Origin: Ignavibacteria bacterium
Lineage (GTDB): Bacteria; Elusimicrobiota; Endomicrobiia; PHAN01
Reading direction: 5' to 3'
DNA: 63,083 nt
Assembly (NCBI GenBank): GCA_041694835.1
Contig: JBGFRZ010000054.1
Location: 1 to 63,083, forward strand
The position numbers were made by a program, and so were the translations under genes. This document shows positions 1 to 63,083 of the stretch, one piece after another (within the stretch, counting starts at the first letter, position 1; each line of letters begins with the position of its first letter). The notes below the pieces were generated by a model. The model searched no databases and was not told where the DNA came from. It worked only from the letters and a program-made list of their open reading frames with translations.

Positions 1-252
1 TTATTTAGGTGAAATTTCTTTTAGGTTTAATTACAGACATGAGGACATTTTCCGTCGGATTCTTAAACTCTTGAAGACAGTTACATGCTAAATTTTGGTG
101 CTTTTTCATAAGGCATTACCTTATTAAAGAGTGATTATTTCGGCGGAATATGAAGTTCGTCTACCGTCAAGTGCGGGGAGCAAAGTTTTCCAAAAATATT
201 TTTCAGTCGGAACCAACAACTTTCCTAAAAAAATCCGCCGCAAGCGCGTTCT

Positions 253-671
253 ATGAAATACAAAGCGATTATTTTTGATTTCGACGGGACACTCCCGGAC
301 TCTCTGAAAGAACTCGGCGACTCCATGAATGCCGTCCTCGAAAGCTTAAATCTGCGAGTTCATTCGCCCGACTCTTACAAATATTTTGTCGGCGATGGAT
401 TTTTGACATCGTCCTCGGCCTAAAACCTGAACTCAGCAAAAAACCGGAACCGGCGGGCGCCATTTTCATAGCAGAACATCTGAAAATTTCTCCCTAAAGC
501 ATAATTTATCCCGGTGACACGGCGACCGACATGAAAACCGATGTTGTCGCTGGCATGTATCCCGCAGGTGTGCTCTGGGGCTTCAGGGGAAAAGATGAAC
601 TCGTCGCCGGCGGTGCAAAAAAACTGATAAAAAAACCCTCCAAACTTGTAGAAATTTTTTTAAAATCCTGA
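253..671 (+). pseudogene. HAD-superfamily phosphatase (phosphoglycolate-phosphatase-like) remnant, internally deleted and frame-broken
   Basis: The N-terminal piece MKYKAIIFDFDGTLPDSL (DxDGT motif) runs 253-423 to a stop. The C-terminal piece YPGDTATDMKTDVVAGMYPAGVLWGFRG (GDxxxD motif) reads 507-671 in another frame. Roughly half of a normal ~220-aa enzyme is missing, and the track has no intact ORF here. Confidence 0.7.
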
Positions 672-796
672 CACCACCACATGATTTTTGCCTCACCCCG
701 AACTTTTTGGTTTTCTAATTATTTAGTATAATGAGACCACTGACGCTTTGCTAAAACCTCACCACAGAGGCACAGGGAACACGGAGAAAAAACTTT

Positions 797-1004
797 ACCA
801 CGAAAGCACAAAAGTCAGAAATCACGGAAAATCCCCCTCTATCCCCCTTTTGTAAAGGGGGAAGCGAAGCAGGGGGATTTACAGTGACTTGTGCACTTGT
901 GCAGACCAAGATCTGCAACTACAAAACTTGTGCTTTGTTGCAAAAAATTTCTTACACATTTTTTTGTGTCTTTGTGGTAGAAGAACTTTTTCAATAATCT
1001 CATA
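797..1004. repeat. Composite palindromic repeat block, copy A (inverted partner at 59411-59640)
   Basis: The reverse complement of 59411-59640 aligns along the whole length apart from a 23-nt extra segment in the partner. It contains a self-complementary core aatccccctctatcccccttttgtaaagggggaagcgaagcagggggattt. Confidence 0.85.
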
Positions 1005-1132
1005 ATGAGAGTGTTGAAAAACCCGGATTTTGTGTATCAGCACCGTCTTACGGCGCTAATTTATAGATGAGGGCACTGCAAGGCAGTGCTCGTACAAAGA
1101 ACTTTTTCAACGAGCTCATAATAAAAATTCAT

Positions 1133-1936
1133 ATGAATGCCGTATTGTCCGAGATAATAAAACACAAAAAAATCCAGATAGAAGAAAGAAAGAAATCCCG
1201 CCCCGTGAGGCGACTGTTTGATGCCATAGACAACTCTTCGAAGAAAAAGGACTCTTTCTTATCCGCCGTCTCGCGGCGAGAAAGGATAAATGTAATCGCT
1301 GAGATAAAAAAAGCCACACCATCGCTCGGGGTCATAAGGCCTTATCTCGACGTGAAAAAAATAGCCTCCGATTACAAAGAAGGCGGAGCGGCGGCCATCT
1401 CGGTGCTCACGGAGGAAAAATACTTTCATGGTGACATATATCATATTTTGGAAGCGAAAGAATCGACAGAGCTCCCGGTTTTAAGGAAGGATTTCATTAT
1501 CGACGAATATCAGATATACGAATCAAGATACTTCGACGCAGATGCCGTCTTGCTCATAAAGTCGATACTTGGAAAATCGCAGATTTCCAAGATGGCCAAT
1601 CTCGCACAATCGCTGTTCCTAACTCCCTTCGTCGAAGTCCATAGCGAGGAAGAGCTGAAAGAAGTTCTCGAAATTCCTGAAATAAACCTAATAGGGATAA
1701 ATAACAGGAATTTAAACGACTTGAAAGTGAATTTGGGGGTTTCAAGAAAACTTCTGACGGAGATTCCCGCCGAAAAGACGGTTGTGATAGAAAGCGGGAT
1801 AAAGACAAAAAGCGATATAGAAGAATTCATCGAAGCGAGGAAAGGAAGTTCAGTCGCATTCCTGATAGGAACGACATTCATGCAGTGCGCTGACATAAAA
1901 TCGAGGCTCAAGGAGTTCACGAATGACAAAAATTAA
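1133..1936 (+). CDS. trpC: Indole-3-glycerol-phosphate synthase
   Basis: ORF 1067..1936 with TrpC-like motifs (ISVLTEEKYFHG, LRKDFIIDEYQI, LIGINNRNL). Start moved to ATG 1133 (MNAVLSEII) because the upstream codons lie in repeat sequence. Overlaps trpF. Confidence 0.9.
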   Translation: MNAVLSEIIKHKKIQIEERKKSRPVRRLFDAIDNSSKKKDSFLSAVSRRERINVIAEIKKATPSLGVIRPYLDVKKIASDYKEGGAAAISVLTEEKYFHGDIYHILEAKESTELPVLRKDFIIDEYQIYESRYFDADAVLLIKSILGKSQISKMANLAQSLFLTPFVEVHSEEELKEVLEIPEINLIGINNRNLNDLKVNLGVSRKLLTEIPAEKTVVIESGIKTKSDIEEFIEARKGSSVAFLIGTTFMQCADIKSRLKEFTNDKN

Positions 1937-2576
1937 ACTCTGCGGAATCACAAATCCAAAAGATGCTCTGTATGCCGTAGGATTGGGCTACGACTATCTC
2001 GGTTTTATATTTTACAATGAGTCGCCGAGGAATATATCGATTGCATCTGCTCAAAAGATTTGCCAAAATGTCTCGGGACTCATAAAAACCGTAGGGGTGT
2101 TCGTAAACGAAGAGCCAAAGAATATAGAAAAAATCGTAAAAAAATGCGGGCTCAATCTGGTTCAACTTCATGGCGACGAAAGCCCCGATTACTGTGAAAG
2201 TCTGTCGGAGACGCTTTCAAAGTTAAACTGCCAAACAATAAAAGCATTTAGAATAAAAGACAACGTCGAAAGCCTCGCGGGCCACGAAAAGGTGGATTAT
2301 TTCCTTCTAGACACATTTGTCGAAGGTGATGTCGGCGGAACAGGGGAGACTTTTAACTGGGATTTGGCCATCGAGGCCAAAAAATTCAAAAAACCTTTAT
2401 TTCTTTCTGGAGGACTCAACCCCGAAAATGTAGTTGAGGCGATTGAAAAAGTGCAGCCTTTTGCCGTCGACGTTTCAAGCGGAGTCGAGAGGCTTGTCAG
2501 AAGAAAGGACTACGACAAATTGGTTGCTTTCGCAAAGAATACTAGTGTCCTGTCCCGCAAATATCTTTACATTTGA
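1923..2576 (+). CDS. trpF: Phosphoribosylanthranilate isomerase
   Basis: MTKIKLCGITNPKDA, VQLHGDE and LSGGLNPENV are typical of PRAI. The last 11 codons ([11 protein letters not shown]) and the stop lie inside the terminal inverted repeat of the 2542-2819 element. Confidence 0.85.
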   Translation: MTKIKLCGITNPKDALYAVGLGYDYLGFIFYNESPRNISIASAQKICQNVSGLIKTVGVFVNEEPKNIEKIVKKCGLNLVQLHGDESPDYCESLSETLSKLNCQTIKAFRIKDNVESLAGHEKVDYFLLDTFVEGDVGGTGETFNWDLAIEAKKFKKPLFLSGGLNPENVVEAIEKVQPFAVDVSSGVERLVRRKDYDKLVAFAKNTSVLSRKYLYI

Positions 2577-2819
2577 AGGGTAGGATTTGAGACGGATTCA
2601 AGGAACGACGAGTGCGGTGTATCCTCTGCGATACATAAACGAGGAGTGACGCAGAAGCCGTCCAGATAATACCCTTCCCGAAGGGCTGATGTCTTTTGTT
2701 CATCGTCGGCGTTGCTCGTCGCTTACATACCGCAGAGGGTATGCTTCGCTCCTCGCGCCTTGACGCTGAAACAAAATACGAACAGCGAATGTAAAGGTAT
2801 TTGCGGGACAGGACACTAG
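2542..2819 (-). repeat. ~278-bp structured palindromic element, copy 1 (reverse orientation relative to copies 2 and 3)
   Basis: Termini ctagtgtcctgtcccgcaaatatctttacatt (2542-) and aatgtaaaggtatttgcgggacaggacactag (-2819) are reverse complements. The interior aligns, reverse-complemented, with 48645-48920 and 61232-61510. Confidence 0.85.
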
Positions 2820-2857
2820 AAAATTATGACACCAAAATCAGATATCAAAAAAAATAT

Positions 2858-4030
2858 ATGAAAAAATTGAAAGGATATTTCGGCAACTTCGGGGGCAGAT
2901 ATGTCCCGGAAACGCTTATACCATCACTCATAGAAGTTGAAAAAGGGTTTTCGGCGGCGATGAAAAGCGTTGATTTCAGGGAAAAACTTTCATTCTATCT
3001 CAGGAACTATGTTGGCAGACCGACCCCTATTTATTATGCTAAAAACTTGACAAATTACTTTAACTCTGCCCGAATATTCCTTAAAAGAGAGGATATTTGC
3101 CACACCGGCTCTCATAAAATCAATAACACCATCGGACAATCGCTTCTTGCAAAATTTCTCAAGAAAAACAGGGTCATCGCAGAAACGGGAGCGGGACAGC
3201 ACGGCGTAGCAACCGCTACCGCCTGCGCTCTCTTTGGATTAAAATGTGTTGTTTATATGGGTAAAAAAGACGTCGAAAGACAGACATTAAATGTCTATCG
3301 AATGAAACTGCTCGGTGCCGAGGTTATAGCAGTTGAGTCGGGAAGTCAGACGCTCAAAGACGCCATAAACGAGGCGTTGCGAGACTGGACTGCAAATGTC
3401 AAAAATACATTTTATCTGCTTGGCTCAGCCGTTGGCCCTCACCCCTACCCGACACTCGTCAGATACTTTCAGTCGGTTATAGGAAGGGAAGTCAGAGAAC
3501 AATTTCTTACTTTGAATAAAAAACTTCCAGATGTTCTCGTCGCTTGCGTCGGCGGGGGTTCAAATGCTATAGGACTTTTTCATCCTTTCTATAAAGATAA
3601 AAACGTGAAATTCATAGGTATTGAAGCGGCGGGCAAGGGCCTTTCGACAAATATGCACGCGGCTACGCTCCAGAAGGGGCGGGTTGGGATTTTGCACGGC
3701 TTTAAGTCGTATCTTCTTCAGGACAGATGCGGGCAAGTGATGGAGACGCACTCCATATCAGCCGGGCTTGATTATCCCGGCGTCGGTCCCGAGCACGCAT
3801 TTTATAAGGAAATCGGAAGGGCGAAGTATTATGGCGCGACGGATAAAGAGGCTATTGAGGGCTTCAAACTTCTTTCGCTTAAGGAAGGTATAATACCGGC
3901 TCTTGAGCCAAGTCACGCCATTGGATATCTGAAAAAAATAATGCCCGGGCTAAAAAAGACTCAGAGTGTTATAGTGTGTCTTTCAGGACGCGGCGACAAA
4001 GACCTTGACATAATCACAAGTGTCCGCTAA
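2858..4030 (+). CDS. trpB: Tryptophan synthase beta chain
   Basis: [29 protein letters not shown] (PLP lysine) and GGGSNAIG. Start set at ATG 2858, because the track ORF start at 2801 lies in the element arm. Confidence 0.95.
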
Positions 4031-4116
4031 AAATATAACAAGGAATTTTGTGTAATTCGTATAATTCGGATCCACTGAAAAAGCCATGCAACCACAGATT
4101 GACACTGTCTTTAGGT

Positions 4117-4306
4117 GAACACAGATGAACTATAGAATACACGGAGAAATAATTTGACAGGATTTACAGGATTAAAAAAATTAGATTATAACCACGAAGG
4201 CACGAAAGCACAAAAAAAAGACTTATAAAAATTTTCGCGTTTTCGTGGTAAAAAAAATTAGACTATAACCACAGGCGAACACAGATGAACTATAGAATAC
4301 ACGGAG
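4117..4306. repeat. ~160-bp tandem duplication within the word-repeat spacer
   Basis: gaacacagatgaactatagaatacacggag occurs at 4117-4146 and 4277-4306. aaaaaaattaga(t/c)tataaccac occurs at about 4175 and about 4253. An internal hairpin is ccacgaaggcacgaaagcac ... gcgttttcgtgg. Confidence 0.8.
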
Positions 4307-4414
4307 CGCCGAGAGAGATTAGAGCATTAGTGAATTAGTAAATCAGCATATTTCCGTGTGTTTCCGTGACTAATGACTTTTAGCAAAGCGTCAATAATCT
4401 AATGATTGCAAATT

Positions 4415-5167
4415 ATGGATAAAAAACTTGTAGTTTACTTGACTGCTGGTTATCCCGATATCTCAACTACGGAAAAACTCATTGCCATTGTTGAAAAAGC
4501 CGGCGCCGACATAATAGAACTTGGTGTTCCGTTTTCTGACCCGGTCGCCGATGGTAAGTCAATTCAGTATTCGTCTGAAATGTCGTTGAGAAAAAAGACA
4601 AATCTCGGAGATGTTCTCAAACTTACAGAAAAAATCAGAAGAAGAATAAAAATTCCGTTCTATATAATGAGTTATATCAATCCGATATATCGTTATGGAG
4701 TATCAAGATTTGCTCAAAAATGCATCAAGGCGGGAATCAAAGGTGTGATAATTCCGGATATGCCATACGATTCGTCGGAAATAATAAAAGATTGTTTCGA
4801 AAATCTCGACATCGTTTATATGGCATCCTCAAATACACCCGAAAAACGACTTGAAAAAATTTTTTCTAAAAGCGGAGGATTTGTCTATGTCGTCTCGGTA
4901 TTGGGAGTAACGGGAGTGCGGAGGATGTTTTCGAAAGAGACATTTGATTTTATCGGAAAACTAAAAAAATATAGAAGTGTTCCAAAATATCTGGGTTTCG
5001 GCATATCATCGCCTCGTCAGATAGCAAAAATAAAAAGTTACGTTGACGGAGTGATAATAGGTTCCGCGATAGTTGAAATTCTAAGGAAAAATAAGAAAAA
5101 AACCGCTTTCAAAAAGATAGAAAAATTAGTGAAAGACTGTAAAAAAGCCATTCTCCGGGAGGATTAA
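4415..5167 (+). CDS. trpA: Tryptophan synthase alpha chain
   Basis: YLTAGYPD and ELGVPFSDPVADG are TrpA motifs. ATG 4415 is preferred over TTG 4406. Confidence 0.9.
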   Translation: MDKKLVVYLTAGYPDISTTEKLIAIVEKAGADIIELGVPFSDPVADGKSIQYSSEMSLRKKTNLGDVLKLTEKIRRRIKIPFYIMSYINPIYRYGVSRFAQKCIKAGIKGVIIPDMPYDSSEIIKDCFENLDIVYMASSNTPEKRLEKIFSKSGGFVYVVSVLGVTGVRRMFSKETFDFIGKLKKYRSVPKYLGFGISSPRQIAKIKSYVDGVIIGSAIVEILRKNKKKTAFKKIEKLVKDCKKAILRED

Positions 5168-5168
5168 A

Positions 5169-5963
5169 ATGACTGAGATGCATTCTACAGAACAAATATG
5201 GAAAAAATGTTCCAAATGCGAGCAGATAATCTACGAGAAAGAACTGAAGGAAAATCTATGGATATGTCCTAAGTGCAAGAGTCCTTTCAGATTGGCGGTT
5301 AAAGAAAGACTTAAAATGCTTGTCGACGATAAAAGCTTCGAGGAGATGGCTACAAATATCGCTTCGCTCGACCCTCTCGGATTCCCCGGCTATTCCGAAA
5401 AACTTAAGAAACAAACTTCAAAAAACAGGGATGCGATCGCTGTAGGGACGGCATCGATAGGCGGCCATAAAGTCGTTCTTGCCATAATGGAGTTCGACTT
5501 CATGGGCGGGAGTATGGGCTCCGTAGTCGGGGAAAAAATTACCAACGCCATAGAACGAGCGATTAAAGAAAGGAAGCCGCTGATAATAATTTCGTCTTCC
5601 GGAGGCGCAAGGATGCAGGAAGGTATACTTTCGCTGATGCAGATGGCTAAAACATCTGCCGCCCTTTCAAGACTCGATGTCGAGAGAATCCCCTACATAT
5701 CAATTTTGACCGATCCCACCACAGGCGGGGTCAGCGCCTCATATGCCATGCTCGGTGATATAAATTTGGCAGAGGAAGGCGCTTTGATAGGTTTTGCCGG
5801 CCCCAGAGTTATAGAAGAGACGATAAAGCAAAAACTCCCGGATGGCTTTCAGCGTTCCCGATTTTTGCTTGAGCACGGAATTGTCGACATCGTCGCCGAA
5901 AGGAAGGAACTCAAAAACACTATCAAAAGACTTCTTGATGTCCTCCTTAAAAACAGGAAATAA
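5169..5963 (+). CDS. accD: Acetyl-CoA carboxylase carboxyltransferase beta subunit
   Basis: N-terminal Zn ribbon CSKCEQ...CPKC followed by FMGGSMGSVVGEK and the carboxyltransferase domain. Confidence 0.9.
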   Translation: MTEMHSTEQIWKKCSKCEQIIYEKELKENLWICPKCKSPFRLAVKERLKMLVDDKSFEEMATNIASLDPLGFPGYSEKLKKQTSKNRDAIAVGTASIGGHKVVLAIMEFDFMGGSMGSVVGEKITNAIERAIKERKPLIIISSSGGARMQEGILSLMQMAKTSAALSRLDVERIPYISILTDPTTGGVSASYAMLGDINLAEEGALIGFAGPRVIEETIKQKLPDGFQRSRFLLEHGIVDIVAERKELKNTIKRLLDVLLKNRK

Positions 5964-5972
5964 AATCGCATA

Positions 5973-7235
5973 ATGACCCTCTCCGAATTGTCTAAAGAGG
6001 AATACGTTCACATAAAACCCGGAATCGAAAGAATAAAAAATTTTTTAGAGTCCGTAAATATAAATCCTAATACCCTGCCCATTGTGCATATAGCCGGCAC
6101 AAACGCCAAAGGAAGCGTTGCGTCTTTTCTCGGCGGCATTTTCATAAAATCAAAACTTAAAACCGGCCTTTACACCTCGCCCCATCTTTTAAAAATTAAT
6201 GAGAGAATAAAGATAAATGATTCGGAAATCAATGAGAGAAACCTCCGCAATTACTACATGAAGTACTATAAAAAATTCAAAAGCCTCGGGCTTACTTTTT
6301 TTGAAGTCATGACCGCTGTCGCCGTGATACACTTTCTCGAAGAAGGTGTCGAAGTTGCGGTTATGGAGGTGGGAGTCGGCGGGACATTCGACGCCACAAA
6401 CGTCTGTCAAAACAAGCTCGTTTCTATAATAACGACAGTCGATTACGACCACACTGATTTATTTGGGAAAAACATATTCGGCATACTGAGAGAGGACATT
6501 GGAATCATAAAAGCGGGCGCCCCCGTCGTTATAGGCAAAATGAGAGAATCGCTTAAAAAACGCATAAGAGCCTCCGCATCGAAAAAATCATCCAAGGTAT
6601 ATGAACTCGACAGGGATTTCTCGGGCGTCTTTTCGAGTGCCGACTGGAAAAACTCTATTCAGAAATTCGACTTCAAAAATCCGGATGTGAAAATGCCCGG
6701 CCTGAAAATAAAACTTATGGGCACTCATCAGACGGACAACGCCGCGATATCGGTTCAGGCGGCTCTTTTATGCAAAAAAAAATATCCGAAAATAAACACC
6801 GATGCCGTTTACAAAGGACTTTTGTCGGCGACCTGGCCGGGAAGATTTGAAGTTAAAAAATACATGGGCAACGCTGTTATAATCGACGGGGCGCATAACC
6901 CACAAGCGGCAAAAACTTTCGTCGACGAGTATCTGCGTTCGCCCTTCAAAAAAAATAAAGCAAGAGTCATTTTCAGCGCGTTAAGGGAAAAGGATTATAG
7001 AAACATAATAAAGGAAGTTGCAAAAATATCCGAAAGGATTTATTTGTTTAAATTGAAGACGGAAAGGATGGCCGACATTCAAGGATTAAAGACGGAGTTT
7101 TCAAAATATATCCCGAGCAGGAAAATAGCGGTTGTAAGCGATCTTAGGAAAACACTCGCCACAAGAGGCGACAGCCCTTTTGTCTTTACGGGTTCACTGT
7201 ATCTTGCGGCAGAGGCCATAAATATCGTGGAATGA
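5973..7235 (+). CDS. folC: Folylpolyglutamate synthase / dihydrofolate synthase
   Basis: Mur-ligase P-loop HIAGTNAKGSV, DGAHNPQA, and the accD-folC adjacency. Confidence 0.85.
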   Translation: MTLSELSKEEYVHIKPGIERIKNFLESVNINPNTLPIVHIAGTNAKGSVASFLGGIFIKSKLKTGLYTSPHLLKINERIKINDSEINERNLRNYYMKYYKKFKSLGLTFFEVMTAVAVIHFLEEGVEVAVMEVGVGGTFDATNVCQNKLVSIITTVDYDHTDLFGKNIFGILREDIGIIKAGAPVVIGKMRESLKKRIRASASKKSSKVYELDRDFSGVFSSADWKNSIQKFDFKNPDVKMPGLKIKLMGTHQTDNAAISVQAALLCKKKYPKINTDAVYKGLLSATWPGRFEVKKYMGNAVIIDGAHNPQAAKTFVDEYLRSPFKKNKARVIFSALREKDYRNIIKEVAKISERIYLFKLKTERMADIQGLKTEFSKYIPSRKIAVVSDLRKTLATRGDSPFVFTGSLYLAAEAINIVE

Positions 7236-7373
7236 TAAAACATCGCCGTTGAAAAATTGGACGGATAAAAATTAAAATCCGTGCAAATCCGTCTCCTCGT
7301 CGGTTTTAATGTAGCCTCCCCGATTTATTGGGAGGGGAATCCGAAGGATTTCATAGGAGATGATATATTAAAT

Positions 7374-7571
7374 GGAACGCGGATAAACGCAGATTTGACA
7401 AGATTGACGCAGATGTTTTTGAAATCTATTGAATCCCGATGGTTATCGGGACAAGTTCCACGAAAATCTGCGTCCTAAAATTCATTGGGAACATTTCTAA
7501 TAGGACGCAGATGAACGCAGAAAAAACAGGATTTAAGAATTATCTGCGACAATCTGCGAAAATCTGCGTCC
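7374..7571. repeat. Two consecutive acgcaga-word hairpins
   Basis: ggaacgcggataaacgcagat...aaaatctgcgtcc, then ggacgcagatgaacgcagaaaa...atctgcgacaatctgcgaaaatctgcgtcc. Segment 7463-7548 is nearly identical to 19000-19084. Confidence 0.85.
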
Positions 7572-7595
7572 TAAAATAATCATAGGAGCAATAAT

Positions 7596-8507
7596 ATGCT
7601 GGTTTTGGGTATAGACATAGGTGGGACTGATGTTAAATACGCCGCAGTCGATAAAAATGGAAATGTAAGCAACTTTTCAAAGTTTGGGTTCAAAAAAGAC
7701 GCCGACAAATTAATCTCTCTCATATACGAAAAAACAAAAAGGTTCAACTTTTCAAAAATAGGCGTTGCCATAGCCGGGGATGTTGACAGCACAAAAGGGA
7801 TCGTCAGATTCAGTCCTAATCTGAACTGGAAAAACTTGAATATCAAAAAAAAATTGTCTGATGTTTTCGGTAAACCCTCGAACATCGAAAACGACGCAAA
7901 CGCCGCAGCTTATGGTTCGTATGTTTTAGATTTCAAAAAAAAATACGGAAATATCGTCTGCATAACGATCGGTACCGGCGTCGGCGGGGGGTTAATCATA
8001 GATGGCAAACTCTACCGCGGAAGCACGGGCAGTGCGGGGGAGCTCGGCCACCAGACATACATGCCTCAAGGAAGAAATTGCCCCTGTGGAAACTTAGGCT
8101 GTTTCGAAAGGTATTTGGGCGCGCCCGGAATAATAAAGACGGCCGAAGAAAAGATAAAAAAAATAAAAACAAAGACAAACATGCTTTCGACTGACAAAAA
8201 TTTCAACACACCTGAGATGATAACGATGGCCGCAAAAAACGGTGACAAACTCGCCATTGAGATATGGGACGATGTCGGCAAAATTCTCGGAACACTTCTG
8301 TCCAACGCAATCAATTCGTTAAATCCTGATGCAATCGTTTTGGCTGGCGGTATTTCAAAGGCCGGTGATTTTTTACTTAAACCCGCCGTCAAAGAAATGA
8401 AAGAAAGAGCTTTCAAATACCCGTCTTCAAGGACCAAAATAATAATATCCGGGCACCAGGAACATCTTGGCGTGGCGGGGGCGGCGATGCTATCAATGAA
8501 CAAATGA
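7596..8507 (+). CDS. ROK-family glucokinase
   Basis: LGIDIGGTDVKYAAVD (ATP-binding) and the CPCGNLGCFERY ROK zinc motif. Confidence 0.8.
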   Translation: MLVLGIDIGGTDVKYAAVDKNGNVSNFSKFGFKKDADKLISLIYEKTKRFNFSKIGVAIAGDVDSTKGIVRFSPNLNWKNLNIKKKLSDVFGKPSNIENDANAAAYGSYVLDFKKKYGNIVCITIGTGVGGGLIIDGKLYRGSTGSAGELGHQTYMPQGRNCPCGNLGCFERYLGAPGIIKTAEEKIKKIKTKTNMLSTDKNFNTPEMITMAAKNGDKLAIEIWDDVGKILGTLLSNAINSLNPDAIVLAGGISKAGDFLLKPAVKEMKERAFKYPSSRTKIIISGHQEHLGVAGAAMLSMNK

Positions 8508-10438
8508 AAAGAATAACTTTTTTGATAAAAGTGGTTTTTTCTACGGTTATTTTGATGAGACTCGCATCATCCATCTTTGCAAAAGAAATCCCGATAGGCA
8601 TAAATGCTGACAGCATTGAGTATGGTATCGATGCAGATTACATAACGGCGTGGGGCAACGTGCGAATAACACAGGATAAAGTTGAGATAACGGCGGATTA
8701 CGTTGAACTTCACATAAAAGAAAAAAAAATATTCGCGGAAGGCTCTGTCAGTATTAAGAGGGAAAACGTTAAACTTGAATTTTCATCTGGTACATACATC
8801 ACAGAAGATGAAACTTCGGAATCTTACGAGGTCTATGGGACGATGCCTCCGTGGATCTTCAAAGCGCGGAAAATGTCTTCGGGCAAAAACAGACACATCT
8901 GCATACATTCGCACATAACAACCTGCGAACTCGAAAAACCACACTACAAAGTCAAAGCGACGAAAATGATGATTGTTCCGGAAAAAATAATGACTGTAAA
9001 CAACGCTGTTTTCTATATAGGCGACGTTCCTGTTTTTTATCTTCCTTACTGGTGGCAATCTTTGGGCGAAAGCAGATTAAACCTAAAGGCGGAGCCGGGC
9101 CACAACTCTACGGACGGCCTCACATTAAGGACTATACTCTCATATCAATATAGCGATTTCCTTGAAGCGAAACTTCTCGTGGACTACTTTTCGAAAAGGG
9201 GAGTTGGGAAAGGTATGGAAACAAATTACCGAGTTCCTACGAAAATGAAATCTACACTTTATCTCTATCACATAAAAGAAGAAACAACCAGCGCCGAAAG
9301 ATGGCGCGCTCGGGGCTATTTGTGGCGGCAGATTTCAAATTTCTGGAGTGTTCAGTCTGAACTTAACTTTATGAGCGACGAGAATTTTAATCAGTCGTAT
9401 TTCAGAGAAAGCTGGAATTTCATCGAGAGAGAGATAAAAACGAATCTGTTTTTCACAAGACATACAAACTCTGGCATCCTGCGCTTGGGTGCTTCGAAAA
9501 GAGAGATATTTGATATCTCTAAAAACAAATATATACAAACGAGAGCCGTAATTCCGAGCGTTGAATACATAGGATATAAAAGGCACAGATACATTGGATT
9601 TTATCCCGAGTTTTCAGGATATTTGAAAAGAAGCTCCACGGGATATCAGGAGTCGTTTCTCTACGATATTCAATCCAAAATTTCCATTTCGCGACAGGAA
9701 CGCATCTTTAGAAACCTCACCCTCTCGCCGAACATCGGTTTCGCCGGAAATTTGACCGAAATTAAAAAAGATGACTTTAACTTCATAGGCAGGTATTATA
9801 TAGGCTCCGGAGCCAGATACTCACCTTTAAGAATAATAGATTTTGATTTTACCTATTCCTACAGGCAAAAAACATCTCCTAACGAAATGAAGGCGGATCC
9901 GTCTGGAGTCGAAAACAATCTGTTGAACATACAAATGTTTGCAGGACTCAAATCGGGTATGTACTGGAAAACTTCGGGCGGTTATGATTTTTTACTAAAA
10001 AACGAACTTCCACTTATAAACGAATTAAATCTCATCTACAAGAAAAACACACTCTATCTAAGACATCGGCAGGGACTTAAACCCTATAAATATCTGAACT
10101 CACAGATTTCATATTCCCACTCCGACATATTTTCTTTAAACGTATCACATAACAGCGACTCACCCGATATTATGGGCATTGGTGGAAGTTTAAGGGTAAG
10201 CGTTGGGGGCAAAACATCATTGGAATATTCAATAGCCGGGAATCTCAAAAAATCCATGTATAATCCGTTGTCACAGCAGGTTATCTTAAAACGCGACTTG
10301 CACTGCTGGGAAGGACAGTTAACATATAGAACCCGCGTCGGGTTTGAAGAGTTTTTATTGAGCTTAAACTTAAAAACAGCAACGTTCACCACCCCGCTCA
10401 AGAAAGACACCGATAATGAGTTTTACCCATGGAAATAA
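8504..10438 (+). CDS. lptD: LptD/OstA-like outer-membrane protein
   Basis: Signal peptide, an OstA-like N-terminal domain (ADSIEYG...AWGNVRITQDKVEITADYVELH) and a long beta-rich C-terminal region. The family call is by resemblance only. Confidence 0.55.
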   Translation: MKRITFLIKVVFSTVILMRLASSIFAKEIPIGINADSIEYGIDADYITAWGNVRITQDKVEITADYVELHIKEKKIFAEGSVSIKRENVKLEFSSGTYITEDETSESYEVYGTMPPWIFKARKMSSGKNRHICIHSHITTCELEKPHYKVKATKMMIVPEKIMTVNNAVFYIGDVPVFYLPYWWQSLGESRLNLKAEPGHNSTDGLTLRTILSYQYSDFLEAKLLVDYFSKRGVGKGMETNYRVPTKMKSTLYLYHIKEETTSAERWRARGYLWRQISNFWSVQSELNFMSDENFNQSYFRESWNFIEREIKTNLFFTRHTNSGILRLGASKREIFDISKNKYIQTRAVIPSVEYIGYKRHRYIGFYPEFSGYLKRSSTGYQESFLYDIQSKISISRQERIFRNLTLSPNIGFAGNLTEIKKDDFNFIGRYYIGSGARYSPLRIIDFDFTYSYRQKTSPNEMKADPSGVENNLLNIQMFAGLKSGMYWKTSGGYDFLLKNELPLINELNLIYKKNTLYLRHRQGLKPYKYLNSQISYSHSDIFSLNVSHNSDSPDIMGIGGSLRVSVGGKTSLEYSIAGNLKKSMYNPLSQQVILKRDLHCWEGQLTYRTRVGFEEFLLSLNLKTATFTTPLKKDTDNEFYPWK

Positions 10439-10519
10439 TTTAATTTTGTTTTTTTTGAAAAAAATGATAACATTTAATTTTGTGTTTACATTCTATATTC
10501 ATCAAACAGAGGAGATGGA

Positions 10520-11473
10520 ATGAAAGTACTTGTAACAGGTATAACCGGTTTTGTGGGAAGCCATATAGCGGAGTATCTGCTTAAAATGAAAGGCATAGAA
10601 ATTTTTGGGATAGTTCGCTGGCGCTCTGATATAGAAAATATAGAACGCATAAAAGACAAAATAAAACTTATTGAATGCGACTTGCGTGATTTTGTATCCG
10701 TAGAAAAAGCTCTTGGCGAAATAATGCCCGATAAGGTATTTCATCTGGCAGCGCAATCATTTGTTCTGACTTCATGGCACGCCCCTCAGGAGACAATCAC
10801 GACAAATATCATCGGACAACTCAACATATTTGAGGCGGTAAGAAAACTCAAAATAAATCCATATATACAAATAGCATGCTCATCGGAAGAATATGGGATG
10901 GTCTATCCCAGCGAGCTTCCAATAAAAGAGACAAATCCTCTAAGGCCTCTTTCACCATATGCCGTCTCAAAAGTTGGGCAAGATATGCTCGGATATCAGT
11001 ATAATCAATCATACGGATTAAAAATTGTAAGAACCCGTGGCTTCAATCACACGGGTCCACGAAGAGGCGAGGTTTTCGTCGAGAGTAACTTTGCAAAACA
11101 AATTGCTATGATTGAAAAAGGAAAGCAAAAACCTGTCATTTATGTCGGAAATCTTGAAGCAAGGCGTGATTACACTGATGTGCGCGATATGGTTAGAGGA
11201 TATTGGCTCGCCACAGAAAAATGCGAACCGGGGGAAGTGTATAACATCTGTTTGGGAAAAGATTGGTCCATCAAAGAAGTTCTTGATATACTTCTTTCCT
11301 ATAGCAAGGTCAAAGTAAAAGTTCAGCCGGAAGAAAGTCGTATGAGACCATCAGATGTAATGATTCTTCTTGGAGACAACTCCAAATTTTCAAAAGCCAC
11401 TGGATGGAAAACGGAGATTCCTTTTGAACAAACACTTAAAGACCTGCTGAATTACTGGAGAGAAAAAATCTAA
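10520..11473 (+). CDS. Extended SDR, GDP-4-dehydro-6-deoxy-D-mannose reductase (Rmd)-like / GDP-mannose dehydratase family
   Basis: VTGITGFVGSH, YAVSK and RGFNHTGPRRG, ~317 aa. The pattern resembles Rmd rather than full-length Gmd. Confidence 0.65.
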   Translation: MKVLVTGITGFVGSHIAEYLLKMKGIEIFGIVRWRSDIENIERIKDKIKLIECDLRDFVSVEKALGEIMPDKVFHLAAQSFVLTSWHAPQETITTNIIGQLNIFEAVRKLKINPYIQIACSSEEYGMVYPSELPIKETNPLRPLSPYAVSKVGQDMLGYQYNQSYGLKIVRTRGFNHTGPRRGEVFVESNFAKQIAMIEKGKQKPVIYVGNLEARRDYTDVRDMVRGYWLATEKCEPGEVYNICLGKDWSIKEVLDILLSYSKVKVKVQPEESRMRPSDVMILLGDNSKFSKATGWKTEIPFEQTLKDLLNYWREKI

Positions 11474-11477
11474 CAGC

Positions 11478-11742
11478 AATTAAAAATGCAAAATGCAAAA
11501 TGTAAAATTGTGGCAAAAAAACATTTTTAATAAAAAAAGAATTAAACCACAGATGAACACAGATGGACACAGATAGAAGATAAAATTACAAAAACAATCT
11601 GCGTGTATCTGCGTGAATCTGTGGTTCCAAAAATCTCAAATGCCTCCAACATTAAAATTAAATGGGAGCATGTCCATCTCTTTTTAGAGGACAGATATGA
11701 AATTGGGGAAGTTCCTTAATTTTGACTTTTGACTTTTTAATT
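11478..11742. repeat. Nested imperfect palindrome filling the whole intergenic gap
   Basis: Outer arms are aattaaaaatgcaaaatgcaaaat / aattttgacttttgactttttaatt. The inner hairpin is ccacagatgaacacagatggacacagat (11547-11574) / atctgcgtgtatctgcgtgaatctgtgg (11597-11624). Confidence 0.75.
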
Positions 11743-11750
11743 ATGCTGTT

Positions 11751-12812
11751 ATGAAAGCATTGATTTTATCCGGCGGCAAAGGAACTCGTCTTAGACCCAT
11801 CACTCATACTTTTGCAAAACAATTGGTCCCCGTCGCAAACAAGCCGATATTGTTTTACGGGGTCGAAGCAATAATTGATTGTGGAATAAAAGAAGTCGGT
11901 GTTGTCGTCGGTGATACCCGCAAGGAAATAGTAAACGCTCTCGGCGATGGTTCTAAGTGGGGGGTAAAAATAACTTACATTCAGCAGGAATCGCCGCTTG
12001 GTCTCGCTCACGCCGTCAAAATTTCAGAAAACTTTCTGAAAGACGAAGAGTTTGTAATGTATCTCGGCGACAACCTCATAAGAGACGGCATAAAGACATT
12101 TGTTGATGAGTTTAAAAAAGAAAAGCCAAATTCTCAGATACTTCTAGCGAAAGTTCCGAATCCGCAGCAGTTTGGCGTAGCCGAGTTAAAAGACGGTCAA
12201 GTCGAAAACTTGATAGAAAAACCAAAAGAACCCAAAAGTGATCTGGCACTTGTCGGAGTTTACATGTTTGACAAAAATATATTCAAAGCGGTTAACTCGA
12301 TAAAACCATCCTGGCGGGGAGAACTTGAGATAACCGACGCTATACAGTATCTTATCGACAACGGTTACGAAGTCCATCCTCACATAATAGAAGGTTGGTG
12401 GAAGGACACGGGAAAACTTGAAGACATGCTTGAGGCAAACAGAATTATTCTGCAAAAGAAAAAACTCGATATATCTGGCATGATAGACAACTTCTCAAAA
12501 ATCGACGGAGAAGTGGTCGTGGAAAATGGAGCAGAAATTATTAACAGCCATGTAAGGGGTCCGGCAATCATCGGCGAAAACACAAAAATCGTCAATTCTT
12601 ATATTGGACCTTATACATCGATTTATTACAATGTGATTATCGAAAACTCGGAAATCGAACACTCAATCGTCCTGGAAAACTCAAAAATAAAAGACATCAA
12701 ACGGCTGGAAGATTCACTTATAGGACAAAATGTGGAACTCTCAAAAACCGAGAAAAAACCGCTTGCATACAGGATAATGGTCGGCGACTCGTCTAAAGTT
12801 GAAATAGTATAA
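11751..12812 (+). CDS. rfbA: Glucose-1-phosphate thymidylyltransferase, long form with C-terminal left-handed beta-helix
   Basis: ILSGGKGTRLRPITHT, 353 aa with a hexapeptide-repeat tail. Lies in the rml context. Confidence 0.8.
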   Translation: MKALILSGGKGTRLRPITHTFAKQLVPVANKPILFYGVEAIIDCGIKEVGVVVGDTRKEIVNALGDGSKWGVKITYIQQESPLGLAHAVKISENFLKDEEFVMYLGDNLIRDGIKTFVDEFKKEKPNSQILLAKVPNPQQFGVAELKDGQVENLIEKPKEPKSDLALVGVYMFDKNIFKAVNSIKPSWRGELEITDAIQYLIDNGYEVHPHIIEGWWKDTGKLEDMLEANRIILQKKKLDISGMIDNFSKIDGEVVVENGAEIINSHVRGPAIIGENTKIVNSYIGPYTSIYYNVIIENSEIEHSIVLENSKIKDIKRLEDSLIGQNVELSKTEKKPLAYRIMVGDSSKVEIV

Positions 12813-12825
12813 GAAATTTATTTTT

Positions 12826-12941
12826 GGAACGCAGATAAACGCAGAAATGTCATTCCCGTGAAAACGGGAATCTATTGCTATGGATTCCCAATAGAGCCAT
12901 TTGGGAATGACACTTCGTGTCATCTGCGAAAATCTGCGTCC
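12826..12941. repeat. acgcaga-word hairpin with inner hairpins
   Basis: ggaacgcagataaacgcagaaatg ... catctgcgaaaatctgcgtcc, with inner hairpin attcccgtgaaaacgggaat. The related sequence gggaatgacac(t)ttgtgtcatctgcgaaaatctgcgtcc recurs at about 18750. Confidence 0.85.
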
Positions 12942-12950
12942 TATATTGAT

Positions 12951-13397
12951 ATGATAAAAGGCGTATCACTAAAAAAATTGACTGTTCATGAAGACGAAAG
13001 GGGGGCACTGTTTGAAATACTTCGTTCCGACTGGCCCGAGTTTAAAAAATTCGGACAGACATACATAACCGTCTGCAAACCCGGATGGGTGAAGGGATGG
13101 CATTTTCACAAAAAACAAACGGACAACTTCTGCGTCTTAAAAGGCAAGGCGAAAATAGTGTTAATCGATTCTCGGAAGAAAAAGTTTATGGAGTTTATTC
13201 TCACGGACAAGGGACCATCTTTGCTGACAATTCCAGCAAAAGTCGTCCACGGATTTGAATGTCTTTCAAAAGCAGAAAGTTGGATATTGAATATTCCAAA
13301 TCGTCTTTACAACTACAAAAAGCCCGACGAATACAGAATCAAACTCGACGACCCGTCCATTCCGTATAGAGTGTGGAAAAAAAAGAAGGGATGGTAA
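12951..13397 (+). CDS. Short RmlC-like cupin (dTDP-4-dehydrorhamnose 3,5-epimerase family)
   Basis: HEDERGALFE and GWHFHK motifs. Start set at ATG 12951, because the track start 12858 lies in the repeat. Confidence 0.7.
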   Translation: MIKGVSLKKLTVHEDERGALFEILRSDWPEFKKFGQTYITVCKPGWVKGWHFHKKQTDNFCVLKGKAKIVLIDSRKKKFMEFILTDKGPSLLTIPAKVVHGFECLSKAESWILNIPNRLYNYKKPDEYRIKLDDPSIPYRVWKKKKGW

Positions 13398-13444
13398 AAA
13401 CCATTGGCCGCAAAGTTCGCAAAGAACGCAGAGAGATTGGCGAA

Positions 13445-13523
13445 TAGAGCATAAAAGACAGAGCACAAGAGCACAAGTCATAAGAGCACAAGTTTTGACT
13501 TATGCACTTAAGCACTTGTGCAC
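13445..13523. repeat. gcacaag-word hairpin
   Basis: agagcacaagagcacaagtcataagagcacaagttttgacttatgcacttaagcacttgtgcac. It shares a ~40-nt core with 20940-20985. Confidence 0.8.
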
Positions 13524-13541
13524 TAATATTTAGAGGATGTA

Positions 13542-14501
13542 ATGAAACTTTTAATTACCGGCGGAGCGGGGTTTATCGGTTCTAACATCGTAGAAGAATT
13601 GTTGAGGCGAAAATACTTCGTCAGAGTGCTCGACAATTTTTCTACGGGCAAAAGAGAAAACCTTGATTTTTCTCCATCGCTCCATCGCTCCATCGCTTCA
13701 TCGCTTGAAGTTATCGAAGGCGATATAAGAGAAAAAAAAGACCTTCGAAAATCTCTGAAGAGAATTGATGTGGTCCTGCATCAGGCGGCGCTTCGTTCCG
13801 TGCCACGCTCGGTTGACGACCCATTAAGCACGAACGAGGTTAATATCACTGGAACCCTCAATCTTCTTTTGGAAGCAAAAAATGCGGGGGTCAAACGAGT
13901 TGTTTATGCTTCTTCTTCGTCGGTTTACGGAGACAGCAACATTCTTCCGCAGAAAGAAACGCAAAAAACCGCCCCGATTTCCCCGTACGCGGCGAGCAAA
14001 CTCGCAGGTGAGGATTACTGCAGGGTTTTTTCAAAGACATTTGGTCTTGAAACAATCTCTCTGAGATATTTCAATGTTTTTGGACCAAAACAAGACCCCG
14101 AATCAAAATACGCTGCTGTGATTCCGAAGTTTATTGAATCTGCTCTTAGAAATGAACCGCTTGAAGTTCACGGAGACGGAAAACAATCGAGGGATTTTTC
14201 ATACATAGACAATGTCGTAGACGCAAACATATTGGCCGCATTGGCACCTTCAAGTATTGCCAAAAAAGGAGAAATTTTCAACATCGCCTGCGGCGAAAGT
14301 CACTCGTTGCTTGAAATCATCAAACTTCTTGAAACATTGTCGCGCAAAAAACTAAAAAAAAATCATACGCATCCGCGCGCTGGTGATGTCAGAAAAACCT
14401 GGGCAGACATATCGAAAGTGAAAAAACTTCTCAAATATAAAGTTCTCGTAGATTTTGAGAAAGGAATATCACGGACATTTGAGTGGTTTAAAAATAGTTA
14501 G
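13542..14501 (+). CDS. NAD-dependent nucleotide-sugar 4-epimerase (WbpP/TviC-like)
   Basis: [16 protein letters not shown] and LDNFSTGKRENL. Contains the octamer repeat at 13673-13704. Confidence 0.8.
   Translation: MKLLITGGAGFIGSNIVEELLRRKYFVRVLDNFSTGKRENLDFSPSLHRSIASSLEVIEGDIREKKDLRKSLKRIDVVLHQAALRSVPRSVDDPLSTNEVNITGTLNLLLEAKNAGVKRVVYASSSSVYGDSNILPQKETQKTAPISPYAASKLAGEDYCRVFSKTFGLETISLRYFNVFGPKQDPESKYAAVIPKFIESALRNEPLEVHGDGKQSRDFSYIDNVVDANILAALAPSSIAKKGEIFNIACGESHSLLEIIKLLETLSRKKLKKNHTHPRAGDVRKTWADISKVKKLLKYKVLVDFEKGISRTFEWFKNS
13673..13704 (+). repeat. Tandem octanucleotide repeat inside a CDS (tccatcgc x3 + ttcatcgc)
   Basis: Read directly as tccatcgc tccatcgc tccatcgc ttcatcgc. It encodes PSLHRSIASS. 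Confidence 0.9.
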
Positions 14502-14578
14502 TGGATGGCGACTTGTTAGTGACTGGTGACTTGTGGCTAGTGGCTGGAGGAAATGAGCAACGAGCCACGAGCCACTTA
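14500..14578. repeat. Word hairpin (gtgac / gtggct words)
   Basis: gtggctagtggctgg (14534-14548) pairs with cgagccacgagccac (14561-14575). Confidence 0.7.
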
Positions 14579-14592
14579 TTTTTGGATATACA

Positions 14593-15618
14593 ATGAAAAT
14601 TTTAGTTACCGGCGGGGCGGGATTTATCGGTTCAAATTTTATCAGATACATTCTGGAAAAATACAAAAATTATAAAATAATCAATCTTGACAAACTCACT
14701 TACGCCAGCAATCCTGACAATTTAACAGATGTGGAAATAAAATATGGAGAGCGGAAAGCGGGAAGCGAAAAGCGTTATACTTTTATCAAAGGTGACATCT
14801 GCGACTTGAAAACAGTCGATAAAATCGCAAAAGATGTCGACTGTTTAGTCAATTTCGCTGCAGAAACCCATGTCGACCGCTCGATAATTGAAGCGGGTTC
14901 GTTCGTTATGACTGATGTTTTTGGCACATATAATTTACTTGAAGCCGTCAAAAAATACAAAATAAAAAGACACATACAAATATCGACCGATGAGGTCTAC
15001 GGTTCAATAGAAAAAGGTTCGTTCACGGAGGAAAGTCCGCTTCAACCCAACAGTCCTTATGCCTCTTCAAAAGCCGGTGGGGACTTGCTTTGTCGCTCGT
15101 ATTTTGTCACATACAAACTGCCCATCATTATTACTCGCGCATCAAACAATTTTGGTCCTTATCAGTATCCGGAAAAAATTGTTCCTCTATTTGTCACAAA
15201 TGCAATCGAAAACAAACCCTTGCCTCTTTACGGCGACGGAAAAAATGTCCGCGACTGGCTCTATGTCCTCGACCATTGCGAAGGTATAGATGTCGTCTTA
15301 CACAAAGGAAAAATCGGCGAGGTCTATAATATCGGTGGGGGAAATGAGGTGCAAAATATCGCATTGACAAGAATGATTTTAAATATTTTGGACAAACCTC
15401 CGTCTCTCATAAAACCAGTCGCCGATAGATTGGGGCATGACAGACGATACTCGTTAAAATGCGAAAAAATTAAAAAACTGGGATGGAAGCCAACAAAAAA
15501 TTTTGAGCCGCTGCTTGAAACAACCGTAAAATGGTACACGGAAAACAAAAATTGGTGGAAAAAATTAAAAAACAAGGATTTTCAAAAGTATTACAAAAAA
15601 CAATATAAGGCAATGTAG
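14593..15618 (+). CDS. rfbB: dTDP-glucose 4,6-dehydratase
   Basis: [28 protein letters not shown] and GDGKNVRDWLYV. Confidence 0.92.
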   Translation: MKILVTGGAGFIGSNFIRYILEKYKNYKIINLDKLTYASNPDNLTDVEIKYGERKAGSEKRYTFIKGDICDLKTVDKIAKDVDCLVNFAAETHVDRSIIEAGSFVMTDVFGTYNLLEAVKKYKIKRHIQISTDEVYGSIEKGSFTEESPLQPNSPYASSKAGGDLLCRSYFVTYKLPIIITRASNNFGPYQYPEKIVPLFVTNAIENKPLPLYGDGKNVRDWLYVLDHCEGIDVVLHKGKIGEVYNIGGGNEVQNIALTRMILNILDKPPSLIKPVADRLGHDRRYSLKCEKIKKLGWKPTKNFEPLLETTVKWYTENKNWWKKLKNKDFQKYYKKQYKAM

Positions 15619-15746
15619 TTGCTGATTTATCAGCGCTGTTGTAATGCGATGCAATTGTAGCGGGTGAATTGCTATTCGCCAAATATGTTGATGTCTATGC
15701 AATAATTTGCGGGATAGTAATCCCGCCGCTACATAATCCTAAAAAC

Positions 15747-16687
15747 ATGAAAATACTAATCACCGGAATATCGGGAATGCTGGGTTTGGACCTGTGGGAA
15801 GAATTTTCGGACGATTCTGATTTAGAGTTATTTGGTTTAGACCTGCACAAACCCGAATTTCTTCCCAAAGAAAATCATATCCAGTGCGACATATCGGATT
15901 TTGAAGACACTTATCGGAAAGTTACAAAAATAAACCCCGATTTAATAATCCACACAGCCGTAATGTCAGATGTTGATGAATGCGAGAAAAATCAATCGGC
16001 GGCTTTCAAAATAAACGCACTTGGCACAAGAAATTTGGCTATTGCCGCTCAGAGATTCGATTCAGTTATACTCTACATATCGACGGACTATGTCTTCGGA
16101 GGCAGTCCCCCGACAATCCCGTTAACGCGTGACGGGGGCAGGCAAAACGAATATCGTGAATACGATGAGACCTCACCGATTAACGCTTACGGACTCTCTA
16201 AACTCTGGGGGGAGTTTTATGTCCGCGATCTGTGCAATAAATTTTATATAATCCGCACATCGTGGCTGTTTGGTAAAAAAAAGGAAAACTTTATTTCAAC
16301 CGCAGCAGTCGGTAAAGGTGTGATGGCAGCAGAAGATATGGTAGGCAGTCCGACTTATACCAAAGATTTATCACAAGCCATCAAAGTTTTGCTCTCAACT
16401 CCCTGCTCGACGGATGGCAGGTGGGGCAACTCTCAACTGGTCGCTACGGCATTTACCACATTACAAACAGCGGTTACGTTTCAAGGTATGAAATAGCGAA
16501 ATATGTCGCAAACCTAAAAGGAATACCTCATTCACAAATAAAAAAAGTCAAATTGGACGAATTAAAACTCGCGGCAAAAAGACCTTCTTTTTCCACTCTC
16601 GAAAATTTCGTGTGGAAAATAGAAGGATTTAAACCGCTGCGAACGTGGCAGGACGCAGTTGCAGATTATCTGCGGGAAAATACTTGA
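15747..16687 (+). pseudogene. rfbD: dTDP-4-dehydrorhamnose reductase interrupted by a 38-nt frame-shifting insertion
   Basis: ORF 15669..16496 (MKILITGISGMLG from ATG 15747) and ORF 16421..16687 (GIYHITNSGYVSRYEIAKYV) are the two halves. Removing 16401-16438 restores KVLLSTGRYGIYH in frame. Confidence 0.85.
16401..16438 (+). other. 38-nt insertion (29 nt plus a second copy of the 9-nt ctctcaact)
   Basis: ctctcaact occurs at 16392-16400 and 16430-16438, flanking ccctgctcgacggatggcaggtggggcaa. Confidence 0.85.
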
Positions 16688-16835
16688 TCATCCCGATAGA
16701 CATCGGGATAAACTCCTGACACGGATTACACGGAACATCGTTGAAACCACAGATGAACACTGATGCACACGGATAAGAATTATCTGCGAAAATCTGTGTG
16801 CATCCCGCCAGGTCGGGACAAGTTATGTGGGGACA
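16688..16835. repeat. String of small hairpins / word repeats
   Basis: atcccgatagacatcgggat; ccacagatgaacactgatgcacacgg...atctgcgaaaatctgtgtgcatc; cccgccaggtcggg. Confidence 0.75.
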
Positions 16836-16839
16836 AAAT

Positions 16840-18132
16840 ATGAAAAATGTTTGCGTAATTGGTACGGGATATGTTGGACTGGTCACCGGCACATGCCTTG
16901 CTGAAGTCGGGCATAAAGTCATTTGTGTCGACAGCGACGAAGAAAAAATAAAAAAACTCAAGAAAAATATAAGTCCTATATATGAAACGGGGCTGGAAGA
17001 ATTGCTCAAAAAGAACACCAAGAAAAAAAACCTGAGTTTTACGACAAAAATATCGGAAGGCGTAAAAAAATCTGAAATCATTTTTATTGCCGTCGGCACA
17101 CCTCCACGACAAGATGGTTCTGCTGACCTCTCATACATTGAGCGGGTTGCCCGTGAAATCGCCCAAAATATGAACTCTTATCGACTGGTCGTGGATAAAT
17201 CGACGGTTCCCGTTGAAACCGGCGAGAGGGTGCAGGAAACAATCAGACGAAATCTCAGAAAAAATACTCCCTTCGATGTCGCCTCAAACCCCGAATTTTT
17301 AAGAGAAGGGTCTGCAATTTACGATACATTCCATTCTGACAGAATAGTCATCGGCGTCGGTTCAAAACGAGCGGAACAAATTCTAAAAGAACTTTATTCG
17401 CCGTTTAAGTCGCCAATTCTTGTGACGGATATAAAGAGCGCGGAGATTATCAAACACGCATCAAACTCATTCCTTGCCATGAAAATCTCGTTTATAAACG
17501 GCGTTGCCAATATTTGTGAACGCGCAGGCGCGGATATTAAAAGAGTCGCCGAGGGAATGGGATTGGACAAACGAATTGGCGGAAGTTTTCTTGATGCAGG
17601 CATTGGTTTTGGTGGATTCTGTTTTCCGAAAGACCTTGAAGCATTTATGTGGATTTCAAAAAAAATGGGGTATGACTTTGAATTGCTTAAAGCGGTAAGG
17701 GCTCTCAACGAGGAACAGAAAAAAATATTTGTAAAAAAAATAGAAGACACTATGTGGGTACTCAAAGACAAAACCATAGGAGTGCTTGGACTTGCATTTA
17801 AGCCGAACACCGACGATATGAGGTTTGCTCCTTCCATTGACATAATAAACGCTCTTCAGTCCGATGGGGCAAAAATAAAAGCATACGACCCTGCGGCGAT
17901 GGGGAAAGCAAAAAGTATTTTAAGGAACATCCAATACTGTAAAAACCCTTACGAAGTTGCAAAAAATTCGGATTGTCTTGTACTCATTACCGAGTGGGAT
18001 GAGTTCAAAAAAATGGACCTGAAAAAAATTAAAAAATCGCTGAACCACCCGATAATCATCGACGGAAGAAATACATTTGAACCAGAAGAGATGAAAAATC
18101 TGGGCTTCGTATATAAATGCATCGGCAGATGA
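16840..18132 (+). CDS. ugd: UDP-glucose 6-dehydrogenase
   Basis: MKNVCVIGTGYVGLV and GFGGFCFPKD (catalytic Cys). Start at ATG 16840. Confidence 0.92.
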   Translation: MKNVCVIGTGYVGLVTGTCLAEVGHKVICVDSDEEKIKKLKKNISPIYETGLEELLKKNTKKKNLSFTTKISEGVKKSEIIFIAVGTPPRQDGSADLSYIERVAREIAQNMNSYRLVVDKSTVPVETGERVQETIRRNLRKNTPFDVASNPEFLREGSAIYDTFHSDRIVIGVGSKRAEQILKELYSPFKSPILVTDIKSAEIIKHASNSFLAMKISFINGVANICERAGADIKRVAEGMGLDKRIGGSFLDAGIGFGGFCFPKDLEAFMWISKKMGYDFELLKAVRALNEEQKKIFVKKIEDTMWVLKDKTIGVLGLAFKPNTDDMRFAPSIDIINALQSDGAKIKAYDPAAMGKAKSILRNIQYCKNPYEVAKNSDCLVLITEWDEFKKMDLKKIKKSLNHPIIIDGRNTFEPEEMKNLGFVYKCIGR

Positions 18133-18249
18133 TATTGTAGTTGCCAACCTTGGTCGACAAAAACAGGTAATCGGCAATCAGTTATCGGTAATCGGTGAAC
18201 GATGAGTGGTCATGCCTTGGTGGGATAGTTTATCAGCTCTCTATATAAA

Positions 18250-18588
18250 ATGAAAATTATAAATAAACAAATCACAAGAAACGAACTCAAAGAAATGGCA
18301 CAAAGCACTTTTGGAAATTTTGTAAAGGCAGTTATTGATGTTGAAAAAGAAATAATGGGAATCGACGCTGAATTGCACGCAGACGAAGAATCGCTGCTTT
18401 TGGAAAATGGTTCAAAGCAAGAAAATCTGTGGGGGCTCAACTTGTATCCTGAGAAAGAGGGAAGTGATTTTGTAGAATTTGATTCGGCGATTAACTTGAG
18501 ACCTGCAGGTGGAAATAAAAGCCGAGGGGTGGATAGTCCTGAAATCCGCAAAAAAATTATTGAAATAATTCATAAATTGATAGAATAG
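18250..18588 (+). CDS. DUF5674-like small protein
   Basis: VIDVEKEIMGIDAELHADEE...NLWGLNLYPE...INLRPAGGNKSRGV matches my memory of the DUF5674 family. Not verified by search. Confidence 0.6.
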   Translation: MKIINKQITRNELKEMAQSTFGNFVKAVIDVEKEIMGIDAELHADEESLLLENGSKQENLWGLNLYPEKEGSDFVEFDSAINLRPAGGNKSRGVDSPEIRKKIIEIIHKLIE

Positions 18589-18595
18589 ATAAGTT

Positions 18596-19107
18596 GGACG
18601 CAGATAACGCAGATTGACAGGATTACAAACACAAAAAGATAATTCGGGCTGATTCGTGTTCATTTGTGGTTAAATTATAGTTTTGTAATTTCCATGATTT
18701 CCGTGGCAAAGTTTTTAATTTACTATGGATTCCCGATTACTGTATTCGGGAATGACACTTTGTGTCATCTGCGAAAATCTGCGTCCTAAAAAACTAATTG
18801 GACGCGGATAAACGCAGAAACAACTTTGATAAACGCAGATTAAAGCAACTATAAACTCATCTGCGAAAGTCTGTGTCCTAAAAAGCTAATTGAACGCAGA
18901 TGAACGCAGAAAAAACGGAATTAAGAATCAAGTTTTTTTTCTTAATTCTCACCACTTAATCCGAGTGGTTAAGAGGTTTTTTATCTGCATTCATCCTGTA
19001 AATCTGCGTCCTAAAATTCATTAGGAACATTTCTAATGGGACGCGGTTGAACGCAGAAAAAACAGGATTTAAGAATTGTCTGCGTCAATCTTGTTAAATC
19101 TGCGTCC
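18596..19107. repeat. Array of four consecutive acgcaga-word hairpin units
   Basis: Each unit starts (g/t)g(g/a)acgc(a/g)g... and ends ...tctg(c/t)gtcctaa. 18767-18840 matches the reverse complement of 59655-59727, and 19000-19084 matches 7463-7548. Confidence 0.9.
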
Positions 19108-19116
19108 TAACATAAT

Positions 19117-19449
19117 ATGAAGTATCAACATAAAAATTTGGCGTTGGGCAGGTGGAACACTTTAACGCTTTCAGAACAAATGGCTAACATCGGCTCGGAA
19201 GTAATCCGTGCTTTGAAGTGGCTTAAAAAAGGCGACAGAGAATACTCTCAACTTGCTTCTGATAGGGCGTTGGAGTTGTTTGATTTGACACTGTCCGATG
19301 GGAAAAACCGGAAAAGATTGAAAGAAATCGCTCGGATGAGAGAAATCGTCGTTGAATTTTTTTACGGAAAAAATCAATACGACTACACCGCTGAGAGTTT
19401 AGAAAATTACTTTTTTGCATTCAATTATTACATCGCAGTAAATAGGTAA
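19117..19449 (+). CDS. Hypothetical small helical protein
   Basis: A clean 110-aa ORF bracketed by hairpin units. I cannot assign a family with confidence. Confidence 0.5.
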   Translation: MKYQHKNLALGRWNTLTLSEQMANIGSEVIRALKWLKKGDREYSQLASDRALELFDLTLSDGKNRKRLKEIARMREIVVEFFYGKNQYDYTAESLENYFFAFNYYIAVNR

Positions 19450-19938
19450 AGGCAGAGATAAAGATAGAGGTAAAGATGGATGGGTGTGTAAAATCAACTT
19501 ACAAAACTTTTAAAGAAATGACTGTTTGGCGGGATGCTATGAATGTTGCCGAGCATATTCACAAACTTACAGAAAATCTACCAAAAAAAGAAGATTATGG
19601 ATTTACATCGCAAATCCGTCGAGCCGCTTTGAGCATATCAGCCAATATAGCGGAAGCGTATGGCAGAAATCATATTTCCGACAAAATCAATTTTTATTAC
19701 TTTGCAAGGGGTTCTATAACGGAAACACAAAGCCATGTTGAGTATGGCAAAAGAGTTGGCTATATTGAAAAACAAGTTGCAGAATCAATTGACAAAACAC
19801 TGAGTGCTCTCTACAACAACATCAACAAAATCGTGGTAACGCTTAAGAAAACAGGTAAAGAAAATAGGTAGAGGTAGAGAAAAAACAAGTATAAGGTAGA
19901 AGTAGAGCTTATCTTTATCTTTACCTTTACCTTTATCT
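19445..19938 (+). mobile_element. IVS-like cassette: four-helix-bundle gene flanked by complementary ggtaaag / ctttacc word arms
   Basis: Left arm ggtaaaggcagagataaagatagaggtaaag (19445-19475). Right arm cttatctttatctttacctttacctttatct (about 19908-19938), plus a local ggtagaggtagag...ggtagaagtagag block. Confidence 0.6.
19476..19871 (+). CDS. Four-helix-bundle protein (23S rRNA intervening-sequence protein / Avd family)
   Basis: FKEMTVWRDAMNVAEHIHKLTENLPKKEDYGFTSQIRRAALSISANIAEAYGR...FYYFARGSITETQSH is the family signature as I remember it (PF05635-like). Confidence 0.85.
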   Translation: MDGCVKSTYKTFKEMTVWRDAMNVAEHIHKLTENLPKKEDYGFTSQIRRAALSISANIAEAYGRNHISDKINFYYFARGSITETQSHVEYGKRVGYIEKQVAESIDKTLSALYNNINKIVVTLKKTGKENR

Positions 19939-19945
19939 AATATCT

Positions 19946-20968
19946 ATGTCTTCAAAAATTTTAATCACCGGCGGGGCGGGATTTATCGGCTCTCACTTGT
20001 GCGATTATTTTATAGCAAAAAAACATGAAGTCATCGCGGTGGATAATTTGATAACGGGCGACATAAGAAACATCGAACATTTGTTCGGGCATCCAAAATT
20101 TCGGTTTGTAAAATACAATGTGACAAACTATCTCCATGCTCCGGGAAAAATAGACGCTGTCCTTCATTTCGCATCTCCCGCCAGCCCCGTGGATTATTTG
20201 AAATATCCAATACCCACACTTAAAGTCGGAGCGCTTGGCACTCACACCACTTTGGGATTGGCGAAAGAAAAAAAAGCAATTTTTATGCTTGCCTCAACCA
20301 GCGAGGTCTACGGCGACCCGATGATTTCGCCTCAAAAAGAGGGATATTGGGGCAATGTAAATCCGATTGGAGTTCGCGGTTGTTACGACGAAGCAAAAAG
20401 ATTCGCGGAAGCAATGACGATGGCATATCACAGATACCACGGGCTTGACACAAGGATAGTTAGAATTTTTAACACATACGGACCGAGGATGCGTCTAAAC
20501 GACGGCCGGGTCGTTCCGAATTTTATATATCAAGCGCTAAATAAAAAACCGCTCACCGTCTACGGCGACGGCACCCAAACGAGAAGTTTTTGCTATGTTT
20601 CTGACCTTGTCGAAGGCATATATAAACTTTTATTGTCAAAAGTAAATGAACCAGTCAACCTCGGCAATCCGACGGAACTCTCAATAAATGAATTCGCAAA
20701 GGTAATTGCCAAATTGACAAATTGCAAATCAAAAATTATAAACAAGCCGTTGCCACAAGATGACCCCAAACGGCGATGTCCCGACATAACAAAAGCGAAA
20801 AAATTGCTCAAATGGTCGCCTAAAATAAATCTTGAAGATGGACTCAAAAAAACCATAGAGTATTTCAATACAACAGGTATAATAAGAGCACAAGGCACAA
20901 GTCAGAGGTCAGAGGTCAGAGGTCAGAAATTAGAGCACAAGTGCACAAGGGCACAAGTTTTGACTTAA
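19946..20968 (+). CDS. uxs: UDP-glucuronate decarboxylase (UDP-xylose synthase)
   Basis: [27 protein letters not shown] and IFNTYGP. The last ~30 codons (from about 20880) are read out of the gcacaag / gtcagag repeat. Confidence 0.88.
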
Positions 20969-20998
20969 GCACTTAAGCACTTATGCTCTTATGCACTA
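20882..20998. repeat. gcacaag-word hairpin containing gtcagag x3.5 tandem heptamer
   Basis: ataagagcacaaggcacaag, gtcagag x3 (20901-20921), then agagcacaagtgcacaagggcacaagttttgacttaagcacttaagcacttatgctcttat. Confidence 0.8.
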
Positions 20999-21015
20999 AT
21001 GTCAGGAGGAATTTT

Positions 21016-21705
21016 ATGGAAAACACACCGATGTATTACGAAGACGAGATTTCGTTGGACGAGTTAATCGCGCCGCTCAAAAAAAGATGGAAGACGATTC
21101 TATTGTTCAGCACTATTGTGGCGGTCATTGCGGCCGTTTACTCGCTTTTTCTGCCGAGGATTTATGAAGCAAAAAGTTACATCAAAATCGGCACAGATGG
21201 AGGCAGGGCTTTTGAAAGTATTGGCCAAATAAAGACGATAATGTCTTCACATCCATCTCTTGTGGCGATAGCGAAAGAACTCAACATCAAGCCAACAAGA
21301 AAAAACATCCGGGATTTAAAAAGAAAAATAAAGTACGCAGGTAAAGCGGAATTGCTTGAAATAACGGTTGAAGGTTTATCGCCGGAAAGTGCCATTAAAA
21401 CCGCTGAAATTATATCTAATATGATTTTGAAAAGACATGAAAAATTTTACGGATCGGCGCAAAAAAATATTTTAAATGCATTAGAAATTATAAAAGATTA
21501 TGTTAGACCGATCCCCATATCCACAGGAACATCCGAATTTAAAATAATTCCGACTGAGATTGAAATTAAACCACACAGCGACGGCATCCCCGTAAAAGGC
21601 AATCGCATCCAAATAGTAATTATCTCCTTTATAATAGGGGCAGTGCTCTCAACGCTCTATTCATACTGGCTCGAGAGAAAAAAAGGGTACAAACAAAATG
21701 TCTAA
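21016..21705 (+). CDS. wzz: Short Wzz-like chain-length determinant
   Basis: N-terminal Wzz motif EDEISLDELIAPLKKRWKTILLFSTIVAVIAAVYSLFLPRIYEA and a C-terminal TM segment. RBS aggagga precedes ATG 21016. Confidence 0.7.
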   Translation: MENTPMYYEDEISLDELIAPLKKRWKTILLFSTIVAVIAAVYSLFLPRIYEAKSYIKIGTDGGRAFESIGQIKTIMSSHPSLVAIAKELNIKPTRKNIRDLKRKIKYAGKAELLEITVEGLSPESAIKTAEIISNMILKRHEKFYGSAQKNILNALEIIKDYVRPIPISTGTSEFKIIPTEIEIKPHSDGIPVKGNRIQIVIISFIIGAVLSTLYSYWLERKKGYKQNV

Positions 21706-22074
21706 TCAAGAATATGGAGAAGACGAAATAAATCTGCGCAACTATATCATGGTGATGCTAAAGAGGAAGAAACTTATACTGGCGGTATTCTTTGGAACAC
21801 TAATCACTGCTGCCATTGCCAGCTTGTTGATGCCTGGGGTATATCAAGCGACTGCATCCATAATGATTCTGCCTTCGCGGATGCGGACTGCTCTCTCTCC
21901 TAGAGAGATTTCCCTGGATATATCAGGATTGTCTCTCTCGCTTTTGTGCCGCAAGAACCTATAAGTCCAAACATTGGAAAAAATATTGCTATTGCCGGCT
22001 TGCTTGGTTTAATGTTTGGCACTTTTTCAGCATTCCTTGTAGAATATATGAGAACGTTGAAAAACCCTCTTTAG
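21698..22074 (+). pseudogene. Second Wzz-like gene, internally deleted and frameshifted
   Basis: The N-terminal piece EDEINLRNYIMVMLKRKKLILAVFFGTL...GVYQATASI stops at 21964. The C-terminal TM piece PISPNIGKNIAIAGLLGLMFGTFSAFLVEYMRTLKNPL is in another frame and ends at 22074. The periplasmic domain is missing. Confidence 0.7.
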
Positions 22075-22146
22075 TTCTTTGAAATAATTCTCGTCGGTAA
22101 ATCCGACGATAAAACATTTGCATTTTCTCTCCGGAATTGCTATAAT
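22048..22146 (+). repeat. 99-nt repeat, copy 1 (98/99 identical to 62871-62969)
   Basis: atgaga(a/g)cgttgaaaaaccctctttagttctttgaaataattctcgtcggtaaatccgacgataaaacatttgcattttctctccggaattgctataat. Confidence 0.9.
22118..22146 (+). promoter_or_regulatory. Near-consensus sigma70-type promoter TTGCAT-N17-TATAAT inside the 99-nt repeat
   Basis: ttgcat at 22118-22123, a 17-nt spacer, and tataat at 22141-22146. It is followed by aggagg and ATG 22184. Confidence 0.5.
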
Positions 22147-22183
22147 ATTTCTGACGAAAACAAATAGAATTCAGGAGGACAAA

Positions 22184-22430
22184 ATGTATAAAGAACAATC
22201 AAAACAAACAAGTTTCTTCGGGAACATGATTTATGAACAAGTCGTTCCCCCAACCATTTTTCAAGGTTGTTGTAATGAACTCTGTAGAGACCTATACTGT
22301 TTTGCAGAAGGTTGCAAATATATTTTATAATCGTTCCGACGAACAGCATCAAAAAAAAAGTGTTTATAGCCGTTTTTCAGTTCGAATGACTCCGTGGGGC
22401 AGTAATCGGGGAGAAACAATCCTCCACTAA
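22184..22430 (+). pseudogene. Transposase N-terminal remnant (DUF772 / IS5-IS1182-like), frameshifted
   Basis: MYKEQSKQTSFFGNMIYEQVVP, then (P)NHFSRLL in a shifted frame, which resembles the IP.DH.LR motif. There is no catalytic domain downstream. Confidence 0.4.
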
Positions 22431-22631
22431 AGAGGTTGTCCGACAACCCGCTTTTTTGTCATTCTGAGCCCCGCACCTTTTTATGTCATTGTGAGCCTTA
22501 GCGAAACAATCTCGTTTCTAAAAAGGTGTGGGGTAAACTCCGTGAAGAATCTCGTTTCCGACGATAGCATTTCAGAGATTCTTCGGGCTTCGCCCTCAGA
22601 ATGACATTGTCGGACAGCCACTAAAGTGGAG
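22422..22631. repeat. Long hairpin with nested inner hairpin
   Basis: ctccactaaagaggttgtccgacaa / ttgtcggacagccactaaagtggag, and gtcattctgag / ctcagaatgac. The inner hairpin is gaagaatctc...gagattcttc. Confidence 0.8.
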
Positions 22632-22740
22632 ACTCCAAATTGAGGACAATTATTCTCATGCCAAAGGCAGATCCGCCTCTGGCGGAAAATTCCTATACAG
22701 GAACATTTATGAAAAAGTTCTGACAAATATGAGGTGAGAA

Positions 22741-23520
22741 ATGAAAATAGTCATACTTTGTGGCGGGTTAGGCGCACGACTTCGTGAAGAAACGGAGTTT
22801 CGTCCCAAACCAATGGTGGAAGTTGGTGGCAAACCGATTCTCTGGCATATTATGAAGATTTATGCTCATTATGGATTCAAAGATTTCATCCTCTGCCTCG
22901 GGTATAAAGGGGAGATGATTAAAGAGTATTTTTACAATTATGAAATTCTAAATAATGATTTTACAGTGGAACTTGGAAACCATAAGAGTATAGAAATCCA
23001 CAGTGGCCATGGTGAAAAAGGCTGGCGTATTACATTAGCCGATACCGGAGATAAAGCACTGAAAGGTGCTAGATTAAAAAGGATAGAAAAATACATTGAT
23101 GGCGGACAATTTATGGTTACTTATGGGGATGGTGTAGCGGATATTGATATAAATGATTTATTAAAATTTCACCAATCACACGGTAAATTGGCTACCCTGA
23201 CCGGTGTCCGTCCGCTTTCCCGTTTTGGAGAGTTTACCGTAAAAGGTAAGCAAGTTATACAATTTACCGAAAAACCTCAGAGTGCCGGTGGCCTTATAAA
23301 TGGAGGGTTTTTCGTCTTTAACCGTAAAATTTTCGATTACCTTGAGAATAAAGACGACTGTGATTTAGAGTATGGAGCTTTAGAAGAGGTTGCTTTGGAA
23401 GGTCAATTAATGGTTTATGAACATGATAGATTCTGGTATTGCATGGATACTATTCGGGATATGGATTATTTAAACAAGCTATGGACCCGAGGAAAGGCGC
23501 CATGGAGGGGATGGAAGTAG
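22741..23520 (+). CDS. rfbF: Glucose-1-phosphate cytidylyltransferase
   Basis: MKIVILCGGLGARLREETEFRPKPMVEVGGKPILWHIMKIY is the RfbF/DdhA signature. Confidence 0.9.
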   Translation: MKIVILCGGLGARLREETEFRPKPMVEVGGKPILWHIMKIYAHYGFKDFILCLGYKGEMIKEYFYNYEILNNDFTVELGNHKSIEIHSGHGEKGWRITLADTGDKALKGARLKRIEKYIDGGQFMVTYGDGVADIDINDLLKFHQSHGKLATLTGVRPLSRFGEFTVKGKQVIQFTEKPQSAGGLINGGFFVFNRKIFDYLENKDDCDLEYGALEEVALEGQLMVYEHDRFWYCMDTIRDMDYLNKLWTRGKAPWRGWK

Positions 23521-23522
23521 AA

Positions 23523-23967
23523 GATTAGAGGGTTGGAAGGTTGGAGGGTTAGTAATTGGCAAAGAATCTCTATAAAGATCTTGTTATATGGCAAAAAAGC
23601 ATTGAACTGATCAAGAACGTTTATAAAATAGCTGAATCTCTCCCCAAGTCTGAAGAATTCAACTTAAAACAACAATTAAAACGGTCTGTCGTTTCTGTAG
23701 CGTTAAACATTGCAGAAGGCAAGAATAGACGGACATCAAAAGATTTTGCAAATTTTCTAACTATGTCGGCGGCATCACTTGCCGAAGTTGAAGCTATTAT
23801 ATCAATCTGCAAAGAATTAAATTATCTGCAGGATGTTGACAGTATTTATAAAGACATAGAAAACCTGGGAAAGATGATCAATTCATTCAAGAGCAATCTA
23901 CTTGCAAGGAGTATGTAAATGACAATCCAATCTTCCAACCCTCTAACCCTCCAACCCTCAAACCCTC
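23523..23967 (+). mobile_element. IVS-like cassette: four-helix-bundle gene flanked by complementary ggttgga / ccaaccctc word arms
   Basis: Left arm gattagagggttggaaggttggagggttag (23523-23552). Right arm atccaatcttccaaccctctaaccctccaaccctcaaaccctc (23925-23967). Confidence 0.65.
23556..23918 (+). CDS. Four-helix-bundle protein (23S rRNA intervening-sequence protein / Avd family)
   Basis: YKDLVIWQKSIELIKNVYKIAESLPKSEEFNLKQQLKRSVVSVALNIAEGKNRRTSKDFANFL. TTG start as given in the track. Confidence 0.85.
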   Translation: MAKNLYKDLVIWQKSIELIKNVYKIAESLPKSEEFNLKQQLKRSVVSVALNIAEGKNRRTSKDFANFLTMSAASLAEVEAIISICKELNYLQDVDSIYKDIENLGKMINSFKSNLLARSM

Positions 23968-24167
23968 TTTTTTCAAGGGTAAACGGGTTTTTATCACAGG
24001 CCATACAGGATTTAAAGGTTCATGGCGAAGGCTTCCGCGATTTTATTATCAGGGAAGACCTTCCTGGTTTTATCAATCTTGCAGGAATAGAGTCCCCTGG
24101 TCTTACTGCAGCGCCTGCTATTGCCAAGTATGTCAAGAAAATGCTTAACGGAAGGAGCAATTTATGA
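23966..24167 (+). pseudogene. Chimeric remnant: ~20 codons of CDP-glucose 4,6-dehydratase N-terminus joined to the C-terminal tail of an FAD-dependent oxidoreductase
   Basis: One frame reads [19 protein letters not shown] (23969-24026). The other reads [40 protein letters not shown] (24027-24167). The track ORF 23919..24167 merges repeat arm plus fragments. Confidence 0.7.
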
Positions 24168-25255
24168 AGATATTAATTACGGGTAATATGGGTTATATTG
24201 GACCCTCTGTAGTTCGGAGGCTGAAGGCATCTTATCCTGACTCAACACTCATTGGTTTTGATATGGGTTATTTTGCAAATTGTTTGACAAATGAAGAGAT
24301 ACTTCCTGAGTGCAACGTTGATCTGCAATACTTTGCAGATATCAGAAAATGCCAGAGAGAATTGCTGACAGGGGTAGATGCGATTGTCCACCTCGCTGCC
24401 ATATCAAATGATCCCATGGGGAACACCTTTGAAGATGTAACGCATGATATTAATTACCGTTCAAGTATTGAGCTGGCAAAAAAAGCGAAAGAGGCAGGGG
24501 TAAAGAGGTTTGTTTATGCCTCCAGTTGCAGTATGTATGGTTTTGCTGATGATGCCCCGAGAACCGAGGCATCTCCACTTAATCCTCTTACTGCCTACGC
24601 TAAATCCAAAGTCTTTACTGAGAGAGACCTGCAAAAGATAGCAGATAAGGAATTTGTTGTGACAAGCCTGAGGTTTGCAACAGCCTGCGGAATGAGCGAA
24701 CGCTTAAGACTGGATTTGGTGTTAAATGATTTTGTGGCATGTGCAGTTTCTTCAAAAAAGATTACCATCCTAAGCGACGGAACACCGTGGAGGCCGTTAA
24801 TAAATATAAAAGATATGGCGAGGGCGGTTGATTGGGCAATAAGGAGGCAATCGGCTGACGGGGGAGAATATGTGGCTGTCAATACAGGCAGCAATGACTG
24901 GAACTGTCAGGTAAAAGATTTGGCAGAGGCTGTAGCAAGTGTTATCCCTGGCGTTGACATCTCAATAAATAAAAATGCCCAACCAGATAAACGATCCTAT
25001 AAAGTAAGTTTTGACCTTTACAGGCAATTGGCTCCTGATTATCAACCCAAGGTTGACTTAATAACAAGCATCGTGGAATTAAAGGATGGTCTTGAGGCAA
25101 TGAATTTTAATAATCCGGATTTTAGAAACTCAAAGTTTATAAGGTTAAAAGTTTTAACAAACCTAAAAGGCAAAGGCCTGCTGAATGAAAACCTTGAGTG
25201 GGATATAGCGGGGTATAAAGAAAATAAGGACTTAAGACAGATTTGCCTTGATTAA
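24164..25255 (+). CDS. NAD-dependent epimerase/dehydratase family protein (extended SDR), specificity unknown
   Basis: [12 protein letters not shown] and YAKSK. 363 aa. Confidence 0.7.
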
Positions 25256-25294
25256 ATCAAAGAGTGTTCCGAGTATTGAGTGGAGGTGTAAAGG

Positions 25295-26704
25295 ATGGGA
25301 AACAAAGAACTGGAAAATGAACTTCGCCGAAAGGTAATTGATTCGGCAATCAGATATTATGAATTCAAGTATAAAAATAAAAAGTCTTTCAAACCAGGCG
25401 ACCGCATACCTTATGCAAGTCGTGTATTTGATGAAAAGGAGATTTCTAATCTTATAGAATCAGCTCTTGATTTCTGGCTTACCACCGGCAGATATGCTGA
25501 AAGTTTTGAGAAGGAGTTTGCAGAGTTTCTCGGCGTTAAACATTGCTCTCTTACAAATTCCGGCTCATCTGCTAATCTTCTTGCTTTTATGGCATTGACA
25601 TCGCCAAAACTTGGAGAAAGAAGAATAAAAAAGGGTGACGAAGTAATCACTGTGGCAGCAGGTTTTCCAACCACTGTGACCCCGATTATACAGTACGGTG
25701 CAGTTCCGGTCTTTGTGGACATTACACTTCCATCATACAACATTGACTGCAATCAATTAGAAGCAGCTCTATCGGAAAAAACAAAAGCCATAATGGTTGC
25801 CCATACTCTTGGGAATCCTTTTGACCTGAATGCTGTAAAAGGTTTTTGTGACAAGCACAACCTCTGGCTGATTGAAGACAACTGCGATGCCCTCGGAAGC
25901 AAATATAGAAGATTGGAAGATTTGATGATTGGGAGTTCAACTACTCCTCCAACCCTCCAATCCTCCAACCCTCCAACCTTCCAATACACAGGCACTTTCG
26001 GACACATAGGCACCTCCAGCTTCTACCCTCCTCACCATATAACTATGGGAGAAGGAGGCGCGGTTTACACAAACGATAATCTGCTCAAGAGATTGATTGA
26101 ATCTTTCCGTGACTGGGGCAGGGATTGCTGGTGCGCTTCCGGGAAGGATAATACCTGTGGAAAACGTTTTGATTGGCAACTCGGGGAACTACCCTATGGT
26201 TATGACCATAAATATATCTATTCTCATTTTGGGTATAATCTAAAAGTCACCGACATGCAGGCAGCCATCGGCTGCGCCCAATTAGAAAAACTGCCGGGCT
26301 TTATTGAGGCAAGGAAAAGAAACTGGAAGATGTTAAGAGAGGGATTAGATGATTTATCCAATGTTTTTATCTTGCCAGAGCCTACGCCAAATTCTGAGCC
26401 AAGCTGGTTTGGGTTTATCCTCACTGTTAAAGAAAATACAGGTTTCTTGAGGGATGATATTGTGAAGTATTTAGAAGAAAATGGAATACAGACACGAATG
26501 CTTTTTGCAGGCAATCTTATAAAACACCCCTGTTTTGATGAGATAAGAACGACGGGAGAAGGGTATAGGGTTGTGGGAAGCCTTGAGAATACCGACAGGA
26601 TTATGAGAGATACCTTCTGGGTTGGAGTCTATCCTGGGATGACTAAAGAAATGATTCTCTATATGATAGAGAAGATTCGTGATTTTTGTGAGGGTAAATC
26701 ATAA
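25295..26704 (+). CDS. rfbH: CDP-4-keto-6-deoxyglucose 3-dehydratase (E1, RfbH/DdhC-like) carrying an in-frame repeat insertion
   Basis: DegT-fold with His at the PLP-lysine position ([14 protein letters not shown]) and a Cys cluster [16 protein letters not shown]. Confidence 0.8.
25907..25984 (+). repeat. 78-nt in-frame palindromic word-repeat insertion inside rfbH-like CDS
   Basis: agaagattggaagatttgatgattgggag ... ctcctccaaccctccaatcctccaaccctccaaccttccaa. It encodes [26 protein letters not shown]. attggaag pairs with cttccaat. Confidence 0.75.
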
Positions 26705-27259
26705 ATGCAATTTGATATAAAACAAACAAAAATACCACATTGTTTTGAACTTTTACCAAGGTTTTTCAGAGATGAACGTGGTTCTTTTGTAAAGACTTTC
26801 CATGTAGATGTTTTTAAACAATATGGGATAGAGACACATTTTGCAGAGGAATATTATTCATTTTCACATAAAAGGGTCTTGAGGGGATTGCATTTTCAAC
26901 TGCCGCCGATGGACCATGTGAAGTTAGTTTATTGTGTGTATGGAAGATTGTTGGATGTAGTAGTCGACTTAAGGGTTGGTTCTCCAACTTATGGTGAGTT
27001 TGAAACCTTTGAACTGAGTGCTGAACAATCTAACATGGTTTATATTCCAAAAGGCTTGGCACATGGCTTTTATGTGATGAGTGAAGGTGCGGTTATGATG
27101 TATAAGGTTACAACAGTTTATTCTCCAGAACATGATACCGGGATTTTGTGGAATTCCATAGGTATCCCATGGCCTGATGAAAAACCTATTATTTCTAAAA
27201 GGGATAGTGAATTTTTGGGCTTTAAAGATTTCAAAAGCCCTTTTATTTATCGAAAATGA
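26705..27259 (+). CDS. RmlC-family sugar 3,5- (or 5-) epimerase (AscE-like)
   Basis: FRDERGSFVKTF, LRGLHFQ and GLAHGF cupin motifs. Confidence 0.8.
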   Translation: MQFDIKQTKIPHCFELLPRFFRDERGSFVKTFHVDVFKQYGIETHFAEEYYSFSHKRVLRGLHFQLPPMDHVKLVYCVYGRLLDVVVDLRVGSPTYGEFETFELSAEQSNMVYIPKGLAHGFYVMSEGAVMMYKVTTVYSPEHDTGILWNSIGIPWPDEKPIISKRDSEFLGFKDFKSPFIYRK

Positions 27260-28185
27260 AAAGTGAGAGAGTCGCTTTAGTTACAGGTGCTACTGGATTT
27301 GTTGGTTCACATCTTGCTAAACGGTTAGTTAATGATGGATGGAATGTGCATATAGTTGTCCGTCCACAATCTAATCTTGACATTATTTCGGACATAATAG
27401 AAAAATTGACCATCCACAGGCATGATGGGACGACCGAGGGAATACTTGGTATTCTGAATGAGGCGAAACCGAAAATTGTCTTTCATTTAGCCTCTCTTTT
27501 CCTTGCTGAGCACCAAACGAAGGACATTGAGTCATTAATAAAAAGTAATATCTTATTTGGCACTCAACTTATAGAGGCAATGGTAAGGAACGAGATATAT
27601 AAATTGATTAATACCGGCACATCGTGGCAGCATTATAATAATGAAGATTACAATCCTGTAAATTTATATGCCGCGACAAAACAGGCATTTGAAGCTATTT
27701 TGAAGTTTTATATAGAGACAACGCCATTGAGAGCGATTACCTTAAAACTCTTTGATACCTATGGTCCAAATGACCCGAGACCAAAACTCTTTACTTTACT
27801 GAGAAGAGTTGCATCAGAGAACAATTCACTTGCGATGTCGCCAGGAAACCAACTTGTAGATCTTGTGTATATTGATGATGTAGTTGAAGCGTTTATACAT
27901 GCAGCAGTAAGATTGCTCGAAAATAAAGTCCAAAACCATGAGCGATATGCGGTGTCATCTGGTAAACCTATAAAACTTATAGATATCGTGAAAGTATATG
28001 AAAAAATCATCGGGCGAGAATTACCAATTCAATGGGGCGGTAAACCATATAGGAATCGTGAAGTAATGAAACCGTGGCTAAATTATAAGGTCTTACCTGT
28101 CTGGAAGCCAAATATCAGTTTAGAAGAAGGTATAAAGAAATGTACAATAGTAACACATCAAACGCAAAATAGATTTGAAGATTAA
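27256..28185 (+). CDS. SDR sugar 4-reductase (CDP-abequose/paratose/ascarylose synthase-like)
   Basis: VTGATGFVGSHL and YAATK. Lies in the context after the E1 and epimerase genes. Confidence 0.65.
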   Translation: MKSERVALVTGATGFVGSHLAKRLVNDGWNVHIVVRPQSNLDIISDIIEKLTIHRHDGTTEGILGILNEAKPKIVFHLASLFLAEHQTKDIESLIKSNILFGTQLIEAMVRNEIYKLINTGTSWQHYNNEDYNPVNLYAATKQAFEAILKFYIETTPLRAITLKLFDTYGPNDPRPKLFTLLRRVASENNSLAMSPGNQLVDLVYIDDVVEAFIHAAVRLLENKVQNHERYAVSSGKPIKLIDIVKVYEKIIGRELPIQWGGKPYRNREVMKPWLNYKVLPVWKPNISLEEGIKKCTIVTHQTQNRFED

Positions 28186-28249
28186 AATAGTTTCCACAAG
28201 GCAATTTTTTAGCGAGCCATTATTGGTTATTGGGTTAATTGTGAAAAAA

Positions 28250-29854
28250 ATGTGTGATATAATTGAAAGCAAAGTAGAATTACCGACAAAAAGAACTTTA
28301 TATGCCGGTTTAGGCATGTTTGTAAATATAGGAGTAAAGGTTATAGTAAATCTGATTTTGGTTCGTATAGTACTTGAATATTTAGGACCATCTCAATTCG
28401 GTATTTGGGTTATTTTACAAAGTATCGTCATGTACTTGGGGTTGTCGGAGATCGGTTTGGGGCAGACAATAATGAATTATCAAGGAGAAGCATATGCCTT
28501 GAATAATGTAAATAAAATAAATATTTTGCTGACTACGGCATTTGGCCTATATTGGCTAATAGTCATTCCTGTATGGTTGTTGGGTTCACTAATTATCTTA
28601 TTTTTTCCGCTATCTAATTTATTATTGTACAATCCTTCTATTGAAATTAGTAGTTTGTTTTCTTGGGGTTTATTTATTTTTATGACTACGACGCTGCTTA
28701 CAATACCGTTTACTACTTTTCTCGCAACATTATCAGGGTTTCGGGATTTGCATACGAGGCAATTATATGAATTATTCTTGCCGCCCACAGTATTATTAAC
28801 TGCATTTGTAACACTTTATATTGGTGGAAATATTTTTGTATTAATTATTGTAACGGGAATAACACAGTTGTCCTTTGGAATTGGTTCATATTTTATATTG
28901 AGAAAACGTTACCCATATATTAGATTATCGCAAAAATATTGGGATCCTCAATTACTTCTTTTGCTGCTATCAAATTCGTTCTTTTTTTTTCTGATAAGTA
29001 TTACTTTAGTTATTCAACGTACAAGTGGCAATCTTCTTGTAGGACGTTTTACCGAATTGCCTAATATAACACAAGTATTTTCAATATTTTTGGTTTTTAG
29101 GATTTTTGGGTGGTCATTTGTTGATCTGTTTTCGCGCGCAATACAACCATATATAATTTTATTTGGGACAAGAAATGAAGTGGAAAAGTTGTTTTTTTTC
29201 GTAAAACTATCTTCAAAAATTAGCTTTATGCTGTCAATAATATTTGCTGCTGAATTTTGGATTTTTGGAAAAGATTTTTTACGATTGTGGCTCGGTTCAA
29301 ATAGTTTTATAGGATACGGACCGTTAGCGCTGCTAATTGGTTCATTCTTGATTGATGTTTTTTATTTACCTGTAAATAATTTTCTGGTTGCATTAAACAG
29401 ACACAAGAGACTATCTTTTGCTATGTTAATATATTCAATCTTAACTTTATCCTTTGGAGTTCTTGGGGCAAATATAATCAGTAGCGCTCCAATATTGGGA
29501 ATATGTGCAGGCTTTTTTGCAGCAAGTGTATTTGGGCAAGGTATTATCTTGATAATCGTTTGCGCAAAAGAATTTAAAATGAAGATTTTTAAATATCTTA
29601 GAGAATTTATTTTACAGCCATTCTTGTTGACAATTTGCGTTATTACGATTATGTATTTTCTCTACTTATCCAGCCCATTGGAAATGTCAAGAAACTTAAC
29701 GTATGGAATATTTATAATGGTTTTTATATTTTCTATTGAATGGATATTTATACTGAATAACAATGAAAGAAAATGGTTAAAGAATAAATTTAACGAAATT
29801 ATTAAACCATTTATACCAAAACACCCATCATCAGGCATATTTAGTATTTACTAA
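28250..29854 (+). CDS. wzx: Wzx-like polysaccharide flippase (MOP superfamily)
   Basis: A multi-TM protein of ~530 aa with the typical N-terminal pattern (LYAGLGMFVNIGVKVIVNLILVRIVLEYLGPSQFGIW). Start at ATG 28250. Confidence 0.7.
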   Translation: MCDIIESKVELPTKRTLYAGLGMFVNIGVKVIVNLILVRIVLEYLGPSQFGIWVILQSIVMYLGLSEIGLGQTIMNYQGEAYALNNVNKINILLTTAFGLYWLIVIPVWLLGSLIILFFPLSNLLLYNPSIEISSLFSWGLFIFMTTTLLTIPFTTFLATLSGFRDLHTRQLYELFLPPTVLLTAFVTLYIGGNIFVLIIVTGITQLSFGIGSYFILRKRYPYIRLSQKYWDPQLLLLLLSNSFFFFLISITLVIQRTSGNLLVGRFTELPNITQVFSIFLVFRIFGWSFVDLFSRAIQPYIILFGTRNEVEKLFFFVKLSSKISFMLSIIFAAEFWIFGKDFLRLWLGSNSFIGYGPLALLIGSFLIDVFYLPVNNFLVALNRHKRLSFAMLIYSILTLSFGVLGANIISSAPILGICAGFFAASVFGQGIILIIVCAKEFKMKIFKYLREFILQPFLLTICVITIMYFLYLSSPLEMSRNLTYGIFIMVFIFSIEWIFILNNNERKWLKNKFNEIIKPFIPKHPSSGIFSIY

Positions 29855-30846
29855 TGAATCCAATTTGTACAATTGCAATACCCGTATATAATAGATATGA
29901 TATTATTTCTAATGCGTTAGATTCATCTTTATCACAGGGAATAGAAAATATAGAGATTTTGGTTATAGATAACTGCTCAACGGATGGAACATGGGAAGTA
30001 TTACAGAGTTACACGGACCGGCGACTGAGAATTATTCGTAATCAGTCTAATGTGGGGCTCTTTGGCAATTTTAATCGTTGTCTTAGTTTAGCAAAAGGTA
30101 AATATTTACGGATTCTTTGCTCTGATGATAGGTTGATTAAAAACTGTCTTGTTTCCGAAGTTAAATATATGGAGAAATATACAAATGCTTCAGTATTAAC
30201 AACTCGCAGTCTCCATGTTGACCAATTTAATAAACCACTAAGGATTGGAGCGGGGCATTTAAATCCTGGAATATATGAAGGTAAGAAAATGATTTGTAAC
30301 GCTTTATGGATTCAGGCATATTATGGTGACAATCCATTAAACTGCCCTTCTGGAATACTAATTAGGCGTGAGGTTGCTGTTAAATGTGGATATTTCAATG
30401 AGAATTTCAGATTTACAGCGGATATGGATTATTGGCTTCGATTGTTAGAATATGGGGATTTAATTGTTTTGTCAGATATCGGTTGTGAAGTTATAGAACA
30501 TCCAGGGCGGGAAGCTCATCGCTTATTTTTAGAGGGGCATTTAATGAGCAATCATTTTGAGATGGTTAAACGTAGAGAAATATTTATTCGTTCTTTTAAT
30601 AAACATCTATATCAAAAAATTATGTACCAAATGGCTGGGAGATGCCTATGGTATGTTTTAAAAACTTTGTGTATGGGTGAATGGCGGTCTGCATATACTC
30701 ATTTAGAAATGATAAAAAAGTATAGATTGTCATATGTTATTGCGATGATTGCTTTGGGTAGGCATGTTATAATTAGATTATATCAAAAGATATCAAATCG
30801 TCGCCATATCTTATATAACTCTTTTATACCTATAACCAATATGTGA
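29854..30846 (+). CDS. Family 2 glycosyltransferase
   Basis: IAIPVYNRYD...LVIDNCSTDGT. Confidence 0.85.
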   Translation: MNPICTIAIPVYNRYDIISNALDSSLSQGIENIEILVIDNCSTDGTWEVLQSYTDRRLRIIRNQSNVGLFGNFNRCLSLAKGKYLRILCSDDRLIKNCLVSEVKYMEKYTNASVLTTRSLHVDQFNKPLRIGAGHLNPGIYEGKKMICNALWIQAYYGDNPLNCPSGILIRREVAVKCGYFNENFRFTADMDYWLRLLEYGDLIVLSDIGCEVIEHPGREAHRLFLEGHLMSNHFEMVKRREIFIRSFNKHLYQKIMYQMAGRCLWYVLKTLCMGEWRSAYTHLEMIKKYRLSYVIAMIALGRHVIIRLYQKISNRRHILYNSFIPITNM

Positions 30847-31916
30847 GTTTTCTGCGTAATAATGTAATGGATGAAAGATTAACTGTGAGTGTTCGTAAAA
30901 TCTTGATAATCTGTTTAAATGGTATGGGCGATGTTATTACTACAACACCGTTAGTACTATCTGTAAGAAATGCTTACCCGGATGCAAAAATATTGATGTT
31001 AGTAAAAAACAAATTTATGGAAAATGTTTTTGGAAATTCAAATATTGTTAATGAGTACATTCATTTTGATGTAAAAAAAAGCAACATCTTTAAAATAATA
31101 AAATTAATAATGCGTTTAAGAACAGAGAATTTTGATTTATCTTTCACGGCAACGGATACCGATTTAACTAAGGGCCCGATTCTGACATATCTTGCAGGTG
31201 TTCCGCACCGAGTTGGGGAGGTCAAAAATCTTGGTACAACAGTATCGAGACATTGTCGTTATAATTATCCAGTTCAGTTAAACTATTCCCAGCATAGAGT
31301 ACAATCAAATCTTGATTTATTTCGAAAAATATCGTCAAAAGAAGTGGTTAGTAAAACATTTTTTGCAATTGAAGAAATTCATGAGAGGAAGAAGAAAGAA
31401 TTTTTATGTAATGTTTTCAAGACAGATGTGCAACAGTATATTATAATTCACCCTGGCTGTAAAGTTCTTGAATCTTTTCGCAGGTGGCCAATTGATAACT
31501 ATTTATTTGTAGCTCGGGAAATCACAATAAAGTATAAAATACCAGTGATATTTGTTGGTGGCGAAGACGAAAGTGATATTTCTTTACTGGTCGATAAAAT
31601 TGCAAATGAACATATCGTTAATGCGATAAATAAATTAGATATTGGGGTGACTGCTGCATTAATTCGAGGGACACGGTTAATGATCGGGAATGATTCGGGA
31701 CTGATGCATATTGCTGGAGCAGTGGGCACGCCAACTGTAAGTTTATTCAGTACCGAGAAACCAATTAGATGTGCTCCATGGGGTACATACAACGAAATTG
31801 TTGAGGTTGCCGGTTCGGCAAAAGAAAACGGAATTTCCGGAATAACAGTTTCGCAGGTCATAGAATGTGTAGAATTATCTATGTTAAAAATTGTTATGGA
31901 GCGAAGTAGAATATAA
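30843..31916 (+). CDS. Family 9 glycosyltransferase (heptosyltransferase-like)
   Basis: ILIICLNGMGDVITTTP and GNDSGLMHIAGAVGTPTVSLF. GTG start; an alternative ATG lies at 30867. Confidence 0.8.
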   Translation: MSFLRNNVMDERLTVSVRKILIICLNGMGDVITTTPLVLSVRNAYPDAKILMLVKNKFMENVFGNSNIVNEYIHFDVKKSNIFKIIKLIMRLRTENFDLSFTATDTDLTKGPILTYLAGVPHRVGEVKNLGTTVSRHCRYNYPVQLNYSQHRVQSNLDLFRKISSKEVVSKTFFAIEEIHERKKKEFLCNVFKTDVQQYIIIHPGCKVLESFRRWPIDNYLFVAREITIKYKIPVIFVGGEDESDISLLVDKIANEHIVNAINKLDIGVTAALIRGTRLMIGNDSGLMHIAGAVGTPTVSLFSTEKPIRCAPWGTYNEIVEVAGSAKENGISGITVSQVIECVELSMLKIVMERSRI

Positions 31917-31934
31917 TATAGAAGTGCTGTTGCT

Positions 31935-32603
31935 ATGAAAATATTTATTTTTGGCCAAATTAAAAAGTTGGCAAGGACCATTTGCCCTTCTATTGTATGG
32001 GTTTGTTTCAAGAAAGTTTTCTATAGAATAACTGGTCGGTTTGTTGGAGAAACTTCTAAAGCAAGAGCACGAAGAAAAAGAGAAAAATTTTTCCAAAAAT
32101 ATTGTCAAGGCAAGGGAATAGATATAGGTTGTGGAGACGATAAATTAACTTGGAAATGTGACGGTTGGGATATGCAAAATGGTGATGCACAATACTTACA
32201 GGGAGTGCCAGATCGGTTTTATGACTTTGTATATAGTTCTCATACTTTAGAACATATGGTAAGTCCAGAAATTGCACTTTCCACGTGGTGGCGTGTTATA
32301 AAAGTAGGGGGCTATTTGCTATTGTATATTCCACATAGAGATCTTTACGAAAGGAACACTACACTGCCATCAAGATGGAATCCTGATCACAAACATTATT
32401 TCCTACTTGACCATGATGAGACACCTTGTACACTTGGTATTGTTCCATTAATAATACGCACTTTGGAAGATGCCGAAATAATATATGCAAAAGTTTGTTC
32501 GGATGGATATATATCTGACAACACAAATAACTGTTGTAATGGTGAGTATTCGATTGAAATTGTAATTCAGAAAAAAGATAAAAAATCAAAGTTGAAGTGG
32601 TGA
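31935..32603 (+). CDS. Class I SAM-dependent methyltransferase
   Basis: GIDIGCGDD...VYSSHTLEHM...VIKVGGYLLLYIP. Confidence 0.7.
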   Translation: MKIFIFGQIKKLARTICPSIVWVCFKKVFYRITGRFVGETSKARARRKREKFFQKYCQGKGIDIGCGDDKLTWKCDGWDMQNGDAQYLQGVPDRFYDFVYSSHTLEHMVSPEIALSTWWRVIKVGGYLLLYIPHRDLYERNTTLPSRWNPDHKHYFLLDHDETPCTLGIVPLIIRTLEDAEIIYAKVCSDGYISDNTNNCCNGEYSIEIVIQKKDKKSKLKW

Positions 32604-32607
32604 CACA

Positions 32608-34005
32608 ATGGAAATAAATATCATGATGTGGTTGATATTAGTAATTTCAGCCATAATAATATTATTTTTTGTTGCAATATCACGATTATCAATATATCGC
32701 AATTATTTTTTTTTATTGATTGTTTTGCAGGCTTTTTTATATCTTAATCTGTCTCCCACAATTTTAATAAATACAGTGGCTGAAACGAGTTTAAAGATGA
32801 TGTATGTATGGGTGCAGTTGCTTTGTGTAGTTTTTTTTCAAATACCGCTACTTTTTATATATCTAATCAGCAAAAATAAAGTGAAGGACTATCAATCAGA
32901 CCATCTGCCAATCATCCTTGTAAACAATAACCGCCAATTAATTTTTTCGCTCGTAATGTTGATTATAAGTATTTTGTTTATATACATAGTAGCACGCTAC
33001 GATTTAATTTTTACAAGAATTGGAAGCGAAGCTAAAGCGCTTAAATATCTTGAGTTGTCGTCGTCTCCATTATGGATAATATTTAGGTTAATAGAAAAAT
33101 CTATATTTTTTGGGGTTGGTATTCTTTTACTAACATATTTTGCGAATAATAAATCCAGTATCAATAGATTCGTAACAACCATTACATTTATAATAACACT
33201 ACTTACATTTGGAATTTATTATCTTATTAATTCAAGACTATTATTTGCACTTTTTCTGGTTTTTATTTTTGGCATCATTGTTTATCAGAGCAAATGGCAA
33301 TTTTTTAAAAAAAAATGGGCGTTAATAGTCCTGTTGATTTTTTTGCCAATTATACTGAGTTATTCTATGCGAGTTACGTCAAATATTAGATATAATTTCT
33401 TTTTTGATGGTGGTGTAAGATTGAAGAATTTTATTCCCTGGTACTCAGCGGAAAATCAAATTGATGATAACCCTTTCAATAGTTTCATTAAAAGAATGGA
33501 TGGCATTGATTTAATGGCACAAGTATCATTAAACATGTCATATTATAACATCCCACTTGGGAAAGCGTGGTCAAATCCGATATTTATGATTTTTGGACTT
33601 TTTATTAATAAAGAAAAAACAGATAAACTCAAATTAACTACGGACACGAGTGCCAAAAATTATCTTATGGAAAATTTTACTGATATAAAATTGCCCGATT
33701 ATTACTCTTGTATGCTCACAGATGCTTATGGGAACTTCTGGATTATAGGTTTAGTTTTTGTTGCTATAGTTTTGGCTAAATTAAGTGCTTATATTGATAA
33801 AAATCTACTCAAACCCCGTTCAACTATTTCGTTAATTCTCAGTATATATCTAATTTCAATTATACTACCATTTGAGCAGGAATTTATTTCTATCTTTATC
33901 ACTATTATTCAAACTTTACCGATTTTACTGTTTGTAATTATTTTAAATCCAATAAATATAAAAACACTTTACAGAAATGGCGGTAAACAAAATGTTTTCG
34001 CGTGA
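32608..34005 (+). CDS. Polytopic membrane protein, candidate O-antigen polymerase (Wzy-like)
   Basis: About 10 or more hydrophobic segments and extreme AT-richness, positioned among the GT genes. No motif-level support. Confidence 0.45.
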   Translation: MEINIMMWLILVISAIIILFFVAISRLSIYRNYFFLLIVLQAFLYLNLSPTILINTVAETSLKMMYVWVQLLCVVFFQIPLLFIYLISKNKVKDYQSDHLPIILVNNNRQLIFSLVMLIISILFIYIVARYDLIFTRIGSEAKALKYLELSSSPLWIIFRLIEKSIFFGVGILLLTYFANNKSSINRFVTTITFIITLLTFGIYYLINSRLLFALFLVFIFGIIVYQSKWQFFKKKWALIVLLIFLPIILSYSMRVTSNIRYNFFFDGGVRLKNFIPWYSAENQIDDNPFNSFIKRMDGIDLMAQVSLNMSYYNIPLGKAWSNPIFMIFGLFINKEKTDKLKLTTDTSAKNYLMENFTDIKLPDYYSCMLTDAYGNFWIIGLVFVAIVLAKLSAYIDKNLLKPRSTISLILSIYLISIILPFEQEFISIFITIIQTLPILLFVIILNPINIKTLYRNGGKQNVFA

Positions 34006-35002
34006 GACATTACTCATTACTGGTGGCACAGGTTCTTTTGGCAATGCCGTATTAACGCGATTTCTGCACACCGATATAAAGGAAATTCGTGTTTTTAGCC
34101 GTGATGAAAAGAAACAAGAAGATATGCGGCTTGAATTAAAAAATGATAAAGTTAAATTTTATATTGGTGATGTGAGGAATTACGAGTCTCTTATATCAGC
34201 GATGTGGGGAGTGGATTATGTCTTCCATGCCGCTGCATTAAAGCAAGTTCCATCGTGTGAATTTTATCCTATGGAAGCTGTGAGGACGAATATTTTGGGT
34301 ACTGAAAATGTTTTGAATGCAGCCATTAACAGTGGGGTTAAAAAGGTTATAGTTTTAAGCACGGATAAATCTGTCTATCCAATTAATGCAATGGGCATAT
34401 CAAAAGCTATGATGGAAAAACTGATGCTTGCCAAGTCAAGAACAGCTGATGATAGCCGGATCACTCTGTCGGGCACAAGATATGGGAATGTGATGGGTTC
34501 TAGAGGCTCTGTCATTCCACTTTTTATAAAACAGATAAAGAGTGGTTCTCCTATTACCGTCACTGACCCAAGTATGACACGTTTTCTTATGTCGCTTGAT
34601 GATGCTGTTGATCTGGTTTTGTATGGATTCCAAAATGCAAAACAGGGTGATATCTTCGTTCACAAAGCTCCTGCTGCGACGATTGGTGATTTGGCTGTGG
34701 CGCTTAAAGAATTGTTTGAATGTAATAATGATATAAAGATTATTGGAACTCGCCACGGAGAAAAGTTGTTTGAAACACTGTTGACACGGGAAGAGATGGT
34801 CAGAGCTGAGGATTGCAAAAAATACTTCAGAATAGTTCCTGATGATAGGGACTTGAATTATGATAAGTATTTTACAGATGGTGAGCAGAATGTGTCGAGC
34901 AGTCATGATTACAACTCGCATAACGTGCAACGATTATCTGTAAATGAAATAAAAGAGACCCTGCTAAAACTTGATTTTGTAAAAAATGAATTGTTTAGAT
35001 AG
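33992..35002 (+). CDS. UDP-N-acetylglucosamine 4,6-dehydratase/5-epimerase (FnlA/CapE-like)
   Basis: MFSRETLLITGGTGSFGNAVL, RVFSRDEKKQ and MGISKAMMEK. Start set at ATG 33992; the track start is 33977. Confidence 0.8.
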   Translation: MFSRETLLITGGTGSFGNAVLTRFLHTDIKEIRVFSRDEKKQEDMRLELKNDKVKFYIGDVRNYESLISAMWGVDYVFHAAALKQVPSCEFYPMEAVRTNILGTENVLNAAINSGVKKVIVLSTDKSVYPINAMGISKAMMEKLMLAKSRTADDSRITLSGTRYGNVMGSRGSVIPLFIKQIKSGSPITVTDPSMTRFLMSLDDAVDLVLYGFQNAKQGDIFVHKAPAATIGDLAVALKELFECNNDIKIIGTRHGEKLFETLLTREEMVRAEDCKKYFRIVPDDRDLNYDKYFTDGEQNVSSSHDYNSHNVQRLSVNEIKETLLKLDFVKNELFR

Positions 35003-35029
35003 GAACATCAGTGAGCGATTTTTTATCTA

Positions 35030-36157
35030 ATGAATTCCTTAAAATTTTCCCGAAAATATCGTGTCAGTATCAATTATTGTGATAGTTATGAAGACATAAA
35101 GATCAATCATGTGCTTGAGAAAACATTCTCCGATTTAGAAATCTCATTTAAGCGCGGCATGAAGGTGCTGATAAAGCCTAATTTGATGTCTCCAGCCAAA
35201 CCTGAAAAAGCAATAACAACACACCCGGTTATTTTAGAAGAAATTTGTAAAATTCTAAAAAAATCAGATGTTGAAATCTTCATCGGTGAAAGTTCTTTTC
35301 ATAAAACAGAGATAGCTTTTGATATATGTCAGATCAGAGCTTTGGGGCGATATGGACAGTTGGTTAATTTTGAAAAGCAGCCCGTACAAATGATGACATT
35401 TAATGATACGATTAAAGAGGTCCCATTGCCTAAGATACTATTTGAAGTGGACTTGATTATTAATGTTGCAAAGTTAAAAACTCATAGCCTTACTGGTGGT
35501 GTTAGTCTTTGTGTTAAAAATCTTTACGGCTGCATTCCCGGTGCTATAAAACAGGGATACCATAAGCTTTTGACGACTCCTCGTTCGTTCTCTAAATTTC
35601 TTGTGCAGCTACATAATAGAATTGTTCCGCAGTTAAATATAATTGATGGTGTAATGGGACTGGAAGGTGATGGGCCTGGTGTTTCTGGAAAACCTATTTG
35701 CTCAAACTTGATTATTGCTGGAAACTCTGCACTTGCCGTTGATATCGTTGCTTCGGAGATTATGGGGTTTAGAGTTAAAGATATATTTACTAATTATTAT
35801 TCCGGTTTATGTCAATCGGACATTGAAACAGTTGGTGATGGACAGGATGTGAGGTTGGATTTTGAAAAACCACTGTCAGCCAGTATTCCATATTTTCAAT
35901 TTTTATCTCGGTTTATACCTAAATCAAGAATTGATTTTAATCTTGAACTTTGTACGAGTTGTGGACTTTGCAGAGATAAATGTCCGTCTTTTGCCATTTC
36001 ACTGGACTCTTTTCCCAAATGTGATAACCGACTGTGCGTACGTTGTTATTGTTGTATGGAAGCCTGTCCCTGTGGTGCGGTCTATCTTCGTGAACACTAC
36101 ATACGCTCCTTATTGAGGAACTTTGCGAAAAAAATGTCTTTCATAAAGAAATATTAG
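35030..36157 (+). CDS. DUF362 domain protein with C-terminal 2x[4Fe-4S] ferredoxin domain
   Basis: KPNL..., AKLKTHSLTGGVSLCVKNLYGCIPG and IIDGVMGLEGDGP, then CTSCGLCRDKCP and CVRCYCCMEACPCGA. Confidence 0.75.
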   Translation: MNSLKFSRKYRVSINYCDSYEDIKINHVLEKTFSDLEISFKRGMKVLIKPNLMSPAKPEKAITTHPVILEEICKILKKSDVEIFIGESSFHKTEIAFDICQIRALGRYGQLVNFEKQPVQMMTFNDTIKEVPLPKILFEVDLIINVAKLKTHSLTGGVSLCVKNLYGCIPGAIKQGYHKLLTTPRSFSKFLVQLHNRIVPQLNIIDGVMGLEGDGPGVSGKPICSNLIIAGNSALAVDIVASEIMGFRVKDIFTNYYSGLCQSDIETVGDGQDVRLDFEKPLSASIPYFQFLSRFIPKSRIDFNLELCTSCGLCRDKCPSFAISLDSFPKCDNRLCVRCYCCMEACPCGAVYLREHYIRSLLRNFAKKMSFIKKY

Positions 36158-36199
36158 TCTGTATTAGACCTCTTTAAAAGAGGACTTGCGGGTACAACT

Positions 36200-37468
36200 A
36201 TGAATAAAATTGGAGAGTTTACATTGCGCAAAACATGTCGATTTTGCCAAGGCACTAATTTATCTAAGTTTCTTGATTTGGGAATCGTTCCTTTAGCGGG
36301 AGGATTTCTTAGAGAAGAGGATTTTGATCATGAAAAATATTATCCACTAACTCTTAACTTCTGTAGAGATTGTAGTCTCGTTCAAGTTGGTGAGGTGGTC
36401 TCTGGCGATGTTCTGTTTAATGAAAGTTATTTCTTCCATTCTTCAGCCATAGGAACGTTAGTTGACCATTTCAAGAGATTTGCACAGGAGATATATAATC
36501 GTTTTCTGAAAAATATTAGCCAACCATCAATTTTGGAAATTGGATGTAACGATGGTGTCTTACTCAGACCTCTTTATGAACTTGGAGTTTGTACTATTGG
36601 TGTAGATCCTGCCCCTAACGTAGTTAATAAAATTGATTCTACAAAAACCACGGTCATTAATGATTTTTTTACAGAGAGAATTGCAAAGCGAATAAAGGAA
36701 AAGTCAGGAAACGTTGATGCTATTTTGTCTAGTTATTCATTTGCGCATATTGATGATATGGTAGATGTAATGAAGGGTGTAAAAACTTTGCTAAAAAAAG
36801 ATGGGGTTTTTATAGTTGAGATTTATTATTTGGGAACCATTTTGGACGGCATGCAATATGATATGATATACCATGAGCATATGAGTTATTATTCCATTCA
36901 TGCACTTATGGCTTTTTTGAAGCAATATGATATGGAGATTTTTGATGTAGAGTTTATCCCTGGTGTTAGGGCAGGTTCAATTAGATTTTATGCAAAAAAT
37001 ATTGGCCAGAGGGAAGAAAGTATCTCGCCAGCTGTTGTCGAAATGGTTAATAATGAAAGAGATAAAGGTTATAATAATGTTGATATTTATAAAGAATATG
37101 CCAACAAAGTCGAATCTACCAAGAAACAAATTATAGAATTACTGGACAGTTTAAAAAGAGAAGGCAAAAAGATTATTGGATATGGTGCATCGGGGAGGGG
37201 GACAACTATCATGAATTATTGTGGTATTGATAGAAAGTATATTGATTATATAGTTGATGATGCACCGGCAAAGCACGGTTTTTTTACACCGGGCACTCAT
37301 TTGCCAATTAAAACTTGGGATGCCATAGATCAGTTAAATTTGCCCGATTATATTGTACTTTTTGCGTGGGCATTTACTGATGAAGTTTTAAATAAGAGAC
37401 GTGATTATATTAATCGTGGCGGCAAATTTATACTTCCGCTACCTAAAGTAAAGATTGTGTCTAAATAA
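36200..37468 (+). CDS. Nucleotide-sugar C-methyltransferase (Zn-ribbon N-domain, TylC3-like)
   Basis: CRFCQGTNLSKFLDLGIVPLAGGFL...CRDCSLVQ, ILEIGCNDG and a C-terminal C-methyltransferase-type domain. Confidence 0.75.
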   Translation: MNKIGEFTLRKTCRFCQGTNLSKFLDLGIVPLAGGFLREEDFDHEKYYPLTLNFCRDCSLVQVGEVVSGDVLFNESYFFHSSAIGTLVDHFKRFAQEIYNRFLKNISQPSILEIGCNDGVLLRPLYELGVCTIGVDPAPNVVNKIDSTKTTVINDFFTERIAKRIKEKSGNVDAILSSYSFAHIDDMVDVMKGVKTLLKKDGVFIVEIYYLGTILDGMQYDMIYHEHMSYYSIHALMAFLKQYDMEIFDVEFIPGVRAGSIRFYAKNIGQREESISPAVVEMVNNERDKGYNNVDIYKEYANKVESTKKQIIELLDSLKREGKKIIGYGASGRGTTIMNYCGIDRKYIDYIVDDAPAKHGFFTPGTHLPIKTWDAIDQLNLPDYIVLFAWAFTDEVLNKRRDYINRGGKFILPLPKVKIVSK

Positions 37469-37499
37469 CTGAATTTTATTAACGGAGAGGAGAAATAAA

Positions 37500-38582
37500 A
37501 TGAAAGTAATGACAATAATGGGAACGCGGCCTGAAATGATCAAAATGTGGTCAGTGCTAAAAAAATTGGATGCGCTAAACTTTAACCACATTATGGTGCA
37601 CACAAATCAAAACTTTACAAAGGAGTTAAGAGATTTCTTTTTTGAAGATCTCCAATTAAGACAACCGGATTACAATCTTCAAATCGACACAAGTTCATAT
37701 GGCAAAGAAGTCGCCGATGTCATTCGTAAAAGCGAAGAGGTGTTTCTGAAAGTAAGACCTGATGCACTGATCATTTTAGGGGATACTTATAGTGGTCTCT
37801 CAGTCCTATCTGCGGCAAATTATGGTGTTAAAATCTTTCACATGGAGGCTGGCTTGAGGGCTTGGGACAAACGTATGCCTGAACAGAAAAACCGGATATT
37901 AATCGATCATATATCGGATATCCTATTGCCTTTTAATAAATATCACAGAGAAAATTTAATAAGGGAAGGGATTCATCCTTCAAAGATCTTTGTAACAGGT
38001 AACCCTACATTTGAAGTGATGCGCGCTTTTCAGGGGAAAATCGAGCAGAGCAATATATTGGCAATTCTGGATATAAAACCAAAACAATATATTGCCGTTA
38101 CTGCGCACAGAAAAGAAAATGTTGACGACATAGAGTCACTACAGGCTATTTTTAAAGGATTCTCGTTAGTGAGTAAGCGATTCAATAAAGAAATTATTTA
38201 CCCAATGCACCCGCGGACCAAGAGCAAGATTGGGGATATTATTGCTTCAAATGGTGTGAGAATCATCGAACCGTTAGGTTTTTATGATTATAATTATTTA
38301 ACTAAAAATGCATTTTGTCTTCTTTCAGATTCAGGAACAACCCCTGAAGAGGGTTTATTTTATAAAGTTCCTTGTGTTAGTCTGCGTAAAACAACCGAGC
38401 GTCCGGAAACCGTAGAAGCTGGCGCTCATATTGTGGCAGGGCTCGAACCAATTGACATTGTTGATTCTGTGGAAACTGCCGTAACTATGCAGTGGAGTGC
38501 TAGTTATGATTTTTGCGAGGACACGAGTCCATCCTCAGTTGTAATCAACGTATTGAGAAGCAAAATAACAAATTACTTTTAA
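37500..38582 (+). CDS. UDP-N-acetylglucosamine 2-epimerase, non-hydrolysing (FnlC/CapG/WecB-like)
   Basis: IMGTRPEMIKM, HMEAGLR and SDSGT.PEEG. Confidence 0.85.
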   Translation: MKVMTIMGTRPEMIKMWSVLKKLDALNFNHIMVHTNQNFTKELRDFFFEDLQLRQPDYNLQIDTSSYGKEVADVIRKSEEVFLKVRPDALIILGDTYSGLSVLSAANYGVKIFHMEAGLRAWDKRMPEQKNRILIDHISDILLPFNKYHRENLIREGIHPSKIFVTGNPTFEVMRAFQGKIEQSNILAILDIKPKQYIAVTAHRKENVDDIESLQAIFKGFSLVSKRFNKEIIYPMHPRTKSKIGDIIASNGVRIIEPLGFYDYNYLTKNAFCLLSDSGTTPEEGLFYKVPCVSLRKTTERPETVEAGAHIVAGLEPIDIVDSVETAVTMQWSASYDFCEDTSPSSVVINVLRSKITNYF

Positions 38583-38605
38583 CCTACGACTTGGAAGGCA
38601 CAAAG

Positions 38606-39811
38606 ATGAATGTACTTCTTTTAACACTTGCTTATCCGGAAAACGAGGAAGGTCGCAATATATATACTGATTTAATGCAAGAGTTTCATTCTCGGGGAGA
38701 TAATGTGTATGTTGTATGCCAGCGGGAGCGCCGTTGTAACAAGCCCACCGAATTTAAGGAAGAAAATGGTATTACTATACTTCGTGTCAAAACTGGAAAT
38801 ATAACAAAAACAAACATTATTGAGAAGGTTATTTCTACCTTGTTTATAGATAGAATTTTTATAAACGCAATTAAAAAAAATCTAATGCAAATAAAATTTG
38901 ATTTATTACTTTACTCTACTCCGCCCATAACTTTTGAATCTGTAGTAAAATATATTAAAAGACACAATAGATGTAAGACATACTTGCTTTTGAAAGATAT
39001 ATTTCCACAAAATGCGGTTGATATTGGCCTGATGAAAAAAGGTAGTTTAATATGGCGTTATTTCAGCGCCAAAGAAAAGAAGCTTTATGCAATTTCAGAC
39101 CATATTGGATGTATGTCTGATGCCGGTGTTAAATACCTATTAAAACATAATCCTGAAATCAATCCCCAAAAGGTTGGGGTATGTCCTAATAGTATAAAAC
39201 CTGTTCCTTCAAAGGATGGTGATAGCAAAGATCCATCAGTATGGAAGAAATACGGAATTCCACAAGATGTTGTTGTTTTTCTTTATGGTGGCAACTTGGG
39301 TACCCCTCAGGGGATAGAATTTTTACTTGAAGTTTTCAATTATGTAAAAAATAGAAAAGACATATTTTTTTTAATAGTTGGTTCTGGTACTGAGTACGAT
39401 AGAATAGAAAGATTCCTTAAAAAAGATTCTTATCCGAATATAAAACTTATTCAGTTCTTACCACGGATAGAATATGATCGCTTTTTAGAAAATTCTGATG
39501 TAGGGCTTATTTTCCTTGATAGGCGATTTACAATACCTAACTTCCCCTCACGATTGACATCTTATATGGAATATGCTTTACCGATCATTGCTGCTACAGA
39601 TGTTATTACAGATATAAAAGATGTAATACAAGAATCTCAATGTGGATTGTGGATTGAAAGCGGTAATCTTAAAGAGTTCATAAAGGCAGTTGATAGTTTA
39701 GCAGCTAACCCAATTTTACGCCGCCAACAGGGCCTCAATGGCCGTAGATATCTTGAAAAATATTATACCGTTGCAAGAGCATACGAAATTATTACTGCTC
39801 ACTTTAAGTAA
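38606..39811 (+). CDS. Family 4 glycosyltransferase (WbuB-like)
   Basis: GT-B fold pattern with the E(X7)E region near the C-terminus. Start at ATG 38606. Confidence 0.7.
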   Translation: MNVLLLTLAYPENEEGRNIYTDLMQEFHSRGDNVYVVCQRERRCNKPTEFKEENGITILRVKTGNITKTNIIEKVISTLFIDRIFINAIKKNLMQIKFDLLLYSTPPITFESVVKYIKRHNRCKTYLLLKDIFPQNAVDIGLMKKGSLIWRYFSAKEKKLYAISDHIGCMSDAGVKYLLKHNPEINPQKVGVCPNSIKPVPSKDGDSKDPSVWKKYGIPQDVVVFLYGGNLGTPQGIEFLLEVFNYVKNRKDIFFLIVGSGTEYDRIERFLKKDSYPNIKLIQFLPRIEYDRFLENSDVGLIFLDRRFTIPNFPSRLTSYMEYALPIIAATDVITDIKDVIQESQCGLWIESGNLKEFIKAVDSLAANPILRRQQGLNGRRYLEKYYTVARAYEIITAHFK

Positions 39812-39826
39812 TTATTTTTATATCAG

Positions 39827-40441
39827 ATGAAAAATAATTTTTATATTTCTTATGGTAAGTGTATCTTTGATATTTCTTTTGCTTTTTTACTGATTATTCT
39901 TTTCTTGCCATTCATTAGCTTAATTGCGCTCCTTGTTCGGTTTAAATTAGGTTCGCCGGTTTTATTTAAACAAATTAGACCGGGTTTAAATGGTAATCCT
40001 TTTATATTATACAAGTTCAGGACAATGGTTAATAAGTATAATAAAACTAATCAACTTTTACCGGATGAAGATAGAATAACCCATTTTGGTTTGTTTTTGA
40101 GAAGTACTAGCTTGGATGAACTTCCTACAATTTTTAATGTTATTAAAGGTGAAATGAGCATTGTTGGTCCTAGACCGCTGTTGATGGAATACCTCCCATT
40201 GTACAACCACGAGCAGGCCCGTCGTCATGAGGTAAAACCAGGAGTTACAGGATGGGCTCAAGTAAATGGTAGAAATGCGATAAGTTGGGATGATAAGTTT
40301 AAGTTAGATGTATGGTATGTAGATAATCGGTCTTTCTGGCTGGATATTAAGATCCTTTGGATGACCATCATGAATGTCATAAAGCGAGAAGGGATAAGCC
40401 AAAAAGGACGCGCAACAATGGAAAAATTCATGGGCAGATAG
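39827..40441 (+). CDS. Small polyprenyl-phosphate sugar phosphotransferase (PglC/WbaP C-domain type)
   Basis: LFKQIRPGLNGNPFILYKFRTM, DELPTIFNVIKGEMSIVGPRP and GVTGWAQVNG. Confidence 0.88.
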   Translation: MKNNFYISYGKCIFDISFAFLLIILFLPFISLIALLVRFKLGSPVLFKQIRPGLNGNPFILYKFRTMVNKYNKTNQLLPDEDRITHFGLFLRSTSLDELPTIFNVIKGEMSIVGPRPLLMEYLPLYNHEQARRHEVKPGVTGWAQVNGRNAISWDDKFKLDVWYVDNRSFWLDIKILWMTIMNVIKREGISQKGRATMEKFMGR

Positions 40442-40507
40442 CTTATAGCCGGACTTTATTCCGCATCGCAACATAGACAATTTTAATAGATAGAAGGTAA
40501 AACTCTA

Positions 40508-41353
40508 ATGCCAAGATGCCCTGTTTGTAGAAGTAATAAATTTATCGTGAAAAAAAAGACCAATTGTTTTGATTTGGGAGTTTGTTCGGATTGCGGTTTG
40601 GCATTTGCAGATCCATTAATTCGGGGTGCGAACGATGATGTAGGGCAGGCAAACTCATCAGTTACAAGTAATCACTACTATTCATCTATTAAAGAAGATT
40701 ATGATAAACAGTGTTCAATTGCGATTAATAAATCCGTTAGAATGCTAAATTATTGGAGCAATTTAATGGGGAGAACGCCCCAATCAATTCTTGATATAGG
40801 ATGCGGAACCGGTGCCTATTACATGGGTTTTAATAAATTGAATGTTGATTGGCATGGTATAGATGTTAATAAAGATATGGTGGATTTCTGCAAATCGCAT
40901 GGTGTCCCGGTTCTAAATATCGATATGACGAAGGACAGGATTAACAAGAAATTCGATATTGTATTTTCTTCACAGGTGCTTGAACACGTGTTTGAACCCA
41001 ATCTTTTCTTGGAAAGTATTTGGAATCTATTATCTGATAATGGCCTTTTACATATGGATGTTCCTAATCATGAATCACTAATGTCCCTGTATAGGAGGCT
41101 GAATATATTTAGCAAAGAGTACGGTTTTTTACAGCCAAATCATCATTTAATCGCATATAATAAGAACTCTCTGTCCCGTCTGCTTGAAAAGAATAGATTT
41201 AATATCCTGCATCTGGGGGCATATCCAAATGATCATAATATTATGGGACAGCTTTTAGTGCAAAAGTCTCCGTTGTTTAATATTGTATTACGGATTTCTA
41301 AAGCATTAGGACGGAGTAGTTTGTTAGTTGTAATAGCAAAGAAGCGTTTTTAA
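40508..41353 (+). CDS. Class I SAM-dependent methyltransferase with N-terminal Zn ribbon
   Basis: CPVC...CSDCG and ILDIGCGTGAY. Confidence 0.7.
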   Translation: MPRCPVCRSNKFIVKKKTNCFDLGVCSDCGLAFADPLIRGANDDVGQANSSVTSNHYYSSIKEDYDKQCSIAINKSVRMLNYWSNLMGRTPQSILDIGCGTGAYYMGFNKLNVDWHGIDVNKDMVDFCKSHGVPVLNIDMTKDRINKKFDIVFSSQVLEHVFEPNLFLESIWNLLSDNGLLHMDVPNHESLMSLYRRLNIFSKEYGFLQPNHHLIAYNKNSLSRLLEKNRFNILHLGAYPNDHNIMGQLLVQKSPLFNIVLRISKALGRSSLLVVIAKKRF

Positions 41354-41359
41354 CTACTC

Positions 41360-42343
41360 ATGATTAATTTTAATATACTTTTTACAAGTGCAGGCAGAAG
41401 AGTTTCACTGATACGTCATTTTAAGCATGTCCTTCAAGATATGAGATTAAACGGGAATATAGTGACTGCCGATATGCAGAAGAATGCGCCCGCTTCGTTT
41501 ATTGCCGACATTCGGGAACAGGTACCACCGGTAACATCTCCAGAGTATATCAAAACATTAAAAAAGATTTGTCTCAAATATAATATCAAGTTACTGATAC
41601 CTCTGATAGATACAGAACTTATCCTGCTTGCCAAACATAAGTATGAGTTTGAACAGCAGGGGACTGTTCTTCTTGTGTCGTCACCTGAAGTCAATGAGAT
41701 TTGTTTTGATAAGAAGAAAACATATAGATTCTTCATGGATATTGATGTAGAAACGCCGAAGTTATTTGATGTTCAGCAATTACTTGACAATCCTGCTACG
41801 CAATATCCACTTCTCATTAAACCATCCGACGGGAGTGGTAGTATCGGTGTGATTAAAATTAATAACGAGAGAGAACTTTGCTTCTTTAAAGATTATATTA
41901 CTAATGCCATTATTCAGGAATATATTAAAGGAGAAGAGTATACTATAGATATATTGATTGACTTTGAAGGAAAGGTGCGTTGTGTGGTTCCTCGTCTACG
42001 CATAGAGACGCGCGCTGGTGAAGTAAGCAAAGGAATGACTGTGAAAAACCAATTTATAATAGAAGCTGGAAAAAAAGTTGCAGAGGCACTCCCTCATCCA
42101 CTTGGCTGCATTACGCTTCAATGCTTTTTAACAAAAGCCGGTATTCTGAAATTTATTGAAATAAATCCACGGTTTAGTGGCGGGATTCCACTTTCAATTG
42201 CTGCGGGTGCTGATTTCCCACGCTGGATTATTGAAATGACACTTGGAATACGACGAGATCTTACTATAGATGGCTGGCAAGATGGAGTTGTCATGCTGCG
42301 TTACGATGATGCGGTTTTTATAACGAAAGAAATGATTTTATGA
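41360..42343 (+). CDS. ATP-grasp domain ligase
   Basis: PLLIKPSDGSGSIGV, EYTIDIL and the FIEINPRFSGG ATP-grasp pattern. Confidence 0.75.
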   Translation: MINFNILFTSAGRRVSLIRHFKHVLQDMRLNGNIVTADMQKNAPASFIADIREQVPPVTSPEYIKTLKKICLKYNIKLLIPLIDTELILLAKHKYEFEQQGTVLLVSSPEVNEICFDKKKTYRFFMDIDVETPKLFDVQQLLDNPATQYPLLIKPSDGSGSIGVIKINNERELCFFKDYITNAIIQEYIKGEEYTIDILIDFEGKVRCVVPRLRIETRAGEVSKGMTVKNQFIIEAGKKVAEALPHPLGCITLQCFLTKAGILKFIEINPRFSGGIPLSIAAGADFPRWIIEMTLGIRRDLTIDGWQDGVVMLRYDDAVFITKEMIL

Positions 42344-43017
42344 TTAAAGCCATTGTTTTTGATTTGGATGACACCTTGTTTCCTGAAAAGGAATATGTTT
42401 TAAGTGGATTTCGGGCAGTTGATGAATGGATTGCTACCAATTGTTTTGCTACAGGTTTTTTTGAAAAAGCGGTGCATTTTTTTAATAAAGGAAATCGCGG
42501 TAATATATTTAATTTGACTCTCAACTTTCTTGGAATACCTTACGACGAGATATTCATAACTAAATTGATAAAGATTTATCGAGAACATAAGCCACGAATA
42601 TCTTTGTATGATGATGCATACTGGGTCATCAATTATTATAAACAAAAAAAACAACTCGGGATAATAACAGATGGATATCTGATTACCCAGAAGAATAAAA
42701 TTCAAGCACTCAAAATTGAATCATTTTTTGATACAATAATCTATTCTGATGAATTTGGGAAGGATAATTGGAAACCCAGCCAGTTGCCATACCTTAAAAT
42801 GATGGAATCTTTAGGACGCTCGGGTAATGAATGTATTTATATTGCCGATAACCCGGATAAGGACTTTATTGCTCCAACGAATCTTGGTTGGAAAACAGTA
42901 TGGATTAACCGTAATTCAGGTGAATATTCTCATTACATTCCCAAAAAAGGATATGGTGCCAAGTTAAGAGTTTCTTCATTGTTTGAGTTAAAAAAATGCC
43001 AATTATTGGAAAGATAA
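42340..43017 (+). CDS. HAD-family hydrolase
   Basis: IVFDLDDTLF (motif I) and ITDG...; IYIADNPDKDF (motif IV-like). Confidence 0.75.
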   Translation: MIKAIVFDLDDTLFPEKEYVLSGFRAVDEWIATNCFATGFFEKAVHFFNKGNRGNIFNLTLNFLGIPYDEIFITKLIKIYREHKPRISLYDDAYWVINYYKQKKQLGIITDGYLITQKNKIQALKIESFFDTIIYSDEFGKDNWKPSQLPYLKMMESLGRSGNECIYIADNPDKDFIAPTNLGWKTVWINRNSGEYSHYIPKKGYGAKLRVSSLFELKKCQLLER

Positions 43018-43029
43018 ATAAGAAATAAT

Positions 43030-44244
43030 ATGAGTTCAAAATGTCTGGCTATAAATGGAGGAACCCCTGTTAGAACATCTTCGTTCGCGCCTTGGCCATA
43101 TTTTGCCAAAGATGAAATTGAAGCAGTTACTTCGGTTCTTAAATCAGGCAGGGTCAATTACTGGACAGGAGAAGAGGGGCGTTTATTTGAAAAAGAATTT
43201 GCTGCTTTTACTGGTTGCAACTACGCTGTAGCACTATCTAATGGTACAGTAGCATTGGAACTTGCTTTATATTCCTTGGGGATAGGTCCGGGTGATGAAG
43301 TGATTGTGTCCAGTCGCACGTTTATAGCATCTGCCAGTTGTATCGTAATGCGTGGTGCTAAACCCAGAATGGCAGATGTGGATGCTGTAAGCCAAAATGT
43401 TACTACTGAAACAATAGAGAAGGTCTTAACTTCTAAAACTAAGGCCATAATAGTGGTGCATCTTGCCGGGTGGCCGTGCGATATGGACACTATTACCAAA
43501 TTGGCCAGAAAATATGGTCTAAAAGTCGTTGAGGACTGTGCCCAGGCACACGGAGCAACTTACAAAGGAAAAATGGTCGGTTCTCTTGGAGATGTTGCCG
43601 CGTTTTCATTTTGCCAGGACAAGATAATGACCACGGGTGGTGAAGGAGGGATGCTGACGACCAATGACCGGAATTTGTTGGAAAAGGCGTGGATATTTAA
43701 AGATCACGGCAAGCGTTATGATGCGGTTTTTAATAAACAGCATTCCGCTGGTTTTTGCTGGCTGCATGAATCTTTTGGTACTAACTGGAGATTGACGAAT
43801 ATGCAATCAGCCATCGGCAGGATTCAATTACATAAACTCTTTAATTGGACCAAAATACGGCAAAGAAATGCTTCTATCTTGACAGAGCATTTTTCAGGCA
43901 TCCCTGCCCTGCGAGTTACACCACCTTATCCTTATATTGGACATGCTTATTACAAATATTATACGTTTATCCGTCCTGAACGATTGAAAACAGAATGGAA
44001 TAGAGATAAAATTATAGCCGCAATAAATGCTGAAGGGATACCATGCTTTGTTGGTAGTTGCAGCGAAATATATCTGGAAAAAGCATTTGACATCAATAAT
44101 TTACGTCCAACAAAAAGGCTTCCAATAGCTAAAGAACTGGGTGAAACAAGTATGATGTTTCAGGTTCATCCGACATTATCAGAGAAAGATATGTTGGAAA
44201 TTGTAAAAGCGGTAGAAAAGGTAATGGCAGTAGCAACCGGATAA
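43030..44244 (+). CDS. DegT/DnrJ/EryC1/StrS-family sugar aminotransferase (PglE-like)
   Basis: AAFSFCQDKIMTTGGEGGM, with the PLP lysine present. Confidence 0.88.
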   Translation: MSSKCLAINGGTPVRTSSFAPWPYFAKDEIEAVTSVLKSGRVNYWTGEEGRLFEKEFAAFTGCNYAVALSNGTVALELALYSLGIGPGDEVIVSSRTFIASASCIVMRGAKPRMADVDAVSQNVTTETIEKVLTSKTKAIIVVHLAGWPCDMDTITKLARKYGLKVVEDCAQAHGATYKGKMVGSLGDVAAFSFCQDKIMTTGGEGGMLTTNDRNLLEKAWIFKDHGKRYDAVFNKQHSAGFCWLHESFGTNWRLTNMQSAIGRIQLHKLFNWTKIRQRNASILTEHFSGIPALRVTPPYPYIGHAYYKYYTFIRPERLKTEWNRDKIIAAINAEGIPCFVGSCSEIYLEKAFDINNLRPTKRLPIAKELGETSMMFQVHPTLSEKDMLEIVKAVEKVMAVATG

Positions 44245-44325
44245 ATCTATTTTTCGCCGTGTAAGACAATTAAATAAAGTTATGGTGGTCGGGAAAAACT
44301 GGACCAAATTTGAGGCTGACTTAAA

Positions 44326-44826
44326 ATGAAAAAAACATTAGAGGTTATAAACGAATTAAAAAAAGAAAGGCTGATAAAGGACTATGCTATTGGCGGCGCG
44401 ATAGGTGTAATGAAATGGGTTGAACCTTTCTTCACCCGTGATTTAGATATATTTGTGATTCCGATACAGCAAATGACTAAAAAACAAATAATATCATTTC
44501 TTCCAGTATATAATTACCTTAAGAATAAAGGATATAATAAATGGATTGGTCAATGGCTTATTATTGAAGGCGTATCTGTTGAATTCCTACCTGCTGAAGG
44601 TTTGGCAAAAGAATCTGTAAAGAATGCTGTAGAAGTAGAATTTGAAAATGTAAAAATAAAAGTGATGACTCCCGAGTATTTAATAGCCCTGTTGTTGATA
44701 GCGGGAAGAGATAAAGACATAAGAAAAATAGAGATGCTTTTGAATCAGACAGATGTAGATATGAATAGATTAATGAAAATATTGACAAAATACAATTTAA
44801 CTGAGAAATTTGAAAAAATCAGATGA
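44326..44826 (+). CDS. Hypothetical; possibly nucleotidyltransferase-fold (MNT/AbiEii-like)
   Basis: YAIGGAIGVMKWVEPFFTRDLDIFV resembles a GG...DxD NTase motif. Weak. Confidence 0.35.
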   Translation: MKKTLEVINELKKERLIKDYAIGGAIGVMKWVEPFFTRDLDIFVIPIQQMTKKQIISFLPVYNYLKNKGYNKWIGQWLIIEGVSVEFLPAEGLAKESVKNAVEVEFENVKIKVMTPEYLIALLLIAGRDKDIRKIEMLLNQTDVDMNRLMKILTKYNLTEKFEKIR

Positions 44827-45008
44827 AAATTCTTATCAAAGATAATGAAGTAATAACATTGGAAGAGTTATATAGAAGAAAAGAGAAAACACGCAAAGAA
44901 ATGGCAAAACTTCCATTTGAAGAAAAAATCAGGCAGCTTGTTAAACTACAAAAACTTGCACACGGTTGGGGAAACAAAAAAGATGTAATTATTTGGAAGG
45001 TGTCTTGA
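44823..45008 (+). CDS. Hypothetical 61-aa protein, translationally coupled (ATGA overlap) to the upstream ORF
   Basis: Four-nt overlap with 44326..44826. No recognisable family. Confidence 0.35.
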   Translation: MKILIKDNEVITLEELYRRKEKTRKEMAKLPFEEKIRQLVKLQKLAHGWGNKKDVIIWKVS

Positions 45009-45181
45009 TGAAACGATTATTTGATATTGTATTTTCTTTTGTGGGGCTTATGGTTTTATCACCGCTGGTTTTGTTAACTGGTATTTTATGCTGGTCGAAT
45101 ATTATATGCTTTATTAAAAGAACATTTAGGACATACTACATTGTTTTTCATACCACCATTTTAACATATTTGGTGGCTTAA
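45008..45181 (+). pseudogene. N-terminal remnant (~27 codons) of a second polyprenyl-phosphate sugar phosphotransferase
   Basis: MKRLFDIVFSFVGLMVLSPLVLLTGIL is the typical PF02397 N-terminal TM helix. The sequence then degenerates. Confidence 0.6.
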
Positions 45182-45231
45182 AATGATACTATACTCTATA
45201 TAATTAAAACAGTTAAAGCGTTTTATTGTGG

Positions 45232-47064
45232 ATGATGAAATTAAATAATTTCATAATTAAATACAGGCATATTTTTATAATATTGTTTCATTTGGGACTA
45301 ATAGTTTTCGCATATTTCGCTTCGTTTTATTTGCGATTTGAATTTACTTTTCCAAGAGAATACTTTCAAACGGTCATACCCCGAACGCTTCCGCTTTCAG
45401 TCCTTATAAAACTTCTCTTTTTTTATTTTTTCGGATTGTACTCTGGGCTTTGGCGGTATGCCAGCATTAAGGATTTAGAAAAAATTTTGCTCGCAAATGC
45501 TCTCTCATCGGCTACATTTTTTGGTGCCGTTGTTTTTTATCACGGATTGGTCGGATTTCCGCGTTCGGTAGTTATTATTGATTTCATTCTTTGTACCGCT
45601 CTTGTATCCGGCGTTAGATTATTTACCCGTATAATTAGAGAAAAAATAAAAGTTGATTTATCGAAAGAAAAGAAAAAAGTTTTGATAGTAGGTGCTGGTG
45701 ACGCCGGTGTCTCAATTTTAAGAGAGTGCATAAATAATCCAAAAATTGATTTTGAAGTTGCTGGTTTTATCGACGACGACCCGGTTAAGAAAGGACATAG
45801 TATCCACGGGGTAAAAGTTTTTGGGAACAGGAAAGATATTGCCAAAACAGTTGAAAAACTCGAAATTGACGAAATCATTCTGGCAATTCCTTCGGTAAAG
45901 GGGGGAGTCATTCGCGATATACTTTCTTATTGCGAAAAAACAGAGGCGAATATAAAAATTATTCCTGGACTTGATAAAATTATAAGCGGCCATCTGGAAT
46001 TAAAACCGCGCAAAGTTCAAGCGGAAGACCTTTTAGGCAGAAAACCAGTCAATATTGATAAAACAGAAATCAGGTCTTATCTGAGGGATAAAACAATTCT
46101 AGTAACCGGAGCAGGTGGTTCTATTGGTTCGGAGTTGTGCAGGCAAATCGCCGGTTTTTCACCGAAAAATATCATCTTTTGGGATAATCATGAAAATTAT
46201 GTCTATTACCTGGGAATTGAGTTCAACCAAAAATATCCGGACATAAAATACAACACAATCATCGGAGATGTAAAGGACATAGGATTTTTAAAACATGTAT
46301 TTACCGGATATAAACCACAAGTTGTACTCCATGCTGCGGCTCACAAACACGTCCCTTTAATGGAAGAAAATTCTGCGTCAGCTGTAAAAAACAACATTAT
46401 TACCACGCGGAACTTAATTTATGCTTCCCATCATTACAAGGTCGAAAAATTCGTCCTAATTTCAACAGACAAAGCTGTAAATCCCACAAGCGTTATGGGG
46501 ATGACAAAAAGAATTGCCGAAATGCTTTTACAGATGAAAGCAAAAATAAGCAAAACAAAATTTATGGCGGTGCGCTTTGGAAATGTTCTCGGCTCGTCGG
46601 GGAGCGTGGTTCCTTTATTCAGGAAACAAATCGAAGAAGGCGGTCCTGTAACCGTAACTCATCCCGATGTGCGAAGATATTTTATGAGTATTCAAGAAGC
46701 ATCACAACTTGTATTACAGGCAGGGGCGATTGGCGAAGGGGGGGAGATTTTCATATTGGATATGGGAGAGCAAATCAAGATAACTGATTTAGCGGAAAAT
46801 ATGATTGCGTTGTCGGGTTTAAAGTCTGGCAGGGATATTGAGATAAAATTCACCGGACTTCGTCCGGGCGAAAAACTCTACGAAGAAATATTGTTAGACA
46901 AAGAAAAAGATAAAGTGACAAAAAACGACAAAATATATATTTCACATCCCGAAGAGTTTGAACCCGATAAAATCCGCAAAGAGATAAAAGAATTAGAACG
47001 ATTATCGGACATAGTAGAGGAAGAAAAAATAATTCAAAAAATCAAAGAAATGCTTCCCAGTTAA
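45232..47064 (+). CDS. Membrane-anchored UDP-GlcNAc 4,6-dehydratase (CapD/PglF/WbpM-like)
   Basis: N-terminal TM helices, ILVTGAGGSIGSEL, MGMTKRIAE and FGNVLGSSGSVVPLF. Confidence 0.88.
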   Translation: MMKLNNFIIKYRHIFIILFHLGLIVFAYFASFYLRFEFTFPREYFQTVIPRTLPLSVLIKLLFFYFFGLYSGLWRYASIKDLEKILLANALSSATFFGAVVFYHGLVGFPRSVVIIDFILCTALVSGVRLFTRIIREKIKVDLSKEKKKVLIVGAGDAGVSILRECINNPKIDFEVAGFIDDDPVKKGHSIHGVKVFGNRKDIAKTVEKLEIDEIILAIPSVKGGVIRDILSYCEKTEANIKIIPGLDKIISGHLELKPRKVQAEDLLGRKPVNIDKTEIRSYLRDKTILVTGAGGSIGSELCRQIAGFSPKNIIFWDNHENYVYYLGIEFNQKYPDIKYNTIIGDVKDIGFLKHVFTGYKPQVVLHAAAHKHVPLMEENSASAVKNNIITTRNLIYASHHYKVEKFVLISTDKAVNPTSVMGMTKRIAEMLLQMKAKISKTKFMAVRFGNVLGSSGSVVPLFRKQIEEGGPVTVTHPDVRRYFMSIQEASQLVLQAGAIGEGGEIFILDMGEQIKITDLAENMIALSGLKSGRDIEIKFTGLRPGEKLYEEILLDKEKDKVTKNDKIYISHPEEFEPDKIRKEIKELERLSDIVEEEKIIQKIKEMLPS

Positions 47065-47256
47065 CTTGCCATAGACAAATCAACAGACAATTAAATTACC
47101 TGCCACATCAATTCTCATCAGGGCCACCGGACTAAATCGAAGCATGAGCAGTATATATAGCCTTACATAAATAACGCTACATCTCTTATTTCTGTTGTCA
47201 TCGGTAAATTGTATATCTTATGTATCGTTTTTAAGGCAAGGCCATATAGAAAACTT

Positions 47257-47344
47257 CGGAGAGGGCGAGATTCGAACTCGCGATCCCGTAAAACGGGACA
47301 CCGGTTTTCGAGACCGGCGGTATCAACCACTCACCCACCTCTCC
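47257..47344 (-). tRNA. tRNA-Ser (anticodon CGA)
   Basis: The reverse complement folds by hand: acceptor GGAGAGG/CCTCTCC, anticodon stem CCGGT/ACCGG with loop CT-CGA-AA, a long variable arm, and T-arm GCGAG-TTCGAAT-CTCGC. CCA is not encoded. Confidence 0.9.
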
Positions 47345-47376
47345 CGAAACAACTCTCTTACTCGCAATCAACAGTT

Positions 47377-47443
47377 CCTAAATAATAATCATTCCTATTT
47401 AGTAATCATTACTATTTAGGAATCATTATTATTTAGTAATAGG
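47377..47443. repeat. ~17-nt AT-rich tandem repeat (tatttag(t/g)aatcatta(c/t) x about 2.8)
   Basis: Read directly between smpB and tRNA-Ser. Confidence 0.6.
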
Positions 47444-47458
47444 TTGTTGCGCGGGAAA

Positions 47459-47917
47459 TCAATTTTTGAATTTCTCGGCGAAATTTCGACGCATCTCCCG
47501 CTCGACATCTTTGCGCTTTTTTGTTTCTTTTTTATCGTACTGCTTTTTCCCCTTCGCCAGAGCAATAAGTATTTTGGCTATCCCTTTTTCGTTGAAATAA
47601 CACTCCAGCGGGACCACGCTGAAACCTTTTTGCGTGACTTTGGCGGTTAGTTTTTTTATCTCGCTTTTTTTGAGCAAGAGTTTTCTGCCACGAAAAGGTT
47701 CGTAGGGGAAATTGGTGACATTGCTATACTGAGAAACATTTACATTTTCCAAAAAGGCCTCTATGCCCGAAAATCGCACATAGCCGCTTTTTAAGTCTAT
47801 CTTTCCCTGCCTTATCGACTTTACTTCGCAGCCGAGAAGCGAAATGCCAGCTTCTATTTTTTCAATTATCTCGTAGTCATGAAACGCTTTTCTGTTTGTG
47901 GCGACAATTTTCGTCAT
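47459..47917 (-). CDS. smpB: SsrA-binding protein
   Basis: ATNRKAFHDYEIIEKIEAGISLLGCEVKS...KGKKQYDKK. Confidence 0.92.
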   Translation of the reverse strand: MTKIVATNRKAFHDYEIIEKIEAGISLLGCEVKSIRQGKIDLKSGYVRFSGIEAFLENVNVSQYSNVTNFPYEPFRGRKLLLKKSEIKKLTAKVTQKGFSVVPLECYFNEKGIAKILIALAKGKKQYDKKETKKRKDVEREMRRNFAEKFKN

Positions 47918-47921
47918 ATTA

Positions 47922-48006
47922 TGCGGAAGGAGGGACTTGAACCCTCAAGACCTCATCGGCCATACGGTCCTGAGCCGTACGCGTCTGCCAGTTCCGCCAC
48001 TTCCGC
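47922..48006 (-). tRNA. tRNA-Leu (anticodon CAG)
   Basis: The reverse complement gives acceptor GCGGAAG/CTTCCGC, anticodon stem TACGG/CCGTA with loop CT-CAG-GA, a long variable arm, and T-arm GAGGG-TTCAAGT-CCCTC. Confidence 0.9.
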
Positions 48007-48263
48007 CCAGGCAATCTTTTTACAAACCCCGACCTGCCGGAGGGCAGGCAGTCAACATTGTGCGATGGCAATTCCGACACGCTTCGCTATCGGGACAGGT
48101 CCCACCGCCATAATCAATATACATCTGCACCGCCGATAAATCGGCCACTACAACCACAGTGGCTATGTGGATAAGTGGTTAGTTTTTACTATGCACTTAA
48201 TCACTTATTCCCTATTGGCCGCTCAAGGTCTGCAACTACAATTCACTTTATCGGCGGCGATGT

Positions 48264-48632
48264 TCAATGCTTTGGTGTGACCCGATGTAAAACATTGTTT
48301 TTGATATATTCGAAATTAAACGGCTTCAAAACGCAATCGAGAGCGCCTTCCCTGAAAGCCTCTATCACTTTGTCGGCATCCTTATATGCCGTCATCATGA
48401 CAAACAAAACCTTCTTGTCGAGCGACTTGATATCCTTCATCAACTCTATACCGTTTTTGTCAGGCAAAACAATGTCGATGAAAATCACATCGGGTTCGTT
48501 TAGCACAAACTCCTTCATAGCCGATTTCGCGTCCTCGGCGTAAAAAACGTTCTTATACCCCATGCCATCAAAAAACATAGCAAGGACTTCCCTCGTTTCC
48601 GGATCGTCATCTACAATCAAAATCTTCATCAT
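48264..48632 (-). CDS. Stand-alone response-regulator receiver domain protein
   Basis: KILIVDDDPETREVL...PDVIFIDIVLPDKNG...AYKDA. ATG 48632 is preceded by aggtga. Confidence 0.85.
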   Translation of the reverse strand: MMKILIVDDDPETREVLAMFFDGMGYKNVFYAEDAKSAMKEFVLNEPDVIFIDIVLPDKNGIELMKDIKSLDKKVLFVMMTAYKDADKVIEAFREGALDCVLKPFNFEYIKNNVLHRVTPKH

Positions 48633-48644
48633 TTTCACCTCGTT

Positions 48645-48920
48645 TTATTGAACTTCGCATAATTAGTTGATATTCTGGCTTAACAATTTTGGAGCGAAAC
48701 GAGGAACGAGGAGCGAGGCATACCCTCGGCGGTATGTAAGCGACGAGTGACAAAGTTGTAGCCCAAAAGTGTTAAGCCCCTTCGGGGAGGCAGAACTTTG
48801 GCTGATTTCTGTGTCGTTCGTTGTTTATGTAGCACTGCGGCTACACCGCACTCCTCACTCCTTGAAATCACCTCAAATCTATGCCTCCAAAATGTCAAAT
48901 AATTATGCGAAGTTCAATAA
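48645..48920 (+). repeat. ~278-bp structured palindromic element, copy 2
   Basis: Termini ttattgaacttcgcataattagttgatattctg / caaaatgtcaaataattatgcgaagttcaataa. The core aligns with copies 1 and 3 and includes ccccttcgggg. Confidence 0.85.
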
Positions 48921-48936
48921 TTATGTTCAAGCCATA

Positions 48937-49347
48937 TTATTTTTTCTTTTCCGTGGCGACGGCAATCTTTTTCGCTCCCGCCAGTTTCGCCTTGTCCAAA
49001 ACATCTATCACAAGACCGTAATTTACGGAGCCGTCTGCACGCAAAATAACGGTTTTTTCTTTTTCGGAAAGCATCAGCTTGATCTGCTTTTCGACATCGT
49101 CGATATCAATAAGCCTGTCAGCCAGATAAATTTTTTTGTCCGCCGAAACAGTTAGTATTATCTTGTCATCCTGTTCAATCTCGGCGGTCTTCGACTTTGG
49201 AAGTCTGAGTTTTATCCCGGGCTCTACGACAAATGTCGATGAGAGCATGAAAAATATAAGGAGCAAAAAAACTATGTCGGCAAAAGGCGTAACGTCGAGA
49301 AGCGTCGATGGTTTTTCCTTTGTGAAATATCTTTTTACTTTCAGCAT
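48937..49347 (-). CDS. exbD: Biopolymer transport protein ExbD/TolR
   Basis: A single N-terminal TM segment (DVTPFADIVFLLLIFFM) and the ExbD periplasmic domain pattern. Confidence 0.85.
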   Translation of the reverse strand: MLKVKRYFTKEKPSTLLDVTPFADIVFLLLIFFMLSSTFVVEPGIKLRLPKSKTAEIEQDDKIILTVSADKKIYLADRLIDIDDVEKQIKLMLSEKEKTVILRADGSVNYGLVIDVLDKAKLAGAKKIAVATEKKK

Positions 49348-49348
49348 T

Positions 49349-50677
49349 TTAACCCAGCAGTTTGTCTATGTTTTCAGCTGCCCTTTTTCCGTCACCAACT
49401 GCCTGAGCGACAGTCGCCCCGCCGCCTGCTACGTCACCGCCCGCAAATACCTTTGGATTGGAAGTTGCAAGGGTTTCCGTATTTAATTGAATCTTGCCGT
49501 TTTTCACATCAATGTACTCGCTCAAGAACGACACACTATCGGAGAGTTTCTGTCCGAGGGCAAATATAACTGTATCGGCCTCAACAACATGCTCCGAGCC
49601 GTCAACTTCCTGTGGACGAGGACGTCCGGAACCATCGGGCTCGCCAAGTTTGCATTTTACAAATTCCACACCCGTTACTTTATCGCCGCCCAATATCTTT
49701 TTCGGAGCGGTAAGCCACTCGAATTTTACGCCGACTTCCCTCGCCTCCTCAAATTCGGCTTTGGTCCCCGGCATCTCCGCTTCGGTTCTTCTGTAGAAAA
49801 TCGCAACGGACTCCGCTCCGAGCCTTACGGATGAAGCTGCGCAATCAAGCGCGGTCGACCCACCTCCTATCACTACAACCTTTTTTCCCGTAGGACGCGG
49901 CCGTCCAGAATTAAGTTCTCTCAGGAAATCAAGCGCCTGATATACCCCTTCAAGGTTTTCTCCATGAATATTTGGTTTTGAAGAATCACCAAGGCCGACG
50001 CCGAGGAAGACAGCGTCGTTGTTTTTTAAAATCTCGGAAAACAACTCCTTGCCTACGGTTTTGTTCAACTCCATCTTTATCTGCGAATTTAAGATTATTG
50101 ATATTTCCCCGATCACGACATCTCTCGGGAGACGATACTCCGGTATTCCCCAAACAAGAAGACCTCCCGGTCTATCCGATTTTTCATAAACGATCACATC
50201 CCATCCTTTCTTGTAAAGTTCCATCGCACAGGTCAAGCCGGCAGGCCCCGCACCTATCACTGCCGCCTTTTTCCCTTTAGATGTTCCGTCGACTGCGAGT
50301 TTGATTTTTGACGGCTCCTTATCGGCGGCATATCTCTGAAGCGCCGCTATGTTTATAGGCTCGCCGACATCGCTCTGAGAGCAGCCCTTCTCACATTGTT
50401 TTTCTACCGGACATATCCTCGCACAGACTGAACCGAGGAAGTTTCCATCTCTTATAAGTCTAGACGCTCCTATAAAATTTTTAGTCTTTATTTTTCTTAT
50501 GAACTGCGACGGCTTAATCCCTGCGGGGCACAACTGGTCACACGGGGCGTCGTGGCAGAAGAGACACCTTGACGCTTCAGACATAGCATGATGGGGGGGG
50601 ATTGTTTTTTCGACTTCCCTGAAAGTTTTTTTTCTTTCATCCAATGAAATTTTAGGCGACGCAATTCTCTTTCCCAT
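49349..50677 (-). CDS. GltD/SudA/PreT-family NAD(P)H-dependent FAD oxidoreductase with N-terminal Fe-S domain
   Basis: CLFCHDAPCDQLCP, ICPVEKQCEKGC, VIGAGPAGLTCA and VIGGGSTALDCA. Confidence 0.8.
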   Translation of the reverse strand: MGKRIASPKISLDERKKTFREVEKTIPPHHAMSEASRCLFCHDAPCDQLCPAGIKPSQFIRKIKTKNFIGASRLIRDGNFLGSVCARICPVEKQCEKGCSQSDVGEPINIAALQRYAADKEPSKIKLAVDGTSKGKKAAVIGAGPAGLTCAMELYKKGWDVIVYEKSDRPGGLLVWGIPEYRLPRDVVIGEISIILNSQIKMELNKTVGKELFSEILKNNDAVFLGVGLGDSSKPNIHGENLEGVYQALDFLRELNSGRPRPTGKKVVVIGGGSTALDCAASSVRLGAESVAIFYRRTEAEMPGTKAEFEEAREVGVKFEWLTAPKKILGGDKVTGVEFVKCKLGEPDGSGRPRPQEVDGSEHVVEADTVIFALGQKLSDSVSFLSEYIDVKNGKIQLNTETLATSNPKVFAGGDVAGGGATVAQAVGDGKRAAENIDKLLG

Positions 50678-50867
50678 ATAGTGCCCCCGGTATTTACATC
50701 AAGATGATTATACAAAATTTTACCATACAAAATTAAATTAAATTTTCGTCGGTTTAGGCGGCGACACATTCGACATCGATAGAAATTATTCAATTATTGT
50801 GCCATCAAAAATAATCTCATAGAAGAAAAACCTGTGATATCGTCGCCGTTGTGGATTTTTAACTGAG

Positions 50868-50896
50868 TTGACAAAAAAATTTGTATTTTGTAAAAT
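50868..50896 (+). promoter_or_regulatory. Candidate promoter TTGACA-N17-TAAAAT ending 9 nt before the ATG of the thrC-like gene
   Basis: ttgaca at 50868-50873, a 17-nt spacer, and taaaat at 50891-50896. The ATG is at 50906, which implies a very short or absent leader. Confidence 0.4.
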
Positions 50897-50905
50897 TTCT
50901 TCGAT

Positions 50906-52135
50906 ATGTCTCGGAAAATAAAATCGCTCAAATGCAAGGAATGCGGCAGAGAGTTTCCTGCAAAAGCGATATACGTCTGCGAATTCTGTTTCGGACCCCT
51001 CGAGGTCAGATACAACTACGATTATATAAAAAAAAAGACAAGCGGAAAAACAATTGAAAAAGGACCGCTTTCACTCTGGAGATACAAAGAGCTTCTCCCG
51101 GTTGAATCCGACGATATCACAACCCTTCAGGAAGGTTTTACCCCTTTAATCCATGCAAAAAACCTTGGGGAAGTTTTGGGCCTTAAAAATCTCTACATAA
51201 AAAACGATACCGTCAATCCGACGTTCTCTTTCAAAGACAGAGTCGTCACCGTCGCCATTTCGAGGGCACGCGAGCTCGGATTCGCTACGGTTGCGTGCGC
51301 ATCCACCGGGAACCTTGCCGGGGCAGTATCCGCCTACGGAGCTGTCGCCGGTCTAAAAACATTCGTCTTTATACCTCATGACCTGGAACAGGGGAAAATT
51401 CTCGGAGCGGGAATTTATAACCCGGTTATAGTAGGGGTGAAGGGAAATTACGACGATGTAAACAGGCTGTGCTCGGAAATAGCGGATGCTTTCAGGTGGG
51501 CTTTCGTAAATGTGAACATAAGGCCATATTACTCCGAGGGTTCAAAGACGCTCGGATTTGAAGTTGCAGAACAACTTGGATGGAGAGCTCCAGACAGTGT
51601 AGTAGTGCCCGTAGCGTCGGGAAGTTTGCTCACAAAAATATACAAGGGGTTAAACGAGTTTAATCTTCTAGGGCTGATAGGCGATGTTAAAACGAAATTC
51701 TACGCGGCTCAAGCCGTGGGATGCTCTCCTGTCGTTGCGGCGATAAAAGAAAACTCGGAGATTATAAAACCCGTAAAGCCGAACACGATCGCCAAATCAC
51801 TCGCGATAGGAAATCCTGCCGATGGCTACTACGCCTGGAAAGTCGCGAAAGAGACCGGGGGGGGCGGCGAAACAGTCAGCGATACGGAGATTGTAGAAGG
51901 TATAAAGCTTCTGGCTTCAACCGAGGGGGTTTTCGCTGAAACTGCCGGGGGCGTGACGATAGGCGTATTAAAAAAACTCGTCGAACAAAAAAAGATAGAG
52001 AGAAACCATACGACGGTGGCATACATAACCGGGAACGGATTAAAAACCCAGGAAGCGCTGATGGACAAAGTTTCAAAACCTCACATAATAAACCCCTCTT
52101 TCGAGGAGTTTAAAAAACTTTACAACTCGTTTTAA
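50906..52135 (+). CDS. Threonine-synthase-family PLP enzyme with N-terminal Zn ribbon
   Basis: CKECGREF...CEFCFGPL and FSFKDRV (PLP lysine). 409 aa. Confidence 0.85.
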   Translation: MSRKIKSLKCKECGREFPAKAIYVCEFCFGPLEVRYNYDYIKKKTSGKTIEKGPLSLWRYKELLPVESDDITTLQEGFTPLIHAKNLGEVLGLKNLYIKNDTVNPTFSFKDRVVTVAISRARELGFATVACASTGNLAGAVSAYGAVAGLKTFVFIPHDLEQGKILGAGIYNPVIVGVKGNYDDVNRLCSEIADAFRWAFVNVNIRPYYSEGSKTLGFEVAEQLGWRAPDSVVVPVASGSLLTKIYKGLNEFNLLGLIGDVKTKFYAAQAVGCSPVVAAIKENSEIIKPVKPNTIAKSLAIGNPADGYYAWKVAKETGGGGETVSDTEIVEGIKLLASTEGVFAETAGGVTIGVLKKLVEQKKIERNHTTVAYITGNGLKTQEALMDKVSKPHIINPSFEEFKKLYNSF

Positions 52136-52147
52136 CCGGGAGGACAG

Positions 52148-52681
52148 ATGTCTATAACAGTAAGAATACCTTCTGCTATGAGAGCTCTGACAAAAGAACA
52201 GTCGACGGTGACAATCAACGCTAAAACCGCAAAAGAAATGATAGAAACACTGGAGTCGGAGTATCCTGGAATAAAGGACAGAATATGCGAATCCGATGGA
52301 AAAGTCAGAAGGTTCATCAACATATTCATTAACGGAGAGGACATAAGATTCATAAGTGGAGTAGAGTCGTCAATTCCCGATGGCGCGGAGGTTTCCATAA
52401 TCCCGGCCATAGCTGGCGGTACAGACGGAAGAGCGAAAATTAAGAAAATCAAGTTGGAACTTTATTTCCCGTCAAAACTCATAAAACAGCCCGTAATATA
52501 CACATTGAGCAAAAAATTCAATGTCGTCTTCAACATAAGAAGGGCGAGGGTGACCGAGGAAATCGGCGAGATGATACTTGAATTATCGGGCGGAAAGGAA
52601 GAGATGGAAAAAGCGCTGAAGTGGCTCAAGAGCCAAGGCGTCATCTCTAAGACACTCGGGGGAAGCAAGATAGAAGGTTAG
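52148..52681 (+). CDS. MoaD/ThiS-like sulfur-carrier domain (ends ...IIPAIAGG at residues 90-91) fused to a NIL domain
   Basis: A beta-grasp-like N-terminal domain with an internal GG, followed by KLELYFPSKLIKQPVIYTLSKKFNVVFNIRRARV...GEMILELSGGKEEMEKALKWLKSQGV (NIL-like). Confidence 0.65.
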   Translation: MSITVRIPSAMRALTKEQSTVTINAKTAKEMIETLESEYPGIKDRICESDGKVRRFINIFINGEDIRFISGVESSIPDGAEVSIIPAIAGGTDGRAKIKKIKLELYFPSKLIKQPVIYTLSKKFNVVFNIRRARVTEEIGEMILELSGGKEEMEKALKWLKSQGVISKTLGGSKIEG

Positions 52682-52704
52682 GGGTTGCTTTTTGGCAACC
52701 CCTT
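52681..52704 (+). terminator. Stem-loop after the MoaD-NIL gene
   Basis: ggggttgc tttttg gcaacccc followed by tt. The T-tract is short. Confidence 0.45.
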
Positions 52705-52761
52705 AAAATGATTTATCCTCAAAAAAGCGTAAAACTGTGGTATCATTAACATTATGAATTT

Positions 52762-54912
52762 ATGTTGATTTTATACTTTTTTGAGGTTTATCGCTCTTTC
52801 AGGAAAAGACCCTTCCTTTATCTGGCGTTTCTTCTTGCCGCAGGGATCGTCGTCAACAACTTAAAAAACCCACAAACTTTCAAACCTCAGGAAAAATATT
52901 TAAATCAGCTGAAAAAAAACAACGCTTACCAGGGGCAGATAGTAAGCTGGCCGCGAATAACAAACAATAGAACAAAATTTATACTTGAATCGCCGGATAA
53001 GACAAAGTTTTATGTTTTGATAAATACTGCCGACACCACTCTTTCTAAATGGGACTTTCTTGAAATAGAAGGCAGTATTTTTGCGCCTCATGAGGTGAAA
53101 AATCCAGGTGTTTTTAACTTTAAAAAATATCTTTCGAACAAAAATATCAGTTTTGTTCTTAAAGCGGAAGCACAAGATATTAAAGTAGTCCGCGGTCCGA
53201 ATTATTATCAAAAATTGATTTCGTCCGTAAGAAAGAAAAGCCTTGAATCAATCAAGACTCATTTCGATGCGGAAGCCTCTGGCATACTCTCCCCAATACT
53301 CATCGGACAAGAAGACGATGTGACGAAGGATTTGAAACCTTTTTTTGTAGACACGGGGGTAATGCACATTCTTGTTATTTCGGGACTTCACGTTGGATAT
53401 GTCGTTTTAATTTTCTGGTATTTTTTTAGAATAGTGGGATTTTCGAGAAAAACGGCGGCGATATTGATGATGCCTTTTTTATGGAGTTATGTCATAATAA
53501 CGGGCTCAAACCCTCCCGTAGTCAGAGCGGCGCTGATGGCGACAATAATTATACTTTATATGTTACTTGAAAGAAGCTACGATATATTCCAATCCCTTGG
53601 ACTTTCGGCCTTCATAATTCTATTGGTAAATCCAAATGACCTATTAGGCGCGAGCTTTCAGCTTTCCTATGCGGCAACTTTTGAAATAGTTTATCTTGTG
53701 CCGAAAATACAAAAGCCATTTTCATCTGACAACACGATTTTCAAATTCATCGGAATGCTTTTTTGCGTCTCACTTTCAGCACAGATTTTCACCACCCCAC
53801 TTACTGCATACTACTTTAACAAAGCCCCAATAATATCCTTAATCACGAATCTGTTCGTCGTTCCGCTTTCTGTATACATAGTTGTTGGTGGAATGATTTT
53901 TTGCGCGCTGGACTTAATATGGCAACCATTAGCTATACCGGTAGCTTTTTTAACTTCACAATTGCTCCATATCTTTGTTGAAATTGTCAAATTTTTCTCA
54001 AAACTTCCCGGCGCGGGAACATTCGCTCCACAACCCGGAATATATTTTTTCATAGGATATTATCTTTTGGCGCTCTCAATTCCAAGGTTCAATTTCAACA
54101 GATTTTGGAAAATTGTATCTGTTTTCTCTTTGACGGCAGCAATTGCAATTTTTTTGTATTTCTCTTATGCACGAAAGAAGGAATTGACATTAACATTTCT
54201 ATCCTTAAGCGGGGATTCCATTTTAATAGAATTTCCAAACGGCAAAAAATATCTTGTAGACACAGGGGGTAGTTATACCAATGTAGATGTCGGGTCTCGA
54301 GCGCTTCTTCCTTTTTTAAGATATAAAAACATTAGAAGGCTGGACAAAGTTTTTATTACGATTCCCGATATCCCTCATTACGGAACATTGAAGAAAATAT
54401 CTCAGGAAATTTCCATAGGCGAACTTAATATAGGTCCGATGATTTCCACATGTTACGAATTTACCGAAACCATGAACTACATTCACTCCAAAAATGTCGT
54501 TATCAACGAATTATGGGCACCTGTTGAATTTAGCGAGGGTGAATCTAAAATTTCTTTATTAAATCCGTATAGACGCTCTAAAACTTGGGAAGAAAATTCT
54601 ATGGTGTTCCTCATCGAACACAGAGGTAAAAAAGTCCTTTTGACAAGCGATATAAACAAACGAATCGAAAATCTTATGGTTGAGAAAATCAAAAATGTTG
54701 ATATTCTTCATATCCCAAGAGGCGGCAGGAATATTTCTGTGGATTTTATTAAAAAATTATCTCCCGATTATGCTATAATATCATCAAACAGAGAAGTCAA
54801 AACGGTTGATGTGGGAAAAACAAAATTATTCAACACGCATACGGACGGCGCCATCAGTGTATTGATTGGCAAAGAAATTGTGATAAAAACGTTCCTTCAG
54901 CGAAGGAGTTGA
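52762..54912 (+). CDS. comEC: DNA internalisation competence protein ComEC/Rec2
   Basis: DUF4131-like N-terminus, a competence membrane domain (GVMHILVISGLHVG) and a C-terminal metallo-beta-lactamase-like domain. Confidence 0.85.
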   Translation: MLILYFFEVYRSFRKRPFLYLAFLLAAGIVVNNLKNPQTFKPQEKYLNQLKKNNAYQGQIVSWPRITNNRTKFILESPDKTKFYVLINTADTTLSKWDFLEIEGSIFAPHEVKNPGVFNFKKYLSNKNISFVLKAEAQDIKVVRGPNYYQKLISSVRKKSLESIKTHFDAEASGILSPILIGQEDDVTKDLKPFFVDTGVMHILVISGLHVGYVVLIFWYFFRIVGFSRKTAAILMMPFLWSYVIITGSNPPVVRAALMATIIILYMLLERSYDIFQSLGLSAFIILLVNPNDLLGASFQLSYAATFEIVYLVPKIQKPFSSDNTIFKFIGMLFCVSLSAQIFTTPLTAYYFNKAPIISLITNLFVVPLSVYIVVGGMIFCALDLIWQPLAIPVAFLTSQLLHIFVEIVKFFSKLPGAGTFAPQPGIYFFIGYYLLALSIPRFNFNRFWKIVSVFSLTAAIAIFLYFSYARKKELTLTFLSLSGDSILIEFPNGKKYLVDTGGSYTNVDVGSRALLPFLRYKNIRRLDKVFITIPDIPHYGTLKKISQEISIGELNIGPMISTCYEFTETMNYIHSKNVVINELWAPVEFSEGESKISLLNPYRRSKTWEENSMVFLIEHRGKKVLLTSDINKRIENLMVEKIKNVDILHIPRGGRNISVDFIKKLSPDYAIISSNREVKTVDVGKTKLFNTHTDGAISVLIGKEIVIKTFLQRRS

Positions 54913-55727
54913 TGTTGAGAAAAATCGGAATATACTATAACCCCGCCAGTAAATTTAGCTCGAAACTAGCGGAAAAAATAAAAGGATGGTGTCGCCAAAA
55001 AGGTCTGAAAACCATTTTGTGGTCCTTGGGCGCCCGTCTCGAAAAGACCGATATTGCACTTTCACTTGGTGGAGATGGCACGCTTCTTTCTCTCTCATCA
55101 AAAGCATCCAAAATCGGCGTACCAGTTTTAGGGGTGAATCTTGGCTCTTTGGGATTTCTCGCCGATACTGATCCGGACGAAGTCTTTGATGTTCTTCAAC
55201 TGATAATAGAAAAAAAGCACAAAACCGAGAGGAGAACAGTGCTTGACATATATCTCAAAGGAAAAAAAATCGGATCGGCTCTTAACGACTGCGTCATAAA
55301 AAGGGGTGAGATAGGAGTACCCGTTACAATTTCCGTAACGGTAAACGGCGAGTACCTCGCGGATTATACCGGTGACGGCGTAATCATTTCTACTCCGACC
55401 GGCTCTACCGCTTATTCGCTCTCCGCCGGAGGACCGCTTCTTCATCCCCATCTGGACGTCATACTGATAACCCCAATATGTCCGCACACGCTTACGCAAA
55501 GACCCCTTCTCATCTCAACAAAACATGGTATCGGGGTTTCCCCGAAAAATCCAAAAAGCGCCGGATTGAAACAAACATCGGTCTATCTCGACGGGACGGA
55601 GGTTCTTAAAGAATTGACGCAGAGTTTCGAGATAAAATCTTCGCCCAAAAAACTCATTTTGATAATAAATCCGAAAAAGAGATATTTTGATGTTTTAAGG
55701 GCAAAGCTCAACTGGGGGAAGAGATAA
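54912..55727 (+). CDS. nadK: NAD kinase
   Basis: LSLGGDGTLL, NLGSLGFL and STPTGSTAYSLSAGGP. Confidence 0.9.
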   Translation: MLRKIGIYYNPASKFSSKLAEKIKGWCRQKGLKTILWSLGARLEKTDIALSLGGDGTLLSLSSKASKIGVPVLGVNLGSLGFLADTDPDEVFDVLQLIIEKKHKTERRTVLDIYLKGKKIGSALNDCVIKRGEIGVPVTISVTVNGEYLADYTGDGVIISTPTGSTAYSLSAGGPLLHPHLDVILITPICPHTLTQRPLLISTKHGIGVSPKNPKSAGLKQTSVYLDGTEVLKELTQSFEIKSSPKKLILIINPKKRYFDVLRAKLNWGKR

Positions 55728-55740
55728 TCGACGACATATT

Positions 55741-56205
55741 ATGAGAGCGGTAGTCCAAAGGGTATCCGGCGCCAGTGTAACGATAATGGCCGTCGACAAA
55801 AAAATATCGCGTGAGATTTCAAGGGGCGTCGTCGCGCTTGTGGGCGTTGCGAAAGGGGATACGGATTTTGACGCGAAATGGCTGGCTGAAAAAATTGTGA
55901 ACATGAGGATATTCCCGAACGAAGAAGATAAGTTCGATAAATCCCTTATTGATATAAAAGGCGACTGCCTTGCCATATCGCAATTCACGGTTTTTGGAAA
56001 CTGCGGAAAGGGGAGAAGGCCGGATTTCACCTCGGCGGCGGATGCCGAAGAAGCGAGAGCTCTTTATCGGAAATTCGTAAAATATCTTGGTGATTCGGGA
56101 GTTAAAGTCGAAACAGGAGAGTTCGCCGCCAACATGCTCGTCGACATTAAAAACGATGGCCCGGTTACAATTATTTTGGATAGCATGGGGTTTAAAGCAT
56201 ACTAA
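55741..56205 (+). CDS. dtd: D-aminoacyl-tRNA deacylase
   Basis: MRAVVQRVSGASV...ISQFTVFGN...GRRPDF. Confidence 0.9.
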   Translation: MRAVVQRVSGASVTIMAVDKKISREISRGVVALVGVAKGDTDFDAKWLAEKIVNMRIFPNEEDKFDKSLIDIKGDCLAISQFTVFGNCGKGRRPDFTSAADAEEARALYRKFVKYLGDSGVKVETGEFAANMLVDIKNDGPVTIILDSMGFKAY

Positions 56206-56209
56206 AGCG

Positions 56210-56680
56210 GTGAAGAAACTTTTTTACTATTTACTATTTACTGCTTACCACTTACTACTTGCCACTTACTCCTGGTCTCAGGTCGGATTCGGTGTTTCTG
56301 TAGAACCCGGAGCATGGGAACGGCAAAAAAAGGATAAGGACAAAAAGCCTCCTCCCGACGGCTACGCCGTAGAAATAGCAAGCAGATTTTCAAAAAAGCC
56401 GGAGGATGTGGCGAAACTTTTTTCCGAAGGTTTCGGCAGAAAGGAAACCATAAAAATTCTTGTGATGTCCGGAAAAGCGAACATCTCACACCTTGAAATT
56501 GTAAAGATGAGAAACAAAAAAAAGACATTCACGGAAATATCAAAAAAATACGAGCTAGATTATCCGACGATAAAAAACGAGGCCGAGGAGGTTTTCAGGA
56601 ATGTCAGATATGGAGTAGCCAAATCCACCGCAATAGACGCACAAACGATAAAAAAGACAAAAGAGGAAAAAGATGAGTAA
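56210..56680 (+). CDS. Hypothetical secreted protein
   Basis: GTG 56210 gives a signal-like N-terminus VKKLFYYLLFTAYHLLLATYS. The earlier part of track ORF 56087.. overlaps dtd. Confidence 0.4.
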   Translation: MKKLFYYLLFTAYHLLLATYSWSQVGFGVSVEPGAWERQKKDKDKKPPPDGYAVEIASRFSKKPEDVAKLFSEGFGRKETIKILVMSGKANISHLEIVKMRNKKKTFTEISKKYELDYPTIKNEAEEVFRNVRYGVAKSTAIDAQTIKKTKEEKDE

Positions 56681-57596
56681 AAAATTGACTCTCACTCTCA
56701 TAGTTTTGTATGCCATCAGTGTCCTGGCGGCCGTCGTTATTTTGATAAGAAGACCGGTGGGAACAGGGATGATGATTTCGCTAAAATCGCCCCGGGTTCT
56801 TTCGCAGGACGCCGTAGCCGTCGTTCGGATACACGGGCCTATAAGCATATCTTACAAAAGCACTTTAAGGCTTTCGGCGCATGAAAGGATAATCAAGAGT
56901 ATCAGGTCGCTGGCAAAAAGAACCGACGTGAAAGCGGTCGTCTTGAGGATAAACTCACCGGGCGGTTCGGTGGCGGCCGTCCAGGAGATATATAACGAAG
57001 TTATAAATCTCAGAAAAAATGGAAAAACCGTAGTTGCTTCACTCGGTGACATCGCTGCTTCGGGAGCCTATTACATCGCTTCCGCCGCCGACAGAATCGT
57101 ATCCAATCCGGGAACGCTAACGGGTTCCGTAGGAGTGATATTTGAACTTATACAGGCACAGGAACTGATGAAAAAGATAGGCGTCAGGATAGAAACAATA
57201 AAATCAGGCAAGCACAAGGACATCGGTTCTTTCTCGAGAGAACTGACGGTGGAGGAAAGAGAGATATTCCGGTCATTGATAAACAACGCTTACGAACAGT
57301 TCATAAACGCCATAGTCGAGGGCAGAAATATGCCAAAAGACAAAGTACTTTCTTTTGCGGACGGCAGGATATTTACCGGCGCCCAGGCCAAGAATCTCGG
57401 AATCGTCGACGAACTCGGCAACGAATCGGCTGCTATAAAAACAGCGACTGAACTTGCCGGCATAAAAGGAACTCCGAGAATAATATACGAACGCGATCCT
57501 ATCGAAGAGTTTTTTTCGTCGATAAACTTGCGAGAATCTTCGCCGATTGAATATCTGCTTGGCCGTAAAGTCAGATTCGAATACATACTGGAATAG
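56673..57596 (+). CDS. sppA: Signal peptide peptidase SppA, 36K type
   Basis: INSPGGSVAA, ASGAYYIASAAD and KSGKHKD. Confidence 0.88.
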   Translation: MSKKLTLTLIVLYAISVLAAVVILIRRPVGTGMMISLKSPRVLSQDAVAVVRIHGPISISYKSTLRLSAHERIIKSIRSLAKRTDVKAVVLRINSPGGSVAAVQEIYNEVINLRKNGKTVVASLGDIAASGAYYIASAADRIVSNPGTLTGSVGVIFELIQAQELMKKIGVRIETIKSGKHKDIGSFSRELTVEEREIFRSLINNAYEQFINAIVEGRNMPKDKVLSFADGRIFTGAQAKNLGIVDELGNESAAIKTATELAGIKGTPRIIYERDPIEEFFSSINLRESSPIEYLLGRKVRFEYILE

Positions 57597-57599
57597 ATT

Positions 57600-58163
57600 A
57601 TGGAAGTTGAAAAAATAAAAGCAGCTATCATGTCCCCAAAATTGTTGCTTTCCTCCGAGATTCCGTCGGATGATGTTTCAAAATTCTACAGGATTTCTTT
57701 TCTCTGGTGTGCGTTCGCTATTTTTAACTGGAGACTCGGGGCGGCTGTCGCTATGAACAGGAATTTCAGATTTTTTATATTCGACTTCATGCTTTCCATG
57801 AGTGTCTTCCTGTGCTTTCTGATTTTCTATATCCCTGTCGTCCATCTTTTTTCAGAGAACCATGGTTACGGCTCAAAGCGATTCATCTCTTATCTGAACT
57901 TTTCAACAACGCTTTGGATAACGTTGCTCCCGCTGGCTCTGATATCCGCTGCTCTTGGGCGCACTGCTTCGTTTTTACTTTTCCAGATTTTATCGCTCTC
58001 TTCCGTCTTCTATATATACTTTATACTTATATCCGGGATGAGCGCTTATTATCAGAAAACCAAACTGAAGTCCTTTTTTATCTTAATTCTCCCTCTTATT
58101 CTTTTCTCGGTTTTCTTTTTGATTGTTCTGATTCTCATAGCCGGCATGATTTTCCCGACTTGA
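57600..58163 (+). CDS. Hypothetical multi-pass membrane protein
   Basis: About five hydrophobic segments. No family assigned. Confidence 0.5.
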   Translation: MEVEKIKAAIMSPKLLLSSEIPSDDVSKFYRISFLWCAFAIFNWRLGAAVAMNRNFRFFIFDFMLSMSVFLCFLIFYIPVVHLFSENHGYGSKRFISYLNFSTTLWITLLPLALISAALGRTASFLLFQILSLSSVFYIYFILISGMSAYYQKTKLKSFFILILPLILFSVFFLIVLILIAGMIFPT

Positions 58164-58318
58164 CCGTTTAATGAACGATGGCCTTTGACGAAAAGAAAAT
58201 CTCCGACAACATAAAAAAGCTTTATGAGATGCCGGACAATTTCCGTCTCTGCGCTCACAACTACATTGTGAAGAGGACAATTTTATCCGGCCCGGTAAAA
58301 TTTTAAGGGTGATTGAAA

Positions 58319-59359
58319 ATGTTCATAAGACATCTAACTAAACTCTTTGTTTTCGTCTTCTTAATTTTTATCTGCATAGAAGCATCCGGGCAGAAAAAAT
58401 ATGAGACAAAAGAGGTGTATCCAGTCGTCAACAATCAGTACCTTCCGGTTTTGATAGATCTGATAAACTCCTCGAAAAAAAGTATATACATCTGTCATTT
58501 TTTATGGAATCCCGACTCGACGACAAACAAAATAAAAAACGCCGTATATGAAGCCATAAACAGGGGCGTGAAAGTCAGAGTCATACTTGAGGATTCGCTC
58601 AAACAAAATTCACAAATAATAAAAGAATTTTCCAGTCTCCATATTCCGATAAAGACGGACGCTAAGACCGAATGGCCAAGGAATCTTCTACACGCAAAAC
58701 TCATAATAATCGACTCCCAAAAGGTGTTGCTTGGTTCGACAAATCTGAGTTTCAAGGCTATAAACGAAAACAACGAAGCGAATGTGCTTGTGAATTCGCC
58801 GGAAATCGCAAGATTTTATGAAAATTTTTTTGACGCTCTTTGGGAGAAGCGAAAAAGCGGAGCAGCTCGGCGGTCCTTAACAACAAAATATGTAACAGCG
58901 ACTATCGATCGCGATTACTTCACTTTCATGAAAAATCGCGTCTCAAAGGCAACCAAAAAAATCGGTATGATATTTTACGGTATGAAGGTTTACCCCGGAA
59001 ATAAAAACGAGGTCATGGAGTTTGTCGATGAGATTGTCGCCGCAAAGAAAAGGGGTGTCGATGTAAAGGTGATTCTTGAAAAAAGCGATTACGACGAAAA
59101 ATTAAATAGAGGGAACTCCGAAAGTATAGAGTATCTCAAAAAGAAAGGAATAAACGCCAAATTCGAATTCCCGGAGAGAATAACCCACGCAAAACTAATA
59201 ATCGTGGATGATGAAGCAGTCGGGGTCGCCTCGGCGAACTTCGCTCTGACTGGTTTCAAATTCTACACAGAGGCCGGCGTTATAACGACCGAGCCCGAAA
59301 CAATAGAAAGTTTCTGGAACTACTTTGAAAAACTCTGGAGAGGCGAAAACCCATGGTGA
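58319..59359 (+). CDS. Phospholipase D-family protein with two HKD motifs
   Basis: HAKLIIIDSQKVLLGSTNLS and HAKLIIVDDEAVGVASANF. N-terminal signal/anchor. Start at ATG 58319. Confidence 0.85.
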   Translation: MFIRHLTKLFVFVFLIFICIEASGQKKYETKEVYPVVNNQYLPVLIDLINSSKKSIYICHFLWNPDSTTNKIKNAVYEAINRGVKVRVILEDSLKQNSQIIKEFSSLHIPIKTDAKTEWPRNLLHAKLIIIDSQKVLLGSTNLSFKAINENNEANVLVNSPEIARFYENFFDALWEKRKSGAARRSLTTKYVTATIDRDYFTFMKNRVSKATKKIGMIFYGMKVYPGNKNEVMEFVDEIVAAKKRGVDVKVILEKSDYDEKLNRGNSESIEYLKKKGINAKFEFPERITHAKLIIVDDEAVGVASANFALTGFKFYTEAGVITTEPETIESFWNYFEKLWRGENPW

Positions 59360-59410
59360 GCGTAGTGAATAGAAAACACCCAAAGTATTTTCGTTCATTT
59401 TCTCACGATG

Positions 59411-59640
59411 TATGAGATTATTGAAAAAGTTCTTCTACCACACAAGACGCAAAAAATGTGTAAGAAATTTTTTGCAACAAAGCACAAGTTTTGTAGTTGC
59501 AGACCTTGGTCTGCACAAGTGCACAAGGCATAAGAGCACAAGTGCACAAGTCACTGTAAATCCCCCTGCTTCGCTTCCCCCTTTACAAAAGGGGGATAGA
59601 GGGGATTTTCCGTGATTTCCAACTTTCGCGCTTTCGTGGT
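59411..59640. repeat. Composite palindromic repeat block, copy B (inverted partner of 797-1004)
   Basis: See 797-1004. It has an extra 23 nt, cacaaggcataagagcacaagtg, relative to copy A. Confidence 0.85.
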
Positions 59641-59653
59641 TCAAATCTTTTTT

Positions 59654-59754
59654 CATCTGCGTTTATCAAAGTTGTTTCTGCGTTCATCTGCGTTCAATTA
59701 TTTTTTAGGACGCAGATTTTCGCAGATTTGATAGATATTAAAAACATCTGCGTC
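59654..59754. repeat. acgcaga-word hairpins (inverted relative to the 18.7-kb copy)
   Basis: catctgcgtttatcaaagttgtttctgcgttcatctgcgttcaatt...aggacgcagattttcgcagat. Confidence 0.85.
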
Positions 59755-59879
59755 AATCTTGGCGTAGTCGTCAGGGCGGATGTTACAGTTGCAATGGGAG
59801 CTGTAAAGAAGGGATTAATGGCTAAATGGGCGAAAAATTACGTCGGTCGGCTGAAGGTGGCTGATATTGGAATAAAAAT

Positions 59880-61193
59880 ATGACACATGCGCGTCATCGT
59901 ATAAAAACAATGATTTTATTGGGAGCCGCAATGTATATATCGCAAACTTTAAACGCATCGTTCTTGAAAGACGTGAAAATCATCAAACTTGAAAACGGCA
60001 TGACTGCTCTTTTTAAGCCCGACAGTTCGTTGCCGATAACAAGTCTGCAGGTCTGGGTCGGCGCCGGCTCGGCTTACGAGGACAAAAATACAAGAGGGCT
60101 TTCCCACTTTCTCGAACACCTCATATTCAAGGGGACAAAAAAATATCCCGGCGACGCCATAAGTCATCTCGTCGAGACAAATGGGGGCGTCATAAACGCC
60201 GGAACATCCAAAGAATACACCGTTTACTACATTGACATACAGAAAGAGGCGTTCGAACAGGCGGCCGACATCCTTGCCGACGCGATGCAAAACGCCCTTA
60301 TGCCCGATGATGAAATTGAAAGGGAAAGACCCGTCGTACTGGAAGAGATAAAGAGGCACGACGACAGCCCTGAAGGTGTTTTATATGACATATTTTCGGA
60401 AACCATTTTCACCGCATCGCCGTACAAATACAGGATTATAGGCGACGAGGAGGTGATAAGGAAAGTAAACCGTCAAGAGATTATGGAGTACTACAAAAAA
60501 TTCTATGTTCCATCCAACATGACGGTTTCTATTGTCGGCGATCTTGCAACTGACGAGGTCGAAAAGATATTGCTCGAAACCTTCGGGAAAATTCCGCACG
60601 GCGAAAAGCCTTTGGATCGCGACATGAAAGAAACCTTGAAACCATCGTTTGAAATTACGAGGCGCAGGAAAAATGTCGCCCACACATACGCCATCTGCGG
60701 ATTTCTCGGACCCAACAACAAGGATGAAAATCAGTTCGCGGCCGAAATATCGTCGATAATATTGGGAGATGGGCACAGTTCGCGCCTCTACAAAAACCTG
60801 AGAGAAAAAAAACAGCTGGTCTATTCCATCGGCTCTTCATACTACGGACAGAAAGGCGACGGTATATTTTCCGTAGCGGCGATTTTCGACAGAAAGAATT
60901 TTGGCTCCGTCAAAAAAGAAGTGGAAAGCGAGCTTTCAAAACTCGCCGGGGAAGGTCCGAGTGCAGAAGAGCTTGACAGGGCGAAGGAGCTCATAAAGTC
61001 GCAGTGGGTGTTTAATCAGGAAAAAGTCCACGATCAGGCGGGAATGCTCGGGTACTGGCATCTTCAGGGGAATCTCAATATCATTGAAGAATTTATGGGT
61101 AAGATAAACTCCGTGACGAAGGAAGATGTAAAAAAATTTCTAAAAAATTATGGGAGCAAGGGCGTAGTATGGGCGCTCGTGGAACCGCAATAA
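59880..61193 (+). CDS. M16-family zinc peptidase (active subunit)
   Basis: HFLEHLIFKGT (HxxEH). Confidence 0.88.
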   Translation: MTHARHRIKTMILLGAAMYISQTLNASFLKDVKIIKLENGMTALFKPDSSLPITSLQVWVGAGSAYEDKNTRGLSHFLEHLIFKGTKKYPGDAISHLVETNGGVINAGTSKEYTVYYIDIQKEAFEQAADILADAMQNALMPDDEIERERPVVLEEIKRHDDSPEGVLYDIFSETIFTASPYKYRIIGDEEVIRKVNRQEIMEYYKKFYVPSNMTVSIVGDLATDEVEKILLETFGKIPHGEKPLDRDMKETLKPSFEITRRRKNVAHTYAICGFLGPNNKDENQFAAEISSIILGDGHSSRLYKNLREKKQLVYSIGSSYYGQKGDGIFSVAAIFDRKNFGSVKKEVESELSKLAGEGPSAEELDRAKELIKSQWVFNQEKVHDQAGMLGYWHLQGNLNIIEEFMGKINSVTKEDVKKFLKNYGSKGVVWALVEPQ

Positions 61194-61231
61194 ATGATAT
61201 CCGCCAGCCAACTACGCAAGAATGCCTGAAC

Positions 61232-61510
61232 TAGTGCTCTGTGCCATAAATAATTGACATTTTGCACGAACGATTTTGGAGCGAAACAAAGAACGAGGAG
61301 TGAAGCATACCCTCTGTGGTATGTGAGCGACGAGTGATGAAGAAGTTGTAGCCCAAAAGCGCCGTGCCCTTCGGGGTTCGTCATCTTTGGGGCATTTCTG
61401 CGTCACTCCTCGTTTATGTAGCACTGCGGCTACACCGCACTCGTCGTTCCTTGAACTGCCCTCAAATCTGACGAACCAAAATGCTCAACTATTTATGGCA
61501 CAGAGCACTA
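61232..61510 (+). repeat. ~278-bp structured palindromic element, copy 3
   Basis: Termini tagtgctctgtgccataaataattgacattttg / caaaatgctcaactatttatggcacagagcacta. The core contains gcccttcgggg. Confidence 0.85.
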
Positions 61511-61517
61511 AACGGTA

Positions 61518-62840
61518 ATGCTTTTAAAGTTTTTACTCTCTACGTTTTACGGCATTTTCTTTTTTTGCTTCCCGCTTCCCGCCGTCAAAGCATCCGCCAC
61601 AACAGGAGGCGATGTGAATATATTCAAGTCATTGAACGGAATAAAAATAATACACCGGAAAATCGACAAATTGCCGATAGTCAGCATCTGCATATTTGCT
61701 AAAGGCGGGGTGCTCTTTGAAAAAAAAGAAAATTATGGCATAACCTCTCTCATGCAATCTCTTTTAACAAAGGGCACAAAAAATCGGAGCGCCGAAGAGA
61801 TAGCCGCCGAAACCGAGAGCATGGGTACGGCTATATCGGCAGGGGCAGACAAAGACTTCGCCACGACAAGCATTTCATCTCTGAAGGAGCATATTTTGAA
61901 AACCGCCGAAATACTTTCGGATGTCATTATAAACCCGGCCTTTGTGGAAAGCGAGATAAAGAAAGAAAAAATTATGGCGATGGCCTCCCTGAAGGCGCGG
62001 AAGGACAAAATTTTCACTGTGGCGGACGACATTTCGAACCTAAGTTTTTACGGAAAACACCCCTATGCTCTGCCGGAAATCGGGACGGAGGAGGCGGTAA
62101 AAAAAATTAAAAGAAAAGATTTGTTGGATTGGCACAAAAAAGTCTACTGCGCCGAAAATATAGTGATTTCTATAGCTGGCGACATAGATGAAAAAGAAGC
62201 ATCGGAAGTCGTCGAAAAATACTTCAAAGATATCCCCTCCGCCAAACCCCTCGGGCAAGCCGAGACGAAAGTTGAAATTAGAAAAAAAGATACGGCTCAA
62301 AAACGAAACTTCAAGCAGGCATATATCATGTTTTCTTATCCCGCCCCAAAGGTCGGCGAGGAAGATTATGCATCCCTGAAACTCCTGGTCGCAGCGCTTG
62401 GCGGCCGCATGTCTGGACGGCTTTTCAGACGCCTCAGAGAGAATCTTTCTCTTGCATACGAGGTAAACGCTTTTTATCCGACTCGGATAGATTCCGGAAG
62501 ATTCACTTTCTACATTGGTCTCGACAAAAAAAATATCAAACTCGCCAGAGACGAGTTTAAGAAGATAATTGAGGAGATAAAGACAGTTCTAATACCTCAT
62601 CAGGAACTTGAGGAGACAAAAAAATATTTGAAGGGCGTTTATATGCTCCAGAGACAGACCGTCGGGAAAAGGGCGTGGTACAACGGCTTCTGGGAGATAA
62701 TGGGGAAGGGAGCCAATTATGACCAAAAATATCTGACTGAACTTATGGCCGTAGAAGCTGAAGAAATAAAGGCCGCCGCTGTCAAACACTTTTCAAATAA
62801 CTCAGAAGTGATTGTTGAAATAATACCAAAAAAACCTTGA
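61518..62840 (+). CDS. M16-family peptidase, non-catalytic-type subunit
   Basis: M16 fold pattern without HxxEH. Paired with 59880..61193. Confidence 0.8.
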   Translation: MLLKFLLSTFYGIFFFCFPLPAVKASATTGGDVNIFKSLNGIKIIHRKIDKLPIVSICIFAKGGVLFEKKENYGITSLMQSLLTKGTKNRSAEEIAAETESMGTAISAGADKDFATTSISSLKEHILKTAEILSDVIINPAFVESEIKKEKIMAMASLKARKDKIFTVADDISNLSFYGKHPYALPEIGTEEAVKKIKRKDLLDWHKKVYCAENIVISIAGDIDEKEASEVVEKYFKDIPSAKPLGQAETKVEIRKKDTAQKRNFKQAYIMFSYPAPKVGEEDYASLKLLVAALGGRMSGRLFRRLRENLSLAYEVNAFYPTRIDSGRFTFYIGLDKKNIKLARDEFKKIIEEIKTVLIPHQELEETKKYLKGVYMLQRQTVGKRAWYNGFWEIMGKGANYDQKYLTELMAVEAEEIKAAAVKHFSNNSEVIVEIIPKKP

Positions 62841-62870
62841 CATTCCTTTAGGATTTGTTATATATAATAC

Positions 62871-62969
62871 TATGAGAGCGTTGAAAAACCCTCTTTAGTT
62901 CTTTGAAATAATTCTCGTCGGTAAATCCGACGATAAAACATTTGCATTTTCTCTCCGGAATTGCTATAA
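62871..62969 (+). repeat. 99-nt repeat, copy 2 (98/99 identical to 22048-22146)
   Basis: Direct comparison; the single difference is a/g at position 7. Confidence 0.9.
62941..62969 (+). promoter_or_regulatory. TTGCAT-N17-TATAAT promoter-like motif in repeat copy 2
   Basis: Same motif as at 22118-22146. The downstream sequence differs (gagattgttgaaaaaccc...). Confidence 0.45.
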
Positions 62970-63083
62970 TGAGATTGTTGAAAAACCCATCTTTTTCACT
63001 TAAAGAGCAGTTTCTTAACGGTTAAAAGTTTCAATCAGACCGCAAAACTCCTCGCTTTGCTCGTCGGACATTGCGGTCTAAAC

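Follow-up and report, generated by a model that had tools for sequence, protein, structure and literature searches.

A PF05635 gene lies between complementary arms in a sugar operon

The window examined in this study is a stretch of 63,083 nucleotides from an Ignavibacteria bacterium. Its sugar operon contains a small gene of the PF05635 family, located between rfbF and what is left of rfbG and co-directional with both. The gene and its flanking repeats, designated here as cassette 1, have the following features.

22741..23520, plus strand: rfbF (glucose-1-phosphate cytidylyltransferase), the operon gene upstream of the cassette (TIGR02623)
23512..23552, plus strand: left arm, rich in G, A and T and without C, about four tandem 8-mers, GAAGATTA GAGGGTTG GAAGGTTG GAGGGTTAG (pairs I1, I2 and I4; direct-repeat family D2)
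23556..23918, plus strand: PF05635/TIGR02436 four-helix-bundle protein of 120 aa with a TTG start (profile HMMs, 2GSC match)
23919..24024, plus strand: 5'-end remnant of rfbG (comparison with intact RfbG; tblastn)
23926..23975, plus strand: right arm, rich in C, A and T, five tandem 8-mers, TCCAATCT TCCAACCC TCTAACCC TCCAACCC TCAAACCC (D1; I1, I2 and I4)
24025..24167, plus strand: 3' fragment of a FAD-dependent oxidoreductase gene, fused to the rfbG stump (PF01266 C-terminus; NF033460 positions 322-361)

A preliminary description had assigned the gene to PF05635 and its upstream neighbor to rfbF, and both assignments were confirmed. The cassette 1 protein scored 116.8 bits against PF05635 (cut-off 33.8, residues 7-110) and 112.9 bits against TIGR02436 (cut-off 24), and RfbF scored 350 bits against TIGR02623 (cut-off 300). 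Matches to PDB entries 2GSC (E=1.4e-16) and 2RLD (3e-5) relate the cassette 1 protein to solved pentameric four-helix-bundle structures. The family motif R-x3-S-x3-N-x2-E is present as R43, S47, N51 and E54 in KRSVVSVALNIAEG, and N51, R58, S74 and E77 were invariant in the 32 relatives compared. The nearest relative among 5.8 billion proteins was 76% identical, and an exact-sequence look-up returned no identical entry on record. No known nuclease or recombinase fold or catalytic motif was found in the protein. Because it had no match in PADLOC or in a phage collection, the defense-system and phage readings were dropped.

The four-helix-bundle protein is the only ORF of the cassette. GGAGGG lies 8-13 nt 5' of its TTG start, and its stop codon TAA occupies 23916-23918. 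A promoter and terminator scan of cassette 1 gave no signal above chance, a result that led us to reject the cassette as a transcription unit of its own.

The arms of cassette 1 pair better than shuffled sequences

The positions and sequences given for the arms in the preliminary description were reproduced, with gattagagggttggaaggttggagggttag beginning at 23523 and atccaatcttcc at 23925. The left arm starts within rfbF, whose stop codon TAG (23518-23520) falls in the beginning of the arm and whose C-terminal codons TGGAAG are similar to the arm words; it also includes the GGAGG Shine-Dalgarno-like site of the cassette gene. Tandem repeats with a period of 8 were detected at 23520-23550 in the left arm and at 23937-23968 in the right arm. 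The word array of the right arm (23926-23968) has no G and is followed by a T-run. The two arms are inverted repeats of each other, with a 26-nt pair that is 92% complementary and a longer 39-nt pair that is 79% complementary. When up to two mismatches were allowed, GGTTGGAGGGTT occurred 15 times against 3.3 expected, a count reached in 0 of 100 shuffles, and 12 of these 15 occurrences fell into three clusters, namely both arms and one site in rfbH.

Folding of the 481-nt RNA paired the arms in both the minimum-energy and the centroid structures (z=-3.9), and none of 100 shuffles was as stable. The arms alone, joined by a GAAA linker, gave -47.9 kcal/mol (z=-6.2; 0/200 shuffles as stable), and with DNA parameters they gave z=-4.2. 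The two strands of the cassette 1 hairpin were approximately equal in stability, at -70.8 vs -72.5 kcal/mol. The proposed architecture, in which a PF05635 ORF forms the loop of a long stem within an mRNA operon, was thus supported, including the prediction that the arms pair better than shuffled controls. We conclude that positions 23521-23967 are a single inserted module consisting of a PF05635 gene and two complementary arms of tandem 8-nt words.

The rfbG break lies downstream of the right arm

The ATG at 23919 adjoins the cassette stop codon and opens a reading frame starting MTIQSSNP..., which corresponds to MTIQPSNP... in the related locus L017. The conserved N-terminus of rfbG (23968-24024, about 19 codons past the arm) is intact but lies in the +2 frame. 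This frame differs from that of the ATG at 23919 by exactly one 8-nt word, and removal of one word restores it; the right arm has five words, compared with four in the left arm and four in L017. A tblastn search with intact RfbG from L016 and L017 aligned only to 23933-24034, and the homology stopped at about 24025-24034, approximately 57 nt past the arm. The start of the FAD-oxidoreductase fragment at 24025 is the real break point of rfbG.

It had been proposed that rfbG is destroyed exactly at the right arm and that insertion at the arm therefore had a genetic cost. The position of the break contradicts the former claim. The same order of rfbF, cassette and rfbG was found with an intact rfbG in 13 other genomes. 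In all 13 loci, the rfbG start codon lies between -11 and +2 nt from the cassette stop, and translation of the right arm supplies rfbG residues 1 to 26-46. After comparison with these 13 intact loci, destruction of rfbG at the arm was rejected, and the proposed cost was abandoned with it. As judged from these sequences, the cassette appears to carry no evident genetic cost of the rfbG-destroying kind.

The window contains a second cassette and ORF-less word hairpins

Other stretches of the window have related features.

19444..19938, plus strand: cassette 2, whole (I14 and I16, each 91% complementary)
19444-19477, plus strand: left arm of cassette 2, words AGGTAAAG / AGATAAAG
19476-19871, plus strand: PF05635 ORF of cassette 2, 131 aa, 26% identical to the cassette 1 protein
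19909-19938, plus strand: right arm of cassette 2, words CTTTAC / CTTTAT
13452-13524: sister copy of the 20929-20997 hairpin
20929..20997, plus strand: ORF-less hairpin, GCACAAGT three times, loop tttg, ACTTAAGC four times, between UXS and the next gene
25908..25984, minus strand: ORF-less hairpin with GGTTGGAG/CCTCCAAC words as in cassette 1, in frame inside rfbH (fold z)

The cassette 2 protein scored 114.5 bits against PF05635 and 114.3 bits against TIGR02436. Its arms consist of 6-nt words, unlike those of cassette 1, and gave z=-6.0 in an arms-only fold. With DNA parameters, the cassette arms gave z=-4.2 and -4.4.

The hairpin in rfbH, oriented opposite to cassette 1, adds about 29 aa to the gene product and folds on the minus strand with -40 kcal/mol (z=-5.6). 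Its site is also occupied in relatives, and a 48-nt indel, equal to six words, was found between strains. The hairpin at 20929-20997 gave z=-3.4 on the plus strand and -5.6 on the minus strand. ORF-less word hairpins of the window further include GCACAAG at 13452 and 20929 and ACGCAGA at 7387, 11545 and 18590-19110. The presence of same-word ORF-less hairpins nearby, even in coding regions, suggests that the arms have a separate life that goes beyond an mRNA-only role. When the family HMM was run on the loops of ORF-less hairpins, no decayed ORF remnant was detected, with nothing below E=0.8.

An Rfam search of the window found only two tRNAs, and no rRNA was found in 15 related loci, indicating that the arms match no known RNA family and do not lie in an rRNA. 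The genes scanned near the cassettes encode sugar-nucleotide enzymes and small uncharacterized proteins or are gene fragments. No reverse transcriptase was found among both four-helix-bundle genes, 18250-19449 and the genes at 22741-28185.

Complementary arms flank most sampled members of the family

A PF05635 profile search gave 31,800 clusters at 50% identity. The flanks of PF05635 genes were compared in 77 distinct related loci from more than a dozen phyla, with 99 genes of the same loci as controls. The statistic was the local complementarity score of the flanks against dinucleotide shuffles; it replaced duplex energy, whose background was too high since long flanks always give some loopy duplex. 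Flank complementarity was significant (p<=0.05) in 78% of the 77 loci, and in 68% it exceeded all 100 dinucleotide shuffles. It also exceeded the 95th percentile of the 99 control genes in 68% (Mann-Whitney p=1e-16), and true arm pairs were more complementary than mismatched arm pairs across the 77 loci (p=2e-27). Arms were absent in about a quarter of family members, such as L008b, which is operon-internal, and L175. The preliminary description had called for other copies to be checked for flanking arms, and both cassette 2 and most relatives carry them.

A tandem word array was present on at least one side in 73% of loci, with about four word copies per arm. The period was equal on the left and right in 32/34 loci, mostly 8, then 7, then 6. 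Upstream arrays contained 35% G and 11% C, and downstream arrays 37% C and 12% G. The arm words vary by lineage, with left/right complementarity, shared period and G-rich-upstream polarity being kept. In 11 Melainabacteria orthologues, compensatory changes were found at 6/27 pairs. Subfamily 2 relatives, including cultured Thermodesulfovibrio yellowstonii, have 6-nt AAGGTA/TACCTT words, as in cassette 2. Word type and period follow the protein subfamily, and hence ORF and arms are inherited together.

Both neighbors were co-oriented with the cassette in 60/77 loci. Transition mismatches in the arms comprised 123 G-U vs 106 A-C, a split that gives no clear sign of pairing in the sense RNA. The sense hairpin was the more stable one in 35/57 loci and the antisense hairpin in 22 (Wilcoxon p=0.03, for loci that are non-independent). 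An arm-bearing copy was also found in a Nanoarchaeia genome (L019), which may weigh against processing by a bacterial-type RNase III. The same layout was seen in independent assemblies, isolate genomes and finished plasmids of cultured cyanobacteria; cultured carriers include Thermodesulfovibrio yellowstonii, Nostoc punctiforme PCC 73102, Anabaena sp. 90, Picosynechococcus PCC 7003, Meiothermus and Calidithermus. Their loci include about 1,856,239-1,856,610 of BSDX01000001.1 in T. yellowstonii (GCA_027925485.1), NPUN_RS33770 on pNPUN01 of N. punctiforme, ANA_RS23230 on pANA02 of Anabaena sp. 90 and AWQ21_RS15215 of Picosynechococcus. In many phyla, free-standing PF05635 genes normally lie inside a long stem.

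The cassette probably entered the operon as a unit

Comparison with cassette-free rfbF-rfbG loci had been recommended, and it gave a clean empty site. In the nearest RfbF relative (L094, 85% identity), the junction is a bare rfbF-TAA-aa-ATG-rfbG without arms and without a hairpin, which suggests that arms and ORF arrived together. A cassette downstream of rfbF was absent from all of the 80 closest rfbF loci, which came from metagenomes. In L096 and L113, the corresponding rfbF-rfbG junction holds word arrays that lack an ORF. Close homologues that share the word type were located between unrelated genes, such as QueC/flavoprotein, HisKA/response regulator and rfbH/epimerase. Both the empty junction and these homologues support insertion as a unit.

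No target-site duplication was visible against the L094 empty site, a comparison made across 15% protein divergence. Near-identical copies were not found, as the two window cassettes have 26% protein identity and different arm words. Terminal inverted repeats, as in MITE/IS elements, are present; the arms consist of tandem words that differ in sequence from copy to copy. Word copy number differed between strains that are 99.8% identical, and no differences in the cassette arms were found among the strain-level variants examined.

Discussion

Several small elements share features with the cassette. Correia/NEMIS elements of Neisseria and Rickettsia palindromic elements are small inverted repeats that lie in operons and are co-transcribed; Correia hairpins are RNase III substrates, and Rickettsia palindromic elements insert in frame in protein-coding genes, as the rfbH hairpin of the window does. 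These elements have a conserved sequence and many near-identical copies and are not known to carry an ORF, whereas the cassette is free in sequence, conserves pairing and has a gene in its loop. Integron cassettes are promoter-less single-gene modules, co-directional in a transcribed array, with a recombination site recognized by its folded structure. The window cassette is likewise a promoter-less single-gene module inserted co-directionally. However, attC is one contiguous imperfect palindrome 3' of the gene, whereas the cassette has arms on both sides, and there is neither an integrase nor an array.

A close parallel in layout is provided by the intervening sequences of 23S rRNA, as in Leptospira and Coxiella burnetii, in which the same protein family lies inside an element with complementary, stem-forming ends. 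In Coxiella, the ends of the intervening sequence form a 28-bp stem, which RNase III cuts in vitro; S23p/PF05635-encoding rRNA intervening sequences are distributed sporadically, their horizontal transfer has been inferred, and a mobility function of the ORF was suggested long ago (PMC4990558). Unlike these sequences, the cassette has an mRNA operon (rfbF / rfbG remnant) as its host molecule. Its arms differ as well, being tandem 6-8-nt words with a G-rich/C-rich polarity that often overlap neighboring coding sequence, with stop and start codons abutting.

The arms also resemble long simple-sequence repeats. Intergenic 7-8-nt arrays include GGGAATC in Xanthomonas, GGGGA(C/T)T in Nostoc, TAACTGA in Beggiatoaceae and cyanobacteria, and cyanobacterial STRR; such heptamer/octamer arrays have about four units, form stem-loops as convergent pairs and show whole-unit indels (PMC4692102, PMC4679880). 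The STRR-like features found here, against units of 5-11 nt in about 2-6 copies for such arrays, were a period of 8, about four copies, co-oriented neighbors and the 48-nt indel of six words. In the searched text of these reports, the arrays are ORF-less, unlike the cassette, and are not linked to PF05635 (PMC4692102, PMC4679880), and cassette arrays bracket one gene family with words that differ by lineage.

The cassette protein shares a homologous four-helix-bundle pentamer fold with Avd of diversity-generating retroelements. Avd binds RNA and the reverse transcriptase, and the template RNA is bracketed by an upstream/downstream duplex with Avd on a nearby stem-loop (10.1101/2023.10.23.563531). 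The cassette 1 protein scored below the Avd cut-offs (PF22296 bAvd, 32.2 vs 40; NF033474, 33.9 vs 80), and, unlike Avd, the cassette has sugar-nucleotide enzymes as neighbors.

We regard cassette 1 as very probably a conserved stem-bracketed cassette that was inserted as a unit. The best overall explanation, in which we have moderate confidence, is that it is an rRNA-intervening-sequence-like, stem-bracketed cassette residing in operons. That the stem acts at the RNA level is a more tentative proposal, which we rate slightly lower. According to this explanation, the arms would pair in the polycistronic mRNA to form a stem of roughly 25-40 bp with the ORF looped out, the architecture of those 23S rRNA intervening sequences that encode S23p and have a stem cut by RNase III. 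The stem would be the feature under selection and would make a selfish or accessory gene tolerable within an operon. It may serve as a double-stranded site for RNA processing, through which the cassette transcript is released or limited. Alternatively, the stem may mask two sites needed for translation, the ribosome-binding site of the cassette (left arm) and the start region of the following gene (right arm); translation could then be relayed from rfbF to the cassette to rfbG via the abutting stop and start codons.

The main competing explanation, to which we give a minor share of the probability, places the function of the arms in DNA. The arms would be terminal inverted repeats or hairpin/cruciform ends of a mobile element, the word-binding protein would be a mobility or maintenance factor, and the ORF-less hairpins would be MITE-like derivatives. 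Complementarity is symmetrical between strands, and the arms fold with DNA parameters. About a dozen loci (including L037, L039, L024, L071 and L178) have ORF-less same-word hairpins no more than a few kb away, the window has one inside rfbH, and the one in L037 equals the two arms of the adjoining cassette joined by a short loop. Proteins that are 60-70% identical are found in bacterial and archaeal phyla in unrelated gene contexts, some cassettes lie on cyanobacterial plasmids, and word number varies between nearly identical strains. Moreover, word type follows protein subfamily, as expected if the protein recognizes the words. However, this explanation is weakened by the lack of visible recent copies, of a target-site duplication at the empty site and of ORF remnants in the loops of ORF-less hairpins, and by a protein with no known nuclease or recombinase fold or motif and no PADLOC match. 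The strict G-rich-upstream polarity and the operon co-orientation also oppose it, since they indicate a strand-specific constraint at the transcript level.

The arms could also be pre-existing word hairpins of the host, comparable to the heptamer arrays of Xanthomonas, Nostoc and Beggiatoaceae, with the PF05635 gene landing in their loops; rRNA intervening sequences are located at the tips of helices 25 and 45. The many ORF-less hairpins of other words in the window (GCACAAG, ACGCAGA) and the ORF-less arrays at the rfbF-rfbG junction in L096 and L113 are consistent with this view, as are the 70-75 convergent GGGAATC array pairs, mostly of four units and between co-oriented genes, described for Xanthomonas (PMC4692102). 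However, arms supplied by the target would not travel with the protein, and close homologues in different phyla and contexts share word family and period. The empty site of the nearest relative has no hairpin, and the two cassettes of one genome have different words, each fitting its own protein subfamily. We consider a host origin of the arms quite unlikely. Still less probable is that the word arrays are contingency loci, in which gain or loss of a word would switch rfbG, and hence a surface sugar, on or off. Since 8 is not a multiple of 3 and the right arm belongs to the 5' coding region of the downstream gene, a one-word change would act as such a switch; the translated right arm in 13/13 loci, the rfbG frame of the window and the variation of word number between strains are in line with it. 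Nevertheless, slippage is expected to be slow because the repeats are imperfect, the cassette arms did not differ among strain-level variants, and contingency accounts neither for the complementary left arm nor for the subfamily with 6-nt words nor for arms outside coding sequence. Chance low complexity or an assembly artefact has a negligible probability. The window probably stems from a metagenome, and assembly errors can arise at tandem repeats, but the observed pairing was reached by no shuffle, the loci were separated from the 99 control genes, and the layout recurs in independent assemblies, isolate genomes and finished cyanobacterial plasmids. These cross-genome data refute the artefact reading.

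Returning to the stem-bracketed cassette, we also considered a broader extension that we judge improbable, ranking it just below a DNA-level function. PF05635 genes and their arms would then form one widespread, unrecognized class of selfish elements, with about 32,000 50%-identity clusters in bacteria and archaea. The pentameric protein would recognize the tandem words, with about one word for each subunit, and would thereby cause cassettes to spread or be retained in transcribed DNA such as operons, cas loci and rRNA. ORF-less hairpins, including the Xanthomonas and cyanobacterial heptamer/octamer arrays, would be non-autonomous relatives, and the host RNA would come to no harm from the insertion because RNase III excises the stem.

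PF05635 genes are known to be wedged in cas operons, sugar operons and rRNA genes. To our knowledge, they are among the commonest unexplained small genes in bacteria and archaea, and we know of no function assigned to them. A literature search, which covered papers available without subscription, found no description of arms around these genes. The arms provide a concrete lead on this large family, and a conserved, covarying long-range stem of tandem words in most sampled members is a testable architecture. For annotation, the arms account for odd low-complexity N- or C-terminal extensions of neighboring genes and in-frame insertions of the 'PSNPPTLQ' type, and they mark sites where slippage by one word can frameshift a neighbor. 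The layout connects ordinary operons with ORF-bearing rRNA intervening sequences, which have been a puzzle for 30 years. It also suggests a possible origin for some unexplained intergenic heptamer/octamer arrays, and an original role of the Avd fold, which may have been to bind the duplex that brackets its own RNA.

The PF05635 gene behind rfbF and its flanking arms

The preliminary description placed a four-helix-bundle ORF between complementary word arrays behind rfbF. We re-read the rfbF stop, the arms and the ORF, and both the description and its coordinates were accurate.

Features of cassette 1 (between rfbF and the rfbG remnant) and of cassette 2, a second PF05635 ORF with arms
22741-23520, + strand: rfbF (TIGR02623, 350 bits), stop TAG at 23518-23520
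23512-23552, + strand: left arm of cassette 1, TGGAAGTAGAAGATTAGAGGGTTGGAAGGTTGGAGGGTTAG, about four tandem 8-mers, C absent
23556-23918, + strand: cassette 1 ORF, 120 aa, TTG start after GGAGGG, stop TAA at 23916-23918
23926-23975, + strand: right arm of cassette 1, five tandem 8-mers without G, then a T-run
19444-19477: left arm of cassette 2, AGGTAAAGGCAGAGATAAAGATAGAGGTAAAG
19476-19871, + strand: cassette 2 ORF, 131 aa (PF05635, 114.5 bits)
19909-19938: right arm of cassette 2, CTTATCTTTATCTTTACCTTTACCTTTATCT

The 120-aa ORF clearly belonged to PF05635 (116.8 bits against a cut-off of 33.8). It also matched TIGR02436 (112.9 bits) and 2GSC, the structure of a pentameric four-helix bundle (E=1.4e-16), and scored under the cut-offs of the Avd-specific models. 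The right-arm words of cassette 1 were, in order, TCCAATCT, TCCAACCC, TCTAACCC, TCCAACCC and TCAAACCC. G+C was slightly lower in the cassette ORFs than in the window (34-37% vs 39.5%), and a scan for promoters and terminators in and beside the cassette gave nothing beyond chance level.

The arms of cassette 1 are inverted repeats: one pairing spans 26 nt with 92% complementarity, another 39 nt with 79%. With at most 2 mismatches allowed, the word GGTTGGAGGGTT had 15 matches in the window where 3.3 would be expected, a count reached by 0 of 100 shuffles. RNA folding of 23505-23985 gave arm-to-arm pairing in the minimum-energy and centroid structures, with 21 consecutive pairs (z=-3.9). The arms alone, joined by a four-base linker, folded at -47.9 kcal/mol (z=-6.2), and DNA parameters gave z=-4.2. 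The arms therefore out-paired shuffled controls, none of which was equally stable for the full region (0/100) or for the arms alone (0/200).

The second PF05635 gene of the window was bracketed by complementary arms too. Its protein was only 26% identical to that of cassette 1, and its arm words, of about 6 nt, were unlike those of cassette 1. The mutual complementarity of these arms was 91%, and their pairing gave z=-3.3 in the full-region fold and z=-6.0 for the arms only. Upstream of cassette 2, two further small genes are wedged into this operon: a DUF5674 gene (18250-18588) and an ORF of 110 aa that matches no family (19117-19449). GGTAATC occurs four times ahead of the DUF5674 gene, and a complementary partner downstream is absent.

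Complementary arms around PF05635 genes in other genomes

PF05635 comprises 31,800 clusters (50% identity) at E<=0.001. Loci of close relatives were gathered from public contigs, together with 80 loci from named genomes obtained by family alignment search. They covered Desulfobacterota, Nitrospirota, Methylomirabilota, Elusimicrobiota, Firestonebacteria, Melainabacteria, Bacteroidota, Spirochaetia, Planctomycetota, Omnitrophota, CPR phyla, Deinococcota, Pseudomonadales and DPANN archaea. Nearly all flanks read had a tandem G-rich array directly 5' of the gene and its reverse complement directly 3'. The words varied by lineage, both as pairs (GGTCGGAAGG / CCTTCCGACC; GCAGATGCGC / GCGCATCTGC; GGCAGGAAGG / CCTTCCTGCC; AGATGCAAAG / CTTTGCATCT) and as single examples (GCTATCGGCTAT, GTCTAGG, GGCTCAAGG, GAAGGTCGAAGG).

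Complementarity was scored as the best local match between upstream and downstream flanks at 77 distinct loci, with 100 dinucleotide shuffles each. It exceeded all 100 shuffles at 68% of the loci and reached p<=0.05 at 78%. At 68% of loci it was also above the 95th percentile of the controls, 99 genes taken from these loci (Mann-Whitney p=1e-16), and true flank pairs scored higher than mismatched upstream/downstream pairs (p=2e-27). A tandem array above the control 95th percentile was present on at least one side at 73% of loci. Where both sides had one, the period was equal in 32 of 34 loci (8 most commonly, then 7, then 6), with about 4 copies per arm. Upstream arrays were 35% G and 11% C, and downstream arrays were 37% C and 12% G. 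Among 11 syntenic Melainabacteria orthologues, compensatory double changes were found at 6 pairs of a 27-pair consensus stem.

The same arm-ORF-arm layout was found in cultured cyanobacteria on finished plasmids, in three cases with p=0.000 vs 200 shuffles: Nostoc punctiforme PCC 73102, Anabaena sp. 90 (gene between cas6 and cas4) and Picosynechococcus PCC 7003 (gene between cmr2 and cmr3). Some cassettes carry a third array, of G-type, right after the stop and before the C-type arm (window 19872-19938 and, among the comparison loci, L008 2933-3050, L023, L037 and L071). The C-type arm thus has a choice of partners, one nearby and the other the left arm farther away, and these three-array cassettes look like an alternative-structure switch.

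Arms and ORF as one inserted unit

Relatives of the cassette 1 protein at 60-76% identity had the same GGTTGGAG-type 8-mers despite unrelated neighbour genes (QueC and a flavoprotein, histidine kinase and response regulator, rfbH and an epimerase). Relatives of cassette 2 (about 70% identical), including that of cultured Thermodesulfovibrio yellowstonii, had AAGGTA/TACCTT 6-mers like those of the window's cassette 2. At L094, which carries the closest RfbF relative found (85% identity), the junction reads rfbF-TAA-aa-ATG-rfbG, with neither arms nor ORF. This places the inserted unit at 23521-23967, in essence the interval first proposed. The cassette was present at 0 of the 80 closest rfbF loci. 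As judged from the loci compared, arms and ORF travel together and are inserted together.

The earlier reading of a PF05635 ORF within a long stem was thus right, since the arms pair here and around most sampled relatives. Its view of the element as a cassette was probably right as well, given the empty L094 junction and the same words around relatives between unrelated genes. Across the genomes compared, the rfbF-rfbG junction holds arrays only (L096, L113), a full cassette or, in L094, nothing. The arrays of L096 and L113 are ORF-less GTTAGCT-type 7-mers of about 5 units with a self-complementary AGCT core.

rfbG downstream of the cassette

The exact order rfbF, cassette, rfbG with an intact rfbG was found in 13 other genomes. 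Each of the 13 had an rfbG start in frame at -11 to +2 nt from the cassette stop (ATGA, TAATG or TAAATG), and the right arm was read as a 26-46-residue N-terminal extension of RfbG (MTIQPSNPPNLQAS... in L017). In the window, the ATG at 23919 matches this start, but a conserved rfbG stretch (23968-24024) is read in the +2 frame. Five words make up the right arm, against four in the window's left arm and in L017, and deleting one 8-nt word would recover the frame. RfbG homology ends at about 24025-24034, where a 3' fragment of a FAD-dependent oxidoreductase starts. Within 23919-24167, the rfbG stump thus runs at about 24025 into the final ~45 codons of that oxidoreductase gene, and the stop of the latter overlaps the start codon of the epimerase gene that follows. 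Either a genuine deletion or rearrangement or a join made in assembly accounts for this junction. An intact rfbG was found nowhere else in the window, which does carry rfbF, rfbH and genes from later in the pathway. The preliminary description had rfbG destroyed exactly at the right arm; the break instead lies beyond the arm. From the 13 intact loci and this break, rfbG of the window is dead, yet the cassette itself is compatible with a working rfbG.

ORF-less hairpins and other repeats

An ORF-less hairpin of the cassette 1 words GGTTGGAG/CCTCCAAC was found at 25908-25984 within rfbH (25295-26704). It is in frame, adds about 29 residues relative to the RfbH model, and has its best fold (-40 kcal/mol, z=-5.6) as the minus strand. 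A hairpin occupies the same rfbH position in a distant digester lineage whose RfbH gives a close alignment with the window's (L008-L013), and strains there with 99.8% identity vary in it by an indel of 48 nt, equal to six words. In a Geobacteraceae genome bin (L016), a solo C-type array of about 8 words (TNPPALRPSDPPTFQPSDFP) lies in frame within rfbG at 3927-3990, with the words of the cassette arms 0.5 kb upstream; another G-type/C-type hairpin lies at 5660-5810. ORF-less arm pairs with the local cassette's words, a few kb away, were found at about a dozen loci. The one in L037 reproduces the two arms of the neighbouring cassette, left then right, around a short loop. No ORF remnants were detected by the family HMM in the loops of ORF-less hairpins.

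Other words also form hairpins in the window, namely GCACAAG (13452, 20929) and ACGCAGA (several sites). The near-identical ORF-less hairpins at 13452-13524 and 20929-20997 consist of three GAGCACAAG, a TTTTG loop and three to four ACTTAAGC. Each is followed by CACTAAT and, ~10-15 nt on, by an SD-like purine run and the next gene's ATG. A dispersed hairpin family with arms of two period-10 words (GGACGCAGATNAACGCAGA ... TCTGCG..ATCTGCGTCC) lies at 7387-7573, 11545-11626, 16745-16800, 18590-19110 and 59650-59760, and four of its hairpins follow one another in the gap that separates the DUF5674 gene from the 110-aa ORF at 19117. Its core GCAGAT is similar to cassette arm words of Firestonebacteria (L033, L043). 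Inverted copies of a ~150-nt repeat, 58 kb apart (800-960 and 59480-59620), bracket the whole polysaccharide cluster and contain GCACAAG words and a CCCCCTTT..AAAGGGGG hairpin. Three further inverted-repeat pairs (2542-2819, 48645-48920, 61232-61510) are not word-built; their arms, of 26-34 nt and 91-97% complementary, enclose 208-227 nt and are similar in two pairs (CTAGTGTCCTGTCCCGCAAATA / TAGTGCTCTGTGCCATAAATA). These pairs resemble MITE-type elements. The window comes from an uncultured bacterium, and its TrpB is 67-69% identical to proteins of Elusimicrobiota and Omnitrophota genome bins.

Possible function and known systems

The nearest known system is the ORF-bearing rRNA intervening sequence. 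The S23p-bearing one of 23S rRNA has a 28-bp stem cut by RNase III (PMC4990558). It sits in rRNA, whereas no rRNA occurs at the present element, for which the transcript cutting proposed in the preliminary description is a prediction. In the reading we favour, the arms would likewise pair in the mRNA with the ORF looped out. The stem could then serve as a double-stranded RNA processing site and, compatibly, as a translational relay across abutting genes. The cassette's Shine-Dalgarno-like words lie in the left arm, and SD-like 4-mers averaged 4.5 per 80 nt upstream vs 2.3 in background windows. The left arm begins 0-3 nt past the upstream gene's stop codon, and the right arm begins just past two codons, the cassette stop and the start of the following gene. 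Ribosomes that come from upstream could therefore unwind the arms one after the other. Avd, a homologue, binds RNA beside the duplex that brackets a retroelement template (10.1101/2023.10.23.563531).

The main rival explanation is a DNA-level mobile element whose four-helix-bundle protein would recognise the words, and this would account for the agreement between word type and protein subfamily. We keep this explanation because sense-strand mismatches had no G-U bias (123 vs 106), the sense hairpin was only weakly favoured over the antisense one (35 vs 22), and the ORF-less hairpins, some within genes, resemble mobile DNA. The ORF-less arrays are similar to heptamer arrays of Xanthomonas, Nostoc and Beggiatoaceae, which have ~4 units and form convergent pairs between co-oriented genes (PMC4692102, PMC4679880).

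Earlier work described PF05635 genes wedged within cas operons (PMC3936711) and in CPR rRNA insertions (10.1101/2024.02.27.582315). Full-text searches of the literature readable without subscription found no paper tying these genes to flanking complementary word arrays. At the sequence level, our comparisons demonstrate a conserved, covarying and polar long-range pairing around a co-transcribed gene, and unit insertion tightly spliced into the translation of the neighbours. Cassette 1 is one instance of a general, apparently undescribed regularity.

Follow-up and report, generated by a model that had tools for sequence, protein, structure and literature searches.

How can a gene for a sugar dehydrase carry a palindromic repeat within its coding sequence and stay intact? 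The question is raised by ORF 25295..26704 of the window, the 63,083-nt stretch of DNA analysed here. A first-pass annotation had described a 78-nt palindromic repeat inserted in frame in this gene, and the sequence is exactly as described. Positions 25907–25984 consist of (GAAGATTG)x3, a 13-nt spacer and (CCTCCAAC)x5, which together make up 26 codons and keep the reading frame of the ORF. The features discussed are collected in Table 1.

The octamer arrays and the gene that carries them

Tandem Repeats Finder resolved the insert into a left array of 3.1 copies at 82% and a right array of 4.9 copies at 90%, and the two arrays are inverted repeats of 25 nt with 80% complementarity. The octamer unit is free of stop codons in all six frames. 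Since eight is not a multiple of three, every frame of an octamer array yields the same repeating peptide (RLEDWKIG or PSNPPTLQ). Such arrays are open in any phase, and their sole requirement is a total length divisible by three. The insert is flanked by TAT/A and TAC/A, with the native turn deleted. No clear target-site duplication was found at the rfbH insert, where only TAY is present at either side. The window as a whole is rich in dispersed short tandem arrays with units of 7–8 nt, and a near-perfect (CTCCATCG)x4 array lies in frame in another sugar epimerase gene.

Table 1. Features of the window that are discussed in the text.
Feature	Position	Strand	Remarks
rfbF, glucose-1-phosphate cytidylyltransferase	22741..23520	+	TIGR02623, 350 bits vs cut-off 300; neighbour upstream of the cassette
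Avd-like cassette, left arm, (GAAGGTTG)x3.9	23520..23550	+	begins at the rfbF stop codon
Avd-like four-helix-bundle ORF, 120 aa	23556..23918	+	PF05635 (23S_rRNA_IVP), E = 6.6e-34; TIGR02436, E = 7.9e-33
Avd-like cassette, right arm, (AACCCTCN)x4-5	23926..23975	+	contains the ATG that starts rfbG in relatives
rfbH, CDP-6-deoxy-L-threo-D-glycero-4-hexulose-3-dehydrase, E1 type, 469 aa	25295..26704	+	NF011936, Yersinia E1 match, dN/dS
In-frame repeat hairpin, 78 nt, 26 codons	25907..25984	+	stands for the native turn between Tyr204 and Tyr231
Insert, left arm, (GAAGATTG)x3.1	25908..25932	+	Tandem Repeats Finder; translation RLEDLMIG; inverted-repeat arm I1
Insert, spacer and apical hairpin loop, GAGTTCAACTACT	25933..25945	+	RNA folds
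Insert, right arm, (CCTCCAAC)x4.9	25946..25984	+	Tandem Repeats Finder, score 64, 90% matches; 13 residues when translated; direct-repeat families D1 and D2; inverted repeats I1-I3

The halves of the insert are complementary, as had been claimed, but with a qualification that concerns the strand. As sense RNA, the insert folds weakly (-19.5 kcal/mol, z -2.4), and as DNA its fold is not significant (z -0.9). As antisense RNA, it folds strongly (-40.0 kcal/mol, z -6.4), and antisense folding was strong in eight of ten loci. The mismatches of the sense strand are all A.C pairs that become G.U pairs on the antisense strand, and compared with the window's intergenic hairpins, the hairpin in rfbH is weakened far more on the sense strand. 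Deamination bias was considered as the cause of this asymmetry and, by reasoning alone, judged unlikely, since coding-strand C-to-T changes should leave G.U pairs in the sense strand, and the reverse is observed. Between copies, the hairpin varies from long and near-perfect to a decayed array with one arm, and the hairpins of four relatives (L166, L167, L169 and L171) have z values from near 0 to -2. An Rfam scan returned no family; its sub-threshold, miRNA-precursor-like matches on the minus strand are explained by a generic long hairpin. A scan for promoters and terminators found nothing at the rfbH hairpin.

The product of the host gene matches the RfbH family NF011936 with 762 bits (cut-off 423) over residues 5–467. 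It also matches the Yersinia E1 structure 3bcx (E = 6e-164), in two stretches split by the insert. The motif SFYPPHH aligns with SFYPAHH of 3bcx (AKH in 3bb8), so that the first histidine of the His-His motif is aligned with a residue that differs between these two E1 entries. The C-x-C...C motif is retained, and its 13-residue stretch aligns with RDCYCAPGCDNTC. We take the His-His motif to be the active-site His220 that replaces the Schiff-base lysine, and the cysteine motif to be that of the Fe-S cluster. The dN/dS ratio of rfbH against relatives is 0.05–0.17, with synonymous sites saturated between lineages. Judged by profile score, motifs and substitution ratio, the gene is intact, functional and under purifying selection. 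The nearest RfbH relatives that were identified come from Nitrospirota and Elusimicrobiota MAGs. In the AlphaFold model, pLDDT is below 50 over residues 198–230, in a model that is mediocre throughout (mean pLDDT 76) and in which the adjoining active-site strand is also low. Such values are as expected for a disordered, floppy surface loop, which the insert is predicted to form.

The same loop in homologues

The linker at this place had been described as only a few residues long in RfbH homologues, and an alignment now bears this out. Residues 205–230 of the query occupy the place of three residues (201–203) in Yersinia E1 3bcx. Among the nearest 120 RfbH homologues, the same turn has seven residues (e.g. 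LYKGEWR) in 100, while 20 have an insert of 15–50 residues in this loop. The insert replaces the native turn rather than merely lengthening it. Comparable inserts at the same codon are present in independent assemblies (JGI, NCBI, ENA and Logan). The insert is not private to the genome of the window but common to a haplotype of rfbH alleles found in many metagenomes. The first-pass annotation had proposed that a solo hairpin invaded the coding sequence and was tolerated as a surface loop. The proposal is supported in every part that could be checked: the segment is an insertion relative to E1 homologues, its octamer family is that of the cassette arms, and the host gene is intact, with low pLDDT over the segment. 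It needs correction in that the insert is not a private, recent invasion. Orthologues with a comparable segment do exist, but most of them have these repeats also in rfbG or in a neighbouring Avd-like cassette, which strengthens the idea.

Across the homologues, the inserts belong to at least three unrelated sequence families, with neither peptide sequence nor length conserved. In a neighbour-joining tree with short internal branches, the insert-bearing sequences fall into at least three clusters. One insert-bearing sequence (P0079/L169) still has the native turn residues LN..NE on either side of its insert. Another, from Elusimicrobiota (L007), has an unrelated 126-nt palindrome in the loop and a second half-copy elsewhere in rfbH. 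From these comparisons, inserts in this loop arose at least three times.

The residues around the insert differ between the two groups of genes. The F in TGTFG was found in 17 of the 20 insert-bearing sequences and 6 of the 100 insert-less ones; the corresponding counts are 16 and 7 for R as first residue, and 18 and 12 for Q as the penultimate one. The window and its near relative L161 are 75–85% identical over rfbH and 98–100% identical over 25860–26040. The insert is linked to a flanking haplotype (R..Q, TGTFG) and lies in a short local recombination tract. Since these flanks are common to most insert-bearing genes, the distribution could largely be the result of one old event spread by recombination. 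The length of the rfbH insert is identical in the window and L161, and insert lengths among homologues show no 8-nt steps.

A metagenome scan with the whole RfbH protein gave no inserts among the 80 loci listed, and a 92-aa segment across an idealised insert, used as query, retrieved short insert-less fragments only. A protein search with the 50-aa repeat peptide of P0038, meant to reveal further host proteins, gave no candidates. A long match in L160 was considered as a full Avd cassette inside the rfbH of a relative and rejected, as it is only a second paralogue.

The Avd-like cassette and its repeat families

With up to two mismatches allowed, the word CTCCAACCCTCCAA matches the window nine times, where the expectation is 0.24 (0 of 100 shuffles). 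These nine matches lie at three places in the 63 kb, namely the two arms of an Avd-like cassette (23525–23546, minus strand; 23933–23962, plus strand) and the rfbH insert. The octamer family that the insert has in common with the cassette arms, as had been said, is found nowhere else in the window. A search of viral contigs for the octamer word yielded a single GC-rich match, which is unrelated.

The cassette (23520–23968) is located approximately 2 kb upstream of the insert, between rfbF and an rfbG remnant. Its arms are complementary over 39 nt at 79% and over 26 nt at 92%. When joined, they fold with -47.9 kcal/mol on the sense strand (z -6.5) and -56.1 kcal/mol on the antisense strand (z -8.1). 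The gene between the arms matches PF05635, bAvd and TIGR02436 only, and no rRNA match was found within 19000–28000. The right arms of the window and L161 differ by exactly two units, which leaves the rfbG remnant and the ATG of that arm in different frames.

Of 10 insert-bearing loci, 7 have an Avd-like ORF upstream; of 117 insert-less loci, 1 has. Avd type I (the window, L162 and L171; 70–79% identical) pairs with the CCAACCCT family, type II (L167 and L169) with the TCAACNNN family and type III (L001) with the CAACTTCN family. The comparison of L162 with L167 separates the cassette from its hosts: RfbF, RfbG and RfbH are 77–83% identical, but the Avd proteins only 41%. Relatives have three to five sites of repeats across rfbG and rfbH, and the rfbG sites G1, G2 and G3 in L163, L164 and L001 each carry, in frame, the repeat family of their own genome. 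In L163 and L164, the arrays are present with no Avd-like gene in the locus. Taken as a comparison of three types over about seven loci, which is a small sample, the repeat family in rfbH and in the in-frame rfbG sites of relatives appears to track the Avd type and not the phylogeny of the host genes.

The insert was also considered as a private copy of the window's own arms. This idea was weakened, because by longest common substring it is not closer to them than to the arms of other genomes, and kinship of arms and insert is therefore claimed at the level of the family only. By the same measure, the insert is closer to its own cassette arms in L171 and L001, and in L171 the left arms of the Avd cassette and of the rfbH insert contain an identical 23-nt string.

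Origin of the insert and its relation to known systems

We put at roughly 60% the probability that the 78-nt insert is a solo, ORF-less copy of the PF05635 cassette-arm hairpin, tolerated as a disordered loop, and that it resembles a Rickettsia palindromic element (RPE) without being one. The insert takes the place of a permissive beta-turn of RfbH. It would have arisen, and would be renewed, by copying from the arms of the cassette or from further copies, for which gene conversion, template switching at hairpins or hairpin-targeted insertion are candidates. Translation would give a 26-residue disordered surface loop, probably with no catalytic role. Selection would have acted only as a filter, favouring an open frame, hydrophilic residues and an mRNA hairpin that is weak on the sense strand. 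A wider proposal, made by analogy and to be taken as tentative and rather doubtful, is that PF05635 cassettes and their tandem-repeat hairpins form a cognate, self-maintaining system akin to REPIN-RAYT, with Avd-driven overwriting of solo copies. The small Avd-like protein would then recognise the octamer arrays of its own type, and it would drive their copying or homogenisation, or else RNA processing. A new cassette type at the rfbF/rfbG junction would lead to the overwriting of in-frame solo copies in rfbG and rfbH until they match it.

It is unlikely that the hairpins are instead functional cis elements, whose recognition by the Avd-like protein, or by RNase III cutting into the stems as it does in the intervening sequences of 23S rRNA, would control processing, stability or copying of the operon RNA. 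The target arrays would lie around the Avd-like gene and inside the rfbG/rfbH transcripts or DNA, and would be kept matched to the protein. That the repeat family appears to track the Avd type and not the host genes is in line with this, as is the IVS-like anatomy of the cassette, a PF05635 ORF between complementary termini (PMC4990558). The hairpins also persist or are renewed despite saturated synonymous sites between lineages, and their strong antisense or double-stranded potential, seen as antisense folds in 8 of 10 loci, could mean function. However, L163 and L164 retain arrays with no Avd-like gene in the locus, and the hairpin has decayed in several lineages while rfbH stays under purifying selection. 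The sense-strand stem, as the mRNA would contain it, is weak in the window. Nothing resembling a promoter or terminator at the hairpin hints at an antisense RNA, and no Rfam family matches.

A phase-variation switch, in which slipped-strand mispairing by one 8-nt unit would shift the frame of rfbH or rfbG and so switch the synthesis of the surface polysaccharide's dideoxyhexose, is improbable. Its attraction is that the unit is not a multiple of three and that the arrays lie inside surface-polysaccharide genes; the two-unit difference from L161, with the rfbG remnant out of frame, and the in-frame (CTCCATCG)x4 array in the epimerase gene point the same way. Yet the rfbH arrays are short and imperfect, their insert has equal length in the window and L161, the lengths in homologues do not step by 8 nt, and a switch needs no inverted pair of arrays. 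No frameshifted allele was seen, in a search biased to intact proteins. We consider it very improbable that the insert is a lineage-specific functional protein loop, such as a Pro/Ser/Asn-rich interaction linker, with an incidental palindrome. The loop is indeed in frame in 20 homologues of a gene under purifying selection, and both arms are biased to hydrophilic residues. But the peptide varies over 15–50 residues and at least three unrelated sequence families, it is a mere translation of the octamer in rotating frames, the same DNA units border the neighbouring gene outside any ORF, and, on the antisense strand, the two halves are complementary to a degree well above what chance would give. 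Repeats can confuse assemblers, but the recurrence of inserts at one codon in independent JGI, NCBI, ENA and Logan assemblies, and nine word matches where 0.24 are expected, make chance similarity or an assembly artefact a negligible explanation.

The sites of insertion show which loops of RfbH (E1) and of CDP-glucose 4,6-dehydratase tolerate inserts in nature. The PF05635 family is best known from the intervening sequences (IVSs) of 23S rRNA. As the repeat family appears to track the type of the Avd-like cassette, the function of non-DGR Avd-like proteins and the spread of IVS-type stem-loops become directly testable. The cognate system, if true, would give the very large non-DGR Avd branch its first function and would also explain by what mechanism 23S rRNA IVSs originate.

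Several known systems resemble parts of this arrangement. Set against MITEs, with their terminal inverted repeats and target-site duplication, the insert has inverted arms and flanks of only TAT/A and TAC/A, with the native turn deleted. The likeness to SSR contingency loci lies in a unit not divisible by three in LPS/capsule genes and, for the right arm of the cassette, in a difference of unit number between close relatives. Unlike in those loci, two inverted imperfect arrays form a hairpin, and frame-shifted alleles were not observed. Cyanobacterial STRRs are dispersed tandem arrays of 7–8-nt units, mostly intergenic and often capable of forming hairpins. The window, full of dispersed short tandem arrays, is similar, but the units are others and the lineage is not cyanobacterial. 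We know of no case in which STRRs are linked to Avd-like cassettes or reside in frame.

ORF-less IVSs, as in Salmonella, are the formal counterpart of the solo hairpin. In 23S rRNA, a few permissive sites can have an IVS, an extended stem-loop in place of a short terminal loop of the functional molecule; the distribution of IVSs is sporadic, and mobility is suspected (PMC4990558). The upstream cassette is likewise a PF05635 (S23p-family) ORF bordered by complementary, stem-forming termini; it is found between rfbF and the rfbG remnant, however, and not in helix 9, 25 or 45 of 23S rRNA. Its host is an mRNA operon and protein-coding sequence, its arms are tandem octamer arrays, and the solo copy is proposed to be translated rather than excised. 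In REPIN-RAYT systems, a single-copy gene is flanked by a hairpin repeat that is also scattered as ORF-less copies, and each gene type has its own repeat family in a long-lived, lineage-specific association (PMC3116915, PMC3337134). The correspondence of three Avd types to three unit families over seven loci, again a small sample, is of this kind. In contrast to RAYT, a Y1 transposase, the flanked gene encodes a four-helix-bundle protein of approximately 120 aa that is not known to act as a transposase or nuclease. Tandem octamers make up the repeats, with copies inside ORFs, unlike the extragenic REP sequences of REPINs, and only a handful of octamer copies was seen, in loci rather than genomes.

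To our knowledge, in-frame selfish palindromes are textbook matter only for Rickettsia. RPEs are palindromic repeats that lie in frame in unrelated metabolic genes, with several insertions per genome, and are translated as an extra peptide compatible with the fold (PMC10969869). The rfbH insert is also a palindromic repeat in frame that does not disrupt its gene, and to this extent the parallel drawn in the first-pass annotation holds, as an analogy and not as membership of an RPE family. RPEs measure approximately 100–150 bp, form ten defined sequence families and occur in Rickettsia only, whereas the insert is 78 nt of tandem 8-nt units, set apart from the described families by size and build and with no known sequence relation to them. 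Unlike RPEs, it is linked, physically and in its evolution, to the PF05635 cassette nearby, which has arms of the same repeat, and the nearest RfbH relatives are Nitrospirota-type MAGs. The outcome known from the Rickettsia palindromes is now met in uncultured lineages with a different build, that of octamers open in six frames.

An in-frame repeat hairpin in rfbH

The first-pass annotation had described a palindromic 78-nt repeat lying in frame inside rfbH. The description is correct, as the arrays, their inverted arrangement, the word count, the identity of RfbH and the split E1 match all agree. The segment reads AGAAGATTGGAAGATTTGATGATTGGGAG-TTCAACTA-CTCCTCCAACCCTCCAATCCTCCAACCCTCCAACCTTCCAA. 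Tandem Repeats Finder resolved a left and a right array, and the inverted repeat between them spans 25 nt with 80% complementarity. The surrounding ORF was identified as RfbH by NF011936 (762 bits; cut-off 423). Its match to the Yersinia E1 structure (3bcx, E = 6e-164) is broken exactly at the insert, with query residues 205-230 placed opposite E1 residues 201-203. The annotation had also noted a word common to the insert and the arms of the Avd-like cassette, and this was borne out: the window holds nine matches to CTCCAACCCTCCAA (at most two mismatches) against 0.24 expected, all confined to the insert and the two arms around the Avd-like ORF. The feature is far beyond chance.

Coordinates of the features discussed (window unless a related locus is named)
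Feature	Coordinates	Remarks
rfbH insert	25907-25984	in frame
Left array	25908-25932	(GAAGATTG)x3.1
Right array	25946-25984	(CCTCCAAC)x4.9
RfbH ORF	25295..26704	contains the insert
Tract near-identical to L161	25860-26040	98-100% identity
Avd-like ORF	23556..23918	PF05635
Second PF05635 cassette	19444-19938	28% identical to the first
Gutted rfbG	23919-25255	~19 N-terminal codons left
SDR gene	24164..25255	3' of rfbG remnant
In-frame array	13672-13705	near-perfect (CTCCATCG)x4
NAD-dependent SDR sugar epimerase ORF	13542..14501	contains the (CTCCATCG)x4 array
Intergenic hairpins	20901-20997, 13460-13524, 14497-14575, 11545-11626, 7387-7569	built from other families: inverted tandem arrays, unit 7-10 nt
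ORF with array-derived tail	19946..20968	C-terminal tail is translated arrays 20901-20958
~280-nt palindromic element	2540-2820, 48643-48922, 61230-61512	72-78% identical, one copy inverted
~240-nt inverted repeat	787-1004, 59411-59652	85% identical
Palindrome between ORFs	47363-47451	44-nt arms of 17-nt repeats (TAATCATTACTATTTAG)
rfbG with in-frame arrays, L163	8945-9781
rfbG with in-frame arrays, L164	8984-9469
rfbG with in-frame arrays, L001	2906-3778
Second half-copy in rfbH, L007	~2686-2721	HASLPLNRFAS, near C-terminus
Toxin-RfbH fusion, L161	6824-9042

The linker had been described as short in RfbH homologues. This holds for the three residues of E1, for the 3-residue turn (DGK or GKx) of more distant homologues, and for 100 of the 120 best homologues, which have a 7-residue turn (KY-LYKGEWR-YTGTIG or a variant). 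It does not hold for the other 20 of the 120, where the same loop is filled with 15-50 residues, and the insert is thus not private to the window genome. The loop peptides of these homologues, e.g. RLEDWKIG...PSNPPTLQ, result from translating the octamers with the frame shifting from unit to unit. Three octamer units make 24 nt, or 8 codons, and neither unit contains a stop in any of its six frames; the arrays are therefore intrinsically ORF-compatible in any phase.

DNA was compared for 13 loci that carry an insert, taken from assemblies of JGI, NCBI, ENA and Logan. The inserts of L165 (150 nt, -53 kcal/mol sense and -83 kcal/mol antisense) and L001 (99 nt, -49 kcal/mol) are near-perfect hairpins, those of the window and L161 fold into moderate ones, and L166, L167, L169 and L171 have decayed or one-armed arrays (z ~ +1 to -2). 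Purifying selection acts on rfbH in all insert-bearing loci compared (dN/dS 0.05-0.17, with synonymous sites saturated between most lineages). Because hairpins have decayed in some lineages while purifying selection on rfbH holds in all, the hairpin is dispensable for rfbH. Strong hairpins are nonetheless present in lineages separated long ago.

The two strands of the window insert fold differently: -19.5 kcal/mol (z -2.4) for the sense RNA, -40.0 kcal/mol (z -6.4) for the antisense RNA and -7.8 kcal/mol (z -0.9) for the sense DNA. The sense-strand mismatches are of the A.C kind and turn into G.U pairs on the antisense strand. Of 10 homologous inserts, 8 share this asymmetry, which is far weaker or missing where the window's hairpins are intergenic. 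We take the asymmetry to be amelioration. With a left arm rich in purines (E, D, K codons) and a right arm rich in C (P, T, S, N, Q codons), the loop would be hydrophilic and the mRNA stem weak. An antisense function is conceivable; no promoter, terminator or Rfam family supporting one was found at the hairpin. AlphaFold2, run with a 50-sequence alignment, placed the insert between two strands (191-196 and 232-235), with pLDDT below 50 for residues 198-230. This model is moderate (mean pLDDT 76, the active-site strand after the insert also being low) and agrees with a disordered loop without proving it.

Gains, spread and further in-frame sites

In a neighbour-joining tree, the insert-bearing sequences fall into at least three clusters with insert-less ones nested among them. 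The native LN..NE of the 7-residue turn is kept on both sides of the insert in P0079/L169, which therefore records a separate event a few codons away. The insert of L007 (an Elusimicrobiota MAG) is an unrelated 126-nt palindrome, and the nearest relative of this MAG has a 3-residue turn. Flanking residues also differ between insert-bearing and insert-less sequences: F in TGTFG (17/20 vs 6/100), R in first position (16/20 vs 7/100) and Q in the penultimate one (18/20 vs 12/100), the R and Q codons being part of the arrays. Across rfbH, identity between the window and L161 is 75-85%, and the near-identical tract (see table) shows that the insert also moves between alleles by homologous recombination, with ~50 nt of flank. 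Our reading is that there were a few independent gains in one permissive turn, together with spread through recombination.

Arrays of each genome's own repeat family also lie in frame in rfbG of L163, L164 and L001, at three sites: after NPNHFDL, after YRRSFF (full hairpin in L163 and L001, right arm only in L164) and before HEAG. The rfbG and rfbH copies of L163 are near-identical, loop included; where one has a G-C pair in the apical stem the other has A-T, a compensatory change. L007 rfbH adds an in-frame half-copy of its own palindrome, which matches in reverse complement the left arm of the first insert; the two are 700 nt apart, with the first insert upstream. In the window, the (CTCCATCG)x4 array is translated as ..DFSPSLHRSIASSLEVIEGDIR.. 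in the loop before GDIR, the structural equivalent of the first rfbG site; a complementary arm and further copies are absent from the window, and the array is a candidate slipped-strand switch. Permissive loops in the sugar operon have thus been colonised repeatedly, and the rfbH insert is one case.

The window rfbG is itself gutted, so the canonical second pathway step is missing from the locus. Its remnant is out of frame with the cassette-arm ATG because the arm is two units shorter than in L161. A C-terminal FAD oxidoreductase fragment follows, and then a different SDR gene, which ends in 20 residues matching the C-terminus of L161 rfbG. In at least 11 of the 120 homologues (P0002, P0003, P0012, P0014, P0030, P0031, P0056, P0060, P0073, P0076, P0110), an in-frame fusion to a PemK/MazF-like toxin domain (~95 residues) takes the place of the first helix at the RfbH N-terminus. 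Small antitoxin-like ORFs are found immediately upstream of the fusion in L161.

Among the other repeats of the window, the hairpins in polysaccharide-cluster spacers belong to the families GCACAAGT/ACTTAAGC, GTGACTG/GAGCCAC and CACAGATGAA/ATCTGCGTG. The ~280-nt element (-116 to -141 kcal/mol, z ~ -11) is MITE-like and unrelated to the octamer hairpins. The ~240-nt inverted repeat contains a G/C-rich hairpin and GCACAAGT arrays, and brackets ~58 kb of polysaccharide-biosynthesis genes. The palindrome between ORFs is near-perfect, with z ~ -10 on both strands.

The Avd-like cassette and the origin of the insert

The cassette begins at the rfbF stop codon with (GAAGGTTG)x4, followed by the 120-aa PF05635 ORF and (AACCCTCN)x4-5, and this right arm contains the ATG of rfbG. 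The same layout occupies the same junction in L162, L167, L001, L169, L171 and, in part, L172; L161 has a 5'-truncated remnant, and the cassette is absent from the rfbF/rfbG junction in L163, L164 and L166. Insert and cassette are linked. An Avd-like ORF lies upstream in 7 loci with an rfbH insert and is missing in 3, as against 1 and 116 without an insert, counting only loci with enough upstream sequence, which are phylogenetically non-independent. The left arms of the cassette and of the rfbH insert in L171 share an identical 23-nt string, GGAGATTGGATGATTGGAAGGTT.

Avd types and their repeats
Type	Loci	Identity within type	Repeat in arms and rfbH insert
I	window, L162, L171	70-79%	CCAACCCT / GAAGATTG
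II	L167, L169	51%	TCAACNNN
III	L001 (single locus)		CAACTTCN / GAAGTTGN
Second window cassette	single locus		period-6 AGATAA (arms)

The repeat family tracks the type of the Avd cassette, and host-gene relatedness is no predictor. Between types, Avd identity is 27-42%. In RfbF, RfbG and RfbH, the loci L162, L167 and L171 stand at equal distances from one another (77-83%), whereas their Avd proteins are 79% identical between L162 and L171 and only 41% and 37% between L167 and these two, respectively. L001 and L163 are close relatives (RfbF 89%, RfbH 91%, dS 0.35), yet their inserts have 0-3% of 7-mers in common, as against 24-48% among the five repeat sites of L001. The second window cassette sits immediately 5' of another SDR gene, between inverted arrays of period 6 (AGATAA/AGGTAA and TTATCT/TTACCT), and the window has no solo copy of this family.

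These patterns suggest that solo hairpins derive, and are renewed, from cassette arms, possibly by gene conversion, template switching at hairpins or hairpin-targeted insertion. The survivors would be only those copies whose length is divisible by 3 and which sit in tolerant loops, and the segment is probably translated without catalytic function. A cognate regulatory or processing system, for which the covariation of repeat and cassette speaks, is unlikely though not negligible, given that hairpins have decayed in several lineages with rfbH still under purifying selection. We hold a phase-variation switch, the role for which the epimerase array is a candidate, to be distinctly improbable for the insert. 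A functional protein loop is hardly credible: the loop is retained in 20 homologues, but its peptides are only the octamers translated in shifting frames.

Comparison with known systems

No title or abstract describing PF05635 cassettes with tandem-repeat arms, or in-frame solo copies of those arms, was found in the literature covered, which excluded most subscription journals. The insert works in the same way as Rickettsia palindromic elements (PMC10969869), but differs from them in size, build and lineage. The cassette is built like an S23p-type 23S rRNA IVS (PMC4990558), but lies outside rRNA. The pairing of a gene with matching repeats recalls REPIN-RAYT (PMC3116915, PMC3337134), although the cassette gene is no transposase.

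Follow-up and report, generated by a model that had tools for sequence, protein, structure and literature searches.

The 63,083-nucleotide stretch of DNA analysed here (the window) carries three copies of a repeat of about 278 bp, which has a conserved interior and ends that pair with each other. A preliminary description, made from the letters alone, left two readings of it: either a structured RNA that rides in operon spacers and is excised at its long stem by a double-strand-specific nuclease, as rRNA intervening sequences are, or a non-autonomous hairpin transposon of the IS200/IS605 (PATE) type that lands in the apex of hairpins already present in the host. The question raised by this locus is what kind of element the repeat is, and whether its pairing belongs to RNA or to DNA. 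The anatomy of the copies, their homologues in other genomes and the genes around them indicate that the repeat is probably a family of non-autonomous, non-coding, TA-targeting foldback transposons (MITE-like). The family is previously undescribed, yet the kind of element is already known, and it is not a new RNA class.

Copies of the repeat in the window and elsewhere

The three copies described earlier, of 276 to 279 bp, were recovered at the same positions and on the same strands, as follows:

2542-2819, - strand: copy w1, 278 bp including its CTAG ends, at the trpF/trpB junction, antisense to both genes
48645-48920, + strand: copy w2, 276 bp, at the junction of exbD and a response-regulator gene; both genes are on the - strand, so the copy is antisense
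61232-61510, + strand: copy w3, 279 bp, at the junction of two M16 peptidase genes, sense to both

Pairwise identity of the three copies is 72 to 77% over the element only, and the mean column identity of their MAFFT alignment with short flanks is 78%. The conserved interior proposed earlier is borne out by two core blocks, ACCCTCNNNGGTATGTNAGCGACGAG and TTTATGTA-N10-TACACCGCACTC, each of which matches exactly three times in the window with three mismatches allowed and never in 100 shuffles. The terminal inverted repeat is perfect over 21 to 22 bp in each copy and extends to about 32 bp (28 to 30 of 32 positions matching), in agreement with the terminal stem of about 30 bp reported before. The earlier statement that no ORF is conserved also stands: single-base indels inside the core leave w1, w2 and w3 without a common ORF, and the ORFs that are present do not correspond. 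The parts of copy w3, which recur throughout the text, are as follows:

61232-61263, + strand: 5' arm of the terminal stem P1 (terminal inverted repeat), pairs with 61479-61510
61264-61280, + strand: 5' strand of P2 (S1, containing GATTTTGG), local pairing with 61350-61366
61281-61304, + strand: purine-rich 5' flank of h1 with GAGCGA-type heptads, proposed G·A/Watson-Crick helix with 61325-61349
61305-61324, + strand: hairpin h1, GCATACC-CTCTGT-GGTATGT, its stem invariant among all copies (the search pattern covered the stem)
61325-61349, + strand: purine-rich 3' flank of h1
61350-61366, + strand: 3' strand of P2 (S2, containing CCCAAAAGCG)
61367-61376, + strand: apex hairpin, CCC-TTCG-GGGG
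61377-61397, + strand: 5' strand of P3 (S3), local pairing with 61453-61477
61416-61433, + strand: hairpin h2, TGTAGC-ACTGCG-GCTACA, five of its six pairs covarying
61453-61477, + strand: 3' strand of P3 (S4)
61479-61510, + strand: 3' arm of P1 (terminal inverted repeat)

The repeat was not recognised as a named RNA family when it was first described, and the Rfam scans gave no relevant match either. At the gathering thresholds of Rfam (release 15), the whole window matched two tRNAs alone; a permissive scan (E up to 10) placed nothing inside w3, and HEARO or IS605-type RNAs were not among the matches. The two tRNA genes (47257-47344 and 47922-48006, - strand) have long variable arms and lie on either side of smpB (47459-47917). 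The core pattern had no match in the viral contigs scanned, blastn against plasmids and phages found no similar DNA, and a literature search on MITEs of Elusimicrobia returned no description of such an element. The window also encodes two "23S rRNA intervening sequence protein" genes (PF05635, four-helix-bundle; 19476-19871 and 23556-23918), which both belong to a polysaccharide biosynthesis cluster and bear no relation to the repeat.

Further copies were found at eight loci from species-representative genomes, six of them named Elusimicrobia MAGs and two named just "bacterium", at three loci in a metagenome scan and, as one additional copy, by a profile search (nhmmer profile of the element) of the DNA that had been fetched. 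This gives 13 distinct copies, three in the window and 10 outside it in Elusimicrobia MAGs and metagenomes (labelled L below), at loci with a GC content of 36 to 72%. As far as sampled, the family is confined to Elusimicrobiota. To our knowledge, almost no mobile elements have been described in this phylum, which gains a phylum-specific mobile repeat.

Copies are usually 274 to 279 bp long, with variants of 229 and 336 bp. The long variant, L001 (6226-6561), has a 57-nt insertion adjoining the apex; this insert starts with TAGGGGGAACCACGGTGTGGTTCCCC, a small palindrome in its own right, and may be a second, nested mini-insertion. In the short variant, L007 (4565-4793; L011 is identical), the interior of the right domain is deleted, which leaves P3 as a simple hairpin, and the apex is lengthened to CCCTTCGGG-TTAG-CCCGAAGGG, a longer palindrome. 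Genomes carry several dispersed copies: besides the three in the window, copies occur on three contigs of MAG JACQPJ01, and two share one 2.5-kb contig. Within one genome, copies are just 71 to 83% identical, and a recent burst is therefore not indicated. Two copies of one MAG, L003 (1750-2025) and L004 (5832-6105), have identical left cores (87 nt, from GATTTTGG to CCCAAAATCG), and a 44-nt stretch of L005 from the same MAG agrees with this core; in the apex, the right domain and the ends, L003 and L004 are 15 to 40% different. This mosaic pattern, similar among w1, w2 and w3, suggests recombination or gene conversion among copies.

Paired helices and equivalence of the two strands

The RNAalifold consensus of ten full-length copies consists of the terminal stem P1, a left domain formed by P2 and h1, the apex hairpin, and a right domain formed by P3 and h2. 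In the same 10-copy alignment, P1, P2, P3 and h2 are paired in 91.2% of cells, against 70.7% in shuffles, none of which reached the observed value (0 of 500); double changes occur in 49 of the 65 pairs of the tested helices, and shifting the partner by one to three columns reduces pairing to 29 to 47%. Covariation supports the long terminal stem P1, the internal domains P2 and P3 and the hairpin h2, and the pairing of all four is kept as the sequence drifts. The double change reported earlier for h2 in the window copies is present as described (gtagc/gctac as against gtatc/gatac). The stem of h1 is kept with a variable loop, as had been noted (catacc/ggtatg; GCAUACC/GGUAUGU in the RNAalifold consensus); all but one of the copies outside the window were retrieved with an h1-region pattern, so that the invariance of this stem is partly an effect of ascertainment.

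Every copy is built as an inverted duplication of a unit of about 100 nt around the small apex hairpin, and terminal inverted repeats of about 32 to 35 bp close it. The profile matches every copy on both strands, and the right domain of L009a is nearly the exact reverse complement of its left domain. Because of this design, single sequences mostly fold as a rod, left half against right half, and this rod is the minimum-energy fold of seven of ten single copies. Its pairing (76.1%) is the same as in shuffles (75.6%), 128 of 500 shuffles being at least as high, and the rod, like a pseudoknot, was rejected as a conserved structure on this absence of covariation. The complementary pairs in the order A-B-A'-B', from which a pseudoknot or mutually exclusive helices had been proposed, are present in w1 and w3 and weak in w2; they are a relic of the inverted duplication, and there is no conserved pseudoknot.

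The apex had been read as a C(UUCG)G tetraloop and as a marker specific to RNA. The ccc(c)ttcgggg(g) sequence does occur in all three window copies, but its exact reverse complement, CCCC-GAAG-GGG, forms the apex of L009a and L010, and L003 has GCGA. The inverted apex of L009a and L010, together with the extended palindrome of L007, weakens the argument from UUCG to RNA, and to judge from their sequences, the inversion and the extension look like palindrome dynamics at the level of DNA.

The purine-rich flanks of h1 show a further regularity. Aligned antiparallel, they present two G·A pairs followed by one or two Watson-Crick pairs, repeated over about 15 positions and leading directly into P2. 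The pattern is found in 13 of 13 copies, 12 of which outscore all of 200 composition-preserving shuffles, and it recurs in the right domain on the opposite strand. Its Watson-Crick positions are the "scattered" pairs of the RNAalifold consensus, three of six with double changes (63:112, 66:109 and 67:108). The context 5'-CGAG-3' is a classic stable one for tandem sheared G·A pairs in RNA and DNA alike. We propose that these heptads may form a helix in which tandem G·A pairs alternate with Watson-Crick pairs, a helix to which folding programs are blind; alternatively, they may simply be repeated, putative protein-binding sites.

The two strands of the element are nearly equivalent. The minimum energies sum to -1817 kcal/mol on the + strand and -1804 kcal/mol on the - strand, there are 84 and 86 G·U pairs, respectively, G·U and A·C are about equally frequent in the covarying helices, and the G·T-type mismatches in P1 are nine (+ strand) and 12 (- strand). 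The fold as single-stranded DNA is strong as well (z = -9.5 relative to shuffles). With respect to the flanking genes, six copies are sense (w3, L001, L003, L009a, L009b and L010), six are antisense (w1, w2, L002, L004, L006 and L008), and one lies between divergent genes. The transcribed strand is the more stable in nine of 12 copies (mean +3.2 kcal/mol, t about 1.4, not significant), a weak hint of a signal at the RNA level. No promoter-like or terminator-like site was found within or adjoining w3. L010 (element at 3914-4188, - strand) alone has a promoter-like TTGCCA...TGGTATAAT, about 15 to 45 nt upstream. As for the first of the two original readings, with its putative excision at the stem, the helices do covary, yet nothing singles out RNA or one strand.

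Insertion sites, termini and target

For two copies of the window, relatives have the matching junction without the element. The nearest of the relatives found has a TrpB that is 86% identical; its trpF and trpB overlap by ATGA and the element is absent, and in more distant Elusimicrobia trpF abuts trpB too; the TrpB of the window itself has no record under exact protein look-up. In relatives, the M16 genes either overlap by 25 nt or have 25 nt between them; at this junction the window is about 325 nt longer. An nhmmer search over 208 kb around the relatives' trpB and M16 homologues found zero copies. The genes at the two junctions carry traces of the insertions:

1923-2576, + strand: trpF ORF, whose last 11 codons and stop codon come from copy w1
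61169-61234, + strand: remnant of the second M16 gene's ancestral start, its ATG overlapping the end of the first gene of the pair (also so in L014)
61518-62840, + strand: second M16 peptidase gene, its ATG 8 nt after the last base of w3, where homology to relatives restarts

The reading frame of trpF extends 34 nt into w1, and the frame that begins at the relic ATG (61169) now ends at a TAG formed by the first three bases of w3. Insertions in the window have in this way rewritten the 3' end of one gene and the start of another; at the third site, the ribosome-binding site of the response-regulator gene lies about 3 nt from the base of the w2 stem. About 38 nt on the 5' side of w3 (61194-61231) and of w1 (2820-2857) are also extra relative to the relatives; both stretches contain TGATATC, perhaps by coincidence.

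Other genes occupy the trpF/trpB junction elsewhere. A relative with a TrpB 76% identical has a gene for DarT plus a Macro domain, resembling a DarTG toxin-antitoxin, between the two genes (L012:659-1837), and another lineage has a SIS/CBS gene there (L017:9015-10001). On these comparisons, the junction seems to accept insertions repeatedly.

The same elements also occur in different surroundings. L002 and L006 are 91% identical, ends included, within unrelated flanks, and L001 and L008 are near-identical elements that likewise have unrelated flanks. All 13 copies lie between protein-coding genes, a placement unlike that of rRNA intervening sequences, which sit within an rRNA helix and are excised by RNase III. 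Ten of the 13 are between co-directional genes, and the neighbours belong to housekeeping operons (response regulator-histidine kinase, znuA-znuB with two copies, hyp with hypF, trp, M16, queC and yidC). Gene pairs with coupled translation are split by the element, namely trpF/trpB, M16/M16, response regulator/histidine kinase and znuA/znuB. At L009 (761-2136), two copies in the same orientation bracket one ABC-3 (znuB-like) permease gene that immediately follows a znuA-like gene, and the element ends adjoin the stop codon of one upstream gene as well as the downstream ribosome-binding sites. Judged from these junctions, the element is shown to be an insertion that landed in very short spacers or overlaps of genes that are apparently co-transcribed.

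The outer ends had been described as specific to each copy. With 13 copies this does not hold, since the outer arms of all of them align to one diverged consensus, (TA)AGGGsyTGTsAAAcAAtAAT.... In every one of the 13 copies the P1 arms match at 25 to 31 of 32 positions, several copies have arms that are perfect over 21 to 33 bp, and the arms stay complementary though about half of the positions differ between copies, even in one genome. The ends of w2, for example, are very unlike those of w1 and w3, yet they form a perfect 21-bp stem. Uncompensated mismatches in the arms are found in the older-looking copies L002, L004, L006 and L007 and in copies with decayed TA flanks, as expected from neutral decay after insertion.

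When the element is delimited as G(K)G...C(M)C, six of the 13 copies have TA on both sides and 12 on at least one side; TA is a palindrome and is inseparable from the tips of the inverted repeats in this count. The apparent targets are CTAG, CTAA and TTAA. In genomes of 64 to 72% GC, where TA is rare, the flanking TA often belongs to the stop codon that ends the upstream gene, and TA flanks in such TA-poor genomes fit TA-specific integration. The left flanks have just T or TA in common, with no conserved tetra- or pentanucleotide 5' of the left end. A duplicated TA is characteristic of IS630/Tc1-mariner elements, and IS5/PIF-like elements typically use YTAR or TWA as targets.

The large ORFs of the window are all housekeeping genes, with no transposase, reverse transcriptase, TnpB, IscB or Y1 enzyme among them, and the Y1 transposase, TnpB or IscB that the earlier hairpin-transposon reading had led one to look for was likewise absent from the scanned neighbours of the other copies. 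No transposase of any type was seen among the scanned genes next to those copies, and no autonomous element with these ends was found. The repeat nevertheless has several of the characters by which MITEs are recognised: it is small, without a conserved ORF, bounded by terminal inverted repeats, dispersed in several copies, and present or absent at orthologous sites.

Origin of the pairing and relation to known elements

The reading as a non-autonomous foldback transposon predicts a TA-targeting transposase (YTAR-like context) that would move the element in trans, as IS630/Tc1-mariner- or IS5/PIF-type enzymes do; the proposed link to these enzymes comes from their target-site preferences. Pairing would be maintained on the DNA element itself, and the arms could have become and stayed paired by either of two routes: only copies able to pair with themselves would be mobilised, or the arms would correct each other. 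Pairing would then be enforced at mobilisation or copying and be followed by neutral decay in place. Once inserted, the element would be co-transcribed in either orientation, and the transcript would carry a long double-stranded stem between cistrons, a candidate substrate of RNase III. Host selection for one RNA strand is a less likely cause of the pairing.

One feature speaks against a MITE of the ordinary kind. Arms that are perfect over 21 to 33 bp while about half of the P1 positions differ are unexpected from a sequence-specific DDE transposase alone. Mobilisation might instead depend on structure and not on end sequence, through a self-paired single-stranded or cruciform intermediate, a version that we regard as unlikely. 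A copy would be competent only if its arms pair, or one arm would serve to correct the other in a panhandle, and the conserved G·A/Watson-Crick helix beside h1 would be a putative site of protein recognition. Structure-dependent mobilisation would explain at once the drifting yet complementary termini, the equivalent strands and the flips of the apex. If it is true that end pairing is needed for mobility, the family is a tractable case of structure-dependent transposition.

The foldback transposon reading overlaps with one in which the element is a cis-acting RNA module selected by the host, its co-transcribed stem being cleaved by RNase III or blocking exonucleases, so that the cistrons on either side would become uncoupled in stability or translation. 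The two differ in where selection acts, since a module would have its pairing kept in place. Strong covariation in four helices, the 10 of 13 copies between co-directional genes, the perfect w2 stem despite its divergent ends and the more stable transcribed strand in nine of 12 copies can all be put down to such a module, and there is a precedent in the cleavage of Correia transcripts by RNase III at their inverted repeats (PMC10969869, PMC2649163). The stability trend is however not significant, G·U and A·C are equal between strands, and the close copies L002 and L006 carry uncompensated mismatches; we consider the module improbable, though it is still a serious competitor. Independent genes for trans-acting structured RNAs have a very low probability. 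The covarying multi-helix structure, the stable tetraloops at the apex and the TTGCCA...TGGTATAAT whose near end is 15 nt upstream of L010 would suit them, but copies lie inside operons, in both orientations and overlapping gene ends, w3 has no promoter or terminator in or beside it, close relatives lack the element, and two strands that fold equally well and match nothing in Rfam are not what such genes would show. For annotation, the family is a caution that strong covariation of helices does not necessarily indicate an RNA gene.

The second of the original readings fares unevenly. Its core, a non-autonomous insertion, is retained in the foldback transposon reading, in that the element is absent from relatives, ends in inverted repeats and occurs as near-identical copies in unrelated contexts. 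Its assignment to the IS200/IS605 (PATE) type, with a Y1 transposase that reads subterminal hairpins of one strand, is contradicted by the anatomy and largely refuted. Strong structure in single-stranded DNA that is conserved under sequence drift would be expected of such an element; long symmetric terminal inverted repeats with TA on both sides, and the lack of strand asymmetry, of a conserved tetra- or pentanucleotide 5' of the left end, of a Y1 transposase, TnpB or IscB encoded in the window, and of an Rfam match to HEARO or IS605-type RNA, would not, and we give this assignment only a slight chance. Landing in the apex of pre-existing host hairpins, with the outer stems as host sequence, accounted for the outer 20 nt or so that differ among w1, w2 and w3. 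The outer arms of the 13 copies share one consensus, however; the pairs L002/L006 and L001/L008 carry the same arms in unrelated contexts, and the empty junctions of relatives are overlapping genes without a palindrome or hairpin. At the tested loci these sequence comparisons refute host hairpins as the source of the stems, and their probability overall is close to nil.

Among known systems, the Correia elements (CREE/NEMIS) of Neisseria are similar in being non-coding, with terminal inverted repeats of about 26 to 35 bp and TA flanks, and in occupying intergenic spacers in either orientation, where the inverted repeats give a long stem; Correia elements are co-transcribed, and the present element probably is. 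Correia elements are generally associated with TA flanks. They are 100 to 155 bp long, whereas the present element is about twice that (275 bp), and no sequence relation is seen. The present element differs further in its two covarying internal hairpin domains and G·A-rich helix and in its phylum, and neither a promoter nor an IHF site was found in it. MITEs of the IS630/Tc1-mariner type (e.g., the pneumococcal RUP) and of the IS5/PIF type (YTAR/TWA) share TA-containing junctions, terminal inverted repeats and the absence of coding sequence, but here the inverted symmetry runs through the whole length and not the tips alone, and no parent IS with matching ends was found. The attC sites of integrons offer an analogy of mechanism only: they too combine variable sequence with a conserved imperfect palindrome, but they are 57 to 141 bp long and form the ends of gene cassettes, and a tyrosine recombinase reads one of their strands by its extrahelical bases, features of which the present repeat shows none.

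Small, non-coding elements with inverted-repeat ends that fold into long stems are a known kind (Delihas 2011, PMC3184786; PMC10969869). The bcr1 repeat of the Bacillus cereus group is likewise small and mobile, with a non-conserved genomic distribution, and its cruciform-like structure is preserved through compensatory base changes (Delihas 2011, PMC3184786, citing Klevan 2007 and Kristoffersen 2011). It is about 155 bp long, has 5-bp direct repeats and is known to be transcribed, as against 275 bp and TA flanks here, and the two repeats are unrelated in sequence.
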